A DNA stretch of 64,000 bases from Sminthopsis crassicaudata (Eukaryota). Under the pieces are notes generated by a model. It saw only the letters and a list, made by a program, of their open reading frames with translations, was not told the DNA's origin and made no database searches. The DNA lies in the NCBI RefSeq assembly GCF_048593235.1, contig NC_133621.1, positions 286,895,238-286,959,237 of the forward strand. The letters are read 5' to 3'. A program made the translations under genes and the position numbers. Below are positions 1 through 64,000 of this stretch, one piece after another (the first letter of the stretch is position 1; each line of letters opens with the position of its first letter).

Positions 1-164
1 TAACCTATACCAGGTTTCCCGTAGTTTATAATATTATTTAGTTAATAATAATAGTAGTTCATAATACTATAAAATGAGGGGGTTGAACTAGATGACCTTT
101 ACCATGGTCTCTCCCAGCACCTAGGTCTCTGGGATTCAGTGACCTCATATCTAAATATATATTA

Positions 165-350
165 TTGATTTGAAGTTGGAAGGGGATCTTAAAAGTCCAT
201 CTTAAAAGTCTTCCATTACAAATGAGGAAACTAAGGTCCAATGTAGATTAAGTAATTTTCCTAACACCATGAACATATATCAAAAGCAGGATAAGAATCT
301 AGCTCCTCTGTCTCTGGAGTCAGTGATATTTCTCCTGAACAACACTGGAT
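165..350 (-). mobile_element. MIR-family CORE-SINE fragment
   Basis: Reverse CORE motif 'acaaatgaggaaactaagg' with MIR3-like 'gaagttggaagggatctt' context. Confidence 0.6.
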
Positions 351-439
351 TATACATCCCCAAGAGTCCTTGCAATTAATTCTAAGATATTTCCTTCTGT
401 ATGATGCTTCCTTGTTAGACCACAGTTGAAGACTCGGCT

Positions 440-772
440 CAGTGATTCAAGGCAATTCCAATACACTTGTGATAGAAAGTGCCATCTGCATCCAGAGAGG
501 GAACTATGGAGATTAAATGTGGATCAAAGGATAGTATTTTCACCTTTTTGTTGTGGTTGTTTACTTGTTATTTTTTCTTGTGCTTTTTTCCCTTCCTATT
601 TGATTTTTCTTGCACAGCATGACGAATATAAAAATGTGTTTAGAAGAATTGCACATGTTTTAACTTATAATATAGTGTTTGCTGTCTTAGGGAAAGGGGA
701 GGGAGGGAAAGAGGTGAATGATGAAAGCCATCTTTGTATGTATTTAGAAAAATAAAATTCTATTAAAATTGA
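440..772 (+). mobile_element. Marsupial L1 3' UTR fragment
   Basis: 'gcatccagagagggaactatgga...gcacagcatgac...gcacatgtttaac...gggagggaaagag...gaaaaataaaa'; homologous to the L1 ends at 22.2 and 26.6 kb. Confidence 0.8.
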
Positions 773-1012
773 TTATCTTGTCAGCATAAGTATTCTCTAC
801 AATGATAAATCTTTTCAACACCTACCCATCTATGCCGAGAAGGAATATGTTAAGAAATTAAAAGGTGATGTAACAACAAAAGCTATCAACAAAGCATTTT
901 TAAGAAAGCAAAGCCATCATCATACTCATATTCAGCAAGATAACCAGTAACGTAACAAGCAATCTTTTCTGTGGTCCTGCCTTGGCCAAGCCAGACCACC
1001 AGAAGTGGGTAC

Positions 1013-1169
1013 CTGCTCATTGACCCTGGAATGTGAAGGTCCATGATGGATCAGAATCTTGACAATCTCCACATCTCCCTTCCATGCAGCAAGGTGTATA
1101 GGAAAATAGCCCTTGTTGTCAGCTACATTAGTTGAGGCCTCATATTGAAGCAGTTTGAGCACTATATCC
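1013..1169 (-). CDS. ANKS1B: ANKS1B coding exon 3 (ankyrin repeats; (K)[52 protein letters not shown])
   Basis: Translation matches the mammalian ANKS1B/AIDA-1/EB-1 N-terminal ankyrin sequence as recalled. Acceptor ttttcaccag|G (AG at 1171-1170) and donor CAG|GTACCC (GT at 1012-1011). 157 nt = 1 nt + 52 codons, phase-compatible with exon 2. Confidence 0.96.
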
Positions 1170-3489
1170 CTGGTGAAAAAGAAAGAATACAGGACAGAAG
1201 AAAAATGAGAGACAATGAAATTATCCCAAAAAGGGCAGTTAGTTTTTCTTGAAGAGTTGACAACTTAAACCAATATTGAGTTACTTCTTAGTGACTCTAA
1301 ATTGTACACTTTGAAACTCGGGCTCAAGGATCATCAGCTCAGCCAATTTTCATACGTCAACACAACTGAGAGTTTGAGTAAATTACCAATGTGTCATTAA
1401 AGAAGAAATCCATTTGATTAATGAGATTTGATTAATTTATTTGACTGACTCAAATAGAAAGGCTCACCCTTCCTCAAAGTCACAGTTCAGAATTTTAACT
1501 TCTGAGGCACTGTGATTCTGATCTGCTCCCGCTTTCCTTTTCCTGCCAATTTTCTTTTCTGCACTGGTTGACCTCTCACTGAATTCTGGAGAAATATCTG
1601 TTGTGAGAGCAGATGCCATATGGAAGACTCAAATTTTAAGTATATACTAAGATGCATTTAGGGATCATTCATGGACATCATTCATGGACAGAACAAGGAG
1701 TGAAGATGTTTGCAGAGATGGGACAGAGAACATAAGAGAAAGGGAAGTTGGATTGGTTAACTACAAAGGACAAGTCAGGAGACAACTACCACCCACAAAA
1801 TAGAATCAAAGATCTCAAGGCTCAAAGAGACCTTAAGAAGTCATCTAGCCCAGCATCTTTATCTTATGAAGTGACACTCGAGGACCCAAGGTTGAAGTGA
1901 CTTGCCCAAAGTCACCTAGATAGATAGTTTCTGTATAGAAAGGGAAAAGCACGATGCCAAAGAGTGGAGATGTAAAAATACAAACAAGATGATCTCTATC
2001 CTAGAGGAGCTTATGTTCTAATAAGGAAAATGATGTGCATAAGAAAGTGGTGGTCAGTGAGGTGTTAAGACAAAGAAGGCAGGGTAAATGGGACTGGAAT
2101 CCCAAGGCATGGAATTATGAGGAATAGTAGTATTGATTTACTATAATCAGAGTTTGAAATATTTGGTGGGAGATGTGCAGGGGAGAGATATAATCATGAT
2201 GAGCCTGAGACCAGACTAGATAAGGTGAATGTTGACTAATCAGAGGCACACAGGAGTGGAGTTGTAACTTCTAGTGGATGGAAGTGGAAGCTGATTAGAG
2301 TACAATACTGACATGGCTGATTGATTAGGAGGAACTAGAATTGGAAGATGTGTTGACTCCCCATCTCAAGCTCTTTCAATCTTCCCAATCATTTCCCCAA
2401 CAAATATACAGATCCCTGGGAATGATCCACCTTCTCCATCTACTTCCTAATCAGAGATATAGTTTTAAGAGACATGGATATGCAAGAAAATTCTCCTACC
2501 ACCTCCCCCACTCATATCTACTACTTCTTTGGGTTCTTCCAGGTGTTTGCTTTGAGACCTCAGGAATCAACCAATTCAATTCTCATCATTTTAGAGATAA
2601 TTAAAGTGTGGCCCAAAATGACTCATCCAAGGTAAAATAGATAAAATAAGGAATCTGGAAGGGGAAAAGATATCAGATGCCATGTAATCCAACTCTCTTA
2701 ATTTAGAAGAGAGGAAAGTGAGTCATAGAGAATGACCATACCAATATTGAAGAGCAGAAGCAGAATGTGAACCAAGATTTTTTGCCTCTAGAGTTCATGA
2801 TCTTTCCCTTCTTGAGGAGTAATGAATTAAAATTCTCTCTTCCCATAACAAATAGCTTTAAGAAAAATTAATCTGAAGTGTCTGCCTTAAATTTGTTTTC
2901 AATTAAAAAAAATTTAACTATTTGCATCCCATGAGCTTCAAATGATTTTGAATCACTCAGTCTGACTTAAAGGGCTAATTCAATTCACTACAGAATGGAT
3001 CCACTAAGTGGACCTGAGAATAAAGAAGCTTAGTTTCTCAACACATATATCCAATTAGTTAATCATACTATTTTCCCAGATTTTAATTGGGTTGTATGAT
3101 CCAATAATGGCACATGGTGATAATCTGCATGAGAAAATTTAGGTTCACCATCTGAAGGACTATTCTTCCTAAAATTAACACTATGTAGGAAAAGTATATG
3201 ACAAATGTTTTGACAGTTGGAGAAATGAACAGTTTGTCATATAGAGATCATATTTCTTGTACTTGAAATCTGCACTAAGATAAATAGAAATTCAAGAAGA
3301 ATAGTTCCTCATCATAAAAAGCAGTATCACTGAAGCACAACACAGGACTAATTATCAATTTCACATCCAATATCATACCTCATTCATTCAATTCACTAAA
3401 TTTTGGGAAAATTTCATGAAAAGACATTGAAGTAATATCCATGAAATATTCAGGGATCCTCAATTTCCTACTGACCAGATGTCAGAGAA

Positions 3490-3660
3490 GGAAGTTTAAA
3501 TGGAATTTACAAGGAGAAAACTTTAAGTTTAGTGCAAGGGGAAAATTCTAACAATTAAAATTATCCAAGATTGAAATAGACAGCTTAAGGATCTAAAAAC
3601 TTTAATCTTTCTGAAGGTCTTCAAGCAAAGGCTGCTAGCCACTTTTCAGTAATTTTTGCT
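3490..3660 (+). mobile_element. L3/CR1-type 3' end remnant
   Basis: Degenerate 'ggaaaattctaacaattaaaattatccaa...gaaggtcttcaagcaaaggctg' resembles the CR1/L3 3' consensus. Confidence 0.45.
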
Positions 3661-5061
3661 AACCCCTTAGCATAAATTAAAAAAAAAAAAAAAAGGATTC
3701 CTGGCCATGTATGAGTAGAGTGAGATAGCCTATAAGAAAACTTCTAAATCACTGGTCCAGTGATTTTGCAACAGAATAGATCATATTTTAGCCATTACCC
3801 CTGAAAAATGCCCTCCACAAATAAAGAATGTATCACTTTACAAAGAGGAAAATAAATGGACAAAATGTCTTTTAAAAATTCAAATAATTTTGAGCTAAAA
3901 GAAATATAGAGGTTATATGGTTCAACATTCTATCCTCCATAAGAATATCTTACAAAGCTTTTCAAGAACCTTTGTTCATCTTTTTCTACATAGTATTTCT
4001 ACATTGCATACCCCTCCAAAAATGGCTCACTGTCAAATGCAGAGCCCGTTCCATTGCTAGGCAACTCTAATTAGAAAAATCCCTCCATTATCTGTAAAGG
4101 CATCTTGGAATAAGGGACAGAGGGCTTGACAGCAAGTCAGAACCAAAGGCACACAGTGCTTCTTTGCCAGCTGTCTATAAGAATATTGCAAATTTCTTCA
4201 GTGAAAAGCATTTCTCCAGCATGGAGATCACTACAAAAGTATTAAATTTCTTTCTTTACTCAAAAAAATGGTGGGGCTAATATAAATTTTTTTACATAAG
4301 AAAAGTTACTCCCTAGTAAAAACAGATTTAGTTAATAAGTTGGATAGAAAAAAGGGCAGGAAAAAAGGTAGCCTAAAACTACCATGCATGTTATTATTTT
4401 CCTCATTCCATATGATTGTGCAACTGGGTTTGAAGTATCAGAACATTTATTTGGACAACTATAATTTATTTCCACTTTTTTGACTGGGTGAAGAATATAT
4501 TGACATTCACTGAACTCTGCTCCTTCTAACTAGGAAAGAAAGAAGGAGAGATGGGATACTCATTTTTCTTCATTTGTTTCTCCCAGCATCCTTAAGAGCA
4601 TGATTCTAGAAGAATAATGATAAAAAATGCTACCCATTATCTGACAGATGACAAGCATAACATATAAAATAGGACATGTTTCTAGACATTATCAAAGTGG
4701 GAATTTGTCTTGCTTATCTCTACATATTTCTTCCAAGAGTTTCATTGCTCTTGGTTTCGTTTTTGTTCCCTCTCTCTTCCCACTGCTGGTCATGCAGAAA
4801 GAAAGGAGAGCAAAAATTCTTGTTCATTGGGAAAAAAAAGAATAAAACTTTAAAACCAAATCAAAAGTAGAGCATCAAAGAAATAGAGAATTTTAGACCT
4901 GAAGTGACCTCAGATGTCCTTTAATCCAACCTCTCATTTTAAAGATCAAGAAACTGGGGTCTAGAAAGTTTATGTGACTTAGTAAGGTCTCATAAGCTAG
5001 GTAATGATACAAGCTGGGTGCAGCAACTAAATATACTATAGCTACTCCCCTAAGGATCTCC

Positions 5062-5192
5062 ATTTATACTTTCATTCAGTTTTTGTAGATGTTTTCTAGC
5101 AGCTGATGTATTATGTGTTCCCAATTTATACTTTCATTCAGTTTTTGTAGATGTTTTCTAGCAGTTGATGTATTATGTGTTCCCAATTTATA
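5062..5192. repeat. 62-bp tandem duplication (2.1 copies)
   Basis: Unit 'atttatactttcattcag...gtgttccca' starts at 5062 and 5124; one substitution (agctg/agttg). Confidence 0.95.
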
Positions 5193-8100
5193 AGACTATT
5201 GAAATAATATACATGTTTTTGTAAATTTACCTTAGTGTTCTGACAAGTGCTAGCATGCCTATATCATACCCCATGTACATAGTTAAAGCAAGTGGGGAAA
5301 AAGTAAATCATGAAGCTGTATTCTCTGTATACTCTGATTCCAAAAACTTTTTCCTGTTTTTTTACTTTAAATGAGATTCTGGGCCTGGATCAGAAGATAG
5401 TGGCCTAGGCAGTGGTGACTGAGCTTGACTCCCTGGTATAAAATACATTTGCTAAAATTCAAATATCTTTACTTTTAAAAATTTATTCACTGCAATTCTT
5501 CATGGACTTCATGAACTTCTGTGGCCAGAAAATTCATCTCTTTGTAGAGATTAGAATCCATAAATACAACTTGGCTGCTCCTCAAATAATAATACATATA
5601 ATGCATCACTATTCTACATTCAGAGCATTCTCAGATTGGTAGGATCTGGAAACGTAAATCTTGAGCTGGACAGGAACCTAAGAGAATGTCTAGTCCAGTA
5701 TTCTTGTTTTAGATTTCAGGAAACTGGGGCCCAGAAAAGTAAAATGACTCATTCAACATCATACAGGTAGTAAATGAAAGAGCTACAATTTGAATGAAGA
5801 TTCTCAGACTCTAAATCGAATATTCAAACTTATGTGTCATGCTTAAGTTCTGCTGTTCCACTCTTGAATTATGGTTCAATTATTTCAATAGGACAAATTC
5901 AAACATTCTTATGAAATACAAATATATGGAATAAACTGAGTGAAGACGACCTCTCATGGGAATATGACCTTGAGACTTTGCAATAATAAGTTAAGCTGTT
6001 TGATTGTCTTGGATGGATAGTATTAGTACTTCTGTTTCCTACCACCTCTTAATTAGCATTTAAGTACTTCTTTTAAAGGCAGTGATGGCTTTGAGAATTC
6101 AGGTAACAGAATTCTCTCATCCAAGAATATCTGCTTGTATAGCAGTTCTCTAAGGAAAATTTAAGAGTTTTTATTTACTAATATGCTTTTCTTTCTGAAA
6201 TAGATTTCCACATTTAGAATGTAAGCCCATACTCCCCCAGACAATGGGAGAAAAGACTAGGGTGAGAATGGAGGTGGGGATTTCTGCATTCAGGGTCTAT
6301 TTAATCTTGTGTTTTGCAGTTTGTGCTTTGCACTCCTCTACTGACACCTTGTCTGTTGGGAGTTGCCCTTTTTCATAAGATCATAATAAATCCCTTTTTG
6401 TTTTTTCTTACCTAGAGCATCTCTGACTGTTTTATTGGTCACTACTGTCCCATTTGCAAACATATGATTTCTATTAATAAAATTCATTACCTACATCAAG
6501 GTAGTATCTATTCACCAGGCAATTAACTACAATAATTAATGTATAAACAGAAAGACAGTTTTTTCATTTCATTGTCCACATATATATTATTTCATTTGTA
6601 ATGAATATACCTTCTTAGAAGTAATTTATTACAAATATCTCTAGTTTATTAAAAGTATAATCAATTTTGCATGACACCCCAATTCTGCTTAGTAAATAAT
6701 TCCAGGGAAGTAAATAAACAAAATGAATTATTTGAAAAGTGCAATTATACAAAATACTTTATACCATTTTATTTTGTATCTTCCTGATAAATGATAAGCA
6801 GAGCAGTGCTCTAATTCTATAGTTTAAAACTAACCACTTAAAAGTCAGATATAAAGAGGACTAATTATTCAAATTATATCCAACTATAAACTATTCACTG
6901 TTTTTCCAGTATTCTGTCTTCTATATTCATTAAGTCCTCTTCCTTCATTTCTCATGCATGCCAAAGAAGTAAGCTGGGATTCTCAAAGGGTATACCCACA
7001 AATACCCTTTATAACAACATGGAAACATTCTGTGTAAAGGCACAGCAAAAAAGATGGCTATCATTTTCCAAGGACTTCTCCAGCTTGGAAATGAATGGTC
7101 TCATTGGTAAGCTGGCTATAAGCTGATGATGTTTTTTCAGCTACAATAACTCATAAAGGCACGGAGGGATTGCCTTCAGCATCATGGAAGAGACAACACC
7201 AATGAAATCTCAGATCTCTAGAGTTTGGTTTCCATCTTTTTCAATATAGAATTGCTTCAAAGCCAGGAAGTTTTGAATTTTGGTTTCTTCTTTCATACTT
7301 AGCACATGATCTTGGGCATATCTCTCAATTTCTGAGTACTCTAGGCAACTAAATTGCAGAGAAGATATACTGATAAAGGAAATATCCTCACTGGGGAGTT
7401 CCCTATAAAAATAAATCATTGACTCACTTCCTAGATCTATTTAAACCCTAGAAGACTACTGCAAAGTAGAGCTTTGAGTACAACCTCTTTATTTTTAAAG
7501 GACTTGAAGTCCTCTTGAAATCTCCTCCAGCCTTAATCCTCCTTGATCTATGATCTCAATCCTTACTTTGTAAATGATAGAACTGAAGTCCAAAACTATG
7601 AAAAGACCTACCCAGATCACACTTAAATTTGCCTTCATTCCCTGATGACTATAAATATACTTCAAACTAAAAAAGAACCCCACTTGTAACAAACTATGGA
7701 ATTCTAATCTATTGGTTGCTCAAATTCAATAGTAAGACTTTCTGTAATTAAATGGTCAGTGCTACAAAGCCTCATTTTCCTCCAGTCTTCCCTGCTGAGA
7801 ATTTGTCTAGAGAGCAATAAAATGAATATTCTTTCTTCTGAAGGAGTACAAAAGTCAAAAGAATGAACATTTTCAGTCTTGACCAAGGAACTTTGTCATT
7901 TTCTTGAAAACTATGCTTCCCTTTAATGGATATATCATTGGGAAAATTCCCCAGCAGAACCAAGAAAAGACTTTAAGTCAATACATTCTGTGATCTAACT
8001 AATGTTACTATAGATAACTCAGTTACCTTCAGGTTACTCAAGGTTAAAGGATTTTTTTTTTCCTCAAGGGAGTACTAATTAGTTAACATCCACTGTCTGA

Positions 8101-9368
8101 AAAAAAAAAAAAGAGGTTTTTATATCAAAGTGATTTTCGCATTACAAAAAAAGAGCAACTTTCAAGCCAAAAATCACAAATCCTTATAAAGGAAACACTA
8201 CTCATGCTGTACAGGAAAACACAGGGATAGGACAAGTAAATAACAAGACATTTTAGCTATCAAGAATCAGGAAGTCATTTGAATCAATTATCTCCAAAAC
8301 AGATAATGACAGCTGGAGGAGGAGGGGCACACTAAGATTGTATTCTCTAAAGGTAAATACTGGGAGAAAGAGTAGTGGAAAATCCCTCAGAAATATTTCA
8401 AATCAAATAATGATAATTACACATATTCTGACTGGAAAGCATCTTAATTTTCTGCTGACATTTTTCTAAAGAAAATACAAGAAACATGGACCTCTAGAGT
8501 TTTATAAAGCCTGACTTTCTCTCCAAAATAAGGAGAAATATTATGATACAAATGGAAAAAGGATGAAATTAAGCACAAATACATGAATATTGATTAATAT
8601 TATAGGGGGGAAAGAAGAGAAAACATAAACAACTGAGTTGTATTTGAAATAAGACTAAAAGATTCAAATTTAAGTCAGTTTTATTTTTCCTCAACAAGAA
8701 TCTAAGAAATCTGGTTACAAGCAAAATACAAATGATAACCTACTTATTTAGATCTGCTTTTGTTTACTTCTGATTCAAATTTAAATCTTTTTGTTCTTTT
8801 CTTACTTTCTAATAAGAGTTGATTTCTGGCTGAGCACATGCTTTCCTCTAAGCCAATACATTTTTTTTCTTGCATTTATGGTTCATAAGTCTTTTTAATG
8901 GCCCTGGAAATTATCAAAACAATTATTCAGAAAGGACTAACTTTTCTCTCACACAGTGGTATTGGATCAGGAGCTGTTAGTATTCTGGACAACTCCCATG
9001 CCAAGAAACTAGAAGCTTCAAGAGCATAGGATGAGAAAAAAATGTGAACCTGTAGTGTGAAGAATGTGGATTAGCTTTTAGGGCAAACTTTTTCTGCCCA
9101 AAGCAAAAGCTTGAACTATGTGACTTCTTCACATTTTTTCCAGTTCTAGGAATCGTATTATTCCAAATCTGGTGATCATAATATCCTGTATTAACAGCAC
9201 AAAGCAGATGGCTACAACAGAGAAAAACGATGGAGATGAGTTTTTGTGCTGAATGCCAAGACTTCCTTCAGGGAGGAAAAATGTATTATAGTCAATTATC
9301 AATTATCTCTGTGAGAATGAGAGAAGCAAATATAAAGACAATCCAAAAATCATTCTTATTTGGCTTTG

Positions 9369-9370
<2 letters not shown>

Positions 9371-9436
<66 letters not shown>
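9371..9436. repeat. (AT)n microsatellite
   Basis: Perfect AT run of about 33 units. Confidence 0.98.
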
Positions 9437-9439
<3 letters not shown>

Positions 9440-10048
9440 TTATAGCACATTTTCTATTTTAATTATTTCTTCCGGAAATGTGACCCTATTAAAACTGGCA
9501 TGTTCTCACATCACAATAATAAAAACTCTGAAGATTGGTAAAAGTCGATATTTGTATAGTACTTCAATTTTGCAAAGGGTCTTATAGATATTAGTCCATT
9601 TGAGCATTACAATAATCCCATGAGGTAGATGGTGTGAGTTTTATTACTCCCATCTTAGAGATGAGAAATCTATTAATATGAGGAAGAAGACAAGAAGCAT
9701 GGTAGCTTACAGAGAAAAGCCAACCTCAGGTTAATTTTTAAACACTGTGCATAAGCTCATAAAGTAGATGATCTGTGTATGGAAAATCTATAACTCTATA
9801 AATAAAACAATTTAAAATCAATGTGTTCAGCAATTGCTACTTACCGAATAGTATACATGAACAGTAACAAAACAAAGATTCACTAACTCTTTCACTGGGA
9901 CCACAGAAATAATCTAGCCCAATCTCCTTCCCCATTTTACAGCTGAGGAAACTTAGATCTAGAGGAGTTAGATATCTTATCCAAGGCCACTTTTTAACTT
10001 CTGGAAGAGATGGAATTAGGACCATTCTAGTATATCATTCTAGTATGT

Positions 10049-10184
10049 TCATTCTAGTATATCATTTTGTCATTATATGAGTGAAGAAAAAGTTACAATA
10101 GAAAATATTTTTACAATTGTAAAAATATTTTCTATTGTAACTTTTTCTTCACTCATATAATGACAAAATGATATACTAGAATGA
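10049..10184. repeat. 136-bp perfect palindrome (68-bp arms, no spacer)
   Basis: Base-by-base complementarity around centre 10116/10117 (ttacaa|ttgtaa). Confidence 0.97.
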
Positions 10185-12354
10185 TATATATCACATATTG
10201 CTGGTTATTTTTTAATTGTTCTAAAGTTAATTTAAGTAGTCATCATAAACACTGCCAACATGAACTGAAAGGCTAGAGGAAAGGATAATGGAAGTATAAT
10301 TTAAAAAAAAAAAACTCAGAACAAGGAGAATCTTGATCCAAGTCTCAGTGCTATAATTTAATACATGAAATTTTGGAGATATAGAGCTTTGGAGAAGTAT
10401 CTTTCCATCTCTGAGCCTTGGTTTCCTCACCTGTATAAGAAGGATGATCATACTCATGTATCTTTCCTTGGGAGACAGCTTGGCATAGTAGAGAGAGTCA
10501 AATGACTGGAGTTTAAGTCTGATATATACTCACTATGGGATCTACAGGATCTGGCAAGTCACTTAATCTCTTAGTATATGGGGCATCTTACAACTTAGAA
10601 TCCTAAAATTATTAGCTTCAGCACTGGTAAAAGAAATTTACCCTCCAGAAATATTAAATATTTTTGAAATCATAAGATTATTATGAGGAAAGTGATTTTA
10701 AGCTCCAAAGCACTACAGGAAGACAATTAGTATTTGTCCTTACCTCCCCAGGTTTGGGGTTTGCACCAGGACACTGACCAAAGTCTTGCTTTATATCTTC
10801 ATTTAAACAAAGGTAAAACAAGAATGTGGTTAGTCTTTCTCATACAAAACTTAACAGGTAAAATGTTCATGTCCAGTTGAGATAAGATGACAGAGATCAA
10901 CAGTCAATATGGGCAGGAGGAAGCTGTTCTGCCTATTTGTCCCATCAAAGCTTTCCCACACAGCAGGAAATGAGCAATGTAGACTCTATCCAAAAGGTAT
11001 CATGAAGAGAATTCTATGGGATTGAAAGGATCAAACTTCTTAGCCCTATCTAATTTGGCTTCATTCCCATAGGTCCAGATACAAACAAGGAATAAAATAA
11101 AACTCTGCTCAGAAAAAAAAATGCCAGCAGTGAGTGATTGATTAGGTAGGAGAAAGAATGAAGGGAATTATACAACAGACCATTTTTTCCCTCTGAAAGG
11201 ATGAAAGTGACAGGCAAAACTGCAAGTTGAAAATCCAATATTTAGGGACAAAATACAGAAAAGTGAGTTAAGAATAAAATTCAGGATAAAACATCTAGCT
11301 ACAAGGAAACTAATGTTAGCTCACTACAATTATAGGAAGGAATATATAGACCAGCAGAGCATTGTGTACCAAAGCACAGCAGAGTCAGAAAAACCTGACT
11401 TCAAATACTGTTTCTTATATCTACTCTCTTGGGCTCAGGCAGTTAACATTATATTGCTGATCAGCATTGGAGGAGAACAGTTCTACACAAACAGGCTCCA
11501 CATGGTTTAAATCATGTGATGATTATTGCGTTGATGTGTAGAACACAGCCGATCTACTAATCAATAACTCAAGAAAAATAATCTTTGAGCGTCCAAAGTA
11601 AACCTCCCCCTTCCCACACATGTCCAAAACCAATGGCGAATGGTCTAAATGCTCAGTGATTCACTTTTCAAAGAATCACAGACATTGGAGCAGTAAATAA
11701 CCCACAATGGTCATGTCTACACAAGAAGACTGAAGTGGGGCATTGCACCATTATCTGAGAAATTCAGAAATCTTAATTTAACTCATTTGCATCATTCAGG
11801 CAAAAGAAAGATTCCACCACCCCCCACTCCCAACTTTTAATCATCTAAGTGATTGCTCCACAACATCTCAGCTCTACTTTGACTCACAAATCATTACACC
11901 ACTGAGACAAGTCCCTGGGAACATAAAAACATAGAATCATAGATTTAAAGGAATATCTCAGACCATCAAGACTAATGCTCTCATTCTGCAAATGAGGAAA
12001 ATAAGACACAGAGATGTTAAATCATTTGTCTCTGATTACACAATTATACGTATCCAAAGTAATAAAGAAATCCAAGTATTCCTGACCCAGTTGGGTAACA
12101 TGCTGCTGCTGAAGGAGTGCATGTGTTAAGCCTAGATGCCCCTAACATTCTGGGGCTGTGGGAAGAGAGCCCTTGTTCTATCCAGCCCCACCCCATTGCT
12201 CTGAAACATGAAATAGCGATGACAGCAGAGAAGCCATTGGCCAAGTGCAAAGAATTGTGAAAGAAAATGTTCATGCAGTCTCTTAAGGAGAATTTTATAA
12301 GCTATCATTCCCATATTTTTTCCTGAAAGGATACAAAAGCTAGAAGTGAAAGAT

Positions 12355-12555
12355 TTCATAGGGTTATAAATTTAGAACTAGAAGGGACTCTACAGGTCAT
12401 CCAGCCCAACTCCCTTACTTCACAGAGGAGGAAATTGAGATTCAGACAGGTTAAGATGCATTGACTGAGGTTATACAGATATTAAGTGGCAAAGTCAGGA
12501 ATCAAATCCAGGTCTTTTAAACTCTAAATCCAGGGTACATGCCATTATAGCTTCT
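12355..12555 (-). mobile_element. MIR3/MIR CORE-SINE
   Basis: 'ataaatttagaactagaagggactctacaggtcatccagcccaac...cagaggaggaaattgagattcagacaggttaag...caaatccaggtc'. Confidence 0.75.
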
Positions 12556-12880
12556 CTATCTGATAAGCTCTGAAAGCCGCTCCTTGCTTCCTCCCTCCCC
12601 CTGCTCTAGAGGATGATGTTTAATAGCTTAGAATACCTTTGGCTCTTTTGTACTTGGCAGGAACCCCACACGGGGTGTCCAAGAACAATATCTGGTTGCT
12701 TCCAAACGGTTAATGCAGTTACCTAGCAGCCTTTCCAAATTCACTGTCCCCAGCACAGTGACCACAAGCCTCAAGGGACAGATGGCCTCTTTCATGCATC
12801 TACCCTGAGTGAATCAACTTCATTATCTGCAACTAAATACAAGAAGAAGACCAGTGGCAGTCTGAATAAGCGGCACTTAC

Positions 12881-12961
12881 TTATGTCCATTTAAAGCTGC
12901 ATGGTGCAAAGCAGTGTAACCCGAACTGTCTGTGCAGTTCACATTGGGACCTCGCCAGATG
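12881..12961 (-). CDS. ANKS1B: ANKS1B coding exon 2 ((S)[26 protein letters not shown](K))
   Basis: Ankyrin motif [13 protein letters not shown]. Acceptor tttattcgcag|C and consensus donor AA|GTAAGT (12880-12875). 81 nt, phase 2-2; AA+G joined to exon 3 gives Lys. Confidence 0.96.
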
Positions 12962-12985
12962 CTGCGAATAAAGCAGAGGTGCAGA

Positions 12986-12990
12986 GTTAG
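12986..12990 (-). promoter_or_regulatory. Branch point CTAAC for the exon 2 acceptor
   Basis: Minus strand reads tggCTAACtctgc; branch A at 12987 is 26 nt upstream of the exon start. Confidence 0.6.
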
Positions 12991-14029
12991 CCAGTGAGCA
13001 GGACCATCTGCGCGCGCATGGACAATATCAGAAATCAACAACCAAAAAGAAGCCGGGGGTCCCCAATAGCCAGCAGTGCAGTGCGTATGGAAATGCCGGC
13101 TGTGTGGAAGATGATTGACATGTTTTCCCAACAGTCCATCTTGAAGCAGCATTCAATTTCATCTGATGGTAAAGGATTCATTAGGAAAACTCTTGAGAGG
13201 ACCAGAATTGAGTGCAATGATGGCCACTGGTTAGGGCTTTACAAATGTTTGTTGGCCAGAGAAAATATAAACATCATCATGCATCATAGGAACTTTTATG
13301 ACTTTCCATCATAATAATCTATGTAAAGTGCTTTGCAAAACTTCGAGTGCCACGTAAAGGTGAGCAATTTTTTTTAACCTTTTGGAAGCTTTTAGCATCT
13401 TCCGACTTCATTCAATGCAATAATAGCATAATGACTGTTTCCCTTTTCAGTTTGCCAGACTAAAACACAATTTTGTGTTATATGACACAGGGCACATGAT
13501 AACAGAGAATGATCACATTTGGGAGTTCCAATGTCATTAACAATTCTTAGTTAAATGTTATATTAGATATGTCATAGTGGACATATCCACAGCCTGGATG
13601 TACCAGGTGAAGACTCCAACAACTTTTTAAGTAATATTATCTATGGGCCTCATAGAATCACAAAATTCTGATTGAGGAAGGACCTCAGTGCCCATCTTGT
13701 TTAACTCATAGCCAAAAAATAAATCCTCCTTCCACACACTGGGTAATTGATCATCTCACTATTTCTTTAAGAACTTCAGTTAGAGGGGAAAAACTCATTG
13801 CTGACCAAGATAAACCAGAACTCCAAACCACTCCTATAATAATTCTCATTACCCCTCTTCCCAATAGTAATTGTTCAACTCAACTGCTCTCTCCATAATA
13901 AGCAAGTATTACTTTTTCCTCAATGCTCTCGTTACTGACTAATAAGATCTTTCAGGCTTCATCATTCACAAATTGTTGATCACATATAATATTGTGGACC
14001 ACCTTCCCATTGGCTTCATAGTGCCCAGA

Positions 14030-14560
14030 TGATTAAATGTAAATGTCCATGTTTAGCCTTCAAATCCCCGTACAATCTAACCTCAACTTATCTTTCCAGT
14101 CTAATTGTTCATTAGTTTTCCACCAGTTCTCTGTGATCCAGTCAAGATGGTTTTGCATTGGTGACTCACACAGTTCCCTGTTGCCCTGTCCCTAGTGCCT
14201 TTGCATTGACTATCTACCATATTTGGAATGTGTTCCCTCCTCAGCATTTCCTCAGAGTTCCTGTCCCTGTCTTACTTTAAGAAACAGTTCAAGTACCCTC
14301 TTTTGCATGAAGTCATCCCTGATCTCCCCAACTGCTAGTGTTCTTCCTCCCTAACTTATATTTAATTATTTTGGACAGATTTCTCTTGATTCACTTTATA
14401 CTTATGCACTATGTGTATGTGTGTGTGTATTTGTTTTCTGTCCCACTAAAATATATACTCCTTATCAGGAATTCTTTCTTTTTTTGTATTTGTATTATAA
14501 GATCACAACTTAGTTATTTAAAAGGGTGCTTAATAAATGCTTGTAGAATGATTGGCTATG
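14030..14560 (+). mobile_element. L2 3' end remnant
   Basis: 'atttggaatgtgttccctcctc...ttcaagtaccctcttttgcatgaagtcatccctgatc...taataaatgcttgtagaatgattgg' tail. Confidence 0.65.
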
Positions 14561-15314
14561 TACCTTGCCAGTACTTTCCACAATCTCAGAGGCCTAAAAT
14601 CTGCTTTGTTCACTGAACCCTAAGGACTAACTGGATTTTCCATCTGCCATTAAGCCCAACAATTTTATGTGCTGCCTATACTAATTAAAATGGAAGCTCC
14701 TTAAGAGAAGGAGCTATCTTGTTTTTGTATTTCCACCTCCAGCACTTAGCATGGCACTTGGTACATATTAATTACTTAATAAATGTTTTTCCATTACACT
14801 TTTATAGCTCTAATTGTTAAGAAGTTTTTTCCTTATGTAACTCACCTTTGCGCTCCATTGTCCCATTATACTCACATCAAATCTAATTTGCATTTTTGCA
14901 CTTTCACTCATTGCAGCCATTAGGATGACTTTCTATATTTTTTTAATAACATGTTATTGCACAGAAACATTCATGACGATTGTCGGAGTTCTGCCCTCTG
15001 GAACTATAACCGGACAAAACTAATCTATTAATTTAGTCTCTGCAATTAGAGGAATCAATTTCAGCTTCCAGAAAGCTAACGGATAAAAAATGCTTTATCA
15101 CAATAATTCAAAAGAAATATCTATAAAATAATGCAGCTTAAAGTAGACATAAGCTGAAGTTAACAGAACAAATGGTTGTTTACTTATTTCCTAGCACTAG
15201 ATGGGAGCTATCAGCCAAGGACTGTGTCAATATACAGGCTAATACCTAAAAATAATTAATTACCTAGTAGATTGTGAAGGCAGCATAGAGATTTGAGAGA
15301 GACAGAGATAGACC

Positions 15315-15317
<3 letters not shown>

Positions 15318-15404
<87 letters not shown>
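15318..15404. repeat. (AG)n microsatellite
   Basis: About 43 perfect AG units. Confidence 0.98.
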
Positions 15405-15408
<4 letters not shown>

Positions 15409-16454
15409 ACAGGTACAGAGAGGGAAAGGGAAAACTTGGACCCAAATCAGAGGGTCATTTCCTGTTTCTATCCCAAACTACCTGGATGAACATGGGCAAG
15501 ACACTCCATCTCCAAGAGTCTTAGCTTCTTTATTTTAAAAATGAGAAGTCCAACTCAAAGATAACTTCCACATTTAAGCCTTCAATCTATGCTAATTTCT
15601 ATCTTTAATCGAGTGGAATGTCTTATTTAATTGACGTCCTTTCTAGAACTTGATACACAAAATGCCACATGAGAAACATGGTAAGTTAACTCTACATGTT
15701 ATTATGAAAGGTAATAACTGGTTTTGCAGTATATTTGATTCCCACCTTTTTGGGAACAATAGCCGATATATTTACTATGCTTTGAGATTTTAAAAGTTCC
15801 TCACAAGTCACACTTAACAAGTGTATGGGGAAGAATTTGAACTCATGTTCTAGGCTCCAAATACAGCATTCTATCCATTACATTACCCTGCCTCTTGGCA
15901 GCAGATTCCCATGGCATGGAGTAGCATGAGAGTATGAACCAATATGAGACAATATAGCAACCCCCTAACTTTACAGAATAGCAGCTTAACCCTTCACCAT
16001 ATCTTTATTAGCAAGCAGTCAGCAAGCACTTATCAGTAAACTTGTCCCCTTTGAAGTTTTTAGCACATCCCCAAAATAGCTTCTTATGCCTATAATGTAT
16101 TTTCTCAGATCTGTCTCAAGGGAAAAGTCAGTGGTGCAGTTTGGAATCCCATAAGGATTATTCCCAAAGACCTCCTTTCCTTTGTTCTATTCCTTTCCTT
16201 CCTCCTGCTTTTACAAAAACCTAACTTACTATTACTCACAGAGGAAGAAGAACAAATGAAAGCCAGAGGTGTTGGGGAACTTCAATGGAATGGAAGGTCT
16301 TTGATGGAATGACATGGAAAGGAAGGGAAGGAGAGAGGTGTATAAACAAAAATATCTTTTACTGATAAGAATGGAGGATTAGAAAAAGAGATCTGACCCT
16401 TACTTATTTGTCATAACCCAACCATATTGCTACTCAGACTGGAAATTAGAGCCG

Positions 16455-16670
16455 GGGTCATTTGGCAGAGTATTGAAATAGGAATCAGGAAGATCTGAAA
16501 TCAAATCCTGTCTCATCTATTAACCAACAATGTGACCCTGGGCAAATCATTTAACTTCCCAGTGTGATTCTGCATCTATAAAATGGGGACATTAAGTGTA
16601 CCTATCTCATGTTGAGGATTAAATGAGAAAACACATGTCAAGTGCTCCACAAATATTAAAATGCTATGTA
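16455..16670 (+). mobile_element. MIR CORE-SINE
   Basis: 'aggaagatctgaaatcaaatcctg...tgtgaccctgggcaaatcatttaac...catctataaaatgggg...gttgaggattaaatgaga'. Confidence 0.8.
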
Positions 16671-16974
16671 TCACTATCACCATGCCCTTAATTTTCATTG
16701 GACCCATTAGTTTTATTTGCTTCAAATTGTCATTCTCCATAAAAGACATCTATTCTTCTTGAAGTAGCCAATTGTCAAAAAATGCAGTTTTATGGAATTG
16801 AAAACTTTTATTTGAGCAAACTCATTGTGGTTAGAATAAGGATTAAAGCATTGAATGGGAGGGGATTTTGCATTGAATATTTTATACAGTCTGATATCCA
16901 AGACATATAGGAATTAATACAAATATGAGATCAAGGGTCACTCCCCAATAGATAAGCAATCTAAGAGTATTACT

Positions 16975-17160
16975 AAACAATTTTCTTTTTCCCTAATAAG
17001 AACTTTTGATTTTCAAAATACATGCAAAGATAAGTTTCAATATTCACCCTTGCAAAATCTAGTGTTCCAAATTTTTCTCCCACCTTTTCCCACCCTTTCC
17101 TCCCCTAGACATCAAGTAATCCAATACATGTTAAACATGTGTAATTCTTTTATACATGAC
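16975..17160 (-). mobile_element. L1 3' UTR fragment (reverse)
   Basis: Reverse complement of the L1 end: 'ctcccacc...ccctttcctcccctagac...aatccaatacatgttaaacatgtg'. Confidence 0.7.
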
Positions 17161-17164
17161 TAGA

Positions 17165-17995
17165 CAATTTTCAAAAGAAGAATTGCAAACTACAAACAAC
17201 CATGTTACAGATTATTCTAAATCTCTAATAAAGAATGCAAAGGAGTCAAGGCAAAACAAATCTGAAGTGTTACCTCATTATCGGCAAATGGGAAAAGATG
17301 GCAAAAGATAAGTGTACTCAGTTTTGAAGAGGCTACACAAAGACAGACACACTAATGTTCTGGTCATGATGGGAATTGGGATGTCACTTTGGGTGACAGT
17401 TTGGAAGTAACATTCCCTCCAAAAAGATAAAAATGATCAGACTCTTTGATCCAGATGTACCACTACTAGGGATATTAATTTGGAGATGAAGTAAAAAACC
17501 AAAAGAAAAGTCCAACATACATCAAAACACTTCTAACAGTATTTTTATAATAGGAAAAAGTTGGAAACAATAATTTTCTTAGGAAAATCTGAAAAACAAC
17601 AACAAAAGTACATTCTGGTATGCAAATATGATGTTACATCATTAGATTTAAAAAATAAATAATTGACAGAAGCATGGGAAGACTTATATTAACTGTGGAA
17701 TGTGAAGTGAGTAGAATCAGGAAAATGATATACACAACAACAATGTGAGAAAAAAAAAAGGGAAACTGATATATAATTATAAAGAATAGGATTGGCCCTG
17801 AAGAAGAAATGAAAATATGCACATCATCCTCTTTCCCCTTCTTGGTAGAGGAGGAAACTATGGACAAAAAACATTGCTACTACAATCAGGCCCAGATAAT
17901 ACATCTTAGTCATTGAACTGATCTTTCTTCTTTCTTTAAAAAAAAACATCAAGGAATGGCTCCCTGGAGAAAAGAGAGAAGAGAAATATTTAGAA
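17165..17995 (+). mobile_element. Old L1 ORF2 C-terminus and 3' UTR remnant
   Basis: 'gacaattttcaaaagaagaattgcaaac' (QFSKEELQ), 'ctttgatccagatgtaccactactagg' and 'gtgaagtgagtagaatcagg' are L1 ORF2 landmarks; the frame is disrupted. Confidence 0.75.
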
Positions 17996-18544
17996 ATGAA
18001 GGTGAAGTAAAAAACAATTATAACAAAACATTTTCAAGAAAAATTGGTTATATTGAAAATATTGACACTTCTTGATCCTATCAATCTCCATTCCTATGAT
18101 CTGGTGGGGGAAAAGGCGACCTATAGAGTTCATTTATTCACATCATCTGTTTCTTATTGTTTCTTATATGTATTGTTATATATGCATTATATGATATCTA
18201 TATATATTCTACTTAAGTATAGCTATAAAAATACACATTTAAAACATTATAAGTGCATTGACTATTATACTAACAGTTGAACCAAAACTTTAACTAAATC
18301 TCAGAGATGGAAAGATTCTTAATGACCATCTATACCAAGCTGTACTTGAATGAGAAATCTCTCTATGAAATTATTACAAAGGATTATATAGCCTTTGCTT
18401 GGAAGATTTCAAGTAAGATCTCATCACATCTCAAAGTTGCCCATTCCTCTTCTGGACAGTTCTAGTTATTGGGAAGTTTTTTCTGTATATTAAGCTTAAA
18501 TATTCCTTTCTGTAATTTCCACTCACTTAGACTGTCCTGCCTTT

Positions 18545-18810
18545 TGTGATAATGATGATGATAACAAATATTTGTGGTCTTAAGAAGAAGAACTTAGCAC
18601 TTTATGGTTTGCAAAGCACTTTACAAATATCTCACTTTTCTTTTTATCTCAGGGAAATAAGTACTATTATTATCACCACTTTGTAGATGAGAAGTATGAG
18701 GCAGAGTTAGGTGACTTTCCCAAGGTCACCCAGCTAGGAAGAGTCTGAGTTCACATTTGAACTTGAGTTTTCCAACTCAAGATCCAGTATTCTATTTGCT
18801 ATTCTACCTC
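18545..18810 (-). mobile_element. MIR CORE-SINE
   Basis: 'gcactttatggtttgcaaagcactttacaaat...tagatgagaagtatgaggcagagttaggtgactttcccaaggtcacccagctag'. Confidence 0.8.
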
Positions 18811-19889
18811 ATTTCCTCCATATCCAAGCAAAGTAAAGCTAAGCTGGAATGAAATACTACTGCAACATAAGAAATAACACATGAATGATTGAAAGAAATA
18901 TAAAGAGCAATATATGGCACCAAGAAATATCTATGTAATAAATAATATAGCAGTCCCTAGCACATATTAGGTACTTAATAAGTGCTTGCTGATTACATGG
19001 ATGGAAAAATATAAATAATTGCTGTTAAACAGACCTGTGATTCCATTGGTATGAGGAACTCCTTGTAAGGAAGTTCCGGGACACCACAAACTGGTCCCTA
19101 CTTTCCAATTTCTGATCTAGGAGAATTACTTATGGCACTAAGACACTGAGTGACTAGTCTAGTTATAGTGATCATAATAGCGAAAACACTACCAAAAACC
19201 AACTGAGCACTGATTAATTACAATGAGCAACGTTGATCACACAGAAAAGATAATGAAACATATTTCCTTCTCCTTGGAATAAAGGCAGATAAGTACTGGT
19301 GTAGAATGTTGGATGTACTGTCAGATAGTTATATTTTTGTCCAGTTTTATTCAACTGTTTTTCTTTGTTATAAAAAATATCCAATGACAAACTACAACAG
19401 GAAATTACTATTATGTAAAAAAAAAATACAATTAAAAATTGAAGAATTAAGCCACATCCTTGCCTGTATGGAAAGAGTCCATGCTTCCAATCCAATAAAA
19501 CTTCAACAAGAAATTCAAGACCCTCATTAGTTGTCTTCATCTGGCCCTTCCATCCTAGCTAAGGATATTTCCCCAGCTTGAGAAATTATATCAAGTTAAA
19601 AGCTCCTTCATAATGAATATCACTCCTGCAACCTCTAACGTTTAGTTCTTCTCTACATCATATCCTGAGTATGAGTACCCTACTCCTGGCTAGTGGTCTT
19701 AAAGTCTGACTTGAGAAGCAATATTTTGTCTGTTATATCTGTGAGACAATATGATTTATCTTTTAGTTTCCAATGTTTCTATGTATAGCTTATGAAGATG
19801 GAGAAGTCCAAAAATATGCCTTGATCTAGCCAATAAGACTAGAGGTCAATGATGAGAATTTGCCTCAGAATAACCTTTGTTTAGGCCAA

Positions 19890-20110
19890 GGTCTCTTTTT
19901 AAAATTTTAATAGTATTTTATTTTTCCAAATAAGTTCATTTTTGTAATACATTTGTATATTGCAATATATTGCAAGAAATATAGGTTAAACATGCACAAT
20001 TTGTGATTCTTTCAAATATATTTCCATATTTGTCATGTTGTCCAAGAAAAATCCACAAGGGAAAGATGAAAACCAAAAGAAAGAAAAAAACAAACAAGCA
20101 AACACTCAAC
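19890..20110 (-). mobile_element. L1 3' UTR fragment (reverse)
   Basis: 'tttttccaaata...ggttaaacatgcac...atatatttccatatttgtcatgttgtccaagaaaaatc'. Confidence 0.7.
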
Positions 20111-20985
20111 AAGTCAAAATACTATGTTTCCATACATCACAAAATCTAGTAAGAACTTCTTTTTGTCTCACAATCTATCTCCATAATCCTATTAATCCTA
20201 GTAAGAACAATATCTGTCATGCTAGGATTATCCACACTGTTGTGAAGAATAAATATAATTCCCTTTCCCTACATCCTCCCTCCCCCTGTTACTTTCCCTT
20301 TGTGTCACTCCTTCCCTCCCTCTTTACCTCTTTCTTCCCTTCTGTTGACCCCTCCTCTCCTCCTCTTCTTTCCCTCTCATGCTCAAGTGATTCTGATGTC
20401 TCATTAATTCAGAAGTTTCATCCAGTGATTTGACCCATTCCAACCAATCCTGTTCGGTTGTTCTCTATGACTTCCCATAACTTTACCTGCTACATATTAA
20501 AGGACCTGCCTTTCTTTCAATATCCAAATATACTAGTGGATCACTCCATTTATCCATCTGTCATTCTTTGCCCTTGCAATATGACCAACAGTTTCCCTTC
20601 CTCTCCCACAATTCCCTGATGACATCCCTTTCTACCACTGTTTCAATTATCAGATGTCTGCTTGTACTAACCCTCTCTATTGCCCTTTGAGAGATATTCA
20701 GTGATATTGCACATCTTTCTGCCAGACCAAAACAAATGTTAGTATTGAAAAGATAGCATATCTTTTATTGTCCAATTGCACCTAAAAATAAACAAGTCAG
20801 GAACATGGCATTAATTTCAAACACTAAGCAGAAACTTCTCTGTTAAAACCAATCCAACGTATATAATCCTTACTACCACATTCCTTTTCCTTCTCATAGG
20901 ACAAGGATTTCATCTTAAATTACACCAAAGTAAGGCAAGATTCATGCCACACCTATGGCAGCTGGGTGAAAAGGGTTGTCTAACT

Positions 20986-21171
20986 CCCAGCTTTTTAAAG
21001 TGTGGGTCACAACCCTATATGGAGTCTCATAATTGAATGTGCGTATTGCAAAATTATCATTTATAATTGATAAAATGTTATTTGTATATCTATTTCATAT
21101 ACTTATGTACGTATTATCACAAAATTTTCTCAAACAAAAAGGGATCACGAGTGGAAAAAGTTTAAGAACCT
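20986..21171. mobile_element. CheshMITE-like hAT-Charlie MITE
   Basis: 'cagctttttaaagtgtgggtcacaaccc...gagtggaaaaagtttaagaacc'; homologous to the copies at 29.5 and 30.0 kb. Confidence 0.7.
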
Positions 21172-22111
21172 ACATTCGTGAAAGCCCAGAACAAGGTATT
21201 GAGGTACAAAGAAAGAAAGTAGAGATACTGAAGCAGCAGCAATAAATTCCAGAAAGTAATGAGGAAAATAATGGTGTCTGACATTGGGTATGACAAAACA
21301 CTAGGTCTCTAGCAGCTTAAGATGAGCATGAGTGCTAGAAAAGACACAGTGTTTTAATGGCCTTGAGCAGCATGTTTATGGACAGAAAGCAAGGAGTTTC
21401 TGAGGAACAGAGAAGCTTGTATAACTTCCAACAGCACTCTCCCTGGGCTACTTTTATAGACAAAGGATTGAGAGAGATAAATGGAACTGTGGCTCTGAAA
21501 GAAAATTGCTATAAACACGGCACCTTCAAAAGCCCCCCTTTCAGTAAGATAGGAAGCTAGAAAGCTATTAGTTTGCTTCTAAGAATGTTAGAAACTACAG
21601 GGTGAAAAGTAATTGAGGGAATATAGCAAAACCAATAGTTTGGATCAATTCATGGCCAGTCCAAAGTGCTGCTACCCCAAATAAATCAACAAGTAATTAT
21701 TGGAAATTCGTGAAGTCTTAGGTGCTGGACACAAGAACAGATATAAGATAAATAAGGCAAGCCTTTGCCCTCAAGGACCTTAAAATCTAATTTGTTAAAT
21801 TAGGTAATATTTGTCAGTTTAAAAAGCATTTCCTTACAACAATGAGGTAAATAGTCCAAGTACTATTAACTCAGTTTTATAAACGAGCAGGCTGAGCCTC
21901 AACCAAATGAAGTGACATGGCAATTAGTAGAAGAGTAATTTGAACTGAGATTTTGATTGAACATCCACTGCTCTTTCCAATGGGTCACAAAGCTTTTCAG
22001 ATACACTAGTGACTGTGGAGAATTATCAAGTATAAGATTATGTTGTCAAGAAGCTTACAATTTTATAGGGAAGGCAAAGTTAACATATAAAAAAAAAAAG
22101 ATGTAATGCTT

Positions 22112-22158
22112 GTGGGACTCTGGACAAGTCACTTAACCCCAATTGTCTCAAAAACACA
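22112..22158 (+). mobile_element. 5'-truncated WSINE1-like SINE (47 bp) with 9-bp TSD
   Basis: 'ctctggacaagtcacttaaccccaattgtctcaaaaa' flanked by gtaatgctt at 22103-22111 and 22159-22167. Confidence 0.8.
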
Positions 22159-22183
22159 GTAATGCTTAAGAAATATTGGGCTA

Positions 22184-22725
22184 TGCTGAGTGAAATGAGC
22201 AGAACTAGGAGATCATTATACACTTCAACAACAATACTGTATGAGGATGTATTCTGATGGAAGTGAGTATCTTCAACATAGAGAAGAGCTAATCCAATTC
22301 CAATTGATCAATGATGGACAAAATCATCTACACCCAGAGAAGGAACACTGGGAAATGAGTGGAAATGTTAGCATTTTTTTGTTTTTCTCCCCAGGTTATT
22401 TTTACCTTCCGAATCCAATTCTTCCTTTGCAACAACAACAACAAAATTCAGTTCTGCACATATATATTGTACCTAGGATATACTATAACGTATTTAATAT
22501 GTATGGGAATGCCTGCCATCTAGAGGAGGGGGTGGAAGGAAGGAGGGGAAAAATTCAGAACAGAAGGGAGTACAAGGGATAATGTTGTAAAAAATTACCT
22601 ATGCATATGTATTGTCAAAAAATGTTATAATTATAAAATTAATTTTAAAAATTTTTAAATTAAAAAACAAAAAGAAAAAAAGTCAACATGGCTTCAACAA
22701 AAAAAGAAAAAAGAAAAAAAGAAAA
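22184..22725 (+). mobile_element. 5'-truncated L1 with 16-bp TSD and two A-rich tails
   Basis: 'tgctgagtgaaatgagcagaactaggagatc' L1 ORF2 end and 3' UTR; perfect TSD aagaaatattgggcta at 22168-22183 and 22726-22741; TT|AAGA endonuclease-type site. Confidence 0.92.
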
Positions 22726-23357
22726 AAGAAATATTGGGCTAACAATGGTATGGAGGATAGATTGGACCTTCTTCCCGGGCTCTGCACATTTGTCAATCAG
22801 AATTGAAGAGGAAGAAAGGAAGATGAGTAAAACCAGTAATGAAATTCAACTAAAAAATGCATCATTTCTACTTCATACAACATGGATATCCTGGTAACCA
22901 CATATGTAGAACTGGAATGAATCTTAGAGTTTACCTAATACAGGCTTCCTCATTTTATAGATAAGGCATGTGAAGAAAAGTAAGATTAAGTGACTAATCC
23001 AGGGTCACTCAGCTCGCAAGTATCTGAGGAAGAATTTAAACTGCAGGAATGCCTTAAAGAAGTAGATTTTTGTGCTTTGTACCAGAGGGAGGGAGACCCC
23101 CAAAGGAGTGTTCCACTCTTCCCTCATTGATCCAGTTATCACAAAATGTGAACCAGTCACAGATAATGAATTGAAAGAACACATCAAAGGCAAACACAGA
23201 CACATATAGAAAGATAATGACCTAAGGGAAGAATAAACTTCAAGGAATACCATGGAAACACAAAGGCACCCTAGCACCAGAGAAGAATGCCATCTGGGCA
23301 CTCAAGAAATGACATCCAGCATAGCCTCCATGGGCACTGCACAGCATCACTCCACAA

Positions 23358-23590
23358 GAGAGGTGTCAAATGCAAAGGTGCATGACCTACAGCACTACCA
23401 AGTACCCCCTCAAAAAAACTACCAAGTACCCGCTCAAAAAAACTAGATTAAAATGCAAATTGGAAATGTTAGCTAATGTTTTTAAGTTAGATATAATAAT
23501 GTTTATACATTTGCATTGACATGTGGTCCACAGGGATCATTGTGTATGGCTGAATGGCCACTTTGTTATTTGAGTTTGACAATGTTCTCT
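23358..23590. mobile_element. Degenerate hAT-type MITE with internal 24-bp tandem duplication
   Basis: Termini 'agaggtgtcaaa' and 'tttgacaatgttct'; 'actaccaagtacc(c/g)..ctcaaaaaa' repeated at 23394 and 23418. Confidence 0.45.
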
Positions 23591-23689
23591 AGAGTTAGAG
23601 GTCATTCTCCTGTGTATCCCTATGTCCTTGTGAGATAACAAGCCCCTAAATTTCTTTTGCCAACTGTTTTTACTATGCCAACTGAGTAA

Positions 23690-23910
23690 ATGCTGTTGTT
23701 CAGTTGTTGAGTCATGTCCATTTCTTTGGGATCTCATGGACCACGGCATGCAAAACTGTCCATGGGATTTACTTGGCAACTATACTGGAATGGTTTACTA
23801 TTTCCTTCTCCAGTAGATTAAGGTAAACAGAGGTTGGGACTTGTTCATCATATAGCTAAGAAATGCATAATATCGGATTTGAATTCAGCCCTCTAAGCCA
23901 TCCAATTGCC
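23690..23910 (-). mobile_element. MAR1-type marsupial SINE (RTE-like tail)
   Basis: 'gttgttcagttgttgagtcatgtcc...ctatactggaatggtttactatttccttctccag...ggatttgaattc'. Confidence 0.65.
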
Positions 23911-24694
23911 TATAATTTAGTAAATAACTCTTTCCAAAAGTCAATTATAGTCTGAATGGATGGTCATGTGAAACCTATTCCCTCAGGATAACACTTAGAA
24001 ATCTGAGGAGAGTAATTAGTCACCCTATGAGAATTCAGTTCACCCATTCCAATAGGAATCACTCCTCATGTCTATCTTACAAGATTCAGCCTAAATACAT
24101 AAAGTGTGGATTGAGGTAATTCTAAATGGCACAGCTCTCTCCAGATTAACTTTGAGGAGTCAATAAGTCTTGAGTCCATCCTAGTCAAAAGAAGCTAGAT
24201 TGGTTCCTATACAGAAGAGTATGTTCTACACTAATCACTTTTTCCTTCTGTATGTTCAATTCTATTAAAAAAAAAAAAAAAAAAGACCAGTAGGATAGAA
24301 TTATCCTTCCCCTTCTCCAATATAAATAGCGCTTTCATCTGTAAAACTCTAAGATCCTAAAAGCAATAGGCAGTTATAGAAGCATAATGTCCAGACAAAG
24401 AATGTTAAGTACCATGCCTAAGTGTGAAGGGGCAGGTCAGTTCTCCTGAAAGTCCCCATAGCTGTGAATCATAACATACTTGAAGGAGTTGCAAATCAGC
24501 TTTTACTGATGCAGATGTTGCTTGTGAATTAGGAATGAAATAAATTGGAGGCAAGAAGGAAGAGGAGAGAGGTCAGAGAATGCAACTGCCTCTCAGTCTC
24601 CTTATATCATTATTATCCTCTCACATAAAGGGATCTACTCTGCTGGTCAGAATTAGATCCTCAGTAGCCACCAGTAGGTTGCTCCCATAATAAA

Positions 24695-24712
24695 TGGCAC
24701 CCAACATGGGGC
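24695..24712 (+). promoter_or_regulatory. Primer-binding site for tRNA-Lys1,2
   Basis: tggcacccaacatggggc versus canonical TGGCGCCCAACGTGGGGC; both mismatches are CpG>CpA decay; 2 nt after the 5' LTR end. Confidence 0.88.
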
Positions 24713-25130
24713 ACAAGAAACAAAGAAGCAGCAGCACTGGAGAGCTGTACATGAGTAGGATGCTCCCAGGAAGAGTTCCTTTGGTAACTAGTGAGGAAGG
24801 AAAGGGAGAAGAAACCTGGTAAGACTTTTTCAGTCCAGCTAATTAAAATGGGCCAACACATCAAAGGGCCAAGCCAGGAGACTGATGAGGAACATATGAA
24901 ACATGCCTACTCTGACTACAAGCCTACTTCTCCGTTTGTCAGAAAGTTTGCCTCCATGACATCTCACAAGATTTAATACCTGTTATAGTGACTCACCCTA
25001 CAACCATCCAGAGGAATAGGACTGAAAAGACTTTGATAGTGCAGCATATGGACTTAGATAACAGCTGCTTAACAATATTGGACAAACTTACTGACCATGC
25101 TGTTGGGGGGAAATATAATCATGTTCCCAT

Positions 25131-25149
25131 AAAACAAAAAACAGGGAAT
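25131..25149 (+). promoter_or_regulatory. Polypurine tract of the mini-ERV
   Basis: aaaacaaaaaacagggaat immediately precedes the TG of the 3' LTR. Confidence 0.75.
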
Positions 25150-26067
25150 TGTTAAGGACCAGACCTAAGTGTGAAAGGGCAGGTCAGTTCTCTGGAAAGC
25201 CCCCACAGCTGTGAATCATAATATACTTGAAGGAATTGCAAATGAGCCTTTACTGATGCAGATGTTGCTTATGAATTGGAAATGAAATAAATTGGAGGGA
25301 AGAGGAAAGAGGTGAGAGGTCAGAGAATGCAACTGCCTCTCAGTCTCCTTGTATCTATCATCCTCTCACATGAAGAATTCTACTCTGCTGGTCAGAATTA
25401 GACCCCTAGTAGCCACTAGTAGGTGGCTCTCCTAACAAAACAAGTTGATGAATCTAGATCTTCTTTAGAAATTAACAGAGGCAGAGTGAAAAATTAGGAG
25501 TCTAGGAGAGTGAGACACAGCTTCCTTCTTCTAAGGAGAAGTTCCCAGAATTTGAGAGATTGGGTTTAATCCCAGGTAATTTTGTTTCCAGGTCCAGTAT
25601 ATCTTAATAAAACAAAGAAGTATAGGTGGAAAAATGAAGAAACTTTGAGAAGCTGGAAAAGTAAACAGAGAAGGTTTAAACCTGAGACCCCCCCCCTACT
25701 AAAGTGCTCCTCTGAGATCCTAACATGATAGGAACAGGACCCTGTGTTTTTAAAAGTTCTGCCAAAAGGTCAGTTCTGATAACTCTTCCCAAGTTGCTTC
25801 AAGTAGCAACCAGAGAAAGGACTCTACATCTGTTACCAGAGAACAAATTAGTTCAGGTTAGCCTAAAGGTTCTTCTTGAAAATGGAAATTAAAATGATAT
25901 GGTTCCTGCCATTAAGGAGCTTAAAAATATTCTATTGGAGACACATACAAATGTTGACCAGTTAACTAAAGTTATGAATTTAGGACCCACAGCATCTCTC
26001 AGACTACCTATTAAGTTACACTGTGATCATAATTTTCATTAGTAGAGACAATGCCAATACTGATATA

Positions 26068-26425
26068 AAGCATTATAGATTTAGGGCTAGAAAGAATCTC
26101 AAGGATGATCTTGTCCAACTCCATCATCCTACAGATGAGAAAATTGAAGCCCACTGAAGTTAAGTGACTTGTCCAAAGTCACTCAGATAATCCTGTTTTA
26201 GCTAACATTTACATGGCTGCTTTAAGATTTGCTAAGGATTTTACAAATATCTCTACCCTTACATCCCTAAGGGGTAGGTGTGCTACTATTTCACCCCTAT
26301 TTTATAGATGAGGAAACTGAGGCAGACAGGTTAAATGACTTGTCATATAATCAGTGAGTATCTGAGACTGGATTTGAACTCAGGTCTTCCTGACTTCAGG
26401 TGTATCACTCTATTCACTATACTGC
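26068..26425 (-). mobile_element. Adjacent MIR3-like and MIR/MAR1 SINEs
   Basis: 'atagatttagggctagaaag...cagatgagaaaattgaagccc' then 'tatagatgaggaaactgaggcagacaggttaaatgacttg...ggatttgaactcaggtcttcctgac'. Confidence 0.75.
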
Positions 26426-26614
26426 ATAAATTTTTATCAGGAAACAAACTCACAGAACATCTAATCCACTCCATTCATTTTATAGAAGAGTAAGCACTAG
26501 TCCAGAGGAATCAAATATCTTGGTCAAAGTCATATAGGTACAATAAAAAAGGCCAGATTTGGCACCAGATCTCATAATCCAAATTTATGGTTCTTTTCAT
26601 TGAAAGTCTGGGTT

Positions 26615-27191
26615 TCCAACACTTGAAGAATAGCTGAATAAGCTATGGCATACGAATGTAATAGAATATTATTGTTCTATAAGAAATGATCAGCAGGATG
26701 ATTTCAGAACGGCCTGGAAAGACTTAAAGGAACTGATGCTCAGTGAAGTGAGTAGAACCAAGAAAACAACAAGATTATGTGATTATCAACTCTGATGGGC
26801 ATGGCTCTTTTCAACAACAAGGTGATTCAAGGTTATTCCAATAGAATTGGAATGGAAAGAGCCATGTGTATCCAGAAAGAAGATTCGGGGAAACTGAGTG
26901 TGATCATAGCATAGTATTTTCATTTTTGTTGTTGTTTATTTGCTTTTTTTTTTTCATTTTTTTCCTTCTTGACATGATTTTTCTTATGCAGCATGATAAA
27001 TGTGGAAATATGTTTCGAATAATTACATATATTTACCCCATATTGGATTACTTGCTATCTAGGGGAGGAGGTAGGGAAAGGGGAGGAAGAAAAATTTGAA
27101 ACACGAGGTGAATGGTAATGAGTGAATGTTGAAAACGATATCTGCATGTATTTTGAAAATAAAAAACTATTCTTTAAAAAAAATTTAAAAT
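26615..27191 (+). mobile_element. 5'-truncated L1 (ORF2 end and 3' UTR) with 12-bp TSD
   Basis: 'gaataagctatggc...ggaactgatgctcagtgaagtgagtagaacc'; TSD aaagtctgggtt (26603-26614) / aaagtttgggtt (27192-27203). Confidence 0.88.
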
Positions 27192-27414
27192 AAAGTTTGG
27201 GTTCTTTTAAATATCTAGGAGTTATTCTAATATTCCCCATTTACCACAGGAAGATACAAACTACCTAAAATAGTCAAATAGCAAAAGGTCCTGTGGTATA
27301 AATGAAAGTACAATGAACTTAGAGCTAGAAAGTATGGGTTGCAATCCCAGGTTTGCCACTGATCTTGTTTAACATTGGTGGGTCTCCATTTTCTCATCTG
27401 CAAAATGAGAGGAA

Positions 27415-27662
27415 TAGGCAGCTAAGTGGTGCCATAGTGGATGGAGTATTGGTCTTGCAATCAGGAAGACTCGTCTCCCTGAGCTCAAATCTGGTCTCAG
27501 ACAACTACTAGCAGAGCAGGTCACTGTATCCTGATTGCCTCAGTTTCCTTATCTACAAAATGGTCAGGAAAAGAAAATGGCCAACCACTCTAGTATCCTA
27601 ACCAACAAAACCCCAAATGGGATCACAATGAGTTGAACACAATTGATATAATTGAACAACAA
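27415..27662 (+). mobile_element. MAR1 SINE
   Basis: tRNA-derived head 'ggcagctaagtggtgccatagtggat', CORE 'cctcagtttccttatctacaaaatg', tail 'aaaaccccaaatgggatcac...gaacaacaaa'. Confidence 0.85.
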
Positions 27663-29515
27663 AGGAGATTAGGCTAAAAAACTTAAGTTTCTTCCAGCGT
27701 TTAATGTAAACCTATAAATACCTGATAAAAATTGGTTAGTGCTTTTAACCCACTGGCTTTGGAGCAAAGGAATTGAGTCACATATCCGAACAGCTCAGAA
27801 AAAAATTTTGACAGAAATTTCTCCCTCTAACAGAGAAAAAAAAAGGGTGGGGGGAGAGAAGATGTTTATGAGAGTACAGGATACCTTAAAGGAATGAGGG
27901 CATACATCCATAGAAACAAAAATATACAGAATGGAGAGTCTCAGGTCATCCTACACAAGTCATTTATTTCATAGTTCTGCTTAAGGTGAATCCTAAAGAG
28001 AAGCTTCCTCTTTTTCAGGAAATATCCATCAAGGATAGATTATAAAACCTAAATAGGTAAGAGCTGACACTTATATAGACTATAAATATTTACATTCTCT
28101 CATTGGATACTCTGAAAGGGATGGCATTATCTTCATTTGCAAAATGAGGAAACTGAGGCTTAAAGAAGTTAAGCTCACACAGGCTACTAAGAATTTGAGA
28201 CAGGATTCCAACAGGTTTTCCCAATTTCCAAGTCCAGAGTCACCGTATCTCTCTCAAAACATTAAGATGTTCAAGGTCAGAAACTTCTTTTGTATTTTCC
28301 CCTATGATGGTTCAGACCAGAAGCAGCAGCTGAATGATATAATGACAGACTGATTTGTGACCTATTATCTATTAAGTCAAAAACCACAGCCAGTAAAACA
28401 AGCCTCCCCCAAAATCTGACAGTTCTTTGGTGGAAAGTCTGCTAAGTGCACTGGGAATAAGAACACCCCAGCACACTCTGAAATCACTGTCAAGGCTATG
28501 TAAAGCATGTCTAAATGCTAGGTCATCCTAGCTTTGCAAACTGTCTCTCATCATGATTAGATATGTGCAGCCTGATATTTTTAAATAAAATTGAAACACA
28601 GCTCTTTCTTCTATTGAATCTGACCAGGAATGACTAAAAGAATCATAGTTAGCTAGCCTGTACACAGCAAATCAAGGGTTGTTTTATGTGTTATTTCATC
28701 TGACCTTAGCAAACACCCTGAGAAGTCGGTGTGATTATTCTCCCCATTTTACAGATCAGGAAACTGAAACAGAGAAGTTAAGTGACTTACCTAGGATTAC
28801 CTGCATAATAAATGTCTGAACTCAGATTTCCCTGACCCAAAGACTACTGATTTAGCCATCTAATGCCTTCAGCATCAAAGGGTTACATTATTTCACTGAA
28901 ATCTTTGTATTCCCAGTACCTAGTAGAGAATCTGGCACACAGTAGATGCTTAATAAATGCTTATTTCTCTTCTCCTAACATCTACTACCCTCTATGAGCC
29001 CTCTCTCCTCTTAGAATATAAACTCTTTAAAGACAGAAAAAATGTCACTTTTTTTCTTGACAACCATAGCTCAGCACAGGGTCATCATAAAGAGAATAAA
29101 TACTTAACATTTTCTCATCCATTCAATTAATTCTTGATTGATTGTGTGAGAGTTAGGGTGCCTGTCATCTGACCTCTTTTTGAAGCATGAAATTCTTCTC
29201 CAAAATCCCCAACAGTCAGCCTCCTCTCGAATATGTGCAAGGACAGGAGACTCACTAGACCTAATGAGACAACTCATTCCATTTTTAGACAGCCCTTATC
29301 ATTTGGAAGAAGTTATTGCTTTTATTGAGCTGAAACCTGACTCCTTATATAACTTCCATCCCACTAGTCGGAATACTTGCCTCCAGGACCAAAAAGAATA
29401 AGCCCAATTCCTCTACCACAGGACCTCTCCAATATCATAAAGCAAGTAGTATTCTCCAGTGTCTTTTCATCGGTCATTGCTTCACATTCATTGTTGATTG
29501 AGTCATTGTCTAGAT

Positions 29516-29701
29516 CCCAGCTTCTTAAACTGAAGACCCTATAAGGGGTCTTGTAATTGAATGTGGGGATTTCAAAATTATAATTTATTATCAGTAAATG
29601 TTTAATTTGTATACCTATCTTATATGCCTATATATTCAGGATCATGTCAAAATTTCTTGAGCAAAAAATGGGTTTGAGTGGAAAAAGTTTTAAAAGCCTT
29701 G
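29516..29701. mobile_element. CheshMITE-like hAT-Charlie MITE
   Basis: 'cagcttcttaaactg...gagtggaaaaagttttaaaagcc' flanked by TCTAGA-centred 8-mers gtctagat / ctctagac. Confidence 0.78.
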
Positions 29702-29981
29702 CTCTAGACAAAAATAAACAGTTTTTAGGAGACAGAGTTGGAAAGGATCTAGCCCAATTGTTTCATTTTATAGATGAGGAAACTGAGACTCAGAGATGTG
29801 AAATGACTTGCCTGGTCACACAGTTAGTGAATGCCCCAGTAAGTTTCAAATTCAAATTCCAAATTCAGGGGACTGGCAATTTTTTCCACTGCTGATTAAA
29901 TGTGTGACAATTTATCAAAATCCTTCACCAAATGCAGTCAGTATTTATAGGCAGAATCGTGCAGTGTGTTATCATTGTAAC

Positions 29982-30337
29982 CCCAGTAATCTTAAACTGT
30001 GGTCAAAACCCATATGGGGTCATGTAACTGAATGTGGAGAACTCAAAAAATTTGGCAAAAAAAAATTAAACAATTAAAAAAATTTCTGCCAAGATTTAAT
30101 TCTTTATATAAAATAATTAAGCATATCCATCTCATTAATATGCAAATTTGATTCCCTCTTTAATAAATGATAAAAATTATATGTATGCCAAAGAATTGTT
30201 TCAAAATAAATTTCTTTATGATTTATATCAGTAAATGTTTGATTTTTATATTTATTTTATATTTCTATATACTCAAGGTCACATAAAAATTTCTTGGACA
30301 AAAAGTGGTCATGAGTGGAAAAAGTTTAAGAAGTCTG
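29982..30337. mobile_element. Longer (~356 bp) CheshMITE-like hAT element
   Basis: Same termini ('cttaaactgtggtc...gagtggaaaaagtttaagaagtctg') with extra internal AT-rich sequence. Confidence 0.72.
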
Positions 30338-30803
30338 ATCTAGGATACAGCTATACTATAACTAAATATAATGATTAATAACCATCATCATCAATTTATA
30401 CAGTGTTTACCTTGTGCCAAGCACTGTGCTATGCACTTCATTTCCTTTGATTCTCACAACTCTGTAAGGTAGCTATTATTATCACCATTTTGCCGATGAG
30501 GAAACTGAGGCAAAAAGGTCTTAAGCAAGGTTTTCCGTTCAGTTCTTCCTGACTTCCTACAGAAAGTATTCTCCATAATATTTCTAATCTAACATCCCTA
30601 GAACTAAACAAATAATGTCAGCATATTACTTCTTCTCAATTTCCTTGATTGTATCATTATCTAAGTCTCATCACCTAACCATGAGTATTCACCAAAACTC
30701 TTATATGGAATCTTGTCGCTTTTCTCTCTACACTCACTTGGTAATCTCATCAGTTTCCATGAGTTCATTTCTCATCTCTAAACAGATAATTCCCAAATCT
30801 GTA

Positions 30804-30879
30804 CAGGGTGTCCCAAAAGTTTTAGTGTAATTGGGAGCTCTCACGGCTTCCAAAGGCACCAAGACTTTTAGGTTACCTG
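30804..30879. mobile_element. ~76-bp Tc1/mariner-type MITE with TA target duplication
   Basis: TA|cagggtgtcccaaaagttttagtg ... gcaccaagacttttaggttacctg|TA; imperfect TIRs. Confidence 0.75.
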
Positions 30880-31012
30880 TATATCCAACTTCAGTCTCCT
30901 GAACATGACCAAATAGATATCTTACAATCCTACAGTATGCCTAAAACACAATCCTTTTTCTCCTTAAACCTGCCCCTCCCCCAAATTTCTCTATTTTTAT
31001 GTGGGTGGAAAG

Positions 31013-31199
31013 AGAGGTTCTTAACCTGGGATTTATGAATTTTTAAATACCTTGATAAACATGGGTTAATGTAATTGATCTCTATAGTCCTAAATGTCTT
31101 ATTTTAAGCATTTAAAATACATTATTCTGAGGAATCCACAAACTTTGACAAATGGCCAAACACAAGGTCCACAACACATCAAAAACAATTAGGAATCCT
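31013..31199. mobile_element. hAT-Charlie-type MITE
   Basis: 'ggttcttaacctggg...ttttaagcatttaaaatacattattctgag...ggtccacaacac...attaggaatcc'; similar to 40.8 and 48.3 kb copies. Confidence 0.65.
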
Positions 31200-32084
31200 A
31201 TTATCTTTCTAGTCAACCAGATTCACAACCATAGAGTCATCCTCAACTTTTCTTTCTCTTTCATCCCCAATATCCAACAGACAGCCAAGTCTTCTTAATT
31301 CTACCTGAACATTTCCTTTTATTTCCATTCACATAGCATTTATCCTAATCCATGCCCTCAATACTTCTCACCTGGATATCTATGACAGCTTCCTCTTAGT
31401 CTCCTTTCATTCAATGACTCCTTCTAATCCATCTTTCATACAATTTCTAATATCAACTTCCCAAAGGATAGAACTGGACATGATATCCCCCAATTATACA
31501 CGTACTGCTTCAAAGATAAAATACAGACTCCACATTTTAGCAAGTCTGCTTCTTGCCTTCATTGTTAGTTAATGTCACAATAATCACATTAAATTATTTC
31601 CAGAAAAACTGGCTTTTTTTGTTGTTCCACAAACATGGCAATCCAGCTTTTAAAATCCTTAACTTATTTAAGAATTCAACTCAAGTGGCAGTTCTCATAG
31701 GAAGGACCCTTCCTAATACTCTCCCTGACCTCAAATTATCATGTATTAATTATCTTCAGATAGCACCAGTGGCACACTTAGTTAGAAATAGAGACCACTA
31801 ACCATGCAGAAGAATCCCTGCTGGATGCATACTAACTTAGAATATTATCTATATTCTAGTTTATTTTTATTTATTCTGCTAAATACTTTCCAATTATATT
31901 TTCATCTGGTTCTGGGCTTCCCAAAGATCTTTTGTTTGACACCTTTAGTGTATGTTCGGAATCACCCTTCCTGTAGAATATGTCTTTAGAAGATGTGTTT
32001 GTTTTTTTTATTTTATCTTTATAATCACAACTCCTTGTACATAATTGCTATCTGCATGCACTTATTGAGGTTAGAGACAACTAA

Positions 32085-32315
32085 GGGGTATAAAGGATAC
32101 AGTTCTGGAACTGGAGTTCAAATCCAGGCTCAGAAACTTGCAAGCTGTGTGAACCTAGACAAGTCACTTAACTTGTCTGCCTCAGTTTCCTATCCTTTTA
32201 ATGGACATAAAAACACATATCTCCAAGGGTTGTTGAAAAGGGCTATTTGTAAAGTACTTTAGGATAGTGGGTGGTACATAATAAGTGCTATAAAAATGTT
32301 AGCTGTAGTTATTAT
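32085..32315 (+). mobile_element. MIR CORE-SINE
   Basis: 'ggagttcaaatccaggctc...gctgtgtgaacctagacaagtcacttaacttgtctgcctcagtttcct...gggttgttgaaaagg'. Confidence 0.8.
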
Positions 32316-33727
32316 TATTGACTTTAGAAATCAGAAGAAAGCAAGATATTTTATTTTGTTTAATTCGTAATGATTTGTTCAAAGCAATAGGAAGATGTCA
32401 TCTTTTGATTCTGACCAAAATCAGAGTCAGAAGACCATACATTCAAGGCTGATTGAGATTTATAAGGCCATCTAATCCAACCCTTACAATTTTCCAGCAA
32501 GGAAACTGGTTTTCTGAGAAGGCTAAGTGAATTGCCAGGGGTCACACACATGGTAAACATCTGAGACAACATCTGAACTGAGCTGCACAGAAGGTTCATT
32601 CCTACCCTATTCTACAGACTCCCCATAGCTTTCAGGGCAGAGCTTAGATATTATTGTGGGTTCTTCAAAATAATGCCTCTGAGCACTGAAATATTCTAAA
32701 ATGGCCAAATATTTCCCAGAGTTCTTCTGAGATTTAGGATTTATGAGGGCAGGAAGCCCCAAAATAACATCCAGTCGCAGAATAGAAATCTCCAGATTTT
32801 GAAAATATGAATGGAGGGGTAAAATTTCTCTTAAATTCCCCTCCAACTTCAGACTTGCACTGCATACCCATCATTTGGAAATTATTCCCCTTCCTATCAT
32901 TTACAAGAGTTAGCAGATTGTGTACACACACACAATGAAGTTGTTCCTTCTGGGTTTTCACAAGCATAAGAAACCCATTTTTTCTTTCCCATTTTTTGTT
33001 CCTTCAGAAGAGTTGGAGGCACTTTGCAATCTTAAGCAGAGCTCCCCCAATTATGTTTACTCACTCCAGGGACAGAGTTAGTTTTGTATAAATAGATTAA
33101 ATTTGCTTGATTGTTCTTTCCCAGTAAAGACTAAGTTAACGTCAAGCTTACAACAGATAGCTTTATTTGCTTCTGACAAAGACATATGGTGCCCAAATTT
33201 CTCCCTTGCTAATTCAATAACATCTGAATTAGCCATAAAAATATCCCACTGGTTCGAGTCCTCGAAGGCTATACATTTATGTCTCTCAAGTGTGTGGGTG
33301 TAGGAGCCCATGTGACTCTTGTCAGTAGGCAGAAAATACAGCCAAGCCCAATGGAGGGGGAAGACCCCAGATACTTGTTCTAAGCAGATCCTGGGGAGGT
33401 GACCACAGATTATGGCATCATTTATTTAGACCAAAAAAGAACCTTAGATGTCATCTAGCTCAACCCCTAGATTTTACAGATGAGGAAACAGAAGTGACGT
33501 GACTAGCTCACAATCACCCAAGTAGTAAATGAGAGAGAATTTGAACCTTAGTCCTCAAATCCATACCTGGTGCTCTTTCCATTGTACCATCTGAGAACTG
33601 GAAAGACAAGATAAGATAGGGTAAGAAAGGAATTTCCCTAAGCCTACCATGTGGTATTTCCTATTTTAACTACTTTACTCAGTAAGTGTGAAGCTCTTTT
33701 TTGTTTATAAGATATGAAAGGAGAAAA

Positions 33728-33970
33728 GGGCAGTTAGGTGTGCCATAGTGGATACAGTCCCAAACTTGGAATCTGGAAGGTTCATCTTCCTGAGTTCAAA
33801 TCCAGGCTCAGACACTTATGAGCTGTGCCCCTAGGCAAATCACTTAATGCTGTTGAACTCAGTTTTTTTCATCTAAAATCATCAGGAGAAGGAAATGGCA
33901 AATCACTCCAGTACCTTTGCCAAGAAAACTCCAAATGGGGTCAAGAAGAATTGAACATGACAAACAAATT
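33728..33970 (+). mobile_element. MAR1 SINE
   Basis: Head 'gggcagttaggtgtgccatagtggata'; tail 'ggagaaggaaatggcaaatcactccagtacctttgccaagaaaactccaaatgggg'. Confidence 0.85.
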
Positions 33971-34591
33971 GCAAAAAAAGACTGAAAATATAATGTCTTC
34001 TAACTTCAGTGCCCTGGAATGAAGCTCTGATCTCCTTCCCTTTGTTTCATTTTTCTTCATCCTCATCCTCATCATCTTTGTGACTGTTATTATTATTATC
34101 ATTATTATTGCCAAATGAGTGATATGGACAGAAAATACAGCTGAGAGGCAAGAGTGATTATGGCAGGCTAGAGAGAGAAGATTCAATTCTTTTCTAGGAA
34201 TAACTTTCTAATCAATCTCTGATATGCTTTCAACTCATCTTATCTTTAAGAGAATCTCCAAGCTTTCTCTCAGTCATCTCATTGGTCACCTGCCATTCCA
34301 GCCATCATCCTCATCTCTCTCTCACCTGAACCTTAGAACCCTGTAAAACTGGACTCTTAACAATGACCTATTACCTCATTTTTTCTGGCACCAAACCCCT
34401 AAACCACTTTTTCTCTACACACCACATTGCCTGTATTGTAGTCATTTTCTTCCATGAGAACCTTAAAGTTTGACTTCATCTTGTCCTGGACTAGTCTATT
34501 TTCAAACCATACCTCTGTATTCCCAGATACTTTTTCAGTTTCTCTTTATATGTTGTCTTCCCTCATTCAAACACAATCTTTTTAAGAGCAA

Positions 34592-34658
34592 AGACTTCCT
34601 TTGCTTGCCTATGTTTTGATCCACAGACTTTCTTTGCTTGCCTATGTTTTGATCCACA
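34592..34658. repeat. 33-bp tandem duplication inside an L2 3' remnant
   Basis: 'agactt(c/t)ctttgcttgcctatgttttgatccac' starts at 34592 and 34625. Confidence 0.9.
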
Positions 34659-36884
34659 TTTCTTAATATATAATGCCCAGCACACAGTAGTCAACAAACA
34701 CTTTATCTGTCTGAACCTTTTTTATTTAAAACTAAGTCTCTTTTACTTAAAGTACTAGCTATCTAACCTTTCTGTCCCTGGAGAATTCATCTCAGATTTA
34801 TGTATTTAGATATATGTTGCATTTTCCAACAGAAAATACATTCCTTGAGGGTAGGAGTTGTTTTTCCTTTCTATATAGGCTGTTGGATTCAATAACCTCT
34901 GGACTCTCAGTTTTAGTGCCTGAAACATAGTAAATGTTGAATAAGTGGTTGTTCAGTTTCATTGATTTGAATCACGAGGTCAGGGAAAGAATGAATGCTT
35001 TTGATCCCAATGACCCATGGAGATGATTCACTATGGCACATAGTGAAGGTGGGGGCAAGAAATAGGATTTCCATATAGTAAGCATACCCAAATGATGATG
35101 GCTCCAAATAGGATAAAGAGTTTTGACCTGAACTTATCAGTCATTAAGAAGTCTATAAGTATAGGAATAGTATGAATGTATTAGAGAAAATGATAGAGAG
35201 TTCTGTTGCCCTTCAGGATGTCCTGGTTTTTCATTCCCATGAGAATCTTAAGCAACCATTTGTCATTTCTTTAATTGGAAATTAATCCTAATTCCCAATT
35301 AGAATCATAATCCCACAATTTCTTTATTCTTTAGCAACTTTTATCATTTCAATCATTGACCCAGTGGGCCAACGGGCTGTACAACAGACACAGACAAACA
35401 ACCAAAGTCTACACGGCAACAATGCTATACACCAAGTCTCTGTGTGATGGTACAACAGAACTAACATAAGGACTAAGTGCCAGGCAGTTACTAATTGCAT
35501 CAATTAATCAAGAAACGCATGCCCTTGGTCAGAAGAAAAACCTGAACTTGAACTTCCTAGCTAGGAAGATGACTTTCCATCCACTCAACCCCCTCTCAGG
35601 ATTTAGAAGGGAGTTGTTGGTTCAACTAAACTAGCAAATGAGAGCAAACAGATGTTATCCATGGTCCTGAACCGACCAGGTCAAGACCATTTCTGTCCAA
35701 GGTCTAAAATCTCCAAATAATTTGTCCTGGTCACTTCAACAGACCAGCAGTGTTTTCAACCTATTTAGCTATAACTGACAGCCATAAGGAAAGCAGCTAG
35801 ACTGCCTTGGTACCAATGACTGTTCTTTGGGGCTGAGAAAAGTAAAGACACTAAGATGAAACATTTATAGGAAAAATATCATAGAATAAGAATTTGCACT
35901 TTTTGAGGACAAGGACTTCTCTCTTTTATATTTGCATTTCTAGTGTCTGGTATACAATAGGCATTTAATAAATTCTTTTTTCATTAATTTCTTTCTTCCA
36001 ATTTCTTGTGACCTTGATCCATTTTGGCATAGGCCTATAATCCCTTAAGATCCTTGCTTATATGCTTGTGGTTTAATTTGGTACCCAGAAGCATATTTTG
36101 TGAGTCCCTGAGAGAGGTGGTTTTCCTTACAGGGTTTCAATGTAACACAAACAGACAGAGACAGAGACAGAGACAGAGAGAGAAAGAGACTGAGACTCTG
36201 CCTTCCATCTGAACTTGCTTACTTCTTGATCTCCAAGTATATTACACTCTGATCTTTGTACAAACTGTGCCCTCTGCCATGAATGTGTGTCCACTTATAT
36301 CTCTGAATCTGCAGATTCCTTCAAAGCTCAGCCCAAGCACCACCTTGTACATGCAGCCCTCCCTGTTTCTACCTATCAATGCCATTCACAGTCCTGGCCA
36401 AAGCCACCTCATGTGCACTGGGCATGTGGGTATGTGCCAATAATGAATTTCATGAAGTGATTTGACTCTGCTTTGCATATCTCCACTGAACCAATTACCA
36501 TATTTTCTATAATTATAAATTTTAAATAGTTTGAATTAGATTACCTGTGAGCATGTCATAGAATTGATTACAAATTAGGGCCTGGCTATACCAACAGAAT
36601 ATGAGCCCCTTGAAGGGATTGCTGTTTTATTTTTGCCTTTCTATGTTTTATACCTAGCATAGTGCCAGGTACATTTTTGGTTTGTTTGGGAATTGGACCG
36701 GGGGAGTTACCTAAGAACCTGTATTTTCGTGAATACAAGGAACTCCTGTTAAAGAAGCTCCCCCGTCAATGAAGACTTTGATATTTTTGACTCAAGAATT
36801 ACCTAGGGTGTTCAGAAGATGTAATTCCCCCAATGATATCACTTGAACCCAGGTCTTTTTTACTCTGAGGCCAAGTTTCTACAT

Positions 36885-37054
36885 NNNNNNNNNNNNNNNN
36901 NNNNNNNNNNNNNNNNNNNNNNNNNNNNNNNNNNNNNNNNNNNNNNNNNNNNNNNNNNNNNNNNNNNNNNNNNNNNNNNNNNNNNNNNNNNNNNNNNNNN
37001 NNNNNNNNNNNNNNNNNNNNNNNNNNNNNNNNNNNNNNNNNNNNNNNNNNNNNN
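36885..37054. other. Assembly gap (170 N)
   Basis: Run of N. Confidence 0.99.
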
Positions 37055-37214
37055 GTCTCTGTCTTTTTGTCTCTCATACATAGCGCTGTGTTCATTGTTT
37101 GATTGATTAATTGACTGACTGTGCCTGGATGGCAAGTTACCATTAAAGAAAGACCCAAGCCAAGCAGTGCTTTTGCCCATTCTCTAGCTATGTCTCTGTC
37201 TTACACTTGGGATT

Positions 37215-37430
37215 TTGAGTTGTTTTTCTATTCTGACTCCATTTGAGGTTTTCTTTGCCAAGAGTGGCTCGCCATTTCTTTCTCCAATTCCTTTTACAGA
37301 TAATGAAACTGAGGCAAATAGGGTTAAGTGACTCACCAAGGAACCTACAGCTAGTAAGTATATGAGGTCAGATTGAGCTGGGGGAGATAAGTCATCCTGA
37401 CTCCAGCCCTGGCTTTATGACCCTCCCTGC
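37215..37430 (-). mobile_element. MAR1 SINE (reverse)
   Basis: 'ccatttgaggttttctttgcc...gccatttctttctcc...tttacagataatgaaactgaggcaaatagggttaagtgac'. Confidence 0.8.
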
Positions 37431-63435: not shown

Positions 63436-64000
63436 CTATTGATTATGCCATTTAGCAGGTACTTAAAATGCTTTTTCAAAATCCCTTACACACTTGGTCT
63501 ATGATCTTCTTAGAGGCTTCCTTCTCTTCTTCCTGTCTAGGTGGTCTACTCTGTCTCTTATTTAATCTAACAAGCACTAATACTTCCCCCATCAAAAATA
63601 AGTAATAATCCTAGTATTGTCTCCTCCCTCTTATTTTTGTGGCAAGACATCTCCCTGAGATATCTCTAGTGGAATAAAAAGAGCTAGGAACCCTAAATCA
63701 CTTGTGATTGTATGAGATGATCCCTTGTATTCTTTCCATCTAATTTCCTAAGTCACTATAGTAACTCATCCTCTCTGTCCCTCACCTGAATTTGTTTTTA
63801 TTTTTCTATCATGAATTTCAACATCAATTACAGGGCTCATTCCTCATATCTTAGCCCAATGAGTACTGCTTACCTTTGGTAGTAGTCTCCCAAAATGCCA
63901 AAATTGCTAGCTATGACTCTTTTGGATTACATAGATATTATATCGTGATCATATGTTTTATTTCTACTCCATTTTACGAGAGATAATCCAGACAAATTTC

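Follow-up and report, generated by a model that had tools for sequence, protein, structure and literature searches.

The stretch of Sminthopsis crassicaudata DNA analysed here (64,000 nucleotides, hereafter the window) carries at 24403..25437, on the + strand, a compact element of 1035 bp (contig C5 of genome G000, at ~286.92 Mb) made of two LTRs around a 457-bp internal part whose polypurine tract (PPT) abuts the 3' LTR at 25150 (Table 1). The LTRs differ by 33 substitutions (24 transitions and 9 transversions) and one 2-bp gap (p = 0.115, K2P = 0.126), and the two copies of the target-site duplication (TSD), AAAGAA and AAACAA, agree at five of six bases. These values were measured anew and agree with the LTR lengths, substitution and indel counts, internal length, primer-binding site (PBS), PPT and TSD given in the initial annotation. 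The PBS type rests on a reference motif that we take to be that of tRNA-Lys1,2.

Table 1. Parts of the element and its borders, in window coordinates.
Feature	Position	Strand	Basis or remark
Left target-site duplication AAAGAA	24397..24402	.	Sequence; family TSD length 6
5' LTR, 290 bp, TG start	24403..24692	+	LTR pair alignment
AATAAA in 5' LTR	24539-24544	+	Sequence
Primer-binding site, tRNA-Lys1,2 type	24695..24712	+	2 CpG-type changes from reference motif
Leader, putative packaging/dimerisation region	24713..24847	+	~70-75% identity to leaders of gag-bearing relatives
gag matrix start, first ~17 codons, MGQ	24848..24898	+	Homology to Gag_p10-like frame start in L165
Capsid N-terminal domain piece, in frame with matrix start	24899..24944	+	Match to Gag_p24 region of long relatives
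Junction J2 and a 14-nt remnant of an insertion that is longer in an earlier subfamily	24945..24958	+	Comparison with L206
5-6 short collinear pieces of the region just past the integrase end	24959..25129	+	By position the start of a putative env
Junction J7, polypurine tract and terminal part of the last frame in the long relatives	25130..25149	+	Alignment to long relatives
3' LTR, 288 bp, TG...CA	25150..25437	+	LTR pair alignment
Right target-site duplication AAACAA	25438..25443	.	Sequence

The ATG at 24848 opens a frame of 42 codons that stops at 24974-24976, and J1, the first of the internal junctions described below, is placed within about 24886-24904. A Pfam scan of the internal frames of the window element gave no domain match, in agreement with the initial annotation, in which no pol had been recognised. 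Folding the RNA from U5 through the leader to the gag start of this decayed copy gave z = -0.32, hence no support for a structure, and the window holds no second copy of the element. At 12880-12961 of the window, on the - strand, lies an exon for one ankyrin repeat with AG..GT ends, presumably of an ANKS1-like gene; if that gene spans 24-25 kb of the window, the element would be intronic and antisense to it.

The genome (3.24 Gb in 8 contigs, low CpG) was searched with the 457-bp internal sequence, as the initial annotation had advised, and yielded 1021 first-look candidates; all of the 40 that were scored cover the probe nearly end to end, at 78-83% identity, the self match aside. So that copies would not be chosen by internal similarity, we also used patterns spanning the junctions. 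The pattern made of LTR end and PBS, which ignores the internal part, gave 62 matches versus none with its reversed control, and examination of all 62 revealed 57 with an internal part like that of the window element (hereafter the mini), one ultra-short element, three that end after the PBS, and one long, gag-bearing element. The pattern made of PPT and LTR start, biased toward the short LTR, gave 224 matches, and 27 of the 30 loci listed have mini internal sequence upstream. The loci examined hold 93 distinct internal-bearing copies, with ~1-kb copies on six contigs. A strict two-LTR filter is passed by 26 of the 93 (most of the rest show indels or lack an LTR), 25 of them with K < 0.3; the TSD and age figures below rest on these strict two-LTR copies, with the other 67 standing outside. 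Their internal part measures 382-502 bp (median 465), and their total length has a median of 1045 bp.

Among the 24 non-tandem, cleanly bounded copies, 7 have a perfect 6-bp TSD and 12 agree at 5/6 or better, all 12 duplications being different, while cross-paired controls at this length give 0% perfect and 0.7% at 5/6 or better. Perfect duplications of 4, 5 and 7 bp are found in 1, 2 and 0 of the same copies, versus 7 for 6 bp. The mini is thus a non-coding, multi-copy family of separate insertions; the ~1-kb copies share their junctions and carry different 6-bp TSDs, which bears out the initial proposal of a family as opposed to a one-off deletion. Correcting for detection gives ~670 copies from the PPT junction (19/57) and ~215 from the PBS junction (15/52), two estimates that are threefold apart, the latter being tuned to one LTR-end variant; as a rough estimate, the family numbers several hundred copies. 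From an LTR-only pattern (156 matches), 30 LTRs were followed up, of which 16 proved solo and the other 14 belong to elements with an internal part, giving ~2 solos per element. The gag ATG context is kept in 47 of 90 copies, with frames from that ATG of 2 to 93 codons; being so short and so variable among copies, these frames give no support to a selected “MGQ” peptide.

Could the copies have spread by segmental duplication, or by the L1 machinery, and not by retroviral proteins? Some are indeed doubled together with their flanks (L067/L068, L135-L138, and a cluster at C3:393-395 Mb). However, most lie in unrelated flanking DNA and have TG...CA ends, both LTRs in full and differing 6-bp TSDs, and the internal-sequence tree of the 39 copies with a clear PBS, mostly unresolved, is star-like with end branches of ~0.1, which fits a burst of separate insertions; we regard this explanation as very unlikely.

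The single gag-bearing match to the LTR-end and PBS pattern (L154/L165) led to the source lineage. It has a 523-bp LTR and the same ends, U5, PBS and leader as the mini, and its gag frame start aligns with the mini's MGQ start; two short pieces of its gag resemble Gag_p10 weakly (E 0.002 and 0.013, below the cut-off). Through this relative, the MGQ start, called gag-like in the initial annotation, can be recognised as the N-terminus of a betaretroviral matrix gene. A probe from its gag region finds 22 loci (22 of 22 candidates scored), 8 of them in one duplicated cluster; 16 of the 22 were retrieved, 17 long relatives were inspected in all, and 5 loci were scanned with Pfam. These 5 hold remnants of Gag_p24, zf-CCHC_5, RVP, RVT_1, RVT_thumb, RNase H, rve and IN_DBD_C. 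The best PDB matches of the capsid are capsid p27 and HERV-K Gag, and those of the integrase are 3jca/7usf, which we take to be MMTV integrase. Past the integrase, some long relatives have a basic cleavage site, a hydrophobic peptide and a membrane-anchor-like stretch, presumably remains of a type-B env, while Pfam gave no env match on these env-like stretches. The source lineage consists of degraded betaretrovirus-like ERVs (ERV2) with ~520-bp LTRs, which share LTR (att) ends, R/U5, leader and PPT with the mini and are ~70-80% identical to it in the leader. Each of the 17 long relatives inspected carries deletions and stops: the search for an autonomous partner by LTR/PBS match found the cognate lineage, with no intact member, the would-be helper, among the 17. 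Five of them share one matrix deletion, which implies that defective forms had already been amplified before the mini.

A genome search with Gag_p10 returned, as its 30 best loci, other ERV2 lineages whose similarity to the mini in LTR and leader amounts to one 21-nt match, and a pro-RT probe added only two further cognate loci, the remaining matches being 72-74% identical RTs of other lineages. L155, considered as a 5-kb partner, was rejected since its integrase piece, flanked by two unrelated remnants, runs in the opposite direction. L167 and about 20 Gag_p10 matches of equal score form a young ERV2 lineage with identical 452-bp LTRs, unrelated to the LTR of the mini, and with long gag/pro/pol frames and no long env frame; this lineage may be the published MEBrv 3. 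One further very short derivative of the mini's parent lineage, L225 (C6:237.12 Mb), exists in one copy, with the capsid start joined to late env pieces by other junctions and an LTR shortened in a different way.

We mapped the internal part by using 29 single copies as separate queries against the long relatives. Internal positions 1-~212 correspond to the PBS, leader and matrix start, ~204-256 to the capsid start, 266-315, 324-400 and 402-419 to sequence past the integrase end, and 439-457 to the PPT; all pieces keep the order that they have in the long relatives. Gap-tolerant alignment resolves eight internal junctions with gaps of about 17 nt to about 4 kb, the latter at J2 in comparison with L206, and several of them sit at direct repeats of 4-6 nt in the long relatives. 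Each junction was then scored in the 92 other copies wherever both sides could be aligned. The window-type join was found in 86/86 copies for J1, 61/61 for J3, 59/59 for J4, 57/57 for J5, 76/76 for J5b, 77/77 for J6 and 81/81 for J7, while J2 is as in the window in 69 of 87, the other 18 having ~28 more bases, including more capsid sequence.

These counts bear directly on the simplest explanation, namely that the middle of a full-length provirus was deleted after integration, at the window locus alone. Old ERVs often have internal deletions, and further deletions confined to one copy do occur in the family (L076, L082, L149); however, each of the eight junctions is found again in 57-86 other copies, whose TSDs differ, and this explanation is refuted. 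The initial annotation was thus right about the anatomy of the element, but its single internal deletion gives way to a mosaic with at least eight junctions, in which the LTR is a deletion product as well. A reverse-transcribed, multiply spliced viral RNA could also have produced several clean gaps, and J1 is in frame in 23 of the 32 copies scored. Against splicing, among the alignments listed no gap has GT..AG ends in the long relatives, short direct repeats lie at several gaps, several gaps are only 17-53 nt long, and U3 is deleted too; it is very improbable that the mini arose in this way.

About a dozen deletions, shared among the copies, led from a retrovirus to the mini, and the surviving copies suggest their order. 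A longer U3 start, like that of the long LTR, is present in 5 of the 19 long-J2 copies listed; as some copies with the longer J2 also have more U3, the series is polarised, and the suggested path runs from the long ERV to a long-J2 mini with longer U3, then to a long-J2 mini with short U3, and finally to the window type. In the tree of U5 and leader, 25 minis form one side of a branch with 100/99 support, opposite 7 long elements.

The LTR underwent a similar shortening. The 290-bp LTR of the mini consists of collinear pieces of the 523-bp long LTR, with at least three deletions in U3 relative to the ~520-bp LTRs of the long relatives. Among the pieces lost is an AT-rich stretch that contains a TATA-like motif and lies directly upstream of AATAAA; it is present in 4 of the 7 long LTRs scored and in 0 of 34 mini LTRs. 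As for the primer site, a strict call on the 93 copies gave 30 of Lys1,2 type, 22 of Lys3 type and 41 ambiguous ones, based on reference motifs that we assume to represent these two tRNAs. Both types are interspersed on the internal tree, with 8 changes (11.7 when shuffled), at least 2 of which are forced by supported branches.

Taken together, the mini is very probably a non-coding 1-kb family which arose from a betaretrovirus-like ERV by shared, likely stepwise, deletions and was likely copied in trans by a protein-coding relative. We infer mobilisation in trans from the combination of missing genes, integrase-type ends and TSDs. The deletions would have arisen during reverse transcription, by template slips at the short repeats (4-6 nt at several junctions), and each shorter form would have been packaged and re-amplified, shorter forms presumably outcompeting longer ones until the family kept little beyond cis signals, i.e., att ends, R, U5, PBS, leader with gag start, and PPT. 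An RNA of roughly 0.75-0.8 kb from R to R, as predicted from the position of AATAAA, would be packaged by the Gag of a helper, primed by tRNA-Lys1,2 or tRNA-Lys3 (probably switched more than once), and copied and inserted by the helper's reverse transcriptase and integrase. Source copies were probably transcribed from a TATA-less start or by host read-through. Host transcription running through a source copy would relieve it of the need for its own promoter, since the U3 of a new copy is taken from the 3' end; this could explain survival without the TATA-like segment.

With all 17 long relatives inspected being defective, the helper is putative. It may be an unsampled or exogenous virus, given that the leader of the long relatives is only ~70-80% identical. 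A variant of the above explanation, which we consider rather unlikely though well ahead of splicing or duplication, keeps everything but attributes the helper function to another co-resident ERV2 lineage or to an exogenous betaretrovirus instead of the cognate family. The few cognate long copies (the 22 gag-probe matches, 8 of them in the duplicated cluster), all defective where inspected, the abundance in this genome of other ERV2 lineages whose primer sites are of Lys3 and Lys1,2 type, and the presence of both PBS types among the minis are in its favour. On the other hand, the 30 other Gag_p10-positive loci have no LTR or leader similarity to the mini beyond the 21-nt match, whereas the cognate family shares the att ends, R/U5, leader and PPT and overlaps with the mini in age.

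The K2P divergence between the two LTRs of a mini ranges from 0.08 to 0.21 (n=25), with a median of 0.16 (0.15 without CpG); the LTR pairs of long relatives give 0.125, 0.20, 0.20 (over 62 bp only) and 0.23 (n=4), so that both ranges overlap. For a neutral rate of 2-3 x 10^-9 substitutions per site and year, the window copy would be roughly 21-32 Myr old and the median copy roughly 27-40 Myr; the initial annotation, too, had read the LTR divergence as that of an old insertion. The burst is old, roughly 20-40 Myr at that rate, and over, and the family is dead. In four other organisms, contigs span the element over its full length and at high depth but hardly cover its flanks, and the family is thus common to them. 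In one of these (organism D), a flank contig has 33 differences in about 397 places, less than the 11.5% of the LTR pair, from which the window insertion is predicted to be older than that split. Among the pieces listed from the four organisms, no contig bridges a flank-LTR junction. Sequencing runs presumed to be RNA contain the stretch as well.

A 6-bp TSD is typical of class II ERVs, and this feature is joined here by a tRNA-Lys PBS and by beta-type gag/pol in the cognate long elements. ETn elements are several kb long; MaLR elements are about twice as long as the mini and contain an ORF. ETn is young and its mobilisation in trans has been demonstrated experimentally, whereas the mini is old, 1.0-1.1 kb long, made nearly entirely of deletion remnants and equipped with a shortened LTR.

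Comparisons with published systems refer to the sections of the cited papers that were covered. The mouse ETn/MusD pair is a non-coding class II ERV derivative with a coding relative that mobilises it (PMC6466679); as in that pair, the coding relative of the mini shares its LTR and internal sequence, and traces of retroviral homology are left (PMC6466679). In cattle, the D-type of ERVK[2-1-LTR] is a non-autonomous form of ~6.8 kb, more numerous than its competent partner (85% vs 15%); it has a swapped-in central segment and gag and env pieces beside its LTRs (PMC10924933). The mini is likewise a non-autonomous morph of the ERVK class but differs in its ~0.46-kb internal part, its lack of a large foreign segment and its traceable deletion series. 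VL30 and MaLR, abundant non-autonomous LTR elements of mammals belonging to class I (~5.5 kb) and class III, respectively (PMC6466679), are not ERV2-derived, unlike the mini, which would work like the VL30/MLV pair (PMC6466679).

In layout, the mini is like the TRIMs, defined as <4 kb and typically 0.5-1 kb (PMC4558846) or as <1000 bp (PMC10886601). At 1035 bp with a family median of 1045 bp, it is under the 4-kb limit and ~4% above the 1000-bp one. It shares with them two LTRs, a PBS, a PPT, no coding capacity, TSDs and occasional tandem units (L071, L072). In the portions covered, TRIM hosts are plants, fungi, hymenopterans, cestodes, bivalves, nemerteans and fishes, the partners are Copia or Gypsy elements and the TSDs are of 4-5 bp (PMC4558846, PMC10886601); the word “mammal” is absent from PMC10886601. 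The mini has a mammalian host, a betaretrovirus-like ERV parent and a 6-bp TSD; it has the layout and roughly the size of a TRIM and would work like one, with another origin.

Among marsupial ERVs, the beta-like MEBrv 1-5 of Australian species are gene-containing, with 7.3-9.5 kb and LTRs of 281-469 nt, and MEBrv 4, an old clade of type B, has broken ORFs (PMC11334065) and is possibly the home of our long relatives; the covered text of that survey has no 1-kb form. The Tasmanian devil TE paper deals, in its covered part, with a different ERV1 having 4-bp TSDs (PMC4408412). No such family is named in the covered parts of PMC3403934, PMC5381603 and bioRxiv 10.1101/2025.10.06.679394, and the supplements searched (PMC11334065, PMC5711953 and PMC4408412) contain none of three family motifs. 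We found no description of a ~1-kb marsupial ERV2 derivative in the literature, a comparison to which Repbase and Dfam are external; about as probably as not, one of them lists the family under a bare name.

Non-autonomous ERVs are known, and those described in the covered sections measure 5.5-6.8 kb (PMC6466679, PMC10924933); what would be new is a TRIM-sized, betaretrovirus-like derivative in a mammal with a traceable reduction series. If copied by the enzymes of a full-sized relative, the mini would be among the smallest retrovirus-derived mobile elements seen in a mammal. A betaretrovirus-like ERV was likely cut to TRIM size, with the parent lineage and the intermediates surviving in one genome, and what about a dozen deletions left in place (att ends, R/U5, PBS, the 135-nt leader, ~50 nt of gag, and PPT) would be a natural map of minimal betaretroviral cis signals. 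A broader claim is tentative, and we hold it to be somewhat less probable than its opposite: that this is an undescribed TRIM-class element from a true retrovirus in a mammal, a natural minimal betaretroviral vector of self-inactivating type with an RNA of <0.8 kb, which shed its TATA box, switched between two lysine tRNA primers and outnumbered its parent lineage more than tenfold, and whose intermediates map the indispensable cis sequences. For bovine ERVK, a “parasite-of-parasite” takeover has been proposed (PMC10924933), of which the mini could represent an end point. Surveys of ERVs based on genes miss elements of this type; hundreds of old two-LTR insertions, common to at least four other sequenced organisms, would provide datable presence/absence markers.

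Several variant copies were met in the course of this work. A second mini subfamily (L105-L134, e.g., L115, L121 and L126; branch 100/99) is ~73% identical inside, with an internal part of ~380-440 bp and a different LTR end. One end is inverted in four elements, both ends being U5 in L106 (C1:106.79 Mb) and L109 (C1:157.13 Mb) and U3 in L094 (C4:126.68 Mb) and L091 (C3:437.12 Mb); judged by eye, their TSDs agree at 6/6, 6/6, 5/6 and 5/6 bases, respectively, and they resemble products of aberrant reverse transcription that became integrated. In the mirror forms L120 and L131, no TSD was found. Tandem int-LTR-int-LTR units with a shared LTR, as in plant TRIM arrays, occur in L071 (C3:637.50 Mb) and L072 (C5:243.37 Mb), and a PPT stands in front of the 5' LTR in L023 and L115. 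In L086/L159 (C2:338.5 Mb), L143 (C3:402.6 Mb) and L146 (C4:292.4 Mb), the 5' half of the mini is joined to one common other repeat at internal position ~291, and in the two that were checked the next LTR is not preceded by a PPT; this composite was itself multiplied. Finally, L082 (C1:431.09 Mb), a single example, consists of two LTRs around ~90 bases comprising the PBS, an A-rich run and the PPT.
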